A DNA stretch of 64,000 nucleotides, taken from positions 1,632,001-1,696,000 of the forward strand of contig CAWHDR010000001.1 in the NCBI GenBank assembly GCA_963828165.1, given 5' to 3'. Shown in pieces: positions 1 to 64,000 of the stretch (positions are counted from its first letter, which is position 1; each line of letters starts with the position of its first letter). A program made the position numbers and the translations under genes. The notes under the pieces were generated by a model. That model was given only the letters and a program-made list of their open reading frames with translations, did not search any database and was not told where the DNA came from. Origin of the DNA: an uncultured Chloroflexia bacterium. Lineage in GTDB: Bacteria > Chloroflexota > Limnocylindria > Limnocylindrales > CSP1-4.

Positions 1-131
1 GCGACATCGATTGGCCGACCGTCTACGAGCGTGCGGACCTCGTCGTCGACACCGTCGACAGCTCGGCCGGCCGCTCGACGCGCGAGCGCCAGGTGCTGCG
101 CCTGGGGGCCGGCTGGTCGACGCGAGCGTGA
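1..131 (+). CDS. C-terminal fragment of a probable nucleotide-sugar dehydrogenase (partial, truncated by window edge)
   Basis: Frame from base 3 reads DIDWPTVYERADLVVDTVDS...LRLGAGWSTRA*, resembling the UDP-glucose/GDP-mannose dehydrogenase C-terminus; its TGA (129-131) overlaps the GTG of the next gene. Confidence 0.55.
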   Translation, partial: DIDWPTVYERADLVVDTVDSSAGRSTRERQVLRLGAGWSTRA

Positions 132-1351
132 CGACCCGTACCCGCGGCGCGTCCGGAGCCGGCGCGGCGCGACCGGTCCTCATGATCGTCCACAGCTACT
201 ACGAGGAGGACCCGCGCGTCCGGCGCGAGGCGGAGTCGCTGGTCGCGGCTGGGCGCCCGGTCGTGGTCCTGGGGCTTCGACAGCCGGATGGACCCGCCGT
301 CTCCGAGGTTGCGGGTGTTCGCGTCCAGCACCTCGACGTGCAACGCCACCAGGGCGCGGGACTCGGCGTGTACCTGCGCGAATACGCGTCGTTCCTGGCA
401 CGGGCGATGTTCGCCGCGGTTCGGCTGCATCGGCGCGAGCGGTTCGCGCTCGTCCAGGTCCACTCCCTGCCGGACTACCTGGTGTTCGCGGCGCTGCCGC
501 TTCGGCTCGTCGGCGTCCCGGTCCTGCTCGACCTGCACGAGGCGATGCCCGAATTCTTCCGAAGCCGCTTCCCCGGCGCGTCGAACCCGCTCGTGCATCG
601 TCTGCTGATGCTCCAGGAGCGACTGTCGATCGCGGCTTCGACGGCGGTCATCACGGTCAACCCCGCGATGCGCGACCGGCTCGTGAGCCTGGGCGTCCCG
701 GCCGGGAAGGCGGGCGTGGTCGTGAACAGCCCGTCGCTCGGTCGGTTCGACGTCGCGGCCTTGCCGCAGCGCGCGTTTCGGGATGACGGCCGGCTTCGAC
801 TCATCTACACGGGGGCGTTGACGCCGACCTACGAGCTGGACGTGGCGATCGCGGCCGTCGCCCGGATCGCGGCCGCCCGACCTGCGCTGGATGTCACGTT
901 CGAGGTCTACGGCCGCGGCGACACGGGGGCGGCCTTGGCGGCGCAGGCGGCGGAGCTCGGGATCGCCGACCGGGTCACCTTCCACGGTCGCATCTCGATC
1001 GAGGACGTGCCTGCGGCCGTCGCCGGAGCCGACGTCGGCCTGGCCCCGACCCGCCATGACCGATTTACCGACATGAGCCTCTCGACGAAGGTGTTCGAGT
1101 ACGCCGCCATGGGCAAGCCTGTCGTCGCGTCACGCCTGCCGATGGTCGAGCGGACGTTCCCGCCAGGGACCGTGGCCGCGTACGAGCCGGGCGACCCGCA
1201 GGCGATGGCCGACGCGATCCTCGCCTTCGCCGACGACCCGGTCGCCCGCGACGCCGCCGTCGCCGCCACCGCCGAGATCGTCAGGACCGGCTCCTGGGAG
1301 CACGAATCGAAAGGCTATCTCGCGCTCGTGGAGCGGCTCATCCGCGGCTAG
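128..1351 (+). CDS. Glycosyltransferase family 4 (GT-B)
   Basis: DPRVRREAESL N-terminus, DLHE motif, KVFEYAAMGKPVVAS GT4 signature; GTG at 128 is coupled to the upstream stop. Confidence 0.9.
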   Translation: MTTRTRGASGAGAARPVLMIVHSYYEEDPRVRREAESLVAAGRPVVVLGLRQPDGPAVSEVAGVRVQHLDVQRHQGAGLGVYLREYASFLARAMFAAVRLHRRERFALVQVHSLPDYLVFAALPLRLVGVPVLLDLHEAMPEFFRSRFPGASNPLVHRLLMLQERLSIAASTAVITVNPAMRDRLVSLGVPAGKAGVVVNSPSLGRFDVAALPQRAFRDDGRLRLIYTGALTPTYELDVAIAAVARIAAARPALDVTFEVYGRGDTGAALAAQAAELGIADRVTFHGRISIEDVPAAVAGADVGLAPTRHDRFTDMSLSTKVFEYAAMGKPVVASRLPMVERTFPPGTVAAYEPGDPQAMADAILAFADDPVARDAAVAATAEIVRTGSWEHESKGYLALVERLIRG

Positions 1352-1390
1352 GACGGCCGGGCGTGGCGGGTGTGGCGGGTGTGGGGGCGG

Positions 1391-1879
1391 CTACGGGTAC
1401 TTGGGTGGCGCGTTCCCGTCGCGCCAGTATTCGAGCGGGACGAGCTCGCAGGTCGAGTCGCGAACGGAGAGGCGACCGGTCCCCGATGACGGCAGATAGC
1501 ACCACAAGCCGACCACCCGGCGGTGGCCATCGACCTGATCCAGGACGACCGCCTCTCGGCTGAGGAGCCCACCGGTCAGGCTCGCGGTGATCGTCTCCCC
1601 GGCGCCCGTCACGAATGTGGTCGGCAGATCGGCCTGAACCGTCTTTGTGACCTTGGCCCGCTCGTCCGGCGGAAGCGCCTCCATCGTCCGCTCCACGACC
1701 GTCCGACACTTGACGTCTCCGTATTCGTCGCCGTCGCCACAGTCGGTCTCCGTGCCGATCCAGGTGCCGTCCACGAGGTGGACGTTCTCACCGTGCCACC
1801 CGGCGACGACCGGTGAGCTGGTGCAGGCCGAAAGCAGCAGGATGAGTGTCGCGAGACCGATCGGTGCGATGGATCGCAC
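1391..1879 (-). CDS. Hypothetical lipoprotein
   Basis: Signal peptide with lipobox LLLSAC; otherwise unrecognised. Confidence 0.7.
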   Translation of the reverse strand: MRSIAPIGLATLILLLSACTSSPVVAGWHGENVHLVDGTWIGTETDCGDGDEYGDVKCRTVVERTMEALPPDERAKVTKTVQADLPTTFVTGAGETITASLTGGLLSREAVVLDQVDGHRRVVGLWCYLPSSGTGRLSVRDSTCELVPLEYWRDGNAPPKYP

Positions 1880-1884
1880 GCTCG

Positions 1885-2925
1885 CTACGCGCGCCCCAGC
1901 GCTGAACGGACCTCGCGACGGACCTTGCGGGCGACGCGGCGCGGGAACGAGACCGGTGGGCGCGGTGGCTTGGGCAGCGGCGCTTGCGGCGCCACGGTCG
2001 CGGCAGTCTTCTCGATGGGAGTCAGCCAGGTCGTATCGACCTCGGCGAACTGGAGTGCCGGATCACCGAACAGGCGCAGGAATTCCGACACGATGTACTT
2101 CACGGCGTGGCGGTGGACGTGGCGGCCGTCCTCGCGGAAGTAGTCGCTCTGGCGTTCGGCCGTGACGACCATCTCGTACGAGTGGAAGTAGCGGACGTCG
2201 GGATGGCGGTCGACGAACTCGGACACGGCGGCGCGGATCCGGCTCTTCGACTCCATGTTCGCGACTCGGACGTCGTGGTCCGTGAAGGTGGTATGGAGCG
2301 GGACGGGCGAGGTCGTCAGCACGAGGGTCGCGTCCCGATCGCGCACGACGCGGCGGATCCGCTCCAGATCGGACAGCATGTCGGAAACGGTGAGCCGGTG
2401 GAATTCGGCGCCGAGGGACGGAAACACCGCGGGGTGCGGGATCCCGCGATACGTGTTGCCGGTCGAGGGATTGCGGAACGTCTCGATGAGCCCCAGCGTC
2501 GCGACCACCACCCGGGCGTCGCGGAACAGCTCGTCCGCCGCGGCATCCGCCTCCGACCGATCGTCCAGCAACGCGGCTTCGTCCGCGTGGGTCGTGCCGT
2601 AGTCGCGGAACGGATCGACGAACCCGCCGGGCACCGCCCAGGACGGCTCGGCGGCACGCTCGGGCCACGCGCCGGCCAACCGCTCCATCTCCTGGCGGAT
2701 GGTCGCGGTCGAGTAGAAGAGCCCGCCCGGGTGCATCCCGCCGACGATGCCGACCTTCTTCATCATCGACGCCAGCTCGGACGCGAAGCACGAACCGATC
2801 GTCGCGACCTTGGTCGTCGGTCCGATCAGCCGGTCTTCTGGCGCTCGGATCAGGAGCTCCCGCTCGGACCAGGCGTGGACGTTCGGCAACTCCCAGTCGC
2901 CGAGACGGCTCTTCAGCGTCGGCAT
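1885..2925 (-). CDS. GSCFA domain-containing protein (SGNH-like)
   Basis: IGSCFA motif, TLGLIE, TSPVPL, SYE...DGRHV; real start is ATG 2925, preceded by -10 TATCCT; the rest of the 1010-aa ORF is antisense shadow. Confidence 0.88.
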   Translation of the reverse strand: MPTLKSRLGDWELPNVHAWSERELLIRAPEDRLIGPTTKVATIGSCFASELASMMKKVGIVGGMHPGGLFYSTATIRQEMERLAGAWPERAAEPSWAVPGGFVDPFRDYGTTHADEAALLDDRSEADAAADELFRDARVVVATLGLIETFRNPSTGNTYRGIPHPAVFPSLGAEFHRLTVSDMLSDLERIRRVVRDRDATLVLTTSPVPLHTTFTDHDVRVANMESKSRIRAAVSEFVDRHPDVRYFHSYEMVVTAERQSDYFREDGRHVHRHAVKYIVSEFLRLFGDPALQFAEVDTTWLTPIEKTAATVAPQAPLPKPPRPPVSFPRRVARKVRREVRSALGRA

Positions 2926-2982
2926 GGCGGCAGGATAGCGCGACCGTCGCACGGGGGCCCCCGAGTCGATATCCTCGGCCGC

Positions 2983-4977
2983 ATGGCAGACGAGCCGGGC
3001 CGGACGCTGCGCTTCGTCCCGGATGCACCCCGGGTCGCGCCCGACGACGGCTCGGTCACGGTCGTGCTGGACAGCACTTGGACGGCGACCGGCGAGCTGG
3101 CGAACAACGATCAGGTCATCGGGATCCGGGGTGTGGGCGGGCGCCTCCTCGAGGACCGCGATCTCATCGCCGAGACCGCCGAACGACTCGACGCCTGGGC
3201 AGCCGCTTCTGGGATCGTCGACAAGCTGCTCGTCGAGGGCACGTCGATGTGGTTCTACCTGAGGCTCTCGGTCTGGGTGTGGTTCCAGCAGCGGATCCTG
3301 TGGACGGCGCTCGTCGACGACCTCGTTCGCACGGTGGTGCCAGCGCGGATCGCGTGCGAGCCTGGAACGGACGACGTCGTGATCGAGGCCGCGCGGCTCA
3401 TCGCCGCGCGTGACGGGCTCGAGATCGAGGCACCGGACCTCCCCGACGTGGATCGATCGGGCCACGCAGCGCCTCTGCCGGCACCGGCCGCGCGCGTCGC
3501 GCCGGCCGCGGCGCCGACGGGTCTCGCCCAGTTCATGCGTCGCGGTGTCGGCAAGGTCCGCCGACTGGTCGCCGGCGACTCCGGCTCGATGGGCACCACA
3601 TCGGCGAGTTCGGGGGGCCTCCCCGCGCGCCGGCAGGCGATGATGGAGCGACTCGACGCACTTGCGACCGAATCGGGGCGCCTCCTCGTGGTCCTGGAGC
3701 ACACGCGCCAGCAGGTCGAGACCGCCGACGGGCCACGGGACGTCAACCCGTACCTCTCCCCGGTGGTGGACGCGCTCCGAGGGTCGGCGCTCGAGCCGAT
3801 CGAGATCGACCTCAAGGCTCGCGTCGATGACGACACATGGTGGGAGCGGCTCAACGCGCCGGACGGCGCGCGCCTGCTGCCGTCGTCGGCGATCTGGCGT
3901 GCCGGTGAGGCGGAGGGCGGTGCCGAGGGCGGAGACGGCGGCGTCCGGGCGGACGCGGCGCAGTCGTGGGTCGCCGTCGTCGGGGCGATCCGGACCCCGG
4001 TCACCGTCCACGGTGTCGACCTGGGACCGGCGCTCGTCGCACGGGTGTCCCAACTCGCCGCCCGTTGGATGCCGAGCAAGTCCCGTGCCGTCACCAGCGT
4101 CCGCGCGCTGCTCCGCCGCCTTCGACCGTCGGGCGTGCTCCTGGCGGACGAGTACCACCGCCAGGATTGGCTGACCGCAGCGCGGGCCGAGGGCGTGCCG
4201 GTCGCGGCGATCCAGCACGGCATGATCTATCGCGGCCACAACGGCTACGTCCATCGGGAGCGGCCGGACAGCCTGGCGCTTCCGGACCGGACGTACGTGT
4301 TCGGCGAGTGGGAGCGGGACGTGCTGGTCGAGGCCAGCGTCTACCGGGACGACGAGGTCCGGGTCAGCGGGTCGCCCCGGCTGGATCTCGCCGAGACGGC
4401 CCCGGACGTGGACGCCACCGCCCTCCGGGCCGAGTTGGGCGTCCGTCCGGGGGATCGCCTGGTCGTCCTGTCCGGGACCTACGGACCGGCGTATCGGCGG
4501 TTCCACATCCCGTACGCGCTCGATCGACTGCTGGACCGGCCATGGCCCGATGTCCACCTGGTCGTGAAGCAGCACCCTGGTGAGAAGGACCGTGGCCCGT
4601 ACGAGGCGCTCGTCGCGGGTCTCGCCACCGCCCGCGGCTTCGCGCCGCCGCCAGTGACCGTCGTCCAGCACATCGATCTGTACCGCCTCCTCCGGTCCGC
4701 GGACGCACATCTGGGGATCCACTCCACGGTCCTCACGGAGGCGGTCGCTGCCGGCACGCTCAACCTGCTCGCCGACACGCTCGCGTCCTCCGACCTGCTC
4801 GGGTACGTGGAAGCGGGCGTGGCCGTGCCGGTCCGGAACGGTGCGGATCTCCTGGCCGCCCTGGATGCGCCTGAGGCCGTCACGCCTCAGGCCCGCAGCG
4901 CCTTCCTGGCCCGCCATTTCCGCGCTGGCCGCGCGAGCGACCGGCTCCGCGGCGAGCTCCTGGAGTGGCTCGCGTGA
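2983..4977 (+). CDS. Surface-carbohydrate biosynthesis protein, candidate nonulosonic-acid glycosyltransferase (GT-B)
   Basis: AIQHG, VSGSPRLD, VKQHPGE, HSTVLTEA motifs; ATG 2983 after -10 TATCCT; heads the neu/leg operon. Confidence 0.65.
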   Translation: MADEPGRTLRFVPDAPRVAPDDGSVTVVLDSTWTATGELANNDQVIGIRGVGGRLLEDRDLIAETAERLDAWAAASGIVDKLLVEGTSMWFYLRLSVWVWFQQRILWTALVDDLVRTVVPARIACEPGTDDVVIEAARLIAARDGLEIEAPDLPDVDRSGHAAPLPAPAARVAPAAAPTGLAQFMRRGVGKVRRLVAGDSGSMGTTSASSGGLPARRQAMMERLDALATESGRLLVVLEHTRQQVETADGPRDVNPYLSPVVDALRGSALEPIEIDLKARVDDDTWWERLNAPDGARLLPSSAIWRAGEAEGGAEGGDGGVRADAAQSWVAVVGAIRTPVTVHGVDLGPALVARVSQLAARWMPSKSRAVTSVRALLRRLRPSGVLLADEYHRQDWLTAARAEGVPVAAIQHGMIYRGHNGYVHRERPDSLALPDRTYVFGEWERDVLVEASVYRDDEVRVSGSPRLDLAETAPDVDATALRAELGVRPGDRLVVLSGTYGPAYRRFHIPYALDRLLDRPWPDVHLVVKQHPGEKDRGPYEALVAGLATARGFAPPPVTVVQHIDLYRLLRSADAHLGIHSTVLTEAVAAGTLNLLADTLASSDLLGYVEAGVAVPVRNGADLLAALDAPEAVTPQARSAFLARHFRAGRASDRLRGELLEWLA

Positions 4978-6687
4978 GCAGGCGGACGTTGTTCCTCATC
5001 CCCGCCCGCGGTGGCAGCAAACGCATCCCCGGCAAGAACCTGCGCAGCCTCGCGGGGATCCAGCTCGTGGCCTGGGCGGGCCGGATCGCCCAAGCCGCGG
5101 CGACGCCATGCTGACCTCGTCGTCTGCTCGACCGACGATCAGGAGATCGCGAACGTCGCCTCGACCTGGGGGATCCGTGTCCTGGACCGACCCGACGCCC
5201 TGGCCACCGACACCTCGACGTCGCTCGAGGTCGCGATCCACGCCATCGACGCCTTGGTCGTCGACGGCGAGCCGATCGACCTCTTCGCCCTCGTCCAGCC
5301 GACCTCGCCGCTGACCGATCCGGTCGATCTCCGCGCCGCGATCGAGCTCGCTCGCGAGACCGGCCGGTCCGTCGCGAGTGTCGCGGCGAGCCATCCGGCG
5401 GCGTGGCATCACGGCGTCGGCGTCGGCGCCGACGGCGGCCTCCGCCCGGTTGACACCGAGGATGCCGATCGCCTGCTCACCGGCGCCTTCTTCGTGACGA
5501 CGCCGGACGCCCTCCGCCGCAGCGGTCGCTTCGTCGAGCCGGGTGTGACCCTGGGCTACAGCACGCCGCCGGAGCGCTCGATCGACATCGACGAGCCGGC
5601 CGACCTCGCGGTCGCGGCTGCGCTCTTCGGCATCCGCGAGGTCGCGCCGTTCCGCCTCGGCAGCCGCGAGATCGGTGCCGCGGGAAGCGGTGTCTTCGTC
5701 ATCGCCGAGGCGGGCGTCAACCACGATGGCGATGTCGAGATCGCCCACCGGCTCGTGGAAGCCGCGGCCGACACCGGCGCAGATGCCGTCAAGTTCCAGA
5801 CCTTCGTGCCCGATGCCCTCGCATCGGCCGCCGCGCCCACCGCTGCGTACCAGCGCGCCACCGAACAAGGGCAGGATCAGCGGGCGATGCTCCAACGGCT
5901 CGCCCTGCCGACGGATGCCTGGCCCGCGCTCCGGCGACACGCCCTCGATCGCGGCATCGCGTTCCTCTCGGCGCCGTTCGATGACGCCTCCGCTGACCTC
6001 CTCGACGCGATGGACGTGCCGGGATTCAAGGTGGGATCGGGTGAGCTCACGAACCTGGCGTTCCTCGAGCGGTTGGCCCGCCGTGGCCGCCCGATGATCG
6101 TCTCGACCGGCATGGCGACGATGGTCGAGGTCGCCGCGGCGGTCGACACGATCCGAGCTGCCGGCCTCACGGAGCTCGCTCTCCTCCATTGCGTTTCCGC
6201 CTATCCCGCCGCGCCCCACGACGCGAACCTGGCGGCGATGCGAACGATGCGCGACGCGTTCGGGCTGCAGACGGGCTGGTCGGACCACACGCCCGGCACC
6301 GAGCTGCCGATCGCCGCGACCGCGCTGGGTGCCACGATCATCGAGAAGCACCTGACGCTCGACCGGACTCGCCGCGGGCCCGACCACAGGATGTCGCTCG
6401 AGCCGTCCGAGTTCGCGACGATGGTCGCGGCCATCCGGGCCACCGCGGACGCAGTCGGCGACGGCGACAAGGTCCCGACCGCGGCCGAGCGCGAGGTCGC
6501 CGCCGTGGCGCGGCGGAGCCTGCACTGGGCTCGTGACCTATCCGCGGGCGAGACCATCGCCGAAGGTGACCTGCTCGCGCAGCGACCGGGCACCGGCATC
6601 TCCGCGGCACGGCTGCACGAGCTCGTCGGCCGTCGGACGACCCGTGCCGTGCAAGCTGGCGCGATGGTGAAGGAAGGGGACGCGTGA
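4974..6687 (+). CDS. CMP-nonulosonate synthetase (NeuA/LegF-like) fused to nonulosonate synthase (NeuB/LegI-like, C-terminal SAF); frameshift near 5105-5114
   Basis: GTG 4974 frame gives IPARGGSKRIPGKNL and stops at 5114; the second frame continues with CSTDD, QPTSP, SIDID, then IAEAGVNHDG, KFQTF, LHCVSAYP, SDHT, IEKHLTLD. Confidence 0.85.
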
Positions 6688-7844
6688 AGACCATCGCGGT
6701 CCTCACGACCGGCCGCCAGGACTGGGGGATCCTGCACTCGACGGCGGTCGCGATCCGGTCGCACCCCGAGCTCGAGCTGCGGCTGATCGTGGGCGGAACG
6801 CACCTCTCGAGATGGCACGGGCAGACCATCCGGGACGTCCGGGCCGATGGGTTCGAACCCGACGTCATCCTGCCGTGGCCCGGCGAGGACGACGCGACCG
6901 AGGACCCGCCCGCCGCCACCCAGGCCGCGAGGTCGCTCGAAACGGTCGGGGCGGCGCTGCGGCAGGTGCCGCCGGATGCGCTGCTGCTGGTCGGGGACCG
7001 GCTCGAGACGGCCGCGGCCGCGCTCGCCGCGACCCTGGAGCGCGTCCCGATCATCCACCTCCACGGTGGCGAGCAGACTCTCGGCGCCTTCGACGATGCG
7101 CTCCGCCACGCCATCACAAAGCTCAGCCACCTCCATCTCGTGAGCCACGAGGAGCACGCCAAGCGAGTGATCGCGATGGGCGAGGATCCAGCCAGCGTCC
7201 ACGTCGTCGGGGCGCCCGGATTGGACGCCGCCGCCCGCGACGACCTGCCGTCGCGCGAGGAGCTCGCCGGGACCTCGGAGATGGCGCTCGACGCGCCGAT
7301 CGTGCTCGTGACCGTCCACCCGACGACCTTGGAGCAGGATCCGATCCGGCGCGCGCGCGGTCGCCGTCGTCGCGGCGATGGATGCGGTCGAGGCGACGTA
7401 CGTCATCACGATCCCGAAGCCGACCCGGGCGGGGATGCCGATTCGTGACCTGACTGCAGGCGGCCGCCGCCGGACCCGGTCGCGTTGGGGTCGAGGCCCT
7501 TGGCGACGCGGCGCTACTGGGGTCTGCTTCGGATCGCCGACGCGATGCTCGGCAACAGCTCGAGCGCGCTCATCGAGGCTCCGGCCGTGGACCTGCCGGC
7601 CGTCGACGTCGGCGATCGCCAGGCCGGCCGACGGGCAGGCCCCAACATCCTCCACGCCCCCGCCGACCCGCAGTCGGTCACCGACGCCCTGCGCGAAGCG
7701 CTCGATCCAGCAACACGGCGCCGGGTCATCGCCGCCCGCCCCGCGCTCGTACACGGTCTGGCCGGGGCGCGCATCGCGGATATCATCGCCGCATGGCGAC
7801 CACCCAGACCGCCGCGCAAGCCCCCGATCACGGTGCCGGGCTGA
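6684..7844 (+). CDS. neuC: NDP-N-acetylhexosamine 2-epimerase (hydrolysing), NeuC/LegG-like; several indels at about 7340-7515
   Basis: TTGRQDWG, GDRLE, HLHGGE, TVHPTT in the first frame; YVIT in a second; GNSSSALIEAP...GDRQAGR in a third frame ending at 7844. Confidence 0.85.
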
Positions 7845-8506
7845 TCGCGGCGCCGCTCATCGTGCTCGGCGGCGGGGAGCACGCTCGCGTGGTCATCGAC
7901 GCGGCCCGCTCGCAAGGCGACCGCTGGGTCGTGCAGGGGTACGTGGCGCCAGAGGCGGGCGCCGCCACGGCCCCGGAGGTGCCGTGGCTTGGCAACGACG
8001 AAACGCTCGCGGCGCGTCTCGAGGACCTCGCCCCGCCGGACCGGCCGTGGCTCGTCCTTGGCTTCGGTGGCGGCGAGACCAGCGGCGCCCTCGCGGCCCG
8101 AACGGCCACCACCCAGCGATTCCCGGACGCGCGATGGGCGACGATCGTCCACGCGGCGGCCTGGGTCTCGCCGAACGCCAAGCTCGAGCAAGGCGTCGTG
8201 GTCCTGGCTGGCGCGGTCGTCAACGCCGGAGCGCAGGTGTTCCATCACGCCATCGTGAACAGCGCCGCGGTCGTCGAGCACGACGTCGTCATCGGCGCCG
8301 GCAGCCACGTCGCGCCGGGCGCGGTCATCGGCGGTGGGACGCACGTCCACGAGCACGCGTTCATCGGCCTGGGCGCACGCGTCCGCGATCATATCGAGGT
8401 CGGTGCCGGGGCGGTCGTCGGGATGGGCGCCGTGGTCGTCGAATCGATCGAGCCGGGCGCGACCGTCGTGGGCATCCCAGCCCGCCGGCACGAGCCCTCC
8501 TCGTGA
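7793..8506 (+). CDS. Hexapeptide-repeat sugar acetyltransferase (NeuD/PglD family)
   Basis: GGGEHARVVID, NSAAVVEHD, left-handed beta-helix repeats, VVGIPAR. Confidence 0.88.
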   Translation: MATTQTAAQAPDHGAGLIAAPLIVLGGGEHARVVIDAARSQGDRWVVQGYVAPEAGAATAPEVPWLGNDETLAARLEDLAPPDRPWLVLGFGGGETSGALAARTATTQRFPDARWATIVHAAAWVSPNAKLEQGVVVLAGAVVNAGAQVFHHAIVNSAAVVEHDVVIGAGSHVAPGAVIGGGTHVHEHAFIGLGARVRDHIEVGAGAVVGMGAVVVESIEPGATVVGIPARRHEPSS

Positions 8507-9540
8507 CCAGCGCCCTCGACGCCTACCTCGTCGCCGAGGAAGCGACCCTTCGCGATGCGATGGCCGCGGTGGATCGCGGCGCCGCCCGGATCGCCCTCGC
8601 CGTGGACCCGGAGGGCCGACTGACCGGCGTCGTCACGGACGGCGACCTGCGTCGCGCCCTGCTCGGCGGCACGGACCTCCAGGACCCCGTCGCCCCGGTG
8701 CTGACCCGCCGCTACCTGTCCGTGACGGCCGGGGACGGCCGGGCGGCCGCGCTGGAACTCATGCGCGCCCGTCGCATCGATGCCGTCCCCGTGGTCGATG
8801 CCGATGGGCGTCCCGTGGGCCTCCACTTGCTCCAGCAGTTCCTGGAGCCGGTGACCCGCACGAACTGGGCGGTCATCATGGCCGGCGGGCAGGGTGTGCG
8901 CCTTCGCCCGCTGACTGATGACCTGCCCAAGCCGATGATCGCGGTCGCCGGCCGGCCCATCATCGAGCGCCTGGTCCTGCACCTCGTCGGCTTCGGCGTG
9001 AAGCGCATCTTCGTGGCCGTCAACTACATGGGCGACGTCATCGAGGAACACCTCGGCGATGGCTTGCGGCTCGGGGTCCGCCTGGACTACCTGCGCGAGG
9101 AGGAGGCGCTCGGCACGGCCGGCGCGCTCGGGTTGCTGCCGGAGCCGCCGACGGAGCCCATCCTCTTGCTCAACGGCGACCTCGTCACCTCCGCGGACCT
9201 GGGCGGCCTGCTCGATGCGCATGTCGCCGGTGGCTACCGGGCGACCATCGGGACCCGGCGATATCTCCACACGGTCCCGTTCGGTTGCGTCGAGCGCGAC
9301 GGCAACCGCGTGATCGGGCTCGAGGAGAAGCCCACCCTGGAGCGCGAGGTCAACAGCGGGATCTACGCCCTCGACCCATCGGTCGTGGCCCGTGTCGGCC
9401 CGGGCCGCGTCGACACCCCGGATCTCATCGTCGACCTGCTCGCCGCGGGCGAGCCCGTCGGGGCATTCGAGATCGAGGACGAATGGATCGATGTCGGCCA
9501 GCGCGAACAGCTGGCCGCGGCTCGCGGCGTCGCCCCGTGA
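8503..9540 (+). CDS. CBS-domain sugar-phosphate nucleotidyltransferase (PtmE/LegX-like)
   Basis: TDGDLRR CBS pair, MAGGQGVRLRPLT..PKPM, LGTAGAL, NGDL; GTG 8503 overlaps the previous stop. Confidence 0.9.
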   Translation: MTSALDAYLVAEEATLRDAMAAVDRGAARIALAVDPEGRLTGVVTDGDLRRALLGGTDLQDPVAPVLTRRYLSVTAGDGRAAALELMRARRIDAVPVVDADGRPVGLHLLQQFLEPVTRTNWAVIMAGGQGVRLRPLTDDLPKPMIAVAGRPIIERLVLHLVGFGVKRIFVAVNYMGDVIEEHLGDGLRLGVRLDYLREEEALGTAGALGLLPEPPTEPILLLNGDLVTSADLGGLLDAHVAGGYRATIGTRRYLHTVPFGCVERDGNRVIGLEEKPTLEREVNSGIYALDPSVVARVGPGRVDTPDLIVDLLAAGEPVGAFEIEDEWIDVGQREQLAAARGVAP

Positions 9541-10529
9541 CCCTGCGCGGCACCAAGGTCCTCGTCACCGGAGCGGACGGGTTCATCGGCAGCCACCTCA
9601 CGGAGAGACTCGTCGTGGAGGGCGCCGACGTCCGAGCGTTCTGCCTGTACAACTCGCGCGGCTCGGCAGGCTGGCTCGATGAGACCGACCCGGCGACGCG
9701 GGCCGCCCTCGACATCCGTCTGGGTGACATCCGCGACGCCCGCTTCGTGGCCGCCGCGACCGAAGGCGTTGAGATCGTGTTCCACCTGGCCGCCCTCATC
9801 GCGATCCCGTATTCGTACGCCGCGCCGCAATCGTTCATCGACACGAACGTGTCCGGGACGCTGCATGCCCTCGAGGCGGCTCGGTCGGCGGGGGTCCGGC
9901 GTTTCATCCAGACGTCCACGAGCGAGGTCTACGGGACGCCCGAGACCTTGCCCATCCTCGAAACCCACCCTTACGCCGCGCAATCGCCCTACGCGGCGTC
10001 GAAGGTGGCGGCGGACCAGCTGACCCTCGCGTTCGGGAAGAGCTTCGAGCTGCCTGTCGTCGTGCTTCGGCCGTTCAATACCTACGGGCCTCGACAGTCG
10101 GAGCGGGCGGTCCTGCCGACCATGCTCCGCCAGCTCCTCGCCGGCAGGACGGAGGTGCGACTCGGACGCCTGGACCCGAGGCGCGACATGACATTCGTCG
10201 CGGACACCGTGGACGGCTTCGTTCGCGCAGCCACCGCGCCGGGCATCGAGGGCGAGGTCATCCAGCTCGGCACCGGACGGAGCGAATCGATCGCGGAGCT
10301 CTTCGCCCTCGCAAGCGGGATCCTCGGGGTGGACGCCCGGGCCGTCGAGGACCCGGAGCGGATGCGACCCGATGCCAGCGAGGTCATGGTCCTCCAGGCC
10401 GATCCGTCGCGCGCCCGCACGCGGCTGGCCTGGGAGGCACGAACCAGCCTCGAGGGCGGGCTGCGCGCGACCATCGACTGGCTCCGCACCCAACCGGCGA
10501 GCAGCGATCCGGATCGTGTCCAGACCTGA
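9537..10529 (+). CDS. legB: NAD-dependent NDP-sugar 4,6-dehydratase (LegB-like)
   Basis: GADGFIGSHL, HLAALIAIPYSY, TSTSEVYG, YAASK, RPFNTYGPRQS. Confidence 0.85.
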   Translation: MTLRGTKVLVTGADGFIGSHLTERLVVEGADVRAFCLYNSRGSAGWLDETDPATRAALDIRLGDIRDARFVAAATEGVEIVFHLAALIAIPYSYAAPQSFIDTNVSGTLHALEAARSAGVRRFIQTSTSEVYGTPETLPILETHPYAAQSPYAASKVAADQLTLAFGKSFELPVVVLRPFNTYGPRQSERAVLPTMLRQLLAGRTEVRLGRLDPRRDMTFVADTVDGFVRAATAPGIEGEVIQLGTGRSESIAELFALASGILGVDARAVEDPERMRPDASEVMVLQADPSRARTRLAWEARTSLEGGLRATIDWLRTQPASSDPDRVQT

Positions 10530-11679
10530 CCGGCGGATCCCGCTGTCGGAGCCTTCGATCGGCGGGAACGCCGCCGCGTACCTCGAGGAGTGTCTCGCCA
10601 CCAACTTCGTCTCGTCGGTCGGCCCGTTCGTGGAGCGATTCGAGCGGTCCTTCGCGGCGGCCGTCGGGGCGCGCTTCGCTATCGCCTGTTCGAGCGGAAC
10701 GGCGGCGATCCACCTGGCGTTACGGGTTCTGGATGTCGGTCCGGGCGACGACGTCCTGGTGGCGGACCTCACGTTCGTGGCCTCGGTCAACCCCATCGCC
10801 TACGTCGGGGCGCGCCCGATCCTCGTTGACGCGGAAGCGGTGACCTACAACCAGGACCCGGCCCTGATCCTGGCGGAGCTCGATCGCCGCGCCGCGGCCG
10901 GTGAGCGCCAGCCCGCCGCGATCGAGCTCGTGCACCTCGTCGGGCATCCGGCCCCGATCGACGAGGTCGTCGCGGCCGCGGCGCGCCACGGCATCCCGAT
11001 CATCGAGGACGCATCGGAGGCGCTGGGGGCGCGCTACGCCGACGGCGGGCACGCTGGCCGGCACGTCGGCACGATCGGCCGGCTCGGCGCGTTCAGCTTC
11101 AACGGCAACAAGCTCATCACGACCGGCGGCGGCGGGATGATCGTCACCGACGACGAGGAGCTCGCCACACGGGCGCGCCACCTCTCGACGCAGGCTCGTC
11201 TGCCGGGTCTCGCCTACGACCATGACGAGGTCGGCTACAACTACCGTCTATCGAACCTCGCGGCGGCTCTCGGTCTGGCACAGCTCGAGGAGCTCGACCG
11301 GCTGCTCACGGCCCGCCGGGACATCGCGGCACGGTACGACGCGGCCATCGACGGGATCGAGGGGATCCGGACCGCCCCGCGAGCGAGCTGGGCGGATCCG
11401 TCCTTCTGGCTCTACTCGGCTGCGCTGGACGAACCCGATCCGGTCCGACGCGATGCGGTCATCGCCGCGCTCGCGGCGGACGGCATCGAGGCACGACCCA
11501 TCTGGCGTCCGATCCACGGGACCCGCCTCTACTCGGACACGGCCCGCCTCGGGGGCGAGGTCGCCGACCGGATCTTCGCGAGCGCCCTCTGCCTGCCCTC
11601 CTCGTCGTCGCTATCGCGTGACGATCAGGACCGCGTCATCGAGCGCCTCTCGGCCGCCCTCGCGGAGGTGCCGGTCTGA
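10516..11679 (+). CDS. legC: DegT/DnrJ/EryC1/StrS aminotransferase (LegC-like)
   Basis: FVSSVGPFV, SSGTAAIH, IEDASEALG, FSFNGNKLITTGGGG, GYNYRLSN, LPSS. Confidence 0.88.
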   Translation: MSRPDRRIPLSEPSIGGNAAAYLEECLATNFVSSVGPFVERFERSFAAAVGARFAIACSSGTAAIHLALRVLDVGPGDDVLVADLTFVASVNPIAYVGARPILVDAEAVTYNQDPALILAELDRRAAAGERQPAAIELVHLVGHPAPIDEVVAAAARHGIPIIEDASEALGARYADGGHAGRHVGTIGRLGAFSFNGNKLITTGGGGMIVTDDEELATRARHLSTQARLPGLAYDHDEVGYNYRLSNLAAALGLAQLEELDRLLTARRDIAARYDAAIDGIEGIRTAPRASWADPSFWLYSAALDEPDPVRRDAVIAALAADGIEARPIWRPIHGTRLYSDTARLGGEVADRIFASALCLPSSSSLSRDDQDRVIERLSAALAEVPV

Positions 11680-11770
11680 ACGGTCGGTGTATCATGCCGC
11701 GGCCCATGTCAAGGATCCGGCGTCTCTTCGACGTCGGTCCATCACGCTGCCACAGGACCCAGACCAGCAG

Positions 11771-13510
11771 ATGACCTTTCGAGCCAAGCCGGTCGTCAAA
11801 CGCGCCCAGAAGCCTTCCTGGGAAAGCCGCGACCGCAAGAACTTCTACCTCAACCTCGGCTTCGGCATCGTGGTTGCCGCGGCCGTGCTCATCCTCGCCG
11901 TGGCGGTGGCCCTGACCTATTACAACGACCACCTGGTGCCAGTCGGAAGCGTGGCCGGCCAGTCGATCTCCAAGGATGAGCTTCGTGAACGGGTGGTCAT
12001 CGAGCAGTGGCGACTCTCGCAGGTCACGAGCCGGATCGCGACCCAGAAGGCCTCGGGCCGCCTCTCCGCGGCACAGGCGGAGCAGCAGACGCAGCTCGTG
12101 GACCAGCAACGCCAGCAGCTACCCGCGATCTCGCTGGAGCGCATCATCGACAGCCGGATCCAGGCTGACCTCGCGACCACCGAGGGAATCACCGTCGCCG
12201 AGACCGACGTCGACGCGCGGCTCCTCGAGGAAGCGACGACCCCCGAGACGCGCCACGCCTGGGTCATCGAGGTCGCGCCAGAGCTCGACGCCGACGCGAC
12301 CGAGCCGACCGCCGCGCAGATCGCGGCGGCGCGCACGAAGATCGACACGGCATTGCGTGATGTGGGCGGGAGCAAGACCTGGGAAGACGTTGCGAAGACG
12401 GTTTCCACGGACGCATCCACCGCGGCGCAGGGCGGCGACCTGGGCTGGATCCAGGCCGAGTCCAGCCAGGAGGACGAGGCATTTGCCGACGCGCTCTTCG
12501 CCGCCGAGATCGATACCCCGACAGCCGTCGTCGAAGGGGAGGACGGGATCCTGCGCATCGGTCGCGTCACCGAGATCGATCCCGAGACCGTCGACGACCT
12601 GTACACCGAGAAGCTCGTCAACGACGGCGTCGAGCTCGCCAAGTACCGCACTGTCGTCCGGTCGGACGCGATCCGCGAGAAGCTCGAGGAAAAGGTCGTC
12701 GCGGACGCCACGAAGCCCGGTCCCCAGCGTGAGGTCAGCCAGATCTACCTCAGCAAGGAGACCGCGGATCTGCCCGACGAGGCCGTGAAGGTCCGCCACA
12801 TCCTGTACTCGCCCAAGGACGATCCGGAAGGCGCCCAGGGCGGCACGATCCCGGCCAATGACCCTTCGTGGGCGAAGGCCAAGGCCGATGCCGACGCCGC
12901 GTACGCGAAGCTCCAGGCGGACCCCTCGCAGTTCGACACGATCGCCCGAGCCGAGAGCGACGAGGAGAGTGCCCTTGGCCCGACAGGGTCGGGCGGCGAG
13001 CTCGGTGCGTACGTCAGCGCGGACAGCAGTTACGTCCCGTCGTTTTCGGGACCGATCCTCGCGGCCAAGCCGGCTGACGGCCAGATCCTCATCCCGATCA
13101 GGACCGAGTTCGGGTACCACATCGTCCAGGTCCTCAATCACGCGCCGGACCTCGCCAAGCTCAAAGCGCAGGCGGACGGTGGCGCCGACTTCGCGAAGCT
13201 CGCTCGCGACTTCTCGGAGAGCGCGGAGGCGAGCCGCGGCGGGAATCTCGGCTGGATCGCCCCCGGGCAGCTCGAAAAGGACCTCGGGACGGCCATCTTC
13301 GCGACCGCGATCGGCAAGATCTCGGATGTCGTCACGATCGCGGAGGACGGGAGCTATCTGTTCAAGATCACGAAGGAAGAAGAGCGGACGCCCGAAGGGC
13401 GCCAGCTCGAGGAGATCCGCGTCAGGGCGTTCGCCGACTGGTACCAGCCCAAGAAAGACGCGGTCGCGGTCGAGCGGGACCCGAGCATCCTGAACCCCAC
13501 GGCCGGCTAG
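11771..13510 (+). CDS. Membrane-anchored parvulin-type peptidyl-prolyl isomerase (PrsA/SurA-like)
   Basis: N-terminal TM helix, repeated GGDLGW/GGELG/GGNLGW rotamase motifs, VRHIL, FGYHIV. Confidence 0.88.
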   Translation: MTFRAKPVVKRAQKPSWESRDRKNFYLNLGFGIVVAAAVLILAVAVALTYYNDHLVPVGSVAGQSISKDELRERVVIEQWRLSQVTSRIATQKASGRLSAAQAEQQTQLVDQQRQQLPAISLERIIDSRIQADLATTEGITVAETDVDARLLEEATTPETRHAWVIEVAPELDADATEPTAAQIAAARTKIDTALRDVGGSKTWEDVAKTVSTDASTAAQGGDLGWIQAESSQEDEAFADALFAAEIDTPTAVVEGEDGILRIGRVTEIDPETVDDLYTEKLVNDGVELAKYRTVVRSDAIREKLEEKVVADATKPGPQREVSQIYLSKETADLPDEAVKVRHILYSPKDDPEGAQGGTIPANDPSWAKAKADADAAYAKLQADPSQFDTIARAESDEESALGPTGSGGELGAYVSADSSYVPSFSGPILAAKPADGQILIPIRTEFGYHIVQVLNHAPDLAKLKAQADGGADFAKLARDFSESAEASRGGNLGWIAPGQLEKDLGTAIFATAIGKISDVVTIAEDGSYLFKITKEEERTPEGRQLEEIRVRAFADWYQPKKDAVAVERDPSILNPTAG

Positions 13511-13520
13511 GCACCGCGCC

Positions 13521-14723
13521 GTGCTCGACGCGCTCGTGACGGAGGCGCGACTCCGGTTCGGACTCGATCCGGCGGCCGGCCTCCAGGTCATCGCGTCCGA
13601 GTGGCTCATCGCCACGCCGTTCGAGGCTTCCCGGCCGGTCCTGATCGTGCCGCTCGCGCTGCTGGGGCCGAGCAGCGACCCCGCGACCTCGGTGACGCCT
13701 GCCCCGTTGCCGGGTCGTCATGGGCCGCTCGGCCGCGCCCCCCTCGATGTCCTGGCCCGCGCCTACCCCACAGACCACGCAGTGGGCCGGTTCGGGACCG
13801 CGACCCCGACGCGGGTCGGCGACCTGCGCGACGAGGACCTCGGGACGCCGCTCTATCTCACCCCCGTGCCCGTGGAGGCTGCGGTCGCGGGTCCGTGGGC
13901 GATGCCCGCGATCAGCGCCCGCTTGCGAGCCCCCGGCGGTTGCCCGTGGGACCAGGAGCAGACCCACGCCTCATTGCGCAAGCACCTGCTCGAGGAGGCG
14001 TACGAGGTGTACGACGCGCTCGAATCGGGCGCGACGCCCGCGCTGGCCGGCGAGCTCGGCGACCTGCTCCTCCAGGTCGTGCTCCACGCCCAGCTGGCCG
14101 CCGAAGCCGGCGTCTTCGACCTGACAGATGTCCAGGCGGCCATCGCGGCCAAGATCGTGCGCCGTCATCCCCACGTATTCGGCGACGCTGAGGCGCGGAC
14201 CGCATCGGATGTGAACCGGCAATGGGAACGGATCAAGGCGGACGAGCGCGCGGAGGCCGAAGCCGCGGAGGCCGACGTCGCGGAGCCGGGCGATCCGGCA
14301 GGCCCGCCGACACCGCCGCGCGGCGCGCTCGATGGCATCTCGGCGTCGCTCCCGGCCCTCGCCGCCAGTCAGGAGATGCAGGAGCGAGCCGCGAACCTGG
14401 GCTACGATTGGCCGTCGCTCGAAGGCGTGCTCGACAAGGTCGTCGAGGAGACCAACGAGCTGCGTGAGGCCGCGGACGCTCCCGACCCTGCGGCCTGGGT
14501 CGAGGAGTTCGGTGACCTGCTGTTCGTCCTCGTCAACGTCGCCCGCAAGCGTGGCGTCGAGGCCGAAGCGGCCGTCCGTGCCGCCAACGCCAAGTTCCGG
14601 CGACGCTTCGCCAGTGTGGAGCGCCGGGCCGCCGATCGCGGGGTCGCCTTGCGCGACCTCGACTTCGCCGCCCTCGATGAGCTCTGGGATGCCGCCAAGG
14701 CGGAAGAGAGGATCACGTCATGA
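13521..14723 (+). CDS. mazG: Nucleoside triphosphate pyrophosphohydrolase MazG (YabN-like, reduced N-terminal domain)
   Basis: [36 protein letters not shown]; second MazG domain EEFGDLLF. Confidence 0.92.
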
Positions 14724-15457
14724 CCATCGGCAACCGCCCGCCCAGTGCCCGCGCCGACGGGCGCGGCTTGCGCGACCTCCGCCCGATCAGCTTCCAGCTC
14801 GGCGTCCAGAAGTGGGCCGAGGGGTCGTGCCTGGTCCGGTTCGGCGACACCCAGGTGCTGTGCGCCGCCACGATCGCCGACCGTGTGCCGCCGCATCTCC
14901 GCGGCAAGGGCACGGGCTGGGTGACGGCCGAGTATTCGATGCTGCCGCGGGCCACGGCCGAGCGAACGGACCGCGAGTCGGCCAAGGGCCGGATCGGTGG
15001 ACGGACCCACGAGATCCAACGGCTGATCGGACGCTCCCTGCGTGGCGTCGTCGACCTCGGCCGGCTTGGCGAGCGGACGATCACCGTGGACTGCGACGTC
15101 CTCCAGGCGGATGGCGGCACCCGCACCGCCTCGATCACGGGTGGCTACGTCGCGCTCGGCGCGGCGCTCATCACCTACGGGATGGAGCGACACCTGACCT
15201 CGCGGGTGGCGGCAGTGTCCGTCGGGATCGTCAACGGGCTGGCGCATCTGGACCTCGACTACAGCGAGGACTCCAGCGCCGAGGTCGACTTCAACGTCGT
15301 CGGCACGGACGCGGGCACGTACGTCGAGCTGCAGGGCACGGCCGAAGGCAAGCCCTTCGACCGCGCATCGGCGACCGAGATGCTCGACCTCGCCGACGAG
15401 GGCCTGGGCAAGCTGTTCGCGGCCCAGGCCGAGGTCCTCGCGACCGTCCGGCGTTGA
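14720..15457 (+). CDS. rph: Ribonuclease PH
   Basis: [53 protein letters not shown]. Confidence 0.97.
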
Positions 15458-15529
15458 ATCCTCCGGCCGATGGCTAGCGGCAGCGTCGCCTCGAATCCTC
15501 CGGCCGATGGCTAGCGGCAGCGTCGCCTC
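15456..15529. repeat. Perfect 37-bp tandem duplication between rph and rdgB
   Basis: GAATCCTCCGGCCGATGGCTAGCGGCAGCGTCGCCTC at 15456-15492 and again at 15493-15529. Confidence 0.95.
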
Positions 15530-15545
15530 GGCCGTCGGAGGGGTC

Positions 15546-16172
15546 ATGCCGCGGCTCGTCATCGCGACGCACTCCGAGCACAAGCTGCGCGAGCTCCGCG
15601 AGTTGCTCCACCTCGACGGGGCCGAGCTCGTCTCGCTCGACGATCTCGGGGTGGAGGGCGAGCCGATCGAGGACGGCGAGACGTTCGAGACCAACGCCGC
15701 GATCAAGGCCCGCTTCGCCGTCCGTGCGACGGGGCTGCCGGTCCTCGCCGACGACTCCGGTCTGGAGGTCGACGCCCTGGGTGGTGGGCCAGGCGTCCGG
15801 ACACGGCGGTATGCGGGCGAGGCAGCCACGGATGCGGACAACAACGCGAAGCTGCTCGCCGCGCTCGATGGCCTGCCTCCTGAGCGGCGCGGGGCGCGCT
15901 ACGTATGCGTGCTCGCGTTGGCGATCCCCGGGGACGCGGGGCCGCGCGGCGGTCAGCATGTGGCCTTCGCGCGAGGCACGTGTCGCGGTCGGATCGCGCT
16001 CGCACCGCGCGGGACGGGCGGGTTCGGCTACGACCCGATCTTCGAACCGGACGTCGAGCCCCCGGGCGGGCGGACCCTCGGGCTGTGGACCCCGGCCGAG
16101 AAGAACGCCATCTCGCACCGGGCGCGAGCGGCCCGCCGCATGGCCGTTCGGCTGACGGCGCTCGGGTTCTGA
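15546..16172 (+). CDS. rdgB: Non-canonical purine NTP pyrophosphatase (RdgB/HAM1)
   Basis: ADDSGLEVDAL.G.PG, GFGYDPIF, KNAISHRARA; SD GGAGGGG before ATG 15546; classic rph-rdgB pairing. Confidence 0.95.
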   Translation: MPRLVIATHSEHKLRELRELLHLDGAELVSLDDLGVEGEPIEDGETFETNAAIKARFAVRATGLPVLADDSGLEVDALGGGPGVRTRRYAGEAATDADNNAKLLAALDGLPPERRGARYVCVLALAIPGDAGPRGGQHVAFARGTCRGRIALAPRGTGGFGYDPIFEPDVEPPGGRTLGLWTPAEKNAISHRARAARRMAVRLTALGF

Positions 16173-16186
16173 CGGGCGCAGGGCGC

Positions 16187-16214
16187 CGGGCGGCTGACAG
16201 GGCCAAGCCGCCCG
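16187..16214. terminator. Hairpin between convergent rdgB and LCP genes
   Basis: CGGGCGGCT / AGCCGCCCG inverted repeat. Confidence 0.5.
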
Positions 16215-16232
16215 CCGGCCCGCTCGACCTGC

Positions 16233-17563
16233 CTAGGGCTCGGTCGTCGGTTCCGGGGTCGGCCAGGGGATGGGCTCGACGCCAGGCTCGGGGAAGAGCC
16301 GCTCGGCGACGTCGCGGATCGCCGCGAGGTCGGGCTGGAGCGACGATCCGTAGCGGGTGTCGACCGATCGCACCAGGGGGTGGCGGATGATCGATCGCGT
16401 GACCGCGTCGTCGTCGATCTCATCCATGAGCGCCGCGAGCTGCGGAAGCCTGGCCGGTGGCAGGTCGGTCCGCACCGCGTCGCCCACCGCGTCCATGAGT
16501 CCCGGCAGCTCCCACAGCACGGAACCGTCCTGCGTGACCGCATCCCGCAGGGCGACGAGGACCTGCTGCTGGCGGATGGCCCTCGTGAAGTCGCTGTCAC
16601 CGAGGCCCTTGCGGGAGCGGACGTAGGCCAGCGCGGTCTTGCCGTCGAGATGGTGGGGTCCGACGCCGATGGAGAAGCCGACGTTGTCGTATTCCGGGTC
16701 GTCGATCGGCTGCGTGACCTCGATGTCGACGCCCCCGACCGAATCGATCATGTCGCGGAAGCCGTACAGATCGATCTCCGCGTCGTAGTGGATCTCGATA
16801 CCGAGCAGCGCGCCGATGGCGTCTCGAAGCGCCTGCATGCCGCCACCGGGGAATTCGTCGGGGTGGCCGTCGGCGTACGCGACGAGCGAGTTGAGCTTCG
16901 GCCCGTAGCGGTCGCCGTTGCCGAGCGGGACATCGATCAGGTCGCGCGGGACCGAGACCATGCTGATCGTCCGGCCGACCGGGTCGATCGAAGCGACGAT
17001 CATCGTATCGGTGAGGTTGGTCTTCCGGGTCGGACTGCGGTCGACCCCGACCAGCAGCACGCTCAGCCGCTCGTCGTTCCCCGGCCCGCCGCGGGTGGCG
17101 GCCCGTCAGCCGGGTCGTCCGGAGGCTCGAAGATCCGGGCGAACGTGTCGCGGAAGACGGTCCCGTACTGGTAGACGAGGACGTGCGGGACCGCGACGAA
17201 CAGCACGATGGCGGCCAAGCCCACGAGACCCACGCGTCCCGTCGGACCGCGGTTGCTGGTGTCGAGGAACGCCTGGCCGACGGCGAGCAGCCGCCAGCCT
17301 AGGAGCAGGAGGTTGATGGTCAGGAGTGTCGCCAGGATGGGCGGGGACACGACGAAGGCAGCCAGCCGCGTGAGCGACTGCGTCGAATACAGGAGGAAGC
17401 CCAGGAGCAGGAGCACGAGCGACGGGATCATGAACAGCGCCGCGAGGCGGGACCGCCGGTTGAGCGCCTGACCGAGGCCCGGGAGCACCGCCGAAAGACC
17501 TGCCGCGGCGAGGCGGCGGCGGTCGATATGTCCGGTTTCCGGCCGGACGCGGCGGGCGTGCAC
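16233..17563 (-). CDS. LCP (LytR-CpsA-Psr) family protein with N-terminal TM domain; single frameshift near 17090
   Basis: TM ORF 17063-17563 joins by a one-base shift to ..NDERLSVLLVGVD..LTDTMIVASID..SVPRDL..ALAYVRSR..SDFTRAIRQQ. Confidence 0.85.
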
Positions 17564-17747
17564 GACGGGCGATGTTCCTCGATTCGGTGGGTGGTCGGTC
17601 CGCGGCGGAGTCTACCCGGAAGCGGACGTGGGGACGCCGGGCGATCGATCAGCCTGCCATGACCGCCCGGCGTCTTGTCCTGTGACGCACTCGGGCCCGC
17701 GAGCGTGACGCGCTACCCTTCGGTTGCCAGAACGCACCCGAATTCGC

Positions 17748-17786
17748 TAGGACGATAGTCCTATCTCGACGCGGCAGAGGTATCCT
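17748..17786 (+). promoter_or_regulatory. Palindromic operator TAGGAC-N4-GTCCTA over the -35 position, with -10 TATCCT, upstream of cpaF
   Basis: Perfect 6-4-6 inverted repeat at 17748-17763; TATCCT at 17781-17786, 17 bp downstream. Confidence 0.55.
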
Positions 17787-17890
17787 CGCCGAGCGGGCCT
17801 GCTCATGCGGCTCGGCGAGGATCGAAAACGGGGGCCCGGACCAGCACTCATCCGGGAGCGACTCGTAGGCCGGACAGGGGAACACACGTC

Positions 17891-19705
17891 ATGTCGTTGA
17901 TCCAGCGTGTCGAGCGGGCACAACAGCAGCGCTTGGAGACCGCCGAGGCCAAGGTGGCCGTACCGGTCGTCCCTCCGCCTCCGGTCGCGGTCCCGATCAG
18001 CTCGGAACGACGCGCGGCTCGAGAGGAGCTGCTGCACGAGATCAGGCTCCGCCTGCAGACCGAGGTCATGAGCGCCTTCGACACGCTCCTCGACCTCGCC
18101 AATCCGGACGAGCTCCGCGCCAAGGTCACGGCGATCGTCGAACGCGTCGTGACCGCGGACGGGTACGCGGTGACCCGTGACGAGAAGGCACACCTGATCG
18201 AGGAGCTGATCGGGGAGGTCGGCGGGCTCGGTCCGCTCGATCCGCTGCTGCTCGACGAGACGATCACGGAGATCATGGTCAACGGGCCAAGCCACGTGTA
18301 CGTCGAGCGGGCGGGCAAGATCCAGCGAGTCGACAGCTACTTCCTGAACGACGAGCACGTCCTGCGCGTCATCGACCGGATCATCACGCCGCTGGGACGG
18401 CGCATCGATGCGACGAGCCCCAGGGTCGACGCACGCCTGGCGGACGGCTCCCGCGTGAATGCCGTCATCGAACCGCTCTCGCTGGTCGGACCGGTGATCA
18501 CGGTCCGAAAGTTCCCGGCCAAGCCAGTCACCGTGGACGACCTCATCCGGTTCGGCACGGCAACGCCCGAGATGTTCGACTTCCTGAACGCCTGCGTGCG
18601 GGCACGGCTGAACGTCTTCGTATCCGGCGGCACGGGCTCGGGCAAGACGACGACCCTCAACGTCCTGTCCTCGTTCATCCCCGAGGACGAACGGATCGTC
18701 ACGATCGAGGACGCCGCCGAGCTGCAGCTCCGCCAGGTGCATGTCGTCACGCTCGAATCACGCCCGCCGAACATCGAGGGCACGGGCGAGATCACCATCC
18801 GGGACCTGTTGCGCAACGCCCTGCACATGCGCCCCGACCGCATCATCGTCGGGGAGTGCCGCGCAGGCGAGGCGCTCGACATGCTCCAGGCGATGACGAC
18901 CGGCCAGGATGGCTCGTTGTCGACCGGTCACGCGAACACCTCCGCGGACATGCTCCGCCGGCTCGAGACCATGGTCCTCATGACCGGCTATGAGCTGCCG
19001 CTCCGCGCGATCCGCGAGCAGATCGCCTCTGCCGTCGACCTCATCGTCCATACGGCCCGCCTCAAGGATGGCTCGCGCAAGATCGTCAACATCACCGAGG
19101 TGCTCGGGATCGAGGATGACGAGATCCTGATGCAGGACATCTTCGCGTTCGAGCAGACCGGCATCTCGGAAGGCAAGGTCGAGGGGCTGCTCAAGCCGAC
19201 CGGCGTCCGGCCGACCTTCATGGGCAAGTTCAAGCAGAGCGGGATCGATATGCCCGCCGACGAATTCGGCATCCCGCCCGAAGACCCCGATCACCCGGAT
19301 GCGACCCGCTCGCGGAAGGGCCGCTGGGTTGGCGGCGAAGCGGTCGACGTGGTCCGCCCGTCCGTCGGCCAGGGTCGTGCGGTCACGGCCGGCGGCATGG
19401 TCTATGTCTCGTCGATCGGGCCCGTCGATCCGGAGACCGGTCAGGTCGTCAGCAGCCAGATCAAGGAGCAGACACGCCAGTGCCTGCAGAACCTCAAGGC
19501 CAAGCTGGAAGCCTCCGGGAGCTCCCTCGAGCAGGTCGTGTGGGCGAACTGGTCGCTGCGCGATCCCGCGGAGTTCGACACGTTCAATCAGGAGTGGGTC
19601 CGCTGGTTCCCGGGTGACGCGCCGATCGGCCAGGGCACGCTGATGCCCACGCAGCACAAGCGCGCCGGCTTCCGGGTCTCGATCGGGGTCATCGCCGAGG
19701 CCTGA
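17891..19705 (+). CDS. CpaF/TadA secretion ATPase fused to a C-terminal Rid (RidA/YjgF-like) domain
   Basis: GGTGSGKTT, TIEDAAEL, MRPDRIIVGECR; C-terminal AVTAGGMVYVSS.GPVDPETG...IKEQTRQCLQNLKAKLEASGSSLEQVV...FDTFN is Rid-fold. Confidence 0.9.
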   Translation: MSLIQRVERAQQQRLETAEAKVAVPVVPPPPVAVPISSERRAAREELLHEIRLRLQTEVMSAFDTLLDLANPDELRAKVTAIVERVVTADGYAVTRDEKAHLIEELIGEVGGLGPLDPLLLDETITEIMVNGPSHVYVERAGKIQRVDSYFLNDEHVLRVIDRIITPLGRRIDATSPRVDARLADGSRVNAVIEPLSLVGPVITVRKFPAKPVTVDDLIRFGTATPEMFDFLNACVRARLNVFVSGGTGSGKTTTLNVLSSFIPEDERIVTIEDAAELQLRQVHVVTLESRPPNIEGTGEITIRDLLRNALHMRPDRIIVGECRAGEALDMLQAMTTGQDGSLSTGHANTSADMLRRLETMVLMTGYELPLRAIREQIASAVDLIVHTARLKDGSRKIVNITEVLGIEDDEILMQDIFAFEQTGISEGKVEGLLKPTGVRPTFMGKFKQSGIDMPADEFGIPPEDPDHPDATRSRKGRWVGGEAVDVVRPSVGQGRAVTAGGMVYVSSIGPVDPETGQVVSSQIKEQTRQCLQNLKAKLEASGSSLEQVVWANWSLRDPAEFDTFNQEWVRWFPGDAPIGQGTLMPTQHKRAGFRVSIGVIAEA

Positions 19706-19919
19706 CCGAGGGTTCGCATCCCGGGAACCAGATTTCTACGGCCACGGCATCGTGGACGCCAATGCCACGGTGACCGAAACCTTCGAGTTCCCGGAGTAGA
19801 TCATCCTGCCGGTTCGACCGCCGGGCGCCGGCGGTCGAGAGGCTTCCAACCGAGCAGGTCCTACTGAGGCGCCCAGGAACACGCCGCGACGCGCCGGCCA
19901 CGGCCGGCGCTTCTTGATA

Positions 19920-22556
19920 TCAGCGCAACTTCACCGTGATCGTCGACGTGTCGTTCGCCGGATTCGAGTCAGGCGTGATCGACGTCACGCGAACGGCGTT
20001 CTGAACATTTCCCTTGGCGTTGCCGTTTGTCGCGACGATGGTCGTCGTTGCGGTCGCGCCTGCGGCGAGGGTGCCGATCGGACAGGAGACCTGCCGCGTC
20101 GACGCCGCGAACGTGCAGCCGCCGGACGAGCCGGACGCTGAGAACGACAGCTTCGAGGGCAGCGTGTCGACGACGGCTACATTCGACGCCGCCATCGCAC
20201 CCAGGTTGCGCGTGGTGACTGTGAACGTGACCCGCCCACTTGCGACGGCGGCCGTCTGCGAGACGGCAAGGTCCGTCGTCGCGGCGTACGTCGCGGTGTA
20301 CGTCCGGGCTACGGCAGGAGCGGTGATGTCATGGCTCTGGACTCCGCCATCGGACCATCCCGTCCAGCGGTAGCTGAGTCCCCCGATGGTCTGCGGGGAG
20401 TCGGCCGACATCGAGTTCACCGATCCGACGATCACGCGCCGCGTGAATGGCGCCGCCCCCGTCGCGCCGCCGACCGTGAGGGTCAGTCCGCTCGGGGTGG
20501 TCGCGAATGTCAGATCGACCGTCGCCGGGTGGAGGTCTCGCTCGGCTGTGTGGCTGAGCCCTTGGGCGTCCGTCGCCGTGAGGCGCAGCTTCAGGTGTGA
20601 TGGGTATTGGTGGTCGGGGGCGGTGAACGAGCCCGAAGCGACACCCGAGAAGGTTTGGATCGGGTGCTCGTGACAGTCTTGCGGGCAGTGCATGAGGATG
20701 ACCTGCCACGACAGCCGCGAGGCCGCGAGGTTCCCGTCTTCGGGGTCCGTCGCGTGACCGCCGAAGGCGATGGTCTGGCCGACGGCCCACCCGGTCGTGG
20801 CGCTGTCGATGACCGCCGTCGGCGGGTCGTTACCGACGATGATCGTGGTCGCCGGGCTGACATGGCTGGCGCCCGAAGGATCGGTGACCTGCAGTCTGAC
20901 GCTGACGTTGCCGTCGCTTGAGTAGGTCCGGCTCGTGGTCTCGGTCGATGCATCATCGAAGCCGCCGTCGCCATCGAGGTCCCACGCGTAGGTCAGGACA
21001 TCGCCGTCGGGGTCGCTCGAGCCGCCCCCGTCGAAGGTCACGGCCAGCGGTGCCGGACCGGCCGCCGCGCTGGCCGTGAAGCTCGCAGTCGGCGGCTGGT
21101 TGGAAATGAAGTACTGGATCCGGCGGATCGTGCCGCCGCTGAAGTCGACGTAGAAGAGGTCGCCGGCCGGGCCGATCTCGAGGTGGACGGGATTGGCCGC
21201 AGGGGTTACGAAGTTGGCACGTGATGCCGGGTCCGGAAGGCCGTTGGCGCCGGCCGTCATCACCCATAGGCAATCGCGGCTGTAGTCGGCGAAGAAGAGG
21301 GCCCCGTCGTACTTGTCTGGGTACGCGCCACCGGCGTAGAACGCCATGCCGACGGTGGACGATCCCTGGCCGTTGTTGCAGGCCTCCCCGCTGACGATCG
21401 AATCGCTGTGCCGATACGTGTAATAGGGCGCAACGACTGCCCCGGCGCCGGCTGCGTATAGGTTCTCGCAGAGGTTGAGGTTGAGTGCGTCGTACGAGCC
21501 CTGGCGTCCATTGCCCTCATAACAGGGCCAGCCGAAGTTGTCGGCCGTGGCGTCCGCCGGCGTCACGAGCCGGTTCAGCTCCTCCCAGGTCGACCAGCCC
21601 ACATCGCCGCCCCAGACCTCGTTGGTCCCGGGGCGGATCGTGATGCGGAACGGATTCCGATAGCCGTAGCCGACGATCCGGCGGGCGTTCTGGTTGGAGC
21701 TGTTCGCGAACGGGTTGCCGGGCATGCCGGCGCCCGTGGCCGGGTCCACTCGGAGGACCGATCCGTCGAGTCCCGTCGGGTCGCTCGTCGTCCGGATATC
21801 CTGGCTGCGCAGGGCGCCTCCCTCAGCGGTGGGCGACGTTTGTGCCCCACCGACCGGCGCCGGCGGATCGCCACACGGGTTGAGCGGCGACCCGTCCTGT
21901 CCGTAGTCCGCGAAATTGAAGCTGGCGCCATCACCCCCGCTCACATAGAGGGCGCCGTCGGCCCCGAACGCGAGCGAGCCGATGGAGTGGCTCGGGTACT
22001 GCTGACACCAGTCCTCGATGAGTACTTGCTCGCTGCCGGTCATCGTGTTGCCATTCGCCTGCAGCCGGGACAGTCGGCCGCTGATCACGCAGCCGTCGCC
22101 GGTCGCCGCTGGCGGGCTGGGGCACTGGTCACCCCAGCGAGGTGCCGGCGCCGAGTCGCCGAGGATGTGGTCGTAGCTGTACAGGACGTAGACGAACGGA
22201 TCCGTCGGAAAGCCCGGAGCCAGAGCCATCCCCAGCAGCCCGCGGTCCCAGAAGTCGTGGACGTTAGTCCGGAGGTCGGCGAATACGGTCGGGGATGTGT
22301 CGGACAGCGAATCAAAGACCTTGATGATCCCGCTCTTCTCCGCCACGAAGACGCGACCGTCGGACGCGAAGCGAACGACCGTCGGGGCGTTCAGGCCGCT
22401 GATGACGGTGGTCTCCTGGAAGCCGGTCGGCAGGGCAGCGGCGTTGGCCCGTGGCGGGTTTCCGGCCGTGGAGGCGAACAAGCAGACAGACAGCAGGATC
22501 GCGGCCGCTCGACGGCCGCCCACAGGGAACTCCACGCGCGCGCTCCTTCGGCCCAT
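19920..22556 (-). CDS. Secreted PQQ-dependent sugar dehydrogenase-like (GSDH beta-propeller) protein with PKD and DUF11 domains
   Basis: Signal peptide, DRGLLGMAL, SHSIGSLAFG.DG.LYVSGGDG, GYRNPFR, NFGWPCYEG, PKD SSDPDGD.LTYAWD, C-terminal DSNPAND. Confidence 0.88.
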   Translation of the reverse strand: MGRRSARVEFPVGGRRAAAILLSVCLFASTAGNPPRANAAALPTGFQETTVISGLNAPTVVRFASDGRVFVAEKSGIIKVFDSLSDTSPTVFADLRTNVHDFWDRGLLGMALAPGFPTDPFVYVLYSYDHILGDSAPAPRWGDQCPSPPAATGDGCVISGRLSRLQANGNTMTGSEQVLIEDWCQQYPSHSIGSLAFGADGALYVSGGDGASFNFADYGQDGSPLNPCGDPPAPVGGAQTSPTAEGGALRSQDIRTTSDPTGLDGSVLRVDPATGAGMPGNPFANSSNQNARRIVGYGYRNPFRITIRPGTNEVWGGDVGWSTWEELNRLVTPADATADNFGWPCYEGNGRQGSYDALNLNLCENLYAAGAGAVVAPYYTYRHSDSIVSGEACNNGQGSSTVGMAFYAGGAYPDKYDGALFFADYSRDCLWVMTAGANGLPDPASRANFVTPAANPVHLEIGPAGDLFYVDFSGGTIRRIQYFISNQPPTASFTASAAAGPAPLAVTFDGGGSSDPDGDVLTYAWDLDGDGGFDDASTETTSRTYSSDGNVSVRLQVTDPSGASHVSPATTIIVGNDPPTAVIDSATTGWAVGQTIAFGGHATDPEDGNLAASRLSWQVILMHCPQDCHEHPIQTFSGVASGSFTAPDHQYPSHLKLRLTATDAQGLSHTAERDLHPATVDLTFATTPSGLTLTVGGATGAAPFTRRVIVGSVNSMSADSPQTIGGLSYRWTGWSDGGVQSHDITAPAVARTYTATYAATTDLAVSQTAAVASGRVTFTVTTRNLGAMAASNVAVVDTLPSKLSFSASGSSGGCTFAASTRQVSCPIGTLAAGATATTTIVATNGNAKGNVQNAVRVTSITPDSNPANDTSTITVKLR

Positions 22557-22651
22557 CTCTGTCCGGTCAGTGGCCCCCGCGCGGAAACACCGCGTCCCCG
22601 GCTCCCCTTCGAGCCTGACCGCGAAGGTATCTGCGCTGCCGCCGGAATGTC

Positions 22652-22667
22652 TAGGACCTTCGTACCA
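22652..22667 (-). promoter_or_regulatory. Second copy of the TAGGAC-N4-GTCCTA-type site, upstream of the GSDH gene
   Basis: TAGGACCTTCGTACCA; left half identical to the 17748 site, right half 4/6. Confidence 0.4.
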
Positions 22668-22780
22668 CTAGTGGTGCGTGGACGCAACGGCCCTCGTTTT
22701 CCGGCGCGGTAGGAGCGCTGGAGGCCAATCAAGACAGCCGGATCCAGGAAGCCTGTATGGTTCCCGAGCACGAGATTCGC

Positions 22781-22856
22781 CGGGGAGTGGCGTAGTTGGC
22801 AACGCACGTGCTTTGGGAGCACGAGATCGTGGGTTCGAGTCCCACCTCCCCGACCA
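22781..22856 (+). tRNA. tRNA-Pro (TGG)
   Basis: CGGGGAG/CTCCCCG acceptor stem, CGTGC-TTTGGGA-GCACG anticodon arm, GTTCGAGT T-loop, encoded CCA. Confidence 0.97.
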
Positions 22857-23036
22857 CACCGGCCCAGTGCTGAGGCCGGTCTCGCGTCACGTGCCCACAC
22901 CCCTCCTGTATGTGTCCCGCGCTGTGGACAGGATCGCGGCGGTAGGCTACCTTGCGCACAGATGACAAGGTGCCTTGCGTCATTGACCCATGGGCACCTG
23001 TCGAACTGCCAGCTGTGACGCAGAAGGAATCATCCA

Positions 23037-24152
23037 ATGATCGATCGGTCCATCCGGCGGGCGCGCGGCCTGACGGGCATCCTCGTTGCGACGGCGCTCG
23101 TCGCCAGTGCCTGTAGTGCCGCCGGCACCGGGGCCTCCTCGAGCCCGCCCCTCGCGGCGTCTCCGTCGGCAGCGACGTCCGTCGCGCCGCAGCCCAGCGC
23201 GACCCCGAGCTCCGAACCGATCGGCGGCAGCATCACGATCTACAACGCGCAGCACGAATCCCTCACGCAGGCCTGGGTGGACGAGTTCACGAAGCAGACC
23301 GGCGTGCAGGTGACGCTGCGGAACGGCGATGACTCCGAGCTCGGCAACCTGCTCGTGCAGGAAGGTGCCGCGTCGCCGGCCGATGTGTTCCTGACCGAGA
23401 ACTCCCCGGCCATGGCCCTCGTGGAGAACGCGGGGCTGTTGGCCCCCATCGACCAGGGAACGCTGGACCAGGTCCCACCCGCGTATCGACCATCGACCGG
23501 CGCCTGGACCGGGATCGCGGCGCGATCAACGGTCTTCGCGTACAACGAGGCGGAACTTCCCGCCGATCAGCTCCCGGCATCGATCATGGATCTCCAGGAT
23601 CCGGCGTGGAAGGGCCGCTGGGCCGCATCACCCGGCGGCGCCGACTTCCAGGCCATCGTCAGCGCGATGCTGGCGCTCGAGGGCGCCGAGGCCACCGAGG
23701 CATGGCTCGAGGGGATGAAGACGACCTTCACGGCCTATCAAGGCAATCGGACCGTGATGGCCGCGGTGAACTCCGGGGAGATCCCTGCGGGCGTCATCTA
23801 TCACTACTACTGGTTCGGCGACCAGGCCAACACCGGCGAGAACAGCCAGAACGTGACGCTTCACTACTTCAAGAACCAGGACCCGGGCGCGTTCGTGAGC
23901 GTCTCTGGCGGCGGGGTCCTGCAGTCGAGCAAGAATGCGGCCGCGGCGCAGGCCTTCCTGCACTTCGTCACCGGCGTCGACGGCCAGACGATCCTCCAGA
24001 CGGGCGACTCCTTCGAGTACGCGATCGCCAGCGACGTGGCCGCGAACCCGGCGCTCGTGCCGCTCGACGACCTGGAGGCGCCGACCATCGATCCGTCCAC
24101 TCTCGACAGCAAGGAGGTCACCGACCTCATGACCCGGGCCGGACTCCTTTGA
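23037..24152 (+). CDS. Fe3+ ABC transporter substrate-binding lipoprotein (FutA/AfuA/FbpA-like)
   Basis: Lipobox VASAC, YNAQH, SPADVFLTENSP, IYHYYW iron-ligand tyrosines, SFEY. Confidence 0.92.
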   Translation: MIDRSIRRARGLTGILVATALVASACSAAGTGASSSPPLAASPSAATSVAPQPSATPSSEPIGGSITIYNAQHESLTQAWVDEFTKQTGVQVTLRNGDDSELGNLLVQEGAASPADVFLTENSPAMALVENAGLLAPIDQGTLDQVPPAYRPSTGAWTGIAARSTVFAYNEAELPADQLPASIMDLQDPAWKGRWAASPGGADFQAIVSAMLALEGAEATEAWLEGMKTTFTAYQGNRTVMAAVNSGEIPAGVIYHYYWFGDQANTGENSQNVTLHYFKNQDPGAFVSVSGGGVLQSSKNAAAAQAFLHFVTGVDGQTILQTGDSFEYAIASDVAANPALVPLDDLEAPTIDPSTLDSKEVTDLMTRAGLL

Positions 24153-24197
24153 GTCCTCCGCGCATCGCGTCTCGGCGGGCTACGCCACGATAGACGC

Positions 24198-25757
24198 GTG
24201 CGGGCGATGCTGATCCGACCGGGAGGAGCGCCACGGGCGCATCTCCCGGTCATGCTTCTGATCCCCGCCGCCGCGGTCTCGGCGGCCGCATTGATCCCGC
24301 TGCTCTACGTGGTCCTCGTCACGGTGCAGACCGGATGGGCGACCTTCGTCGAGCTGACCTTCCGTCCGCGGGTGCTCGAGCTCCTCGTGAACACCATCGG
24401 GCTGCTCGTCCTGGCCACGCCCGCCTGCGTGGCGCTCGGCGTCGGGGCCGCGTGGCTGGTCGAGCGAACGCAGCTGCCAGGTCGTCGGGCGTGGGCGGTC
24501 CTGCTCGCCGCGCCCCTGGTGATCCCCGCCTTCGTCACGGGTTACGGCTGGGTCAGTGTCGTCCCATCGATGTCGGGCCTGCCGGCCGGTGTCCTGATCG
24601 CCACGCTGGCCTACTTCCCGCTCGTCTACCTCCCGGTCGTGGCGGCGCTGCGGCGTCTCGATCCCGCGCTGGAGGAAGTCGGCGCCAGCCTCGGTCAGAG
24701 TCCGGCCCAGGTGTTTCGGCGCGTGGTCCTGCCGCAGTTGCGGCTCCCGATCCTGGGCGGATCGCTCCTCGTCGGGCTGCACCTGCTTGCCGAGTACGGC
24801 GCCTTCGCGATCGTGCGCTTCGAGACGTTCACGACCGCGATCATCCAGCAGTACCGATCCACCTTCAACGGTCCGGCCGCCGCGTCGCTGGCTGGGGTGC
24901 TGGTGGTCTGCTGCCTGTCGCTCCTCCTCGTTGAAAATGTCGCCCGCGGCGGGAGCCGGTACGCACGGATCGGGTCCGGTGCCGCCCGGCCCCAGCGTCG
25001 TGCACGGTTAGGACGCATGGCCCTGCCGGCGGCGGCCGGGGCTGCGCTGCTGGTCGGGCTCGCGGTCGGCGTGCCCATGATGAGCATCGCCCGCTGGCTG
25101 GGTCGGGGCGGCATGGCCGTGTGGGGGGACGATCGCCTCGTCCAGGCGCTGACCCAGACCACGATCCTCGCCGCGACCGGCGCGTTCATCACGGTCGTCC
25201 TCGCCGTGCCCACGGCCTGGCTCGTCGTGCGGTTCGGCTCCCGGATCAGCCGCGCGCTGGAGGCGACCAACTACGTGACGAGCGCCCTGCCGGGGATCGT
25301 CGTCGCGCTGGCCCTCGCGACGGTCACCATCCGGCTGGCGCAACCGCTCTACCAGACGGTCGTGGTCCTGCTGCTGGCCTACGTCCTGTTGTTCATGCCC
25401 CGCGCGTTGATCAACCTTCGCTCTGGGATCGCGCAGGTCCCCGTCGGACTCGAAGAGGTCGCGCAGTCGCTGGGCAAGCCGCCCGTGAGCGCCTTCCTCC
25501 GCGTGACCGGACGACTCGCGGCCCCGTCCGCGCTGGCGGGCGCCGCCCTGGTCTTCCTCGGCATCGTCAACGAGCTGACCGCCACGCTCCTCCTCGGCCC
25601 GAACGGGACGCGGACCATGGCCACGCAGTTCTGGAGCCACGTCAACGACCTGGACTACGCGAGTGCGGCGCCCTACGCGTTCCTCATGGTCCTGCTGTCG
25701 ATCCCCATGGTGTCCGTGCTCTTTCGCGCATCGCAGGGTTCGATCGCCCATGGCTAG
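24198..25757 (+). CDS. Fe3+ ABC transporter permease
   Basis: Two ABC-TM domains with EAA loops ([18 protein letters not shown]), [14 protein letters not shown]. Confidence 0.92.
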
Positions 25758-26421
25758 CGTCGTGCTCGACGGCGTCTCGAAGGCCTTCGGCGCGGTTCGC
25801 GTCCTGGATCAGCTCGACCTCAGGGTCGACGATGGTCGGACCGTCGCGATCGTCGGGCCGTCGGGATGCGGCAAGACCACGGTGCTGCGTCTGATCGGTG
25901 GCTTCGATGCACCCGACGCCGGCTCGATCGCGATCGGCGAGATCACGGTGAGCGGCAGCGCCTGGGTGCCCGCGCATCGGCGGGGCATCGGCTACGTGCC
26001 ACAGGACGGAGGCCTCTTCCCCCATCTCACCGTCGCCCAGAACGTGACCTTCGGGCTGGATGGGCGAGCGGCCACGCCCGACCGGCTACGGGAGCTGCTC
26101 GACCTCGTGTCGCTCGAGCCGCACCTGGCCGACCGGCGACCCGACCAGCTGTCGGGAGGCCAGCAGCAGCGTGTCGCCCTCGCCCGAGCCGTCGCGAACC
26201 GCCCACACGTCGTCTTGCTCGACGAGCCGTTCAGCGCGCTCGATGCGGACCTGCGTGGCGAGACGCGAGACGGCGTCCGCCGCCTGCTCGACGCGACCGG
26301 GATCACGGCCGTCGTGGTGACGCACGACCGGCAGGACGCGATGGACTTCGCGGACCAGGTCGCGGTCATGGAGGATGGCCGGATCGCGAGGATGGGCGCG
26401 CCGGGCGTCGTCTACGGCTAG
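25750..26421 (+). CDS. Fe3+ ABC transporter ATP-binding protein (short, no TOBE domain)
   Basis: [37 protein letters not shown]. Confidence 0.92.
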
Positions 26422-26459
26422 CGAGGCGAGCGAGGCCTGCGAGGCCCCGGACCATTCGG

Positions 26460-27080
26460 TCACGCCGGCATGAGCGCCGTGGCGAGCGCGAGCACCGCGA
26501 ACGCCCCGATCAGCAAGCCCGACGCGATGTTGATCCGTCGCAGCCAGATCCGCGTCAGCCGCGAGCGCAACGCACCGACGGCGGTCACGAGGACGACCCA
26601 CCACGCGGCCGATCCCAGGAACACGCCGATCGTCAGCGACGCGGCGCCGGCGGCGTCGCCGCCGCTGATCCCGAGACCCACGAACAGCGCCCCGAACGAC
26701 AGGATCGTCATCGGGTTCGTGAGGGTGAGCGCGAGGGTGGACAGGTACGCGCCGGGCAACCCCCGGCGGCGCGCCGCCGCCGTCGCGGCTTCGCCTGGTT
26801 CGGCACGGAACGTCCGCCAGGCAAGCCACAGCAGGAAGGAGCCGCCAACGAGCCCGAGTGCCCGTCGCCAGTCGACGAGGACGTCCGTGATCGCGGTCAG
26901 CCCGAACGCTGCGATCGCCCCGTACGTCGCATCGGCCGTGGCGACGCCGAGCCCGGATGTCAACCCAACGATGCGGCCCTCCGCCAGCGTTCGCCGGATG
27001 CACAGCAGGCTGATCGGCCCGACCGCGGCCGCGATCGTGAAACCGAGCACGAGTCCCCGTGCCAGGAGCGTCGGATCCAT
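26460..27080 (-). CDS. LysE/RhtB family amino-acid exporter
   Basis: GFTIAAAVGPISLLCIRRTL, GLGVATADA.YG, LTLTNPMTIL, GVFLGSAAWW; SD GGAGG before ATG 27080. Confidence 0.92.
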   Translation of the reverse strand: MDPTLLARGLVLGFTIAAAVGPISLLCIRRTLAEGRIVGLTSGLGVATADATYGAIAAFGLTAITDVLVDWRRALGLVGGSFLLWLAWRTFRAEPGEAATAAARRRGLPGAYLSTLALTLTNPMTILSFGALFVGLGISGGDAAGAASLTIGVFLGSAAWWVVLVTAVGALRSRLTRIWLRRINIASGLLIGAFAVLALATALMPA

Positions 27081-27097
27081 GGGAGATGCCTCCAGAT

Positions 27098-27131
27098 ACA
27101 CAAAACACCCTCGGCGTCGTGCCGAGGGTGT
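27098..27131 (-). terminator. Intrinsic terminator inside the lysE leader
   Basis: Minus strand ACACCCTCGGC-ACGAC-GCCGAGGGTGT followed by TTTGTGT, just upstream of the lysE SD. Confidence 0.75.
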
Positions 27132-27171
27132 CCTCTCAGTCGGTGGTCGGCGCCCTCGCGGGCGCGGCGCA

Positions 27172-27240
27172 TCAGTTCGAGCAGGCCCTCGCGGGCCGCT
27201 GCTGCGTCGTGGTCGCGCGGCGGGAGTCGGTGGCGGCCAT
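27172..27240 (-). CDS. Putative leader peptide MAATDSRRATTTQQRPARACSN
   Basis: 22-aa uORF between the promoter and the terminator; contains RR and TTT codon runs. Confidence 0.4.
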   Translation of the reverse strand: MAATDSRRATTTQQRPARACSN

Positions 27241-27250
27241 GTCGTCGCGC

Positions 27251-27280
27251 AGGGTGGCGGATTCGGGCTGGCGCTGTCAA
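27251..27280 (-). promoter_or_regulatory. Sigma70-type promoter for the lysE leader
   Basis: TTGACA (27275-27280) - 18 bp - CACCCT (27251-27256). Confidence 0.55.
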
Positions 27281-27353
27281 CTCCTGGTTGCGAAGATGGC
27301 AGGGTCCGGCGCGTCTCACTGCTCGAACGCCGGTCCGCCTCGAATGGAGACCG

Positions 27354-27800
27354 ATGATGAACGCGTTCGAGCCACTGATCGGCGAATGGCACGGCGAAGG
27401 CGTACTCCCGCTCGATCCTCCGATGAAGATGTCCGCGGAGACCACGGTCGAACGTCTGGGCGAGTTCGTCGTGCTCCGCTCGAGGGGCCAGCCCGCGGAC
27501 CTGCCGGACAGCGTCTCGATCATCGGCGGCGCACCCGAGGGCGAGCCGCAGCCGATGCACTACTTCGACGATCGCGGCGTCAAGCGGCTGTTCCTGATGG
27601 CCCTCGACGGCTCCACCTGGAAGATCTGGCGAGCCCCAGGCGAGGATTGGAACGGCCCCGATGGCCCCGGCTTCAACCAGCGGTACATCGGCGAGATCTC
27701 GGCTGACGGCACCACGATCAAAGGCCGCTGGGAGCGCGCCACGGGCGACGCCGGCGATCAGTGGGAGATCGACTTCCCGTTCGACTACGTCCGTAAGTAA
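27354..27800 (+). CDS. Hypothetical protein (beta-barrel, DUF1579-like)
   Basis: LIGEWHGEG, MHYFDDRGVKR, IKGRWER, WEIDFPFDY; SD GGAG. Confidence 0.7.
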   Translation: MMNAFEPLIGEWHGEGVLPLDPPMKMSAETTVERLGEFVVLRSRGQPADLPDSVSIIGGAPEGEPQPMHYFDDRGVKRLFLMALDGSTWKIWRAPGEDWNGPDGPGFNQRYIGEISADGTTIKGRWERATGDAGDQWEIDFPFDYVRK

Positions 27801-28210
27801 CGCGCCACGGGCCTGGCCGTGGTCGGACGCCGCCGACGCGCTGCGTTTCGTCCACCGGGACGTCTCCAAGCACGGCACGAAGGCGTCGGGGCACATCCTT
27901 CGGATCTGGGGCAGACTTGTCGTCGGAGCGACACCCCACGGATGACCGGGATCGTCCGTCGCCGCTCCGCTATCAGCCGGTCGCGGACTTCCCCCGATCC
28001 ACGGCCGGACACCGGAGACCCGACTCGCGCGTCACTCGTCGACCCCCTGATGTCGATGGGCTGTGGGTCAACTCCCGGGTGCGCTCCTGGCAGCCAGGAA
28101 CGCGGGGTCGCCCGCGCCAACAACCCCCGTGCATCGACGGCGGCACTCGTCACATCCGTACCGGGCCGTCACCCGGTCACGACTGCTGCCCGCCCCAGCA
28201 GGAGGCCCAC

Positions 28211-29512
28211 ATGGCACGACCGCTCCCCGCATCCCGATCCGTCGCGAGTCGCCGGGTACGCCAGCCCCGGCGCTCGGGGTTCTTCGTCCGGCTGCTACTG
28301 GCGGCCGCCCTCGCCGTTCCCGTCAGCGCTGGCCTGACGATGACCGGCGTCCAGAGCACCGCCGCCGCTGGCTGCATCGCCATCCAGTACGCCCGGTTCG
28401 ACGCGCCCGGCAACGACGCCACCAACCTGAACGGCGAGTACGTCGTGGTAACGAACAAGTGCTCGACCCTGATCGGTGTCGGCGGATGGCGGGTGCGCGA
28501 CAAGGCCGGCAACGCCTACCGCTTTGCGTCCGGCGTCCGGATGGGGAAGGGATCCATCTACGTTCACTCCGGCAAGGGCACCAACCGCCCCGGTCATCGC
28601 TACTGGGGCCGCACGACCCCGGTCTGGAACAACACGGGTGAAGTGGCCCATCTGCTCAACGCAAGCGGCACGCGTGTCTCCACGTGGCCAAGGGTGACGT
28701 CCACCCCGACGCCGACCCCAACGACCAACCCGTGGTCAACGGCCTTCGGCACACGGCCGCGCTCGGGCGCGATCACCCTGACCGACTGCCGCGATCGCGT
28801 GATCTCGAACCGGACGTTCAGGGACCTGGGCGCCAACGTCATCGCCATCAAGCTGGTCCGGTGCCACAACGTCACGATCAAGGCGGTGGACTTCCTGAAC
28901 GTGGCCGAAGGCGTGTTCGCCGTCGATTCGACGAACATCCGCGTCATCGACTCGCGCTACAAGAACATCATCGGACCCCACGAGCGAGTCGGCCTGAATC
29001 GCGCCAACTTCGTGCAGTTCGACCACGTCACCGGTGGCCTCATCGACCACAACAAGGGCATCGGTGGGGACACCGAGGATGTGGTCTCGCTCCACGCCTC
29101 GAGCAACGTCATCGTCGAGGACAATCACTTCGAGGGGACGAACTGGGAGTCCAGGTCCAGCTCCGGGATCGCCATCGGTGACGGCGGCGGCTCGGGCAAC
29201 ATCGCCCGACGGAACAAGCTCGTGAACATCGGCCAGGTCGGCGCGTTCATCGCCGGCGGGACGAACAACAAGATCCTCGACAACGTCATCTTTGGCGCGC
29301 AACGCCCAGCATCGAATGTCGGGATCTACGTCGCCGACTTCTCCGACGGTCCGTGCTCCGGCCACACCGTGTCCGGCAACCGGGTCCGGTTCCGCAACGA
29401 GGACGGGGTCCTCAACGGCTACTGGCAGGGCAGTGGCTGCGGGACGGTGACCCGATCCAACAACGATTGGGCGGCGCCGCTGGTCCTGTCCAGCCTGCAC
29501 GTCTCTCTCTGA
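28211..29512 (+). CDS. Secreted protein with a lamin-tail domain and a right-handed parallel beta-helix
   Basis: Signal peptide, DAPGND..NLNGEYV..GW.V.D..VWNNTG (LTD), Pro/Thr linker, Asn-ladder repeats; SD AGGAGG. Confidence 0.82.
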   Translation: MARPLPASRSVASRRVRQPRRSGFFVRLLLAAALAVPVSAGLTMTGVQSTAAAGCIAIQYARFDAPGNDATNLNGEYVVVTNKCSTLIGVGGWRVRDKAGNAYRFASGVRMGKGSIYVHSGKGTNRPGHRYWGRTTPVWNNTGEVAHLLNASGTRVSTWPRVTSTPTPTPTTNPWSTAFGTRPRSGAITLTDCRDRVISNRTFRDLGANVIAIKLVRCHNVTIKAVDFLNVAEGVFAVDSTNIRVIDSRYKNIIGPHERVGLNRANFVQFDHVTGGLIDHNKGIGGDTEDVVSLHASSNVIVEDNHFEGTNWESRSSSGIAIGDGGGSGNIARRNKLVNIGQVGAFIAGGTNNKILDNVIFGAQRPASNVGIYVADFSDGPCSGHTVSGNRVRFRNEDGVLNGYWQGSGCGTVTRSNNDWAAPLVLSSLHVSL

Positions 29513-29527
29513 TCGACGGCCCAGCCG

Positions 29528-29551
29528 CGAGCCCATCCGATGGTGGGCTCG
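29528..29551 (+). terminator. Hairpin after the LTD/beta-helix gene
   Basis: CGAGCCCA...TGGGCTCG inverted repeat. Confidence 0.5.
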
Positions 29552-29573
29552 TAGGGCTGGGTATGATGGGCCC

Positions 29574-30620
29574 ATGGATGGCCCACGTCGCCGCACCCGG
29601 ACCGGCGATCCCGCAACGGAGCAGTCCGCGGCCGCCGCGCGCAGCGCCGAGCCCCTGGCCGCGGTCGATCCCGCCGCGTTCCCGGACCGTGAGACCCGTC
29701 GGGCCATCGACGGCGGTGCCGCCAGCGCCCGTTTCCGCGAGCTTCTCGATGGCGGTGGGCCGGTCATGGCCGACGGCGCCATGGGGACGATGCTGTTCCA
29801 GAACGGCCTGCAGTTCGGCGACCCGCCGGAAGTCTGGAACCTGACCCAGCCGGAGATCATCCGACGGGTCCAGCGTGGCTATCTCGAAGCCGGGTCGCAG
29901 ATCATCATGACGAACACGTTCGGTGGCAACCGCCTGCGCCTCGCCCTGCACGGCCTCTCGGCGCGGGTGGATGAGCTGAACCGGACCGCCGCCATCCTCG
30001 CTCGCGCGGAGGTGCGCGCCGCCGGCGACCAGGCCCTCGTCGCCGGCGACATCGGCCCGAGCGGCGAGATCGTGGCACCCCTCGGGACGCTCGATTACGA
30101 GATCGCCGTCGACGTCTTCCGCGAGCAGGCGACGTCGCTCGTCGCGGGCGGCGTGGACCTCATCTGGATCGAGACGATGTCCGACCTCAACGAGATCAAG
30201 GCCGCCATCGAAGGCGTGCGCCAGGCGGCTCCTGGGATCGCGCTGATCACGACGATGACCTTCGACACCCGCGGCCACACGATGATGGGCGTGACCCCGG
30301 AGCAAGCGGTCGAGGCGCTCGTCGCGTGGGGCGCCGATGCGGTCGGCGGCAATTGCGGCAACGGGCCGGACGAGCTGCTCCCCGTCATCGCGCGGATGCG
30401 CGCCGCCGATCCAGACGTCGTGCTGGTGGCGAAGTCGAACGCGGGCATGCCCGAGCTCGTCGACATGCGTGCGGTCTACAAGGCGGACAGCGCCACCATG
30501 GCCGATTTCGCGATCCAGTTCCGGGACGCCGGTGCGACGATCGTCGGCGCCTGCTGCGGCAGCACGCCCGACCACCTTCGCGCCATGTCGGCCGCCCTTC
30601 GTCCCGCCAGCGTGAGCTGA
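29574..30620 (+). CDS. Homocysteine S-methyltransferase family protein (stand-alone Hcy-binding module)
   Basis: ADGAMGT, TNTFGGN, GDIGPSG, IETMSD, Zn ligands GNCG and GACCG. Confidence 0.9.
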   Translation: MDGPRRRTRTGDPATEQSAAAARSAEPLAAVDPAAFPDRETRRAIDGGAASARFRELLDGGGPVMADGAMGTMLFQNGLQFGDPPEVWNLTQPEIIRRVQRGYLEAGSQIIMTNTFGGNRLRLALHGLSARVDELNRTAAILARAEVRAAGDQALVAGDIGPSGEIVAPLGTLDYEIAVDVFREQATSLVAGGVDLIWIETMSDLNEIKAAIEGVRQAAPGIALITTMTFDTRGHTMMGVTPEQAVEALVAWGADAVGGNCGNGPDELLPVIARMRAADPDVVLVAKSNAGMPELVDMRAVYKADSATMADFAIQFRDAGATIVGACCGSTPDHLRAMSAALRPASVS

Positions 30621-30631
30621 CGACCGCGTCC

Positions 30632-31549
30632 GTGGCCACCCGTCCACTCAAGGTCGGCGTCCAGCTCCCGGAAGTCGAGCGAGAGGTCCGCTGGCCGGAG
30701 ATCCTCGACATGGTCCGGGCGATCGAGGACCTCGGCTATGACTCGATCTGGGTGGGCGAGCACCTTCTCTACCGCTGGCCGGATCGACCCGCACGCGGGC
30801 CGTGGGAAGCGTGGACGTCCATGGCCGCCATCGCGGCCGCGACATCGCGCGTGGAGTTCGGGCCGCTCGTGGCCTGTACGAATTTCCACAACCCGGCCCT
30901 CCTCGCCAAGCAGGCGGCCACGATCGACGAGATCAGCGGTGGCCGCTTCATCCTGGGCCTCGGCGCAGGCTGGAACGAGACCGAGTTCCGGGCCTTCGGC
31001 TTCCCGTTCGATCACCGGATCGACCGGTTCGAGGAGGCGTTCACCATCATCCGGACGCTGCTGCGCGACGGTGCCATCGACTACGACGGCAAGTTCTACC
31101 AGGCCCGCGACTGCGAGCTGCTGCCCCGCGGACCGCGGCCGGACGGCCCGCCACTGATGATCGGGTCGCGCGGTCCACGCATGCTGCGCATCACGTTGCC
31201 ACACGTCGATTCGTGGAACGTGTGGTTCGCCGACACCGGTAACTCGCCCACCGGGGTGTCGCCGTTACGTGAGCTCGTCGACGCGGCCTGCCGCGACGTC
31301 GGTCGCGACCCGGCCGAAGTGGAGCGGACCGTCGCGGTCCAGGTCCGGCTACCGGGCGGCCAGGGCCGCGTGCAGGGGGACTATGCCAAGGACGCCCCGC
31401 CGCCCCTGGAAGGGGACCCCGACGAGGTGGCGGAGGTCCTGCGTGCCTACGCCCGTGAGGGGATCGGGCACGTCCAGCTCGTGATGGACCCGATCACGAA
31501 GGACGCGATCGAGGCATTCGCGCCGGTCCTGTCGCGCCTCGACGCCTGA
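30632..31549 (+). CDS. LLM-class flavin-dependent oxidoreductase
   Basis: GYDSIWVGEH, AKQAATIDEISGGRFILGLGAGW, PLMIG. Confidence 0.9.
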   Translation: MATRPLKVGVQLPEVEREVRWPEILDMVRAIEDLGYDSIWVGEHLLYRWPDRPARGPWEAWTSMAAIAAATSRVEFGPLVACTNFHNPALLAKQAATIDEISGGRFILGLGAGWNETEFRAFGFPFDHRIDRFEEAFTIIRTLLRDGAIDYDGKFYQARDCELLPRGPRPDGPPLMIGSRGPRMLRITLPHVDSWNVWFADTGNSPTGVSPLRELVDAACRDVGRDPAEVERTVAVQVRLPGGQGRVQGDYAKDAPPPLEGDPDEVAEVLRAYAREGIGHVQLVMDPITKDAIEAFAPVLSRLDA

Positions 31550-31630
31550 GCGGGCACGCCACCCGCCGCCTCCCACGGTACTTCTGTAGGGTCGCCTTCG
31601 CCGGCCTTCGTGCGTAGCATCCACCCCGTC

Positions 31631-32236
31631 ATGCCCCGGACCAGCCTTCGTTCGACCCGGCTTGTGGCCGCCCTCCTCGCGTGCGCCATGCTCGCCGCCG
31701 CATGCGAAGCGGCCGCGGTAGCGCCCTCGCCCACGCCCGTCCCGACGCCCATCCCGACGCCGAATCCCCACCTGGCGGACCCGGCATCGGCCCAGGCCGT
31801 CTTCAATGGCCTCGGTCGCGAGGGCCTGAGGGTCACGCCGAACACGGCCAATGTCGGCGCCGAAGCGGCCGGCGTCGTCACCCGGATCCACGCCACGTAC
31901 AGTGGCTGGCCGCTCCAGGTCGTCGAGTACCGCACTTCGGCCGATCTCGCCAAGGCCGCTTCCTGGGAGGCCGGGCAGGCGCCCGGCAAGGGAGAGCCAC
32001 CGATCGCGCTCGCCGGCTCCAATATCCTCGTCCGATGGGGGCCGTGGGACGCGGACGCCAAGCCACCCAAGCTCGACGAGCGCCAGACCGCCGCGCTGGA
32101 GGCCCTGGTCACCGCCATGGACCGACTGCTCTCGCCATTGCAGACGCGGACGATCGTGCCGGTGACGACGGTGATCGTCTCGGCGGCCAGTCAGGACCGT
32201 CCGTCCGCCGCACCGAAGGCGACACCCGCGCCCTGA
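31631..32236 (+). CDS. Hypothetical lipoprotein
   Basis: Lipobox LAAC and Pro/Thr linker; -10 TAGCAT upstream. Confidence 0.7.
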   Translation: MPRTSLRSTRLVAALLACAMLAAACEAAAVAPSPTPVPTPIPTPNPHLADPASAQAVFNGLGREGLRVTPNTANVGAEAAGVVTRIHATYSGWPLQVVEYRTSADLAKAASWEAGQAPGKGEPPIALAGSNILVRWGPWDADAKPPKLDERQTAALEALVTAMDRLLSPLQTRTIVPVTTVIVSAASQDRPSAAPKATPAP

Positions 32237-32281
32237 GGCCGTACCCTTCGGTCGGTAAGCCGACCCGCGAGGGAGAACCCG

Positions 32282-32782
32282 ATGTCACTCGAGGGCAGCC
32301 CGCGCCCCCGGTCCGTCTCGGCCCGCGCCGGTGATGACGTGTCGGAGCTGGACAAGCGCGTGATCGAGCACCTGCAGACCGACGGCCGCCGCCCCTTCAC
32401 GCAGATCGCCGCGGAGCTCGGCGTGTCCGAGGCCGCGGTGCGGGCACGGACCAACCGTCTGATCGAGCGCGGCATCCTGCAGATCGTCGGGGTCACCGAT
32501 CCGCTCAAGCTCGGGTTCCACCAGATGGCGATGATCGGCATCCGCTGTGAGAGCGACCAGCTGGTGGAGGTCGCCGAACGGATCGCCGAGATGCCGGAGG
32601 TCGACTACGTCGTCATCACTGCCGGGACGTACGACCTGCTGATCGAGACCGTGTGCGAGGACAACGAGGCCCTGTTGCGCTTCCTGACCGAGAAGCTGCG
32701 CTCGCTCGAGGGAGTCCGCGAGACCGAGACGTTCATGTACCTGCGGCTGGTCAAGCAGACCTACCAATGGGGTACGCGCTGA
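32282..32782 (+). CDS. Lrp/AsnC family transcriptional regulator
   Basis: LQTDGRRPFTQIAAELGVSEAAVRARTNRL HTH and RAM domain with TAGTYDLL. Confidence 0.93.
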   Translation: MSLEGSPRPRSVSARAGDDVSELDKRVIEHLQTDGRRPFTQIAAELGVSEAAVRARTNRLIERGILQIVGVTDPLKLGFHQMAMIGIRCESDQLVEVAERIAEMPEVDYVVITAGTYDLLIETVCEDNEALLRFLTEKLRSLEGVRETETFMYLRLVKQTYQWGTR

Positions 32783-32853
32783 ACGGAAACGTGTCGCCAG
32801 GACGCACCGGGCGATAGGCCCATGCGGTCGATGCCGGGCTAAGATGCCCGAGC

Positions 32854-34110
32854 ATGTCGGTCGAACCTATCCTCGTCCTGATCGTCGTCGCGGTGGTCGC
32901 CAATCTCGTCGTGATGGCGGCCCTGCTCGGCTCGCCCGTGCTCGGCCGCTCACGCGCCCTGGCCCACCAGGACTCGCCCATCGATATCCGCGCGGAGGCG
33001 GCGATGGCGGCTGCGGCCGTGGTCGGCGGGTCGGACGAGGATCGCCCCGAACATGCCGTGACGACCCAGACCTACGATCGCGTCGTCAGGATCGTCAGCT
33101 GGATCTTCCTGCTCGCCACGACGACGATCGTCGCCGTCACCGAGCTCTGGCCCGCCAACCAGCCGGCGATCCTCGTCCTGCTGGCGCTGACCGGGGCCTT
33201 CGTGTTGGTCGTGCACGACCTGCTGCCGGCCGACGCGCTGGGGGCGGCCAAGTTCGGCGTCGAGGGTTCGGTCGCCATCACCGTGGCGACGTTGCTCGTC
33301 GCGCTGACCGGTGGCGTGCAGAGCCCGTTCTTCTTCACCTACCCACTGATCGTCGGCGGGGCGGCCCTCGTGGTCTCGCCCCCGATCACCGTGGGCCTGA
33401 CTGCGACCGCCGCGCTCGGATACCTGCTGGCGGTCCTGCTCGGCTCCCCGGAGGGCACGCTCGGCAACCCGATCACGACCGCGACCGTCGGCATCAACCT
33501 GACGGCGATGATCCTGCTCGCCTATGTCGCAATGGTGATCGCGCGCGAGCAGCGCCGGTCGCGTGACGCGGCGATCCGCCTCTCGACGATCGACCCGCTG
33601 ACCACGCTCTTCAACCGCGGCTTCTTCTTCGCCGCCCTGGAGCGCGAGATCGCCCGAAGCGCCCGCTCGGGGCGCGGCTTCTGCCTGCTGATGATGGACC
33701 TCGACGAGCTCAAGACGGTCAACGACCGGCTGGGGCACTTCCACGGCGATCGCGTCCTGCGGGCGGTCGGGGTCGTCGTGACGGCGATCGTCCGCCGCAT
33801 CGATACGGCCGCCCGCTACGGCGGCGACGAGTTCGTGGTGCTCCTGCCCGAGACCGATCCCACCGGCGCCTACGTCGTGGCCGAGAAGATCCGGCTCGGA
33901 GTCCATGACCTGGAGCTCGGCCTGACCGACGAGGCCATCCGGCCGTCGATGTCGATCGGCGTTGTCAGCTATCCGGACGATGGCAGCACGGCCGACGAGC
34001 TGATGATCAGCGCCGATGGGGCGATGTACGCGAGCAAGCGAGCCGGGAAGAACCGCGTGACGGGCGTCGACATGCCGCTCGATCCGCCGGTCGTCGCCTC
34101 CGCTCCCTAA
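32854..34110 (+). CDS. Membrane-bound diguanylate cyclase
   Basis: Multiple TM helices, DPLT.LFNR, RRID I-site, RYGGDEF, AMYASK..GKNR. Confidence 0.93.
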   Translation: MSVEPILVLIVVAVVANLVVMAALLGSPVLGRSRALAHQDSPIDIRAEAAMAAAAVVGGSDEDRPEHAVTTQTYDRVVRIVSWIFLLATTTIVAVTELWPANQPAILVLLALTGAFVLVVHDLLPADALGAAKFGVEGSVAITVATLLVALTGGVQSPFFFTYPLIVGGAALVVSPPITVGLTATAALGYLLAVLLGSPEGTLGNPITTATVGINLTAMILLAYVAMVIAREQRRSRDAAIRLSTIDPLTTLFNRGFFFAALEREIARSARSGRGFCLLMMDLDELKTVNDRLGHFHGDRVLRAVGVVVTAIVRRIDTAARYGGDEFVVLLPETDPTGAYVVAEKIRLGVHDLELGLTDEAIRPSMSIGVVSYPDDGSTADELMISADGAMYASKRAGKNRVTGVDMPLDPPVVASAP

Positions 34111-34172
34111 CGCGCCCGTGAGGCGGACGTCGCCGGCGCACAGCATGACGCCGTTCCCGGCGCCGCGTTCCG

Positions 34173-35576
34173 TCACCGGCCGATCGTCATCGCGCGGTCC
34201 GGCCGGAGGATGAAGGGTGGCAGGTACGCAGGGATGTTCGAGAACGGCAGGACGTCGGGATGCAGATCGATCCCGAGCGCGTCGGTCATGAACCGGCGGC
34301 GCGCCTGGATCCGGGACCACGCCTCCGGAAACCGCGCCGCGAACGCTTCTCGCAGACCCGCGTCGGCCAGGGCGATCCCGTCCTCGATGTTCGTCGTGAA
34401 GTAGGGCGTCCCGGTCGCCGGGATGACGTCGACCTGGAAGGCCATCCCCGACTGCAATTCGATCGTGGAGCCGCGGCCGATGGGCGAGTTCACCCACTCG
34501 TCGAGCTGGATCTGGTGCCCGGGATTGAGAAAGAGCCCGAAGAAGGGATCGCCGAGGTGCCGGTCGATGATGTCGAACAGGACGCCACCGGTCTGGCCCA
34601 CGTGCAGCGCCGCATACCACTCGGCGATCGCGCTGAAGTACGGCCCGACGAGCCGCTCGACGTAGTCGCTGATCCCGTCCGGCAGCTCGGATGCGTCCTC
34701 GACCACCCACCCTGCCCGGCACGTCAACGCGCCCCAGATCCCGAACGCGACCGTGAACGGATCCCCGTGTTCGATGGTCCGGTCTCCGGGGCTCAGCAGG
34801 CCAAACCGGGCGCGCGGTCCGGCCGTCAACATGAGGTGACACGACAGCGGCGTCCCGTCCCAGCCAAGCAGGCCCACGGCGTCCCGCTCGCGCAGACCGG
34901 GACGAAGCTGTGTCAGCAACGCACGCACGCCACTCGACGTCGTGCAGGCGGCGGCCTCCATCATGGCCAGCTGGTCGACCTCATTGCGGACGCGCAGCCC
35001 ATCAGCAGCATCGATGAACAGGCCGGTCGCATTCGTGACGATCCCGGCGCCACCTGCGGTCCTGATGGCGTCGGCGAGGTACGCGGGGATGTCGAGCATC
35101 GATGGATCGCCGTACGTCTTCCATCCGACGACCCCGATCCGTCGGCCAGGCCCGATGCCCTCGTCGGCGAGGATCGCCGCGAGCGGGCGCGACCGGTCGC
35201 GGGGCTGACTCGGCAGGCTGAAGTCCTGGAAGAGTTCGCGACGCATCGGCAAGGGTGCGGCCCCCGCCACCCCGTAGCACTCGTTGCCCACGAGGATCAC
35301 CGGGTCGCCGGGCCCGACGATGAGGACGGCCTCCTCGAAGCGCGGGTCGAAGCCGGTCAGCCAGGCGAGGTTGGCGCTGTGCTCGCGATCCGCGTAGACG
35401 ACCAGGCGGTCGATCCGATCGGCGGCCATGCGCTCGCGCAGCCGCTCGAGGCGGTCCGCGTAAGTGGCGGGGGCGAGCTCCGGGTTGCCGGTCGGTCGCC
35501 CGAAATCGGGAAGCGCGACATCCGAGAGGCGCGCCTCGGATCGTGCCGGGTCCTTGCGTGCACCGTTGCTGGTCAT
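34173..35576 (-). CDS. Creatinase/Xaa-Pro aminopeptidase (M24-fold) family protein with an altered metal site
   Basis: Creatinase N-domain (VYADREHSANLAWLTGFDPRFEE); C-domain NPGHQIQLDEW, QVDVIP, NIEDG; ATG 35576 overlaps the upstream stop. Confidence 0.75.
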   Translation of the reverse strand: MTSNGARKDPARSEARLSDVALPDFGRPTGNPELAPATYADRLERLRERMAADRIDRLVVYADREHSANLAWLTGFDPRFEEAVLIVGPGDPVILVGNECYGVAGAAPLPMRRELFQDFSLPSQPRDRSRPLAAILADEGIGPGRRIGVVGWKTYGDPSMLDIPAYLADAIRTAGGAGIVTNATGLFIDAADGLRVRNEVDQLAMMEAAACTTSSGVRALLTQLRPGLRERDAVGLLGWDGTPLSCHLMLTAGPRARFGLLSPGDRTIEHGDPFTVAFGIWGALTCRAGWVVEDASELPDGISDYVERLVGPYFSAIAEWYAALHVGQTGGVLFDIIDRHLGDPFFGLFLNPGHQIQLDEWVNSPIGRGSTIELQSGMAFQVDVIPATGTPYFTTNIEDGIALADAGLREAFAARFPEAWSRIQARRRFMTDALGIDLHPDVLPFSNIPAYLPPFILRPDRAMTIGR

Positions 35577-37231
35577 GGCATCCAAAGCTCGATCTGATCG
35601 CTGCCGCGATCGATGGTCGCGAACTGGTTCGCGTCGATACCGGTCCATGTGCCGACCTCGCCGTCGGGCCAGGTGACGCGCACGTCCGCCCGCGCTGCCG
35701 GCCCTAGCCCGAAGTGGGTCCAGCCGAGCTGCCCGCCCACATGGCCGCCACCGACCGTCAGCTCGCGACGCTGCAGTGCCTCGCCGACGCGGACCTCGAG
35801 GATGGCCCCGATCGCGTCGCGATTGGGCCCCGGTTGGCGGACCCCCAGACCCAGCCAGTGGCCCATCGCGACGGGGTCGCTGCCCGTGCCGGCCCCGACG
35901 TTGCGCCACACCCGGACGGGTGCGTCTAGGTCGACCTGCACCAGGTCGAGCAGGCCATCGGCATTGAAGTCCGCCAGCGCCGCGCCTCGACCCCGCTCCG
36001 GATCGACGATGCCCGCCCGCTCGGCGCCGTACGTGAACGTGCTATCCGGAGCACCCATGAACAGGTCACTCGGATCGATCGCGGCGTAGTCGGGCTGCTG
36101 GCCGACATTGCCCTTCGAAACGAACAGATCGATGAAGCCGTCGTTGTTCACGTCCTGGAACTCAGGATGCCAGGCCGTCGACGGTAGCGGGTCGCCGCCC
36201 GCGGACGGGCGCGTGGCGATGACACCGTGCTTGATCGCGATGTCCCGATACGTGGGGAGCTCGGGACCAGTGAGCAACGTCTGCAGCTTGTTGGGGCCTT
36301 GGCTCGTCAAGTAGATCTCCGGGTATCCGTCGCCGGTCAGGTCGTGGCTCGCGATCCCCATGCCCCAGATCTGCATGGTCACCCAGCCATCATCCGCCGT
36401 GTAGAGACGTGGTGCCTCGCCCACGACCACCCGCCAGAGCTGCTCTTGACCGACCTCCGCGTCGTAGTACTGGCGATCGTTGCTGACGCGCAGGTCCCGT
36501 CGGCCCGACCCATCCCAGTCGCTGAACAGCATCGACAGCGAACAGAACCCGGGAGTGAGTGCCATCGCGGGCGCATACCCGGATCCAGCGGGGTCCGGAC
36601 GGAACAGCTCGTTGTCGGGACACTCGTAGGTCGCGTTGCCTTCGGCATCGATCTCGACGTACTTGCCGAACGCCATCGTGGGCAACACCGCGGACCCCTC
36701 CCACGTGGCGCTGAACGCCGTCGTCCAATCGGCTGCCGCCGCGAAGGACCATCGGTCGTCGCCGGACTCGAAGCCACAGTCCCCGACGCCTCGCAGGAGC
36801 GTCGCGCCGTCGTTGCGCAAAACGGCCAGGTCGACGCGCCCGTCCCCGTCGATGTCCAGTGGATACGCCCCCATCACACCAGCTCGGCTGCCGGCGACAC
36901 CGGGCACCATCGTGAACCCGAGCTGCGCTCCGGATCGGCTGGTGTTTCGGTAGAGCGCGGCCGGCTCCGCACCGCCCGCCAGGTACAGATCCGGCAGGCG
37001 ATCGTCGTCGCAGTCCAAGACGGCGACGCCGCCGCCGATGAACGACCTGTCCCGGCCACCGTACATGTGATCGACGCCGGCTGTGGTCGTCTCGTCGACG
37101 TACCGCGGCGGCCCCAGCGCCACCGTCGGCGTTGCGCCGCGACGTCCGACGACGACCCAGGCGCCGGCGACCACCACCCCGATCACGGCGACCGTTGCCG
37201 CCGCAGCGACCATCCGCCGCCGACGTCTCAA
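35573..37231 (-). CDS. CRTAC1 / FG-GAP repeat protein with ASPIC-UnbV domain
   Basis: DxDGDG repeats, GMGIA..DLTGDG, GRGAALADFNADGLLDL, NRDAIGA, HFGLG; probable TTG start at 37231 with GAGG SD. Confidence 0.88.
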   Translation of the reverse strand: MRRRRRMVAAAATVAVIGVVVAGAWVVVGRRGATPTVALGPPRYVDETTTAGVDHMYGGRDRSFIGGGVAVLDCDDDRLPDLYLAGGAEPAALYRNTSRSGAQLGFTMVPGVAGSRAGVMGAYPLDIDGDGRVDLAVLRNDGATLLRGVGDCGFESGDDRWSFAAAADWTTAFSATWEGSAVLPTMAFGKYVEIDAEGNATYECPDNELFRPDPAGSGYAPAMALTPGFCSLSMLFSDWDGSGRRDLRVSNDRQYYDAEVGQEQLWRVVVGEAPRLYTADDGWVTMQIWGMGIASHDLTGDGYPEIYLTSQGPNKLQTLLTGPELPTYRDIAIKHGVIATRPSAGGDPLPSTAWHPEFQDVNNDGFIDLFVSKGNVGQQPDYAAIDPSDLFMGAPDSTFTYGAERAGIVDPERGRGAALADFNADGLLDLVQVDLDAPVRVWRNVGAGTGSDPVAMGHWLGLGVRQPGPNRDAIGAILEVRVGEALQRRELTVGGGHVGGQLGWTHFGLGPAARADVRVTWPDGEVGTWTGIDANQFATIDRGSDQIELWMP

Positions 37232-37241
37232 CCGGCTCGCC

Positions 37242-39110
37242 TCACGATCCGATCGTGCCGGCGTAGTACAGCCGGGCGCGGGCCCACGCGGCCCGACCGC
37301 ACTCCGAGCCGATCCGCCGGCCGTTGAGATCGTCGGCTGCGATATGGATCCCACCCAGGATCCGCGACTGACCGGCCTGATCGGCGGCGTCGTAATAGGT
37401 CGCCCACTCGAGCTCGATATCGCTCGTCGGGCCCATCTCGTTCTTGAGCGACCCGACCGGGATCGTGTAGCCGCTGATGCCGCCGGGGAAGAACGAACTC
37501 CCGGTCATGGCGGTCATCACCTCGGCCCCGGCCCGGCTGAACGTGCTGTGACCCGAGACGTACCCCTGGAATGCCGGTGTCACGAACGTCGGCAGCTGGT
37601 AGGGGACCCACTGCACGGCCAGGATCCACCGCGCCCCGCTGGCCTGGGTCTTCGGGTCGGGAGGCACGCCGGCCCATGCTCGGATGGCGATCTCGCCTTC
37701 GTGGCCCGCGAGGGCCGCGTGCCGTCCACCCGGCGCGGTGGTCTCGTCGGTGATGACCTCGATGAGATCCGGCACGAGCGGCAGGCCGTCAGCGTGGTAC
37801 GCCGGCCCGGCCGGGTCTGACGACTGTCCGAGGCTGCCCATGTAGCGGATCATCGAGATCGGCCGGACCGAGTCGTAGTGCCCCTTCAGGCCCCAGGCCG
37901 CGATCGCCGCGTCGTGGACGGCGCCGTTGAGGGCGAGGTACGTCTTGACATCCCACTCGAGTCGGTCGACTTGCGGACCGTTGCCGCCGATCTGCAGATC
38001 CGTGCCCAGCTCGTCGCCGACCTTGTTCGCGAGGACGTTCCAGTGACCCGGAGGTGTCTCGGACTTGGGCCCGTCGGCCCAGAATTCGACCATCACGCGC
38101 ACGAAGTCGCCCTCATCGACCACATCGGGCTCGTAGGGCTGGCCGGTCACCGGGTTGACGTCATGCCCCACGCCGTCGTTCGAGCCCAATGGGTTGTTGC
38201 CCCTCGCCCCTGGGGAGATGTCGATCTGCTCTGTGTTCGCCGGATCGAGCAGGCTGCTGCCACGGATCACCTCGACAGCCTGATCCTGGTATTCCCTGGT
38301 ACCGAACTGCGGTGGGGGGCCCGGATCGATCGGGACCCCGGCGGAACCCCCGGCAGGGATCGCGAACGAGGTGACGTGACCCCAATGCGGCCCGACCGCC
38401 TGCTGGGTCCCGTTCTCGATCGGGATGCCGTTCTGGGAGATCATGTGCTCGAGCTGCAGGGGCTGCCAGCGGTCGGGGTCGGTCATCTCGATATCGGTCC
38501 CCGCGACCACGAGCGGCGGATTCACCGGCTCGTAGTCGGTCGCGGCGTAGCCGTCAGCCTGGTTCGAGCCATCGCTCATGCCCGCGGTCGTGATGGTCTC
38601 GGCGATCCGATTGCCAAGTGCGGCCGGCGAGTCGCCCTGGGTCGTCGTCACGTCCAGCGGATAGCACAGCGAGTCCATGACGTCGGCAAAGGCCGAGAGC
38701 GACTCGTCGCCACCGACTGACTTGATATAGCGGGAGCTCAGGATGCGGTACGCCGCGTAGCTGATCGCCTCGTTCCGAGCCGCCGCCACGTTCGACGAGG
38801 TCAACTTCTCCTTCACGAAGACACCCGACGCCGTGGCGTCGTATGCCGCCCACGCGTCCCACATGCCGGCTGCGGTGTGGTACAGGTTCCGGGCGTGGAC
38901 CGTCGGCGCCGGGAGCGCGCGCCGGATCGCACCGAGGAGCGCCTCGTCCCAGCGTCGTGCAACGCTCCACTCAGGGTGCTCCGCCGCCGGCGGACAGGAC
39001 GGCTGGCTTTGCCACGGCCGGACGATGACGAGCCCCGTGGCGACCATGACGGCGATGGCAGCGACGGCCAGGATCCCCAACTTCGTCGATCTCGATCGAC
39101 TGACCAGCAC
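37242..39110 (-). CDS. Secreted vanadium-dependent haloperoxidase (PAP2 superfamily)
   Basis: Vanadate motifs LKGHYDSVRP, YVSGHST, SRILGGIH; FWADGP..ETPPGHW; N-terminal signal/anchor. Confidence 0.85.
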   Translation of the reverse strand: MLVSRSRSTKLGILAVAAIAVMVATGLVIVRPWQSQPSCPPAAEHPEWSVARRWDEALLGAIRRALPAPTVHARNLYHTAAGMWDAWAAYDATASGVFVKEKLTSSNVAAARNEAISYAAYRILSSRYIKSVGGDESLSAFADVMDSLCYPLDVTTTQGDSPAALGNRIAETITTAGMSDGSNQADGYAATDYEPVNPPLVVAGTDIEMTDPDRWQPLQLEHMISQNGIPIENGTQQAVGPHWGHVTSFAIPAGGSAGVPIDPGPPPQFGTREYQDQAVEVIRGSSLLDPANTEQIDISPGARGNNPLGSNDGVGHDVNPVTGQPYEPDVVDEGDFVRVMVEFWADGPKSETPPGHWNVLANKVGDELGTDLQIGGNGPQVDRLEWDVKTYLALNGAVHDAAIAAWGLKGHYDSVRPISMIRYMGSLGQSSDPAGPAYHADGLPLVPDLIEVITDETTAPGGRHAALAGHEGEIAIRAWAGVPPDPKTQASGARWILAVQWVPYQLPTFVTPAFQGYVSGHSTFSRAGAEVMTAMTGSSFFPGGISGYTIPVGSLKNEMGPTSDIELEWATYYDAADQAGQSRILGGIHIAADDLNGRRIGSECGRAAWARARLYYAGTIGS

Positions 39111-39175
39111 GACTCCTCCTTCGATCGCCCGTCCCCTCGGACCAGGTCCACGATATCTTCTCGCCCGGACCTACC

Positions 39176-40165
39176 TCATCGGTCGGTGGCGGCCGCGAAG
39201 ATGGCTTCGATGACACGCAAGTTGGCAACCGCGTCGGCCGGGTCGAAGGGCAGCGGCGTTCCGTCGAGGATGGCCTCCGCGAACACGTCTGCCTCCACCC
39301 CATACGGGTCGGCCGCGGGGAACTCGATGACCTCGGTCGCGGGAGCGACGGGTGGGTCGCCGCCGGCCGTCAGGAAGATCTGGGTCGGACGGTCGGGCGG
39401 GATGTTGAACGGGATGCCGATCGAGATCCGGCCAGCCGTGCCGTAGATATCGACCCGCTGGTCGGTCTCGAGCCGCGTTCCGCAGGTGAACGTCGCGGTG
39501 CCCTGGGCGAAGTCGAGGATCGCGCTCGTCCGGATGTCGACACCGGCCGCCGAGTCGCGTTCGATCGACGCCCTCACCCGGGTCGGCTCGCCTCCGAACA
39601 GCAGGCGAGAAAGGTTCACGTTGTAGCAGCCGATGTCGTACAGGGCCCCGCCCCCGAACTCTCGGATGTTGCGGATGTTCAGCGGATCCTCGTTGAAATA
39701 CGAGAACCAGCTGTCGACGGCGCTCAGTCGACCGATCCGGCCGGAAGCCACGAGATCGCGTACCGCGACCCAGGATGGATGGAGGCGATACATGAACGCC
39801 TCCATGAGCACCACGCCTGCCGCATCACAGGCAGCCGCCATCCGCTCGGCGTCCGCAGCCGTCATCGCCAGTGGCTTCTCGCAGAGGACGTGCTTGCCTG
39901 CCCGTGCGGCCGCGATCGTCCAGTCCGCGTGGAGGTGGTTCGGCAGCGGGATGTAGACGGCGTCGACATCGGAGTCCTCGAGGAGCGCTTCGTAGGAACC
40001 GTGGGCGCGCGGGATGCCGAGGAGGTCGGCCACGGCCCGTGCCCGGGCACCGTCTCGCGACGCGATGGCCACGACCTCGACGCGGGCGGCCCGGCGCATG
40101 CCGGGGATGACCTTCCGGACCGCGATGTCGGCCGTCGACAGGATGCCGATCCGCAGCTTGCTCAT
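39176..40165 (-). CDS. Gfo/Idh/MocA family oxidoreductase
   Basis: GILSTADIA, YIPLPNHLH, HVLCEKP, EAFMYR.HP, GGGALYDIGCY. Confidence 0.92.
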   Translation of the reverse strand: MSKLRIGILSTADIAVRKVIPGMRRAARVEVVAIASRDGARARAVADLLGIPRAHGSYEALLEDSDVDAVYIPLPNHLHADWTIAAARAGKHVLCEKPLAMTAADAERMAAACDAAGVVLMEAFMYRLHPSWVAVRDLVASGRIGRLSAVDSWFSYFNEDPLNIRNIREFGGGALYDIGCYNVNLSRLLFGGEPTRVRASIERDSAAGVDIRTSAILDFAQGTATFTCGTRLETDQRVDIYGTAGRISIGIPFNIPPDRPTQIFLTAGGDPPVAPATEVIEFPAADPYGVEADVFAEAILDGTPLPFDPADAVANLRVIEAIFAAATDR

Positions 40166-40201
40166 CGTCGCTCCAAACCCACTGCGCCGTGGTCCTCCGT
40201 C

Positions 40202-40261
40202 TTGACATGTCCGCGTGGTTGTACGAGTCTCGCACAGACATTTGAGAAAGAGGAACACAAA
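40202..40261. promoter_or_regulatory. Divergent promoter region with TTGACA and two XylR-type operator candidates
   Basis: TTGACA 40202-40207; GTTGTAC-N7-GCACAGA 40218-40238; TTTGAGA-N7-ACACAAA 40241-40261; both resemble the perfect site at 48062. Confidence 0.6.
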
Positions 40262-40263
40262 CC

Positions 40264-41499
40264 TTGCTGAGTGGTCGCGACGAGCTCGGACATCGCAGCG
40301 AAACGGTCCGTCGTGCGAACCTGAGCGCCATCGTCCGGGAGCTCCATGAGAGTGGCCCCATGTCGCGATCCGACCTCGTCACGCGCACCGGCTTGACTCG
40401 TAGTGCGATCCGCGGCCTCATCGGCGAGCTGGTCGGCGGCGACCTGGCCAGCGAGAGCCCGGCCGCACTCGACGGCACGCCGGGGAGGCCATCGCCCGTC
40501 GTCCGCCCCGATCCCACCGGCGCGATCGTGCTCGCGTTCGAGATCGCGGTCAATTCGCTGGCGGCGGCCGCGGTCGGGCTGGGCGGACGCCCGCTGGAGC
40601 TCCTTCGGATCGATCTTCCGCGCGGGCGCTCGAGCGTCGACGACATCACGGCGGCGCTCGCCCAGCTGGCCGCCACGATCCGCGAACGACTGCCGCGGAC
40701 CGCGACCCTCGTGGGAGCCGGGACGGCGGTCGTCGGCGTGATCCGTCGGAGCGACGGGATGGTGTCGATGGCGCCGAACCTCGGCTGGCGCGACGAGCCG
40801 CTCGGTGACCGATTGACCCGGGCGCTGGATCTGCCGGTCCCGATCGCCTTCGCCAACGAGTCCGATCTCGCCGTACTCGCGGAGCACCGGCGCGGGGCCG
40901 CGCGCGGCGTCGACGACGTCCTTCTCGTATGGGGGTCGGTGGGCGTCGGGGGCGGGCTCATCGTCGACGGCGCGCCGCTGACCGGTTCGGCCGGCTACAG
41001 CGGCGAGGTCGGCCATATCCCGGTCAACCCGGACGGCCTGCCATGCCGTTGTGGCTCGACCGGATGCTGGGAGACGGAGGTCGGCTCGAGCGCGCTCCTG
41101 CGCCGGGCCGGTCGGCCGCCGGAAGGCGGTCACGAAGCCGTGGACGCCGTCCTCGCAGCGGCCGAGGCCGGGGAACCGACCGCACTCGCCGCGTTCGCAG
41201 AGACGGGCCGCTGGTTGGGCATCGGGCTGGCCGGCGCGATCAACGTCCTCAATCCCGATCTGGTCCTGCTCGGCGGCCGGCTGGCCCCGAGCTACCCCTT
41301 CGTTCGACTGACCCTCGAGGCCGAGCTTGATCGACGCGTCCTGCGCGCCTCGCGCCGACTGGTCCGTGTCGTCCCCGCCACGCTCGGCGAGGATGCTCCG
41401 TTGCTCGGGGCAGCGGAGCTCGCCTTCGAACCGTTGCTCGCCGATCCCGCGGCCTGGCTGCGCCCCCGCTACGCCCTGGCCGCCCTGGCAAGCGCCTGA
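40264..41499 (+). CDS. xylR: ROK family transcriptional repressor (XylR-like)
   Basis: N-terminal HTH SRSDL...GRP, APNLGW, GEVGH, CRCGSTGCWE. Confidence 0.88.
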   Translation: MLSGRDELGHRSETVRRANLSAIVRELHESGPMSRSDLVTRTGLTRSAIRGLIGELVGGDLASESPAALDGTPGRPSPVVRPDPTGAIVLAFEIAVNSLAAAAVGLGGRPLELLRIDLPRGRSSVDDITAALAQLAATIRERLPRTATLVGAGTAVVGVIRRSDGMVSMAPNLGWRDEPLGDRLTRALDLPVPIAFANESDLAVLAEHRRGAARGVDDVLLVWGSVGVGGGLIVDGAPLTGSAGYSGEVGHIPVNPDGLPCRCGSTGCWETEVGSSALLRRAGRPPEGGHEAVDAVLAAAEAGEPTALAAFAETGRWLGIGLAGAINVLNPDLVLLGGRLAPSYPFVRLTLEAELDRRVLRASRRLVRVVPATLGEDAPLLGAAELAFEPLLADPAAWLRPRYALAALASA

Positions 41500-41652
41500 G
41501 CCACCGACAGCAGAGAGGAGGAGCCGATCGCATCCGACCGGGGAGGTCGGAGCCTGAACGACGGTCGTAAGAGCGGGGATGACAGCGTGATAGCCTTCGA
41601 GTCCGACCTCGGGTCGCTCGGGAAGCTACGCCACCTAGGAGGAGAGTCAGCG

Positions 41653-42882
41653 ATGTCTATTCGTCGGACGACGGCGTTCCTGAGCGTCGTCTTCGTGCTT
41701 GCCGCGTGCACCACGGGAGGCGGTGCCACGACGGCCCCGTCAGCGCCCCCGAGTCAGCCGGCCGCCAGCGCGCCGGCCGCCAGCGCGCCGGCCTCGGCCG
41801 CTGCGTGCACCGTGGGCGTGTCCTGGAACAACTTCCAGCAGCCGCGCTGGGCCGCGCACGACGAGCCCGGTATCAAGGAGACGGTCGAGGCAGGCGGTGG
41901 CACCTACATCAGTGCCGACGCCAACCTGAGCACCGAGCAGCAGCTCACGGACGTCACGACCATGCTGTCGCAGGGCGCGAACGTGCTGATCATCCTCGCC
42001 CAGGACACGACCGTCATCGGCCCCGCCGTCCAGGCGGCCAAGGACGCCGGCGTCCCGGTCATCGCCTATGACCGCCTGATCGAGGATCCCGAGGTCCTGT
42101 ACATCACGTTCGACAACGTCGGCGTCGGCAAGGCCGAGGCCGAGGCGATCCTCGGGGAGGTCCCGACCGGCAACTACGTCCTGATCAAGGGCGATCCGGG
42201 GGACCCGAACGCCTCGACCTTCCTGCCCGCGGGCTGGGACGAAGCCGGTCTCAAGACCAAGGTCGATGCCGGCGAGATCACGATCCTCAACGGGCCCGCA
42301 GCGGGTGCCGGAGAGTGGCCGAAGGACTACGGGACCTACACGGATGCGTGGGCGACCGAGACGGCCCAGGCCAACATGGAAGCGATCATCGACAAGGCCG
42401 TCGCCGACGGCACGCCGATCAATGCGGTGCTGGCGGAGAACGACAGCACGGCCCTCGGTGTCGCCGCTGCCCTGACCGGCAAGAACTACGATCCGTACCC
42501 GCCCGTCAGCGGTCAGGACGGCGATCCCGCCAACCTGAACAACGTGGCGAAGGGTCTCCAGTTCGTCGACGTCTGGAAGAACGCCAACGAGCTCGGCAAG
42601 GCCGCCGGTGCAGCCGCCCTGGCCCTTTGCGCCGGTGGCGACATGGCCACCCTGACCCTGCAGGATGGCCTCATCGACCCAACGGTCGCTCCGACCGCTG
42701 GCCTTACCGCCCAGGCGTTCGAGACGCCGGGTGGCAGCAGCGTCAGCTCGTTCATCCTCCAGCCGACCCCGTTGACGGCGGAGAACCTGCAGCTGGCCAT
42801 CGACGGTGGCCAGGTCACCAAGGAGCAGTTGTGCGCCGGCGTCGATGCAGCGGCCGCGACCGCACCGGAAGCCTGCAAGTAA
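41653..42882 (+). CDS. xylF: D-xylose ABC transporter substrate-binding lipoprotein
   Basis: Lipobox LAAC, VSWNNFQQPRW, IAYDRLI, ITFDN..VG, KGDPGDPNA, SGQDGD, VWK. Confidence 0.88.
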   Translation: MSIRRTTAFLSVVFVLAACTTGGGATTAPSAPPSQPAASAPAASAPASAAACTVGVSWNNFQQPRWAAHDEPGIKETVEAGGGTYISADANLSTEQQLTDVTTMLSQGANVLIILAQDTTVIGPAVQAAKDAGVPVIAYDRLIEDPEVLYITFDNVGVGKAEAEAILGEVPTGNYVLIKGDPGDPNASTFLPAGWDEAGLKTKVDAGEITILNGPAAGAGEWPKDYGTYTDAWATETAQANMEAIIDKAVADGTPINAVLAENDSTALGVAAALTGKNYDPYPPVSGQDGDPANLNNVAKGLQFVDVWKNANELGKAAGAAALALCAGGDMATLTLQDGLIDPTVAPTAGLTAQAFETPGGSSVSSFILQPTPLTAENLQLAIDGGQVTKEQLCAGVDAAAATAPEACK

Positions 42883-42917
42883 CGCTCGATCGCCCGAGCT
42901 AGTCAGCCTTCGAGAAC

Positions 42918-42944
42918 CTGCGCCCCCGGACCCCGGGGGCGCAG
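42918..42944 (+). terminator. Intercistronic stem-loop after xylF
   Basis: CTGCGCCCCCGG-ACC-CCGGGGGCGCAG followed by ATCTTC. Confidence 0.7.
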
Positions 42945-42970
42945 ATCTTCACCGGACCAGGAGAGCCGTC

Positions 42971-44296
42971 GTGACGAACGTGGCCGACGCGGCACCCGTT
43001 CCCGGACAGGCCGAGCCGCCCGCGCGTCCATCGATCCGCGGCCTGCTCGCCCAGACGGAGATCGACCTGCGGCTGTTCGGCATGGTGCTCGCCCTGGGGG
43101 TGATCCTGCTGGCCTTCCACGTCGCGAGCGGCGGGAAGCTGATCCAGCCGAACAACATGATCACCCTGGCCGTCCAGGCGTCCGGCATCGCGATCATCGC
43201 GACCGGGATGGTGATGATCATCGTCTCGCGCAACATCGACCTGTCGGTCGGATCCGTCGTTGGCGTCATCGCGATGAGCTATGCCCTGCTCATGACGGAC
43301 TGGTTCCCGAACATCCTCGGGCTCAGTCCCGACACGCCGTTCGTGTGGGCGCTCGCCTTGGCGATCGGCATCGGGATCGGCGCGGCGATCGGGGCGCTCC
43401 AGGGATTCATCATCGCCTACATCGGCGTGCCATCGTTCATCGTCACGCTCGGCGGCCTGCTGACCATCCGGGGCCTCATCTGGTACCAGTCACAGGGGGC
43501 GGCGGTGAACGGGCTCGATCCGACCTTCCTGCTGATCGGCGGGGGGGCACAGGGGTCGATCGGCGAAGTCCTGACCTGGGGGCTCGCCCTTGTCGGTTGT
43601 CTCGCGATCGTCGCGTTGCTCATCAACGGCCGGCGCCAGCGGCGCCGGTACGGGTTCCCGGTCCGGCCGATGTGGGCCGAGATCGCACTGGCCGTTGTCG
43701 GCTGCGTCGCCGTCCTGGGCATCTCGTGGTTCGCGAACAGCAACTTCTGGCCGCAGGGCCTCGCCAACCGGGTCGCCCTGGAGCAAGGCTGGGGGCCGGC
43801 GCCCGCGGGCGGCTGGCGGATCCCGACCGGGTTCCCGCTCCCGATCGTCCTGGTCATCGGGGTCACCCTCGTGATGACCTGGATCGCCACCCGTCGGCGG
43901 TTCGGGCGGTACGTCTACGCCTATGGCGGCAATCCCGACGCCGCTGAGCTGGCCGGCATCAACACCCGACTGACGATCCTCAAGACCTACGTCCTGATGG
44001 GCATGCTGTGCGCCCTGGCTGCCGCGATCGTATCGGCTCGGCTCAACGGCTCGACCCTCGACATCGGCCAGAGCTACGAGCTGTACGTCATCGCGGCGGC
44101 GGTCGTCGGCGGCACCTCCTTCGCGGGCGGCATCGGGACGATCCCGGGCGCCGTGCTCGGCGCCTTCGTCATGCAGTCGCTGGCCTACGGCTTGAGCTTC
44201 ATCGGCGTCAATTCCCCCGGCCAGAATGTCGTCGCCGGCCTCGTCCTGATCGTCGCTGTCGGCCTCGACACGATCAACCGTCGACGGGCCCGCTGA
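42971..44296 (+). CDS. xylH: D-xylose ABC transporter permease
   Basis: [53 protein letters not shown]. Confidence 0.88.
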
Positions 44297-44316
44297 GCGG
44301 TGAGGAGGGCTGTCGG

Positions 44317-45111
<795 letters not shown>

Positions 45112-45141
45112 GCGGCGGACGACTCAGGGTAGCCCGAGGCG

Positions 45142-46629
45142 TCAGCCGATCCGGTGGAACGTCGGCGCGAGGGCTGGGTACAGGTCGCGGTACAGCGCGT
45201 GCGCCTCGGCATAACGGTCGGCATCGACGCCCGGTGTGGCAGCCGGTGTGGCGCGGACCCACGCGTCGCCAGCCCCTTCGACCGACGTGAACCAGCCGCC
45301 GCCGACTGCGGCCAGGACGCCCGCGCCATAGGCCGCGCCCTCGGTCGTGCTGACCGTTGCGATCTCGGCTCGGAGCACGTCGGCGAGGATCTGACGCCAG
45401 AGCGGACTCGCCGTCCCACCACCTGAGGCCCGGACCTGATCCGGGGCCGGCATCCCGGCGGCGATCATCTGGTCCAGCCCGTCGCGTAGCCCGAACGCGA
45501 CGCCCTCCAGCACGGCTCGCGTCAGGTGGCGCCGGTCGTGACCGGCGGTCAGCCCGACGAACGCACCACGAGCCAGCGGGTCGGAGTGGGGGCTGCGCTC
45601 ACCGGTCAGGTAGGGCAGGAAGAACAGGCCGTCCGCGCCGGGGGGCACGCTCCCCGCGGCGGCCGTCAGTCGCTCGAAGGTCTCGCCGGGCGCCAGCGCG
45701 TCACGGAACCAGCGCAGGCTGCCGGCGGCCGACAGCATCACCGTCATCATGTGCCACCGGCCGGGCACCGCGTGGCAGAACGCGTGGACCCCCCCGGCCG
45801 GGTCGTGCAGCGGCGTCTCCGTCGTCGCGAACACGACCCCCGACGTCCCGAGCGACAACGCCACGACCGCCGGCACGACCGCGCCGACACCGACGGCGTT
45901 CGCCGCCTGATCGCCGGCCCCGGCGACGACCGGCGTACCGGCACGCAATCCGCTCGCCGTGGCGGCGGCCGCGGAGACGACCCCCGTGACCGTGGGGCCC
46001 TCGTACGTCGGCGGCAGCCACGCGGCGTCGATCCGAAGCGCCGCGAGCACCTCGGACGACCAGTCCCGCGTCGCGAGATCGAACAGCAGCGTCCCCGAGC
46101 CGTCCGCCTTGTCGATGGCATATTCGCCGGTCAACCGGAACCGGACGTAGTCCTTGGGCAGCAGCACGTGCCGCACGCGGGCCCAGACGTCCGGCTCGTG
46201 GTCCCGGACCCAGACGAGCTTGGGGGCCGTGAACCCGGTGAGCGCGTCGTTGCCCGTGATGGTGATGAGGCGCTCTGGCCCCACCGCCCGGCGGATCTCG
46301 TCGCACGCGTCGGCCGTTCGCTGATCGTTCCACAGGATCGCCGGCCGGAGCACGGCCCCGGCCGAGTCGAGCAACACCGCACCGTGCATCTGTCCGGTCA
46401 ATCCGACCGCGGCCACGTCGTCGCCAGCGATCCTGGCTTCTGCCAGGGCCGATCGGATGGCCGCCACGGTCCCATCCCACCACAGTCCGGGGTCCTGCTC
46501 ACTCCAGCGAGGTTGCGGGATCTCGTAGCCGTACTCGGACACCCCGACTGCGACGACGGCACCCGCCTGGTCGATGACGACCGCCTTCGTCGCGGTCGTC
46601 GAGATGTCGAGTCCGATGACGAACGCCAT
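45142..46629 (-). CDS. xylB: Xylulokinase
   Basis: GLDISTTATK, TGQMHG, ILWNDQRT, FTAPK, GAGDQAA, PYLTGERSPH. Confidence 0.95.
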   Translation of the reverse strand: MAFVIGLDISTTATKAVVIDQAGAVVAVGVSEYGYEIPQPRWSEQDPGLWWDGTVAAIRSALAEARIAGDDVAAVGLTGQMHGAVLLDSAGAVLRPAILWNDQRTADACDEIRRAVGPERLITITGNDALTGFTAPKLVWVRDHEPDVWARVRHVLLPKDYVRFRLTGEYAIDKADGSGTLLFDLATRDWSSEVLAALRIDAAWLPPTYEGPTVTGVVSAAAATASGLRAGTPVVAGAGDQAANAVGVGAVVPAVVALSLGTSGVVFATTETPLHDPAGGVHAFCHAVPGRWHMMTVMLSAAGSLRWFRDALAPGETFERLTAAAGSVPPGADGLFFLPYLTGERSPHSDPLARGAFVGLTAGHDRRHLTRAVLEGVAFGLRDGLDQMIAAGMPAPDQVRASGGGTASPLWRQILADVLRAEIATVSTTEGAAYGAGVLAAVGGGWFTSVEGAGDAWVRATPAATPGVDADRYAEAHALYRDLYPALAPTFHRIG

Positions 46630-46634
46630 CGATC

Positions 46635-47972
46635 TCAGCGGTCGGCCGACCAGATCGCCCGATTGACCACGTTCTCGAGCGCCTCCTGGCTGCCGGATGT
46701 GCGACGTGGCGCGCTGGACACGTCGGCTACGCGCGCCTCGAGGTCCGCGAGGCTCAGGGTGCCGCCGAGGATCGCGGTCCCCAACTCGCCGTCCCAGCCC
46801 GAATAGCGCTGGTCCTTGCGCTCCGCGAGCTCTCCGGTCTCGATGAGGTCTGCGGCGATGAGCAGAGCCCGCGCGAGCGTGTCAAGGCCGCCGATGTGGG
46901 CGTGGAACAGGTCCGTGCGATCGATGCTCTGGCGGCGCAGCTTCGCATCGAAATTGAAGCCTCCCGGCGCGATCCCCCCGGCGCGGAGGATCTCGTAGAT
47001 CGGCAGGACGAGGTCTTCGACCGAGTTCGGGAACTGGTCGGTGTCCCAGCCGTTCTGGGGATCGCCGCGGTTGGCATCGATGCTGCCGAGGATGTCCAGT
47101 GCGGCCGCGAGGGCGACCTCGTGATGAAAGCTGTGGCCGGCGAGCGTGGCGTGGTTGGCCTCGATGTTGACCTTGTATTCGCCGTCGAGGCCGTGGCGGA
47201 CGAGGAAGCCATGGACGGTCGCGACGTCGTAGTCGTACTGATGCTTGGTGGGTTCCATCGGCTTGGGCTCGATGAGGAGCTGGCCGCCGAAGCCGATCCG
47301 ATGCTTGTGCTCGGCGACGAGGTGCAGGAATTGGGCGAACTGATCCCCCTCGCGCCGGAGGTCGGTGTTCAGCAGGGTGTCGTAGCCCTCGCGGCCGCCC
47401 CATAGCACGTAGTTCTCGCCGCCGAGCCGCTGGGTGACCTCGAGCATGTGCTTGACCTGTGCCGCGGCGAACGCGAACACCTCGGGATCCGGGTTCGTGG
47501 CCGCGCCAGCCTGGTAGCGCGGGTGGGTGAACAGGTTCGCCGTCCCCCACAGCAATCGAACGCCGGTCTGCTCCTGGTACGCGGCGGCATCGTCGGTCAG
47601 GGCATCGAGGTTCGCGCGAAAGGACGAGAACGTGTCGCCCTCGGGCGCCACGTCGCGATCGTGGAAGCAGTAGTAGGGCGTGCCGAGCTTCGTGAAGAAC
47701 TCGAACGCGACGGCCATCTTCCGACGTGCCGCCTCCATCTCGTCACCCGAGTCGCTGAGCCATGGCCGGTCGAGCGTCCCGACGCCGAACATGTCGACCC
47801 CAGGCCAGGCGAACGAGTGCCAGAAGCACACGCCGGGCCGGAGGTGGTCCTCCATCCGCGTTCCCAGGACGAGGCGGTCCGGCTCATAGACCTTGAAGGC
47901 GAGCGGTTCGGTCGATCCGAGTCCCTCGAATCGGATGGGTGCCGACACCTCGCCGAAGAATGGTTCCGCCAC
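46635..47972 (-). CDS. xylA: Xylose isomerase (class II)
   Basis: [53 protein letters not shown]; SD AGGAGG before GTG 47972. Confidence 0.97.
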
Positions 47973-48061
47973 GCGCGATGCCTCCTGCTGCTGCGTCCGT
48001 CGGCGATCCAGTCCGGCCGGTCCGCGCTCCCGATTCGCAGTCCGCAATGTATCACTCGGTA

Positions 48062-48082
48062 TTTGTACGAGCGAAGTACAAA
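48062..48082. promoter_or_regulatory. XylR-type operator upstream of xylA
   Basis: Perfect inverted repeat TTTGTAC-N7-GTACAAA, AT-rich in a GC-rich genome. Confidence 0.75.
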
Positions 48083-48137
48083 CGTTCGCCGTCGGGCTGT
48101 GGCGCCCGGTCGGGAGCCCCGGTGTAGCATCGGCGGC

Positions 48138-49400
48138 GTGAACGACGACGATCCACGACGCGACCAGCACACCCGAGCCCGCGGGTTCTCGACGCGGGCG
48201 ATCCGAGCCGCGTCGCGCACGCCGCGGGTGGACCAGCGCTCATCGAGCGTGCCGATCTACCAGTCCGCGACGTTCACCAGTGCCGATGCGCGGGAGCTGG
48301 GGGACATCACGGCCGATCCGCGCTCCGGGTACTCGTACTCGCGAATCTCCAACCCGACGACCTCGGCGCTTGGCTCCGCCTACGCCGAGCTGGCCTCGGG
48401 CGAGGCCGGCATCGCGTTCGCCTCCGGCATGGGGGCCATCCATGCCGCCCTTGCCTCCCAGCTGAAGGCCGGCGACCGGGTCGTGGCGCCGCTGGCTGTC
48501 TACGGCTCCACGCGGACGCAGCTCATCGAAACCTTCGCGCGATTCGGCGTGCAGGTCGACTTCGTCGATATGACCGACAACGCCGCCGCCGCGGCCGCGA
48601 TCGCCGCGTCGCCGACGCGCGTCGTCTACGCCGAGACGATCGCCAACCCGACCACCGTCGTGACCGACCATGGAACGGTCGCCCGCCTCGCGCATGAGCA
48701 CGGCGCGACCTACATCGTCGACAACACGTTCGCCTCGCCGTACATCTGCCGGCCGTTGGAGCTTGGGGCGGATCTCGTCGTCGAATCGGCGACCAAATTC
48801 CTGTCCGGGCACAGCGACGTGATCGCCGGCGTCGTCGCGGGCCGCGCCGATCTCATGCGGCAGGTCCAGAAGGTCCAGATCGACACCGGGGCGACGATCG
48901 GTCCCTTCGACGCCTTCCTCGTCCTGCGCGGGATCATGACCCTGGCGGTCCGCGTCGAACGCCACGCCCGAACGGCGGCGGCACTCGCGGGCTGGCTCGA
49001 ACGTCAGGACGGCGTGCAACGAGTCCTCTACCCCGGTCTCCCGAGCCACCCGCAGCACGACGCCGCCATGCGCCAGTTCCGGCCGGGCGTCGCGGGCGGG
49101 ATGCTCGCGGTCGAGGTGGCCGGCGGGCGCGAGGCGGGCCGCGCGATCATCGATGCGCTGACGCTGACCGAGCTCACCGCTTCCCTCGGGAGCGTCCACA
49201 CGATGGTCGTCCACCCACCGTCGACGTCCCAGCGCCAGATGTCCGACGCCGAGCTTGCCGACGCCGGCATCACGCCCGGCTTGCTGCGCATCTCGGTCGG
49301 CCTCGAGGACCTCGACGATCTCCAGGACGACTTCGCGGCCGCGTTGGCGGTCGCGCGTGACGTGGCCGGAGCGGTCGAGCAGCCCGCCGTCGGCGTCTAG
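48138..49400 (+). CDS. PLP-dependent transsulfuration enzyme (Cys/Met metabolism family: MetZ/MetB/methionine gamma-lyase-like)
   Basis: [56 protein letters not shown]. Confidence 0.92.
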
Positions 49401-49412
49401 GGACCTCACATC

Positions 49413-50852
49413 GTGGCGTCTCCGGCCGCTGTTCGCGCGGCCCCCGCCACTGGCTCGCCGACCAACCCGCTGGCCCAGCTCGGGCAGGGTTTGTGGAAAC
49501 TCCTGACCTCCGTCGACTTCGCCGTCGTCCAAATCATCTTCCTGTCGATCCTCGCGGTCATCGGCATGACCCTCCAGCAGCTGCCCGACTTCGCGTTCCG
49601 CTCGCCCGGCGACTACGCCACGGCGATGGACGAGATCCGCGCCCGTTACGACCCGGTCGTCGGCCCGGCAACGGTCGGCGTGCTCGAGCGACTGGGTGCC
49701 TTCGCGATCTTCAAGTCCGCCATCTTCGGGATGGCCCTGGTCGTGCTGGTGGTATCGATCGTCGTCTGCACCCTCGATCGGACGCCTCGGTTGTGGCGGG
49801 ATGTGTCGTCGATCCGCGTCGCCCAGCCGGAACCCTTCTTCGACCCGAGCCTGCCGGATCGCGCGGCGATGTCGGGGGTCGGTGCGTCCGATGTCGCGCG
49901 TGTCGTGCGTGGGCGTGGGTTCCGGGTGCGCGAAGCCACCGACGCGGATGGCACGCGCCACGTCTACGGCGATCGCCACCAGTACACGAAGATGGCGACG
50001 CTGTTCACCCACCTCGGCCTGATCCTGTTCCTCGTCGCGGCGGCGGTGACCTCGCGGTTCGGGGATGAGCAGGGCTTGGTGGTCCCGGAAGGGGAGGCCC
50101 TGACCGTCCAGCCGATCGGCACGCCGGGCCTGCTGCTCGTGAAGAACCTGGGTTTCGAGGCGCCCGGCTTCGAGACCGGCATGCCGTCCGATTTCACGAC
50201 GGACCTGGCCGTGTTCCAGGACGGCCAGGAGATCGCCCGCAAGACGATCCGGGTCAACGACCCGCTCGCCATCGGTGGCTACACGTTCCACCAGAACGGC
50301 TTCGGGCCGGCACCACACCTCGTGATCCGCGACGCCACGGGCAAGCCGCTGTGGGACGCCCAGGTCCCCATGACCGACTCGGCAGCGGGCTCGCCGTACG
50401 TGACGATGGCCGTCCCAGGACGGGACTTCGGCCTGCAGCTGCTCCTGACCCGCGACGACGAGGGCCGGGGCGTCGTTTTGGTCCTCCCGTATCGGATCCT
50501 GGGCGAGGGGACCGACGGCCCGATCGTGCAGAACCTCACGGCCGTGACCCTCCTACGCGGGGACACGCGGGTGTCGGACGAGCTCGGCGTGTCGCTCGAG
50601 CTGACCGACTTCGGCGAGTACACCCTGCTCATCGCCAAGCGCGACCCGGGGCAGGGCATCGTCTGGCTGGCGTTCGCGTCGCTGATCACCGGGATCGCCA
50701 TCACGTTCTATCTGCCGCGGCGGCGCATCTGGGCGCGCATCAAGCCAGATGGTCAGGTCGGCCTCGTCTGGCGCGCGGACCGATACGTCGACGCGGAGCG
50801 TGAGTTCGGACGGCTGCTCGACGACCTCGTGGCGGCGCGACGACGTAGCTGA
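49413..50852 (+). CDS. resB: Cytochrome c biogenesis protein ResB/Ccs1
   Basis: Three N-terminal TMs, conserved THLGLIL histidine, IRVNDPL..GGYTFHQ, RDPG...RRRIW. Confidence 0.88.
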   Translation: MASPAAVRAAPATGSPTNPLAQLGQGLWKLLTSVDFAVVQIIFLSILAVIGMTLQQLPDFAFRSPGDYATAMDEIRARYDPVVGPATVGVLERLGAFAIFKSAIFGMALVVLVVSIVVCTLDRTPRLWRDVSSIRVAQPEPFFDPSLPDRAAMSGVGASDVARVVRGRGFRVREATDADGTRHVYGDRHQYTKMATLFTHLGLILFLVAAAVTSRFGDEQGLVVPEGEALTVQPIGTPGLLLVKNLGFEAPGFETGMPSDFTTDLAVFQDGQEIARKTIRVNDPLAIGGYTFHQNGFGPAPHLVIRDATGKPLWDAQVPMTDSAAGSPYVTMAVPGRDFGLQLLLTRDDEGRGVVLVLPYRILGEGTDGPIVQNLTAVTLLRGDTRVSDELGVSLELTDFGEYTLLIAKRDPGQGIVWLAFASLITGIAITFYLPRRRIWARIKPDGQVGLVWRADRYVDAEREFGRLLDDLVAARRRS

Positions 50853-50884
50853 CCACCCGGTCAGCGCGTAGCCTTCAGGGACGC

Positions 50885-52378
50885 ATGGCGTCCCTCCACG
50901 ACCTCCACCGCGCGCTCTTTCCGACCGCTCGTCCGCTCGGGGCGATGGACCTCGCGCCCGAACGCGCGGAGCGCGAGGTCGGCTGGGTCCGGGTCCTCAA
51001 AGCCCGCGTGCCCGCGTTCGAGGCGCTCGAGACCGGCGACCTTGCCATCATCCCGGGCGCGGCGCTCGCCGTGGTGGCGCCCAGGCCGGCCCAGGTCGAG
51101 GAGCTCGCCGTCGCCCTGGCCCGTGCCCGCGTGCCGGCTGTCCTGCTCGTGGAGGGCGAGACCGGCAGCGACGTCCTGGCGGCGCTCGGCGAGGCGGTGA
51201 CCACAGCCGGGATCACTGCCCTCCACCTGGGCCGGATGGATCCGGTGGCCCTGGAACGGAGCGTGATCGGGTTCCTCGTCAATCGACGAGCGGAGCTTGA
51301 CCGCCGCGCAGCCGACCTCGAGGCCCAGCTGGCGCGGTTCGCGCTGCTGGGTCACGGCCTGGACATGCAGGCCGCGACCATCGGCTCCTTTCTGGGGCGC
51401 GCGGTCGTCATCGAAGGGCGGCGGGGGGACCCCATATCCGTCCACGCCCCCGCCGACGTCCCGTCCGCGGCTGCCGCCATCGCCCGCTACCTGGCACGGC
51501 CGTCTGGCGGCGCGGCCCTTCGGGTCGACATCCCGGCCCCGGCCGGCGAGCCAGGCGTGGGCGGTCGCCTCGTGCTGCTTGGAGACGAGGCGCCCAACGA
51601 GCTGGAACGGATCGCGGCGGACCGGATCGTGGCCCTGCTCGCCCTCGAGCTGTCGCGCGACGCGGCCGTCCGTCAGGCGCGTGACGAGACCAGGCGCGGC
51701 GAGCCGTTGCCGGCCGATGGCCCGCCCTGGGTGGTCATGCTCGCGAGCCAGCACGCGGCCGACGGCCCCGACGACATCGCGGCCCGCGAGGAGACGCGGG
51801 GCGAGCTGCGGCTGCTGATGTCGCCGCGACGGCTCGCGCTTCGCGGCAGCTCGGAGAGCCTGGAACTGCGCCTCGTGGCGGCCGCTCCGGCGGACGATCC
51901 CGGAGGCCTCGCGACGGCCGGCCGCCTGGCGACGTTCCTCGGCCGCACGGTCGCGGTCTCGCGGCCGTTCGTCGAGCCTGGAGCCCGGCCGGCCGCGGAG
52001 GCCGCCGCCCGCGCGACCCTCGAGGCCGCCGACCTGCTCGTCGCTCCGCCTCCCGTTGTGCGCGCCGCACGGTTGCCGGCCTATCTCCTCATCGGCAACG
52101 TGCGCAACCTGCCCGACGGCGTGCGTCAGGCGCGCGAGCTGCTCGGGCCGATCCTCGTGGGGCGGCCAGAAGTCCAGCACGAGCGGCTGGAAACGCTCCG
52201 TGCGGTCCTCGGGTCGCCGAGCCTCAACGAGGCAGCGACGCGCCTGGGGGTACACCGCAACACGGTCACGTACCGGATCGCGCGACTGGAAACGCTCGCC
52301 GAATGGGATCTCGCCGACCCCGATCTCCGCTTCGCGCTGGAGCTCGCGGTCCGAGTAGTGCAAAACGAACAAATCTGA
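50885..52378 (+). CDS. PucR family transcriptional regulator
   Basis: N-terminal PucR-like VGWVRV domain; C-terminal AATRLGVHRNTVTYRIARLE HTH. Confidence 0.9.
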   Translation: MASLHDLHRALFPTARPLGAMDLAPERAEREVGWVRVLKARVPAFEALETGDLAIIPGAALAVVAPRPAQVEELAVALARARVPAVLLVEGETGSDVLAALGEAVTTAGITALHLGRMDPVALERSVIGFLVNRRAELDRRAADLEAQLARFALLGHGLDMQAATIGSFLGRAVVIEGRRGDPISVHAPADVPSAAAAIARYLARPSGGAALRVDIPAPAGEPGVGGRLVLLGDEAPNELERIAADRIVALLALELSRDAAVRQARDETRRGEPLPADGPPWVVMLASQHAADGPDDIAAREETRGELRLLMSPRRLALRGSSESLELRLVAAAPADDPGGLATAGRLATFLGRTVAVSRPFVEPGARPAAEAAARATLEAADLLVAPPPVVRAARLPAYLLIGNVRNLPDGVRQARELLGPILVGRPEVQHERLETLRAVLGSPSLNEAATRLGVHRNTVTYRIARLETLAEWDLADPDLRFALELAVRVVQNEQI

Positions 52379-52466
52379 GCGCCATCGGGGCGTGTCTCCG
52401 GGGCGTTCGGCGCTGCTATGCTGGTCAATGACGGCGATTTGGGCGCGATTCATGCGCCATGCACAA
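52356..52466 (+). promoter_or_regulatory. GS promoter with extended -10 and two PucR-type boxes
   Basis: TAGTGCAAAACGAACAA (52356-52372) and TCATGCGCCATGCACAA (52450-52466) share TGC-N5-G-N-ACAA; TG-C-TATGCT at 52414-52422. Confidence 0.5.
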
Positions 52467-52516
52467 CTTCGTCACCGGATCCCGGCCCCAGACGGACCGA
52501 CGTGCAGGAGATCACA

Positions 52517-54654
<2,138 letters not shown>

Positions 54655-54661
<7 letters not shown>

Positions 54662-54689
54662 GGCTCGCCTCGTACTGAGGCTTCGCCTC
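54655..54689. repeat. 17/18-bp tandem duplication spanning the GSIII stop codon, each unit a mini-hairpin
   Basis: GTACTGAGGCTCGCCTC followed by GTACTGAGGCTTCGCCTC. Confidence 0.8.
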
Positions 54690-54716
54690 GGCTCCGTCCC
54701 AGGAGGCATCGTCCCC

Positions 54717-56072
54717 GTGGCCAGCAGCCCCGAATCCAGCGCCAAGATCGAAGCGGCCCAGGCATCAGGCATCCGCTTCGTCCAGCTCCAGTTCACCGAC
54801 ATCATCGGCCACGTCAAGGCGGTCACGATCCCGATCCACCGGCTCGAGGAGTCGGTCGGGCACGGGACGTGGTTCGACGGCTCATCGATCGAGGGATTTA
54901 CCCGGATCGCCGAGTCCGACCAGTACCTCATGCCCGACATGGAGACGTTCGCGGAGATCCCGTGGCAGCGCGGATCGGGACCGCGCGGGACCGCCCGCGT
55001 CATCTGCGACGTGTTCACGCCCAACGGCGAGCCGTTCGTCGGTGACCCGCGGTTCGTGCTGCGTCGCCAGGTCGAGCGCGCGAAGAACCTGGGGTACGTC
55101 GTCAACTTCGGCCCAGAGCTGGAATTCTTCCTGTTCCGCCGTTCCGAGGACGGCTCGATCGAGCCGCTGCCGCACGACCAAGCGGGCTACTTCGACTTCT
55201 CGACCGACCTCGCCGGGGAGATCCGCCAGGACATGGTGGATGCGCTCGAAGCGTTCGGCATCAAGGTCGAGGCGGCCCACCACGAGGTCGCCGTCGGACA
55301 GCACGAGATCGACTTCGAGTATTCCGATGCGCTGACGACGGCCGACAACGCGGTCACCTTCAAGTTCGCGCTCAAGGCCATCGCCCAGCAGCACGGGCTC
55401 TACGCGACGTTCATGCCCAAGCCGATCCACGGGATCAACGGCTCCGGGATGCATGCCCACCAATCGCTATGGTCGATCGCCGAGGGGCGCAACGCCTTCG
55501 CGGATGCCACGAACCCATACGGGCTGTCCGATGTGGCGCGCTCGTACATGGCCGGGATCCTCGCCCACGCTCGCGGCATGATCGCCGTCCTCGCACCGCT
55601 CGTGAACTCGTACAAGCGCCTCGTGCCGGGCTATGAGGCCCCGACCTACCTGACGTGGGGCCGCACCAACCGGTCCGCCCTCATCCGCGTGCCGATGGTC
55701 TCGCCCGGGCGCTCCGTCGAGGGCACCCGAGCGGAAGTGCGCTGTCCCGACCCCTCGTCGAACACGTACCTGGCGTTCGCGGCGATGATCGCCGCCGGAC
55801 TTGATGGCGTCGCGAAGAACATGGTGCTATCCGACCCGGTGGAAGAGTCCCTGTTCGAGATGGATGCGACACGGATCGCCGAGAAGGGCATCAAGGAGCT
55901 GCCCGGGACCCTGGGCGAGGCCCTCGACGAGCTCGAGCGCGACGACGTCATCCGCGAGGCCCTCGGAGATCACGTGTTCAGCCACTACCTCGAGGCAAAG
56001 CGCGCCGAATGGGACGAGTACCGGACCCAGGTCAGCGACTGGGAGGTCGAGCGCTACCTGGACCAGTACTAG
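54717..56072 (+). CDS. glnA: Glutamine synthetase type I (GSI-alpha-like)
   Basis: FDGSSIEGFTRIAESD, HHEVAVGQHEID, ATFMPKP..GINGSGMH, NSYKRLVPGYEAP, NRSALIRVP, EVRCPDP. Confidence 0.95.
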   Translation: MASSPESSAKIEAAQASGIRFVQLQFTDIIGHVKAVTIPIHRLEESVGHGTWFDGSSIEGFTRIAESDQYLMPDMETFAEIPWQRGSGPRGTARVICDVFTPNGEPFVGDPRFVLRRQVERAKNLGYVVNFGPELEFFLFRRSEDGSIEPLPHDQAGYFDFSTDLAGEIRQDMVDALEAFGIKVEAAHHEVAVGQHEIDFEYSDALTTADNAVTFKFALKAIAQQHGLYATFMPKPIHGINGSGMHAHQSLWSIAEGRNAFADATNPYGLSDVARSYMAGILAHARGMIAVLAPLVNSYKRLVPGYEAPTYLTWGRTNRSALIRVPMVSPGRSVEGTRAEVRCPDPSSNTYLAFAAMIAAGLDGVAKNMVLSDPVEESLFEMDATRIAEKGIKELPGTLGEALDELERDDVIREALGDHVFSHYLEAKRAEWDEYRTQVSDWEVERYLDQY

Positions 56073-56111
56073 GCACGACCGGCGCGGTCGCGCGGCCGAC
56101 CCGCCTCAACA

Positions 56112-56129
56112 GACCGCCAGATGGCGGTC
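56112..56129 (+). terminator. Hairpin after glnA
   Basis: GACCGCCA-GA-TGGCGGTC. Confidence 0.5.
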
Positions 56130-56151
56130 CCAGGTGTCCCGCGACGTCTCA

Positions 56152-56460
56152 GCCATGACGGGTCCTGAGGCACCGGATCCCCATCTGGGGCGAGCGCTCG
56201 CGCGAGGTTCATGGGGTGAACATGAGTGGATCGTTGCGATCGAGGAACCTCGGACGCCAGCCCTCCTCGGGTTTACCGGGTGAACCTCACGCGAGCGGGT
56301 GAGCGCGCCATGACGGGTCCTGAGGCACCGGATCCCCATCTGGGGCGAGCGCTCGCGCGAGGTTCATGGGGTGAACATGCGTGGATCGTTGCGATCGAGG
56401 AACCTCGGACGCCAGCCCTCCTCGGGTTTACCGGCTGAACCTCACGCGAGCGGGTGAGCG
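56152..56460. repeat. Two tandem 155-bp units, each with a long internal inverted repeat
   Basis: Units 56152-56306 and 56307-56460 differ at two positions (56225/56380 and 56280/56435); arms CGCTCGCGCGAGGTTCA / TGAACCTCACGCGAGCG. Confidence 0.95.
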
Positions 56461-56513
56461 AGAGGTTAGGAGCGGCCAAAGCGGAGCGAACCCCGGCGCG
56501 TCAACCTGCCGCC

Positions 56514-57233
56514 ATGGCCCGCATCGACGAGTCCCTAGCCGCGACACTCGGCGAACGAATCAGGTTCGCCCGCTCCGCTGTGGGCATCCGTCAGATCGAC
56601 GTCGCAAGGCGGGCAGGCATCTCTCGCGCGATGGTCACCCGAATGGAGCTTGGTCGCGGCGGATCGATCAGCCTGGATTCGTGGGCTGCGGTCGCCGGGG
56701 TTCTTGGCGTCGAACTTGTCGCCGAAATCAACGACCGGGCTGCGTCGTCGCGGGGGCACGTCGAGCTGCGATGTCACGGGCTTGTAGCCGTGGTCGCACG
56801 GGATGGCGGATGGGCTGCCGCGACGGAGATCGTTCGGGCGCGTCCGGATTCTGCGCCTTCGAGCGTGGAGACGATCCTGGTGCGATCGTTTCGCCAGGAG
56901 GCTGCCGTCGTCCACGCCTGGCACCCGGTGCCGAACGTGGGGCCGGCACTCCGTGACCTCGGGGCTCGGTGTGAGCATCTTCGGCGGTCGTTCGGACCCG
57001 GTTGGTCGGTGAGTGCGCTGGTCCTCTGTCCATCGACGACGGCCGCCCGGCGTCGGGTGACGGAGGTGGCCCAAGGCCTGGCGATGGACCTGCCGGCGAC
57101 CTGCGGCGAATGGATGGCCGCGCTGCGACACAGGCGCTCGCCGATGCCGGCGGCCGGTCTGTTGTGGACGGATCGATGGGCAGAGCGGTTCAGGCCAGCC
57201 GGTCGACACCCGGGATGGCAACGACCGGTTTGA
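56514..57233 (+). CDS. XRE-type HTH protein with a C-terminal degenerate PD-(D/E)XK-like domain
   Basis: IRFAR..GIRQIDVARRAGISRAMVTRMELG HTH; GW...E...SVETILV...VVHAW follows restriction-endonuclease-fold spacing; codon usage less GC3-biased than neighbours. Confidence 0.7.
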   Translation: MARIDESLAATLGERIRFARSAVGIRQIDVARRAGISRAMVTRMELGRGGSISLDSWAAVAGVLGVELVAEINDRAASSRGHVELRCHGLVAVVARDGGWAAATEIVRARPDSAPSSVETILVRSFRQEAAVVHAWHPVPNVGPALRDLGARCEHLRRSFGPGWSVSALVLCPSTTAARRRVTEVAQGLAMDLPATCGEWMAALRHRRSPMPAAGLLWTDRWAERFRPAGRHPGWQRPV

Positions 57234-57254
57234 GCTCTCCGGCAAGATGGCAGC

Positions 57255-58286
57255 GTGCACGGTCCACGAGTCGAGAATCGCCGCCCTTCGAAGCTGCGGC
57301 TCGCGCTGCTGCTGGCGGTCGTTGCGGCCGTGGGGTTCCTGGCGATCGTCATCGTCACCGATCCGCGACGGATCGGGATCTTCATGACCGAGCCCGGCCG
57401 GACCGCGTCGCCGGGTGAGGCGGGCTGGAGGTATGCAGGCCCTGCGCCGATCGCCCTGACCGAGGTGGCCGCCGCGGCCCACGACGGCCGGATCTGGGTC
57501 GCCGGTGGCCTCGACGATGCGGGCCGGGCCGTGGACCACCTCCAGGTCTTCGATCCGGTCGGCGACGCCTGGGGAGAGGGCCCACGGTTGCCCGAGCCCG
57601 TCCACCATTCCTCGCTCGTGACCGATGGCGACACGCTGTTCCTGATCGGCGGGTTCACGGGCGATGGCTTCGGGAACCCGACAGACGCGGTCTGGCGGCT
57701 CGACGACACGTATACGGGCGCGTGGGCGCCGGCCGAGGCACTCCCCGAAGCGCGCGGGGCCGGTGCCGCGGCATGGAACGGGCGGGGCGGGATCCTGTAC
57801 GGCGGCGGCGTGGGTCCGGCGGGGGTCTCGGCGGACGTCTTCATCCGCGAGGACGGCGCCTGGCGACGCCTGGCGTCGCTCAGTCAGGCGCGGGAGCATC
57901 TGGCCGCGACGTCCGTCGGCTCGGGCTCGGTCGCGTTCCTGGGCGGCCGCATCGGCGGGCTGGACGGCAACCTCGGGACGGTCGATCTCGTGTCCGCCGA
58001 GGGCGTCGTGGGTCGTGCCCAGGATCTGCCGACTCCGCGCGGCGGGATCGCGGCGTTCTCGGCCGGAGCGCTCGGCGATTGCGTGGTGGGCGGTGAGGGC
58101 CCGGATGGCACGTTCGGGGCCGTCGAATGTGTCGGGGCGTTCGAGGTGACGACGCTTCCCGGGCTCGATCTGCCGCGGCACGGACTCGGCGCAGTGTTCT
58201 GGGAGGGGCGTGCCTATGCGCTGCTCGGCGGCGCCCAACCCGGGCTGACGGTCAGCGGCACGGTCGAGGTACTCGACCTGCCCTGA
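57255..58286 (+). CDS. Membrane-anchored Kelch-repeat protein
   Basis: TM helix followed by repeated VAGG/LIGG/YGGG/FLGG/VVGG/LLGG blades with W...LP..R. Confidence 0.88.
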   Translation: MHGPRVENRRPSKLRLALLLAVVAAVGFLAIVIVTDPRRIGIFMTEPGRTASPGEAGWRYAGPAPIALTEVAAAAHDGRIWVAGGLDDAGRAVDHLQVFDPVGDAWGEGPRLPEPVHHSSLVTDGDTLFLIGGFTGDGFGNPTDAVWRLDDTYTGAWAPAEALPEARGAGAAAWNGRGGILYGGGVGPAGVSADVFIREDGAWRRLASLSQAREHLAATSVGSGSVAFLGGRIGGLDGNLGTVDLVSAEGVVGRAQDLPTPRGGIAAFSAGALGDCVVGGEGPDGTFGAVECVGAFEVTTLPGLDLPRHGLGAVFWEGRAYALLGGAQPGLTVSGTVEVLDLP

Positions 58287-58303
58287 CCCGCCAAGATGCA
58301 ACC

Positions 58304-59548
58304 GTGCCCGCCTTGCCGACGATCCACCCCATGCGCTCGCTCGCCTTGCTCTCGGTGGCGCACGCGGTCAACCACGCATACGCCGTCTTATTGCCGCCGA
58401 TCTTCCTGGCCATCATCGACGAGTTCGGCGTCACCGTTTCGGCGGTGGCCATCCTCGCCGCGGCCGGTGCCATCGCGTCGGGGATGGTCCAGTTCACCTA
58501 TGCGGAGCTGACACGGCGAGTCTCCCGCCGCCGGTTGCTGGGCCTGGGCGGCATCCTGTTCGGTGGCGGGTTCGCCGCCATGGCGCTGGCGACGAACTTC
58601 GCGACCTTCGTGATCCCGAACGTCGTGTCGCGGATCGGCGGTTCGCCGCAGCACCCGGTCGGGAACGGTCTGCTCGCGGAACAGTTCCCGCCGGCGCGGC
58701 GTGGGTTCGCGATCAGCGCCCACATCGCCGGTGGGAACCTCGGCACCGTCGTCATCGCCATCGTCGGGACGCCGATGCTGGCCGTCCTCGGGTGGCGCGG
58801 CGTGTCCATCGTGTTCGGCGTGCTCGCGATCCTCATCGGGATCAGCATCCTTGCCCTCATCCGGGAACGTGGCACGGACCGGGCTGCGGCCGTCGCGGGT
58901 GGCAGCAGTCGGGACGCGCTCCGCCGGGTCCTGGCGGACCGCGACCTGCGCTGGCTGTTCCTCACGTCGGTGCTCGGTGGCGGCGGGCGCGGGCTCGGTG
59001 TCGTGAACCTGTTCGTTCTGATCTACCTGACCCGCGTGCTCGGTTTCGATGCCGCGACGTCCGGCCTGATGTACGGCGCACTCATCGTCTTCAGCGTGCC
59101 GATGCCGTTGCTCGCGGGCTGGCTCTCCGATCGGTGGGGGCGCAAGCCGCTCATCATCGGAGCCTATCTGGGCGGTGCCATCGGCTTCGGCGTGTTCGTC
59201 TTCGCCGGGTCATCGCTGGTCTGGCTGTGGGCGGGGATCGTACTGATGGGCCTCTTCTCGTTCGCCGAATCGCCGCAGTTGCAGGCCTTGCTGGCCGACA
59301 TCGCCCCACCGGCTACGCGGGACGCCTCGTACGCCCTGTACTTCACGCTCGCCTTCGGTGTCGGGTCGCTGTGGACAGCGCTCTACGGCGTCGTCATCGC
59401 GGCACTCGGCGAGCCGATCGGCGTCCCCGTCGTCTTCGGCCTGATGGCGGCCTCGTTCGTGGCGGCGGCGCTGGCCACGCTCCCGATCCGGACCGACGAC
59501 ACGGGTGCGAGGACACCGGCTGGCATACTGCCGCCGAACGAGGCCTGA
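58304..59548 (+). CDS. MFS transporter (Fsr-like)
   Basis: AHAVNH, QHPVG, RGFAISAH..GGNLG, GWLSDRWGRK; about 12 TMs. Confidence 0.92.
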   Translation: MPALPTIHPMRSLALLSVAHAVNHAYAVLLPPIFLAIIDEFGVTVSAVAILAAAGAIASGMVQFTYAELTRRVSRRRLLGLGGILFGGGFAAMALATNFATFVIPNVVSRIGGSPQHPVGNGLLAEQFPPARRGFAISAHIAGGNLGTVVIAIVGTPMLAVLGWRGVSIVFGVLAILIGISILALIRERGTDRAAAVAGGSSRDALRRVLADRDLRWLFLTSVLGGGGRGLGVVNLFVLIYLTRVLGFDAATSGLMYGALIVFSVPMPLLAGWLSDRWGRKPLIIGAYLGGAIGFGVFVFAGSSLVWLWAGIVLMGLFSFAESPQLQALLADIAPPATRDASYALYFTLAFGVGSLWTALYGVVIAALGEPIGVPVVFGLMAASFVAAALATLPIRTDDTGARTPAGILPPNEA

Positions 59549-59572
59549 CCGACGGGCCGCGCAAGGAGTGGC

Positions 59573-60256
59573 GTGGACGCGAGGATCCTGCTCGTCGAGG
59601 ATGACCCATCGATCCGCGAGGTCACGGCCATCGGGCTGCGCAACGCCGGCTTCACGGTCGAGACGGCCAGCGACGGGCGTGAGGGCCTCCACCGGTTCGA
59701 GCGCGAGCCATTCGACCTCGTCCTGCTGGACGTGATGCTGCCGCGGATGGACGGCCTCGAGGTGTGCCGCGCGATCCGCCGAACCTCGACGATCCCGGTG
59801 GTCATGCTGACCGCGCGCGCCGACACGCTCGATGTCGTGGTGGGGCTCGAGGCCGGTGCCGACGACTACGTGCGCAAGCCGTTCGAGGTCCCCGAGCTCG
59901 TCGCCCGCGTGCGCGCGGCCCTGCGACGGGTCGGCCGGGCACCCGAGGACGAGGCCGCCCAGTTGCGTTTGGGACCGCTTCTCATCGACATCGCCGGGCG
60001 GACGGTGACGCGCGACGGACGGGACATCCCACTGACGCGCACGGAATTCGACCTGCTCGTCGACCTCGCTCGACATGCCGGCCAGGTGCTCGCCCGGGAC
60101 ACCCTCCTCGATCGGATCTGGGGCTATGACTACCTGGGCGATTCGAGGCTCGTGGACGTCGCAGTCGGACGGCTCCGGGCGAAGGTCGAGACCGATCCCG
60201 CGGCACCGGAGCTGATCCTCACGGTCCGCGGCGCGGGCTACAAGGCCAGTCGGTAG
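59573..60256 (+). CDS. OmpR-family response regulator (MtrA/CseB-like)
   Basis: VEDD, LLDVMLP, GADDYVRKPF, wHTH LTRTEFDLL...TVRGAGY. Confidence 0.95.
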   Translation: MDARILLVEDDPSIREVTAIGLRNAGFTVETASDGREGLHRFEREPFDLVLLDVMLPRMDGLEVCRAIRRTSTIPVVMLTARADTLDVVVGLEAGADDYVRKPFEVPELVARVRAALRRVGRAPEDEAAQLRLGPLLIDIAGRTVTRDGRDIPLTRTEFDLLVDLARHAGQVLARDTLLDRIWGYDYLGDSRLVDVAVGRLRAKVETDPAAPELILTVRGAGYKASR

Positions 60257-60270
60257 GGCGGGCGACGACC

Positions 60271-61770
60271 ATGTCGTGGCTGGGTGGGGTCCGGGCCCGA
60301 CTGACGGCGTCGCTCGTCGCGGTCGTGGCGCTGACGGCGATCGTCCTGGGCGTCAGCGCGTCGGTGTTCGTGGACCTGCGCCTGCACGACCAGGTGCTCC
60401 AGGCCGCGAACGAACAGGCCCGCTTCGACCTGTCGGTGGTCGTCCCAGAGCGCCAGCTCCCGGATCGGCCGACACCCGAGGACATCAGGCTCAGCGGGCT
60501 CGCCGACACGTTCCGGCGAGGTGAGGTCCGGCGCGGCGCGGTCGAGACATTCGTCGACCTGGGCGGCGACGGACGGTTCCAGTCCCACGAGAGCCTGACC
60601 GGGCTGCTCGCGCTGTTGCCCGCGGACATGCGGGCGCGCGTCGACCGGGGTGAGATCGCCTACGGCTGGCTCGACATCGCGGGGCAGCCGTCGCTCGTCG
60701 TCGGCGGGCGACCCTCCGGAGGCGGCCCGGCGTTCTATTTCGTCCGCGACGTGACCGCGGTCGGCGCCGCGATCGACCAGCTGCGCCTGGCCCTGGCGGT
60801 GGGCGCCCTCGTGATGATCGTGCTCGCCCTCGTGATCGCCCGGCGCGTGGCGCGCAGCATCCTGGCGCCGGTGGAGGAGGCGGGCAGGGTCGCCGAGCGG
60901 ATCGAGCGCGGTGACCTGTCGGCGCGCGTGCCGGTCACCTCGCGGGACGAATTCGGGACGTGGGCGGAGCGCTTCAACCGGATGACCGGCGTCCTAGCGG
61001 ACACGATCCGCCGGCTCGAGGCGGCCCAGCACCAGAATCGACGGTTCGTCGCCGACGTGTCGCACGAGCTGCGGACGCCGCTGGCGGCGCTCGTCGCCGA
61101 AGCGTCGATCGTGGGCGACCATCTCGACGAGCTGCCCACGGAGAGCCGTCGGGCCGCCGAGCTGCTCGTGGCGGATGTCGGGCGCATGCGGGCGCTCGTC
61201 GAGGAGCTCATGGAGCTGTCGCGCTTCGATGCCTCGGCGGAGGAGGTGGCGGTCGAGCCGGTCGACGTGGTCCGGCTGGTGCGTGCGGTGATCGCCTCGC
61301 GGCAGCCGACGGCCCGGTTCGATCCGCCCGCGCCGTCGGTCGTCGTCGAAACGGACCCGCGGCGGCTGGAGCGCATCCTCGCGAACTTCCTGGACAACGC
61401 GCGCGAGCACGCAGGAGCCACGGACGTGACCGTCGAGCTCGACGTGTCCGGCGAGGACCTGGTGCTGGCCGTCTCGGATCGTGGCCCAGGCGTCCCGGAG
61501 GATCGATTGCAGCGCATCTTCGAGCGGTTCACGAAGCTCGATCCGTCGCGCACTGGGGGGAGCAGCGGGCTCGGCCTCGCGATCGCGGCCGAGCACGCGG
61601 CCCTCCTCGGCGGGTACCTGCAGGCCATGAACCGCGAAGGCGGCGGCCTCCGCCTCGAGCTCGTGGTGCCGGCGCCTGTGACCCGTTCGTTACAGGACGG
61701 CGATGGCGCCGTGACCCAGGCGCTCGAGAGTGGGACTCCAACGACCACCACGAGGGAGTCCACGCCATGA
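60271..61770 (+). CDS. HAMP sensor histidine kinase (MtrB-like)
   Basis: Two TMs, HAMP, FVADVSHELRTPL, NFLDNA, DRGPG, GSSGLGLAI. Confidence 0.95.
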   Translation: MSWLGGVRARLTASLVAVVALTAIVLGVSASVFVDLRLHDQVLQAANEQARFDLSVVVPERQLPDRPTPEDIRLSGLADTFRRGEVRRGAVETFVDLGGDGRFQSHESLTGLLALLPADMRARVDRGEIAYGWLDIAGQPSLVVGGRPSGGGPAFYFVRDVTAVGAAIDQLRLALAVGALVMIVLALVIARRVARSILAPVEEAGRVAERIERGDLSARVPVTSRDEFGTWAERFNRMTGVLADTIRRLEAAQHQNRRFVADVSHELRTPLAALVAEASIVGDHLDELPTESRRAAELLVADVGRMRALVEELMELSRFDASAEEVAVEPVDVVRLVRAVIASRQPTARFDPPAPSVVVETDPRRLERILANFLDNAREHAGATDVTVELDVSGEDLVLAVSDRGPGVPEDRLQRIFERFTKLDPSRTGGSSGLGLAIAAEHAALLGGYLQAMNREGGGLRLELVVPAPVTRSLQDGDGAVTQALESGTPTTTTRESTP

Positions 61771-62768
61771 TCCGCACCGGTCAGCACATCCTTTCCGTCC
61801 TTGCCCTTTCGGTCATCGCGATCGCCGTCGTCGGCTGCGGGCCGACCGGCAGTCTCGGCACGGTCCCGCCGGTCATCCGGACCCCGGCCCCGTCCGTGGA
61901 TCCCGGCCCGCCGGACATGACGCCGGAGCCTTCGGCCGACCCCTCGGTCGACCCGACGCCCTCCGCGCCCCCCAGCCAGTCGCCTGGGAACCCGACGGCG
62001 ACACCCAAGCCCACGCCCACCCCGGCCCCGGCGGACACGATGGTGATCCGCGCGTACTTCGTGCTCGACGGTGACGTCGGTGTCGAAGGCCTCGCGCCCA
62101 CGCTGCGCGAGGTGCCCGAGACGACGGCCGTGGCCCGGGCCGCGATGGATGCCCTGCTCCGCGGCGCGATCCTGGCCGACTATGACGACCTGGCGTCGGC
62201 GATCCCCGCCGGCACGCGCCTTCTTGGACTGTCGATCCGTGATGGGATCGCCACCGTCGACCTGTCGCGCGAGTTCGAGTCGGGTGGTGGGAGCGCCTCG
62301 GCGTTCTACCGCCTCGGCCAGGTCACGTACACGCTGACCCAGTTCCCGACGGTTCGGGCCGTGCTGTTCCAGGTGGAAGGCCAGACCGTCACGACCTTCG
62401 GCAGCGAGGGCATCGTGCTCGAGGGACCGCAGGCGCGCGACGACTTCGAAGACCTTTTGCCCTCGATCTTCGTGGACCGGCCGGCCTACGGGGCCGCAGG
62501 GGGCAACCCAGCCAGGATCACCGGCAACGCGAACGTCTTCGAGGCGAGCTTCCGCATCGCGATCCTCGATGGGTCCGGCAAGACGCTGGTGGACGAGCAC
62601 GCGATGGCGACGTGCGGCACGGGCTGCCGCGGGACGTTCGACGTCACGCTGCGGTACACGGTCTCGAGGGCGCAGTGGGGAACGCTCCGGGCCTACTACG
62701 GCTCGGCCCAGGACGGTTCCCCGCAGGACGTGCGTGACTACCCGGTCTGGCTCACGCCCGCCCGCTAG
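61767..62768 (+). CDS. Lipoprotein with GerMN and Gmad2 domains
   Basis: Lipobox VVGC, Pro-rich linker, [30 protein letters not shown] (GerMN), GNANVFEA (Gmad2). Confidence 0.88.
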
Positions 62769-62803
62769 ATCCCGGGGGTTGGGGCCGATACCGGCCCCGC
62801 AAC

Positions 62804-62840
62804 GGCCCGGTGAGGCGGCATGGCCGCTTCGCCGGGCCTT
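62804..62840 (+). terminator. Long hairpin after the GerMN gene
   Basis: GGCCCGGTGAGGCGGC-ATG-GCCGCTTCGCCGGGCC followed by TT. Confidence 0.6.
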
Positions 62841-62881
62841 GGTGTATCATCCGCAGGCTCTGTCGGACGAGCACCCTCGGT

Positions 62882-62958
<77 letters not shown>

Positions 62959-62991
62959 TCTCCCTCCATCCTGGATCCCTTGGTGATGCCC

Positions 62992-63420
62992 ATGAATGCC
63001 ATGGAAACCACGGCTGCAGACCTACGCGCCACCTCGGATGCACTGATGCGCGATCTCGAGGTCCTGGCCGCGATCGAGGACGAGAAGCGGACCCTCGCCC
63101 CGGGTGACCCGCGCCTGGTCGAGCTCGCGCAGCGCGTCGAGGATGTCGCCCGTCGAGTGCTCTCCGCCACGGTCCGTCAACGACAGCTCACCGAGGTCGG
63201 CAACGAGCAGGTCGAGGCGGCCCCGCCCGGTTCCCCCAGAGCCTCGATCGATGAGACGCCACGCGCGATCGCGGACATCCTCGCGGAATGGCGGGCCGCC
63301 GAGCGTCGGGCCGCCGCCGCGGAACCCGGCTCGGCCGAGGCGGCCGAAGCAGGGGCCCTGGCGGATCATCACCGCGAGGAGTACCGACGAGCGCTGGCGC
63401 AGCGCGAAGGGTCCCGCTGA
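62992..63420 (+). CDS. Hypothetical helical protein (start could be 62992 or 63001)
   Basis: GC3-biased ORF; N-terminal half paralogous to the gene at 63783. Confidence 0.7.
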
Positions 63421-63543
63421 AGGACCGTTCGTCGCACCGGGGTCCGCAGCAGGTTGCGTCCCGCGCCTCATTGATGCGTCTGCAACGCGGGTCCCGCTAC
63501 CGTCCCTGGTGATGATCCAAACGCTGTGGCCTCCAGGTAGGAC

Positions 63544-63756
63544 GTGCGCCCGATCCTGATCCTGAATCCGCGCAGCGATGCCCAGTTCGTCGCGTTGGTG
63601 TCCGAGCTGATGACTGATCCCATCGACCAACCATCAGCCCTTGAGGCGCGCCTGCGCGCCCGCTTTCCTGACGCGGTCGTGCGGCGGCGGGAGCTGAGCT
63701 CCGAACCCACCGAGGTATGGTATGTGTACCGAGATGGCCGCTGGACCCCAGACTGA
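63544..63756 (+). CDS. Small hypothetical protein
   Basis: GTG start with AGGA SD; protein-like sequence ending WYVYRDGRW. Confidence 0.6.
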   Translation: MRPILILNPRSDAQFVALVSELMTDPIDQPSALEARLRARFPDAVVRRRELSSEPTEVWYVYRDGRWTPD

Positions 63757-63782
63757 ACCATCTCGCGGCTGGAGGGGCACTC

Positions 63783-64000
63783 ATGCCGGACGAGCTCGAG
63801 AGCGACATCCAGGCGACCGCCGAGGACATCGCCGCCGACGCCGACATCCTGCAGGCGATCGAGGCTGAAAAGGCGGAGATGGACCCGACCGACCCACGAG
63901 CCCTGGAGCTCGCCACGCGCGCCGTGGAGTTGGCGCGTGAGATCGAAACGAAGACCGTCGTCGAGCACGAGCTCCTGGTGGAGGCCGCGCAGGGAGCGAC
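63783..64000 (+). CDS. Small acidic helical protein (partial, runs off window)
   Basis: SD GGAGGGG, ATG 63783, MPDELESDIQATAEDIAADADILQAIEAEKAEMDPTDPRALELATRAVELAREI. Confidence 0.72.
   Translation, partial: MPDELESDIQATAEDIAADADILQAIEAEKAEMDPTDPRALELATRAVELAREIETKTVVEHELLVEAAQGA

Follow-up and report, generated by a model that had tools for sequence, protein, structure and literature searches.

Introduction

How one CpaF ATPase powers both the extension and the retraction of the Tad pilus is an open question. CpaF/TadA-type ATPases, PilT/VirB11-like secretion ATPases represented by the structures of CpaF from C. crescentus (9e24, 8rkd, 8rjf), are composed of a helical N-terminal domain, NTD2, and a RecA-like C-terminal domain (CTD). 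In published descriptions, the arginine finger between chains is R347 in CpaF, and it is conserved throughout the ATPases of type IV filaments (PMC12019362, PMC11300603). The His-box histidine H382 of CpaF has been described as located near the γ-phosphate. Genes of Tad ATPases sit together with cpaG and cpaH (tadB and tadC) and with genes for the pilin (Flp) and accessory Tad proteins. According to the account given in a 2026 preprint (10.64898/2026.02.24.707734), CpaF's C-terminal face engages the platform for retraction, and the fusion of mCherry to the C-terminus of the protein abolished observable pilus retraction, which the authors ascribe to the occlusion of this face. The same preprint proposes an ATPase-inversion model, in which the ring flips, based largely on AlphaFold3 models.

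Proteins of the RidA/YjgF/UK114 family are imine deaminases (PH0854, 2dyy; TTHA0137, 2csl; plant RidA, 5hp7). As described in Niehaus et al. 2015 (PMC4433059), Arg105 is essential for imine hydrolysis in RidA, and the clefts at the subunit interfaces of the family bind carboxylates. The subfamilies Rid4–Rid7 are described there as lacking the imine-hydrolysis arginine and are presumed to have other functions; they keep the glutamate and mostly a tyrosine or phenylalanine, and the position of the arginine is occupied by tryptophan (Rid4, Rid7) or is variable. In the consulted parts of the 2015 survey of the Rid family, we met no mention of CpaF as a fusion partner of Rid, and a literature search did not find a prior description of such a protein. 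Here, we analyse a gene within a 64,000-nucleotide stretch of DNA (the window), the product of which combines a CpaF/TadA-type ATPase with a C-terminal linker and a Rid-fold domain, both of which CpaF lacks.

Architecture of the fusion protein

The open reading frame (ORF) extends over positions 17891..19705 of the + strand, starts with ATG, and encodes 604 amino acids plus a stop codon in one uninterrupted frame. An AF2 model of the full-length product has a mean pLDDT of 83.5. In the model, the N-terminal part (17891..18001, +) forms a conserved short helix of residues 3–16 followed by a proline-rich stretch, in which the pLDDT is below 50 for residues 18–32. Leu3 and Arg6 of the helix are near-invariant even when unfused CpaFs are included in the alignment. 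The helical N-terminal domain (residues 38–111; 18002..18223, +) is delineated by the model and by alignment to CpaF, and contains helices of residues 38–61, 63–67, 72–90, and 96–111. Residues 68–111 align to residues 101–146 of CpaF and thus lie within its NTD1, which is described as a three-helix domain of residues 80–149 (PMC11300603). The ATPase core, comprising NTD2 and the RecA-like CTD (residues 112–454; 18224..19252, +), was assigned from the Pfam T2SSE and CpaF 9e24 matches. It is connected by a linker of approximately 38 residues (455–492; 19253..19366, +), delimited from the model and the family alignment, to the Rid-fold domain (residues 493–604; 19367..19702, +). The linker has low model confidence at residues 476–490; two short motifs within it are conserved in the family, L-P-P-G-E-F-G-I-P (454–462) and K-G-R (476–478).

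Conservation of the fusion

The fusion of an ATPase to a Rid domain, which the earlier note had read from the sequence, is borne out by the architecture of the relatives of the protein. Of the 120 best database relatives, 119 combine the Pfam families PF00437 and PF01042, and 74 of 80 related species-level loci encode both domains in one frame without a stop codon, a recurrence far beyond chance. Among the 976 members of a cluster in the ESM Atlas, 100% have T2SSE and 93% have Ribonuc_L-PSP. Chloroflexota is the label of 76 of the 80 loci, many of them Ca. Limnocylindria, and the lineage bearing the fusion consists of soil and freshwater bacteria. In a tree with 142 unfused representatives, all 43 fused sequences are on one side of a branch with a FastTree local support of 100. 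The fused proteins thus form one clade, and the fusion is real, encoded by one gene that a Chloroflexota lineage conserves, on contigs mostly labelled Ca. Limnocylindria. Named relatives of the closest unfused CpaF (P0134) are mostly labelled Firmicutes/Bacillota.

A similar ORF would arise if separate cpaF and ridA genes had been joined artificially, either because a stop codon was lost or through an indel introduced in sequencing or assembly. This explanation could account for the 301 predicted proteins of 73–235 amino acids that match only the Rid domain, several of which are named, for example, 'RidA family protein' by NCBI or JGI. It could also account for the four of the 80 loci in which the gene is split into two frames (L006, L013, L016, L042) and for the locus L018, which lost the last 50 residues. 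All four frameshifted loci come from one series of metagenome-assembled genomes (isolate names beginning MFD), and the breaks in at least two of them, L006 and L016, lie inside runs of C or G; the break in L006 is located within the Rid domain and not between the domains. The 113-residue 'RidA family protein' P0363 matches, at 100% identity, the end of the ORF of the locus L054, which is uninterrupted, and therefore represents an annotation from an internal start rather than a split gene. No clearly stand-alone gene for this type of Rid was seen among the relatives examined. Together with the uninterrupted frame in different species, the 119 fused best matches, and the conserved motifs of the linker, these observations largely refute an artefact, which we regard as extremely improbable.

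The closest relatives of the ATPase core include tandem CpaFs with several cores in one chain (P0122–P0131, metagenome proteins), which fix the stoichiometry of the cores covalently and do not contain a Rid domain. P0122 contains three diverged cores with a mutual identity of 60–69%, and P0124, P0125, and P0127 contain two. In the tree, P0123 and P0124 are sister to the fused clade.

ATPase core

The ATPase part of the protein (residues 68–454) matches residues 101–491 of C. crescentus CpaF (9e24) with an E value of 2.4e-113, and the Pfam T2SSE profile matches residues 113–390 (E 1.3e-59, 202 bits, cut-off 24.9). The NCBIfam TadA-family model TIGR03819 gives 312.8 bits, which is below its cut-off of 373.15. 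Every motif that the earlier note had quoted is present in the ORF product: GGTGSGKTT at residue 246, TIEDAAEL at 271, IIVGE at 318, TGQDG at 337, and STGHAN at 344. Walker A (residues 246–254; 18626..18652, +), including the invariant Lys252, is retained, as are the Asp box, Walker B, and the equivalents of CpaF R359, H382, and R217/R223. Residues K252, E273, D274, E277, E322, R324, and H347 are each present in 117 of 117 fused members. In an alignment of 64 sequences, D180, R182, and R188 are invariant; R182 and R188 correspond to R217 and R223 of CpaF, and D180 is the counterpart of CpaF D215. Residues R291, P292, N294, E296, G297, and G299 of the pore-loop region are invariant or nearly so in the same alignment. 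Column conservation is 0.94 for residues 111–400, 0.86 for the Rid domain, and 0.72 for the linker. The dN/dS ratio is lowest in the ATPase core (0.16), followed by the Rid domain (0.24), the linker (0.48), and the N-terminus (0.56).

The earlier note had singled out GQDG, with glutamine in place of the first histidine of the His-box, as a notable change in the ATPase. This position (Gln339, codon CAG, 18905..18907, +; CpaF H374) varies within the fused family: glutamine is present in 82, histidine in 34, and asparagine in one of 117 close relatives, and glutamine and histidine in 26 each of 52 species-level sequences. The change was thus rejected as meaningful. The second histidine of the box, H347, which corresponds to CpaF H382, is present in 117 of 117 fused members.

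A different change, overlooked in the earlier note, is common to the whole fused family. Alignment to CpaF places His312 (codon CAC, 18824..18826, +) at the position of the arginine finger R347, and histidine occupies this position in 117 of 117 close and 52 of 52 species-level fused members. In contrast, arginine is found there in 139 of 144 unfused representatives and is retained by most cores of the tandem CpaFs. The replacement of the arginine by histidine suggests that the turnover of ATP is altered, probably slower or regulated.

Whether the fused family as a whole has lost the arginine of the retraction face (CpaF R387) was also considered. None of the 117 closest relatives has arginine or lysine at this position, which among the 144 unfused sequences is arginine in 101 and lysine in nine. 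In the wider species-level set, 24 of 52 sequences carry lysine (19) or arginine (5); therefore, the loss was dropped as a defining feature.

Gene neighbourhood and upstream region

The earlier observation that the gene is not flanked by tad genes holds beyond the window. No Tad-machinery family was detected at E ≤ 1e-5 among 50 distinct ORFs scanned in the 64-kb window. TadB/TadC (T2SSF), Flp, CpaB, and prepilin peptidase were absent from these scanned ORFs, as well as from the 44 commonest neighbour clusters and the 46 same-strand adjacent genes of the 80 loci, and no second cpaF was found within 10 kb in any of these loci. The genes around it serve housekeeping and metabolism, are unrelated, and share no common theme. 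The clusters that co-occur most often are a YgjP-like metallopeptidase on the downstream side, in 16 of the 80 loci, and, upstream, LeuRS, in 13 of the 80. The gene does not have any fixed gene partner and moves on its own from one genomic context to another. ComEA (seven loci) and ComEC (four loci) are located approximately 7 kb upstream, beyond LeuRS, in one subclade, which we do not read as a functional link. Since no Tad-machinery families were found among the scanned neighbours, a role in pili is indicated solely by the similarity of the ATPase.

Comparison of upstream regions identified two conserved boxes. The first, GGTTGCC-N5-GCACC (17722..17738, +), is palindrome-like, has the form GTTGC..GCAAC in some relatives, and is possibly a regulator-binding site. 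The second, GGTATCCTC (17779..17787, +), contains the −10-like sequence TATCCT and is located 55–57 nucleotides past the first box in 18 of 52 upstream regions. A consensus promoter scan did not find a sigma-70 site. A riboswitch or other known RNA upstream of the gene was rejected: within 17450–17950, Rfam gave no match at E ≤ 1, across the window it matched nothing but two tRNAs, and RNAalifold of 17 upstream regions yielded −3.4 kcal/mol with no covarying pair. Because of these negative results, the conserved boxes look like DNA sites rather than RNA structure. A terminator-like G+C hairpin (19891..19910, +) lies between the gene and the convergent downstream gene; it is a weak candidate, since one such hairpin was found against a mean of 0.7 in shuffled sequences.

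The gene is an orphan in the window as in each of the 80 loci, which could mean that a derivative of CpaF, its ATPase active site weakened, was recruited to a task other than pili. The Tad neighbours would then be absent because the ATPase serves this other task. His312 throughout the fused family, the gene's own conserved upstream boxes, and its movement between contexts as a single gene fit such a recruitment. A six-frame search of 1.38 Mb of window and locus sequence with a Flp/TadE-like prepilin pattern gave no match, which is a weak argument. However, the core is still 52–59% identical to ordinary CpaFs, retains the pore-loop region, and has the lowest dN/dS of all parts of the protein, and the N-terminal helix and the helical domain are kept as well. 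We therefore consider recruitment to a non-pilus task quite unlikely.

Rid domain

The C-terminal part of the protein is predicted to fold with confidence (pLDDT block means of 86–97 over model residues 21–134), and, as the earlier note had proposed, the fold is that of Rid proteins, a chorismate-mutase-like β-α-β-α-β fold. In Foldseek, the domain is most similar to solved structures of RidA/YjgF proteins, with 5hp7 at E 4.8e-11, TM scores of 0.72/0.89, and an rmsd of 1.7 Å; among the matches listed, the rmsd is 1.5–2.0 Å and the identity 27–37%. Pfam Ribonuc_L-PSP (PF01042) matches residues 496–578 with E 5.6e-17 and 62.3 bits (cut-off 27.3), covering profile positions 13–97 of 121. The sequence matches the RidA family with E 1.3e-15 and is closest to archetypal RidA proteins; the score of the NCBIfam Rid model TIGR00004, 56.3 bits, is under the cut-off of 106.25.

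The hallmark residues of RidA are missing, in agreement with the earlier reading. When the domain is aligned to TTHA0137 of T. thermophilus (2csl), PIGQ is opposite PA-R and RVSIG opposite RVEVA; therefore, the equivalents of Arg105 and Glu120 are absent. VSSI stands where VSGQ is expected in RidA. None of 117 sequences has an arginine at the Arg105 position, where P578, G580, and Q581 show little or no variation. At the Glu120 position, VSIG is opposite VEVA/IEIE, with S597 and G599 conserved. Residues vary at the Tyr17 position (leucine in 39, glutamine in 26, and tyrosine in 23 of 117, and others). Instead of the deaminase residues, the domain has its own near-invariant segment at the would-be active site, P-[IV]-G-Q-G-T...R-R-A-G-F-R-x-S-I-G. 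Y505, Q581, and G599 do not vary at all, R591 and R595 hardly vary, and T583 is a further conserved polar residue of the cleft segment. The loss of the arginine is common to the fused domain and to Rid4–Rid7 as described in the survey, whereas the glutamate, which Rid4–Rid7 keep, is gone in the fused domain as well. The domain had previously been called catalytically dead, which stands for the absent deaminase arginine and glutamate and does not extend to decay, given its dN/dS of 0.24. Because of this purifying selection and the near-invariant motif, the would-be active site looks remodelled, and the domain looks dead solely as a deaminase.

Modelling of three copies of the Rid domain supports a homotrimer, as had been expected from the trimeric RidA proteins. 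The ipSAE of the complex is 0.83, compared with 0.20 for the best control. Among proteins of known structure, 20 of the 30 determined as pairs and one of the 23 determined as single chains attained that mark. The score may come from the memory of the model, because solved Rid trimers exist. At least 66% of the contacts agree among the runs, and the pLDDT of the partners is at least 76. The predicted interface takes in domain residues 107–118, which form the remodelled P-x-G-Q-G-T segment.

The Rid domain might serve as a structural handle that does not bind a ligand, with its trimer clamping the ATPase ring and stabilising or templating it as a dimer of trimers, in the way that CpaF chains fused in tandem would. 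The predicted trimer is consistent with this function, as are the tandem CpaFs occurring naturally among the closest relatives, and the description of the CpaF hexamer as C2-symmetric with two trimeric halves (10.64898/2026.02.24.707734). However, a structural role does not alone account for the near-invariance of Q581, T583, R591, and R595 at the surface and in the cleft, and the tether of approximately 30 low-confidence residues would make a loose clamp. A purely structural handle is therefore possible but rather unlikely.

Alternatively, the domain might be a sensor of keto acids or amino acids on an extra, regulatory Tad ATPase that acts beside a canonical CpaF and couples the pilus to metabolism. 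Carboxylate binding in the inter-subunit clefts of the RidA family (PMC4433059), the predicted trimer, which is possibly remembered by the model, and the remodelled yet near-invariant cleft segment with its conserved polar residues Y505, Q581, T583, R591, and R595 are compatible with sensing. However, the carboxylate-binding residue of the family, Arg105, is exactly the one that is missing, none of the 80 loci contains a second cpaF within 10 kb, and the neighbouring genes, of housekeeping and metabolism, have no theme in common. We regard a metabolite sensor as unlikely.

Proposed mechanism

Based on the retained ATPase core and the predicted Rid trimer, we tentatively propose, with a probability of about 40%, that the protein is a Tad-type ATPase with its C-terminal face capped by tethered Rid trimers, which would cap or clamp it without catalysis of their own. 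The ATPase would still be hexameric and would partner with Tad platform proteins encoded elsewhere in the genome. The Rid trimers at the C-terminal face may either fix the stoichiometry of the subunits or occlude the face that has been proposed to mediate retraction by CpaF in C. crescentus. With the face occluded, the motor would favour one direction; alternatively, it might be gated by a ligand bound in the remodelled clefts between the Rid subunits. The engineered CpaF-mCherry of C. crescentus, as described in the preprint (10.64898/2026.02.24.707734), likewise carries a folded domain on the C-terminus of CpaF. That construct is artificial and its added domain monomeric, whereas CpaF-Rid is natural and conserved, and has conserved linker motifs and a predicted trimer. 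The loss of the conserved trans arginine argues against the capped ATPase, since it could mean that the protein is not a working motor.

The histidine can also be incorporated into a more specific mechanism, in which the Rid module acts as the natural clutch of a Tad-type motor and the ATP turnover of the ring depends on it, because the arginine finger became a histidine when the domain was acquired. The family would then represent a ligand-gated or one-way form of a motor that otherwise runs in both directions. We consider this version very unlikely.

A whole bacterial lineage permanently carries a conserved and probably trimerising domain at the C-terminus, the position at which, according to the preprint, a bulky tag stops retraction. 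The fused family also replaces the arginine finger that published descriptions call conserved in type IV filament ATPases. In annotation pipelines, the protein appears as plain 'CpaF' or as a falsely split-off 'RidA family protein'. The fusion would give the Rid fold a non-catalytic use. Should the protein still be driving pili, it offers a natural experiment on the control of direction and on the weight of the trans arginine, and, if the ATP turnover of the ring depends on the Rid module, it would provide a natural test of the ATPase-inversion model. If it does not drive pili, the core of a secretion ATPase has been recruited to a new task. As a natural variant, CpaF-Rid could show how pilus motors are capped or controlled.

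The ATPase and the Rid domain share one reading frame

The gene at 17891–19705 on the plus strand of the window, which has a G+C content of 70%, begins with ATG and encodes 604 residues without interruption. Pfam identifies a T2SSE domain at residues 113–390 (E = 1.3e-59) and a Ribonuc_L-PSP domain at residues 496–578 (E = 5.6e-17; 62.3 bits against a cut-off of 27.3). Residues 68–454 align with residues 101–491 of the 501-residue CpaF of Caulobacter crescentus, the structure of which has been solved (9e24, 8rkd, 8rjf; E = 2.4e-113). Because the alignment spans this much of CpaF, the ATPase is complete and everything past residue 454 is extra. In an AlphaFold2 model of the C-terminal extra part alone, pLDDT block means were 86–97 over model residues 21–134, and the first 18 residues were disordered. 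The top Foldseek matches of this part in the PDB were RidA/YjgF proteins (5hp7: E = 4.8e-11, TM 0.72/0.89, rmsd 1.7 Å). The full-length model had a mean pLDDT of 83.5, with low confidence only at residues 18–32 and 476–490. The tether between the ATPase and the Rid domain contains two conserved motifs, LPPGEFGIP and KGR. The reading frame, Pfam, the CpaF alignment, and Foldseek all agree with the earlier note, which had described an ATPase and a Rid domain in a single uninterrupted frame, and the motifs that it quoted were all found, at residues 246, 271, 318, and 337.

The fusion is conserved among relatives from Chloroflexota

In a search of 5.8 billion clustered proteins, both PF00437 and PF01042 were present in 119 of the 120 best relatives (74–96% identity, about 600 residues), the sole exception being P0011, a tandem ATPase of 919 residues. 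A scan of one genome per species yielded 566 confirmed relatives, the best 80 loci of which are 66–96% identical to the query. A single stop-free frame, recovered as one tblastn segment, spans both domains in 74 of these 80 loci. The two counts establish that the fusion is genuine and not the product of a lost stop codon or an indel, a possibility raised in the earlier note, and an artefact is extremely improbable. Interrupted frames do occur: the gene of L012 runs off the contig edge, and those of L006, L013, L016, and L042 are frameshifted. The four frameshifted loci belong to one assembly series with isolate names starting MFD; the frameshifts of at least L006 and L016 lie within C or G runs, and the break in L006 is within the Rid domain, not between the domains. 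At L018 (11620–11720), the Rid domain stops past the WANWS motif (query residue 554) and is followed by unrelated sequence, which is a truncated copy or a misassembly.

According to NCBI labels, 76 of the best 80 loci are from Chloroflexota (27 Ca. Limnocylindria, 29 "uncultured Chloroflexia", 18 unclassified, and 2 Anaerolineae). The fused gene is also present, at 67–73% identity, on four contigs labelled Patescibacteria group, Dormiibacterota, Pseudonocardiales, and Verrucomicrobiia (L039, L050, L071, and L080). Since the other 76 loci are all from Chloroflexota, these labels seem to stem from errors of binning or labelling and not from gene transfer. Chloroflexota is likewise the commonest source in an ESM Atlas cluster of 976 members, 100% of which have T2SSE and 93% Ribonuc_L-PSP. 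The fused form accounts for only a few clusters (P0126 and fragments) at 50% clustering, among 34,857 CpaF-like matches. In a FastTree phylogeny of the ATPase core, calculated from 43 fused rows and 142 unfused representatives after leaving out six fragment or odd rows and P0130, the fused rows occupy one side of a branch with a local support of 100 and a stem length of 0.22, which agrees with a single origin of the fusion. P0123 and P0124, both with tandem cores, are sister to the fused clade. Two or three diverged CpaF cores per chain are found in P0122–P0131 and P0011, close relatives of the ATPase core; P0122 has three cores with 60–69% mutual identity, and the other tandem proteins have two at 40–80%.

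Public databases already hold the architecture under the name "pilus assembly protein CpaF". Our literature searches found no published description of it, and the fusions mentioned in the accessible text of a Rid survey are Rid–Rid tandems only (PMC4433059).

A search with the C-terminal 134 residues matched 301 proteins of 73–235 residues, many of which carry the source names "RidA family protein" or "2-iminobutanoate/2-iminopropanoate deaminase". Most of the 120 listed are on short contigs that span a few kilobases at most. P0363 (113 residues; L054:11416–11754), one of these short proteins, shares 100% identity with the end of the fused L054 ORF, in frame and without interruption; therefore, at least some short "RidA" proteins are internal-start annotations of the fused gene. 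A minority may be true split forms. The deaminase names are probably wrong, because the catalytic arginine is absent. In P0305 (217 residues) and P0318 (224 residues), the linker-plus-Rid module follows a biotinyl/lipoyl or ArgR-type DNA-binding domain, without the ATPase. Their contigs are very short (1132 and 873 nt), and the two proteins could be either assembly chimeras or genuine alternative fusions.

Conservation points to a remodelled Rid domain

When aligned to TTHA0137, the Rid domain has "PIGQ" in place of "PA-R" and "RVSIG" in place of "RVEVA", so both the arginine essential to imine hydrolysis and the conserved glutamate are missing. The requirement for the arginine and the Rid residue definitions are from the accessible text of Niehaus et al. 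2015 (PMC4433059). The position of Tyr17 is variable in the fused family. The domain has the Rid fold but not the catalytic features of RidA, and it is outside the published description of Rid4–7, because those groups keep the glutamate.

Among 117 close fused relatives, little or no variation occurs in the segment P578-x-G580-Q581-G-T583-x-x-P586...R591-A-G593-F-R595-x-S597-I-G599. In the wider species-level set, Y505, Q581, and G599 are present in 52 of 52 sequences, R595 in 51, and R591 in 50. Mean column conservation is 0.94 in the ATPase core (residues 111–400), 0.86 in the Rid domain, and 0.72 in the linker. Pairwise Nei–Gojobori dN/dS is 0.16 in the ATPase core (residues 111–445), 0.24 in the Rid domain, 0.48 in the linker, and 0.56 in the N-terminus; these values are usable for ranking alone, as they were computed over 1,325 pairs (1,264 for the linker) that are not independent, with dS probably compressed by the strong third-position G+C bias. 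The earlier note called the domain catalytically dead, which holds for the lost arginine and glutamate, but the near-invariant segment shows no decay. Judged from its sequence, the domain appears to be remodelled, not decayed. A metabolite sensor on an accessory motor would accommodate a conserved domain with altered clefts, and we regard it as rather unlikely.

Three copies of the Rid domain are predicted to associate, with a score of 0.83 against 0.20 for the best control. Of 30 proteins solved as pairs, 20 reached this score mark, as did 1 of 23 that were solved as single chains. Contact agreement between runs is 66% or higher, and the partner pLDDT is at least 76. Since the PDB contains Rid trimers, the pass may reflect likeness and not independent evidence. 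The remodelled P578...G599 segment lies within the predicted interface. A Rid domain that is purely a structural clamp could make use of such a trimer; we consider this possible, if doubtful.

The inter-subunit arginine finger is replaced by histidine

Residues were mapped through a gap-free block in which query residues 270–371 correspond to CpaF 305–406. All 117 close relatives have K252 (CpaF K287, Walker A), E277 (E312, Asp box), E322 (E357, Walker B), R324 (R359, conserved arginine), and H347 (H382, second His-box histidine). The fused family thus keeps, as H347, the histidine described as the gamma-phosphate histidine of CpaF (PMC11300603). The residues that correspond to R217 and R223, the N-domain arginines, do not vary. 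At the first His-box position, Q339 (CpaF H374), the GQDG change pointed out in the earlier note is present in the window but is not family-wide (Q 82, H 34, and N 1 of 117; Q 26 and H 26 of 52).

The earlier note overlooked a change from arginine to histidine at H312, which corresponds to CpaF R347. This residue is described as the inter-chain arginine finger touching the gamma-phosphate of ATP, and it and its counterparts as conserved throughout the type IV filament ATPases (PMC12019362, PMC11300603). Histidine occupies the position in 117 of 117 close and 52 of 52 wider fused sequences, and arginine in 139 of the 144 nearest unfused representatives. Three unfused representatives have the histidine; one of them, P0130, is a fragment with 90% identity to the fused family. 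The H312 substitution together with the Rid domain is the signature of the family. A loss at A352 (CpaF R387, a retraction-face residue) was dropped as a family trait: arginine or lysine is present in 0 of the 117 closest relatives, but in 24 of 52 in the wider set.

No Tad genes were found near the fused gene

No Tad component was matched among 50 distinct window ORFs scanned. In the 80 loci, there was no second CpaF within 10 kb and no Tad family among the 44 commonest neighbour clusters and 46 further same-strand adjacent genes. The lack of flanking Tad genes noticed earlier thus extends to the neighbour genes scanned at these loci. The ATPase would work like CpaF and has most of its membership features, but is without the trans arginine finger (R347) and the Tad genomic association. 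The absence of Tad partners would suit an ATPase recruited away from pili, a reading that we find improbable next to the retained CpaF features.

On the upstream side, the gene is flanked by two minus-strand genes, a LytR_cpsA_psr gene and a small unknown one; downstream is a convergent gene for a secreted GSDH/PKD/DUF11 protein, with a terminator-like hairpin at 19891–19910, 3' of the fused gene. Neighbourhoods vary among the 80 loci, with a YgjP-like peptidase as the commonest cluster (16 loci), LeuRS in 13, and window-type synteny in 12–15. In 40 of 73 loci, the neighbouring gene upstream is encoded on the opposite strand, and most upstream gaps measure 170–600 nt. The fused gene behaves as a single-gene unit.

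Two conserved boxes precede the gene: box 1 at 17722–17738, the palindrome-like GGTTGCC-N5-GCA(C/A)C, and box 2 at 17779–17787, GGTATCCTC, containing a -10-like TATCCT. Both are also upstream of the gene in L001–L005, L007, L008, L015, L017, L019, L020, L024, L025, L027, L031, L033, and L048. Their spacing is constant (55–57 nt) in 18 of 52 upstream regions, and the distance to the ATG ranges from 36 to 119 nt. This arrangement would match a candidate regulator site whose centre is near -61 relative to a promoter; neither RNA structure nor covariation is seen in the conserved box region. A perfect inverted repeat of 13 bp, with 15 nt in the loop (17782–17794/17810–17822), begins within box 2, some 70 nt ahead of the start codon. 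At this place, relatives seem to have hairpins of differing sequence, and RNAalifold gave no support for a common structure.

Elsewhere in the window, genes at 5011–11679 encode a NeuB-like synthase with a SAF domain, a UDP-GlcNAc 2-epimerase, a hexapeptide transferase, an NAD-dependent dehydratase/epimerase, and a DegT-type aminotransferase, which looks like a nonulosonic (sialic-like) acid pathway. The cluster adjoins one gene for a glycosyltransferase and another for a large GSCFA-domain protein. At 52418–56072, a type III glutamine synthetase (747 residues) is directly followed by a type I enzyme (486 residues), just downstream of a PucR-type regulator (50885–52378).

Proposed role of the Rid domain

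An unreviewed preprint proposed that CpaF's N-terminal face drives extension and the C-terminal face retraction, and reported that mCherry on the C-terminus abolished observable retraction (10.64898/2026.02.24.707734). The fused family carries at this same terminus a folded domain that, according to the models, probably trimerises. The best reading, to which we give a probability of about 0.4, is a hexameric Tad-type ATPase with its C-terminal face capped or clamped by two Rid trimers. However, it leans on the inversion model of the preprint, and the platform or pilin genes of such a motor were not seen among the window ORFs and neighbour genes scanned. The cap would fix the stoichiometry or limit the motor to one orientation, and it might respond to a ligand in the remodelled clefts. 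The arginine-to-histidine change would alter ATP turnover.

One subclade has genes for ComEC (4 loci) and ComEA (7 loci) about 7 kb upstream of the fused gene, past leuS (13 loci), for example at L047:1–3509. Their position may be plain synteny. DNA-uptake genes close to a pilus-type ATPase deserve a look.
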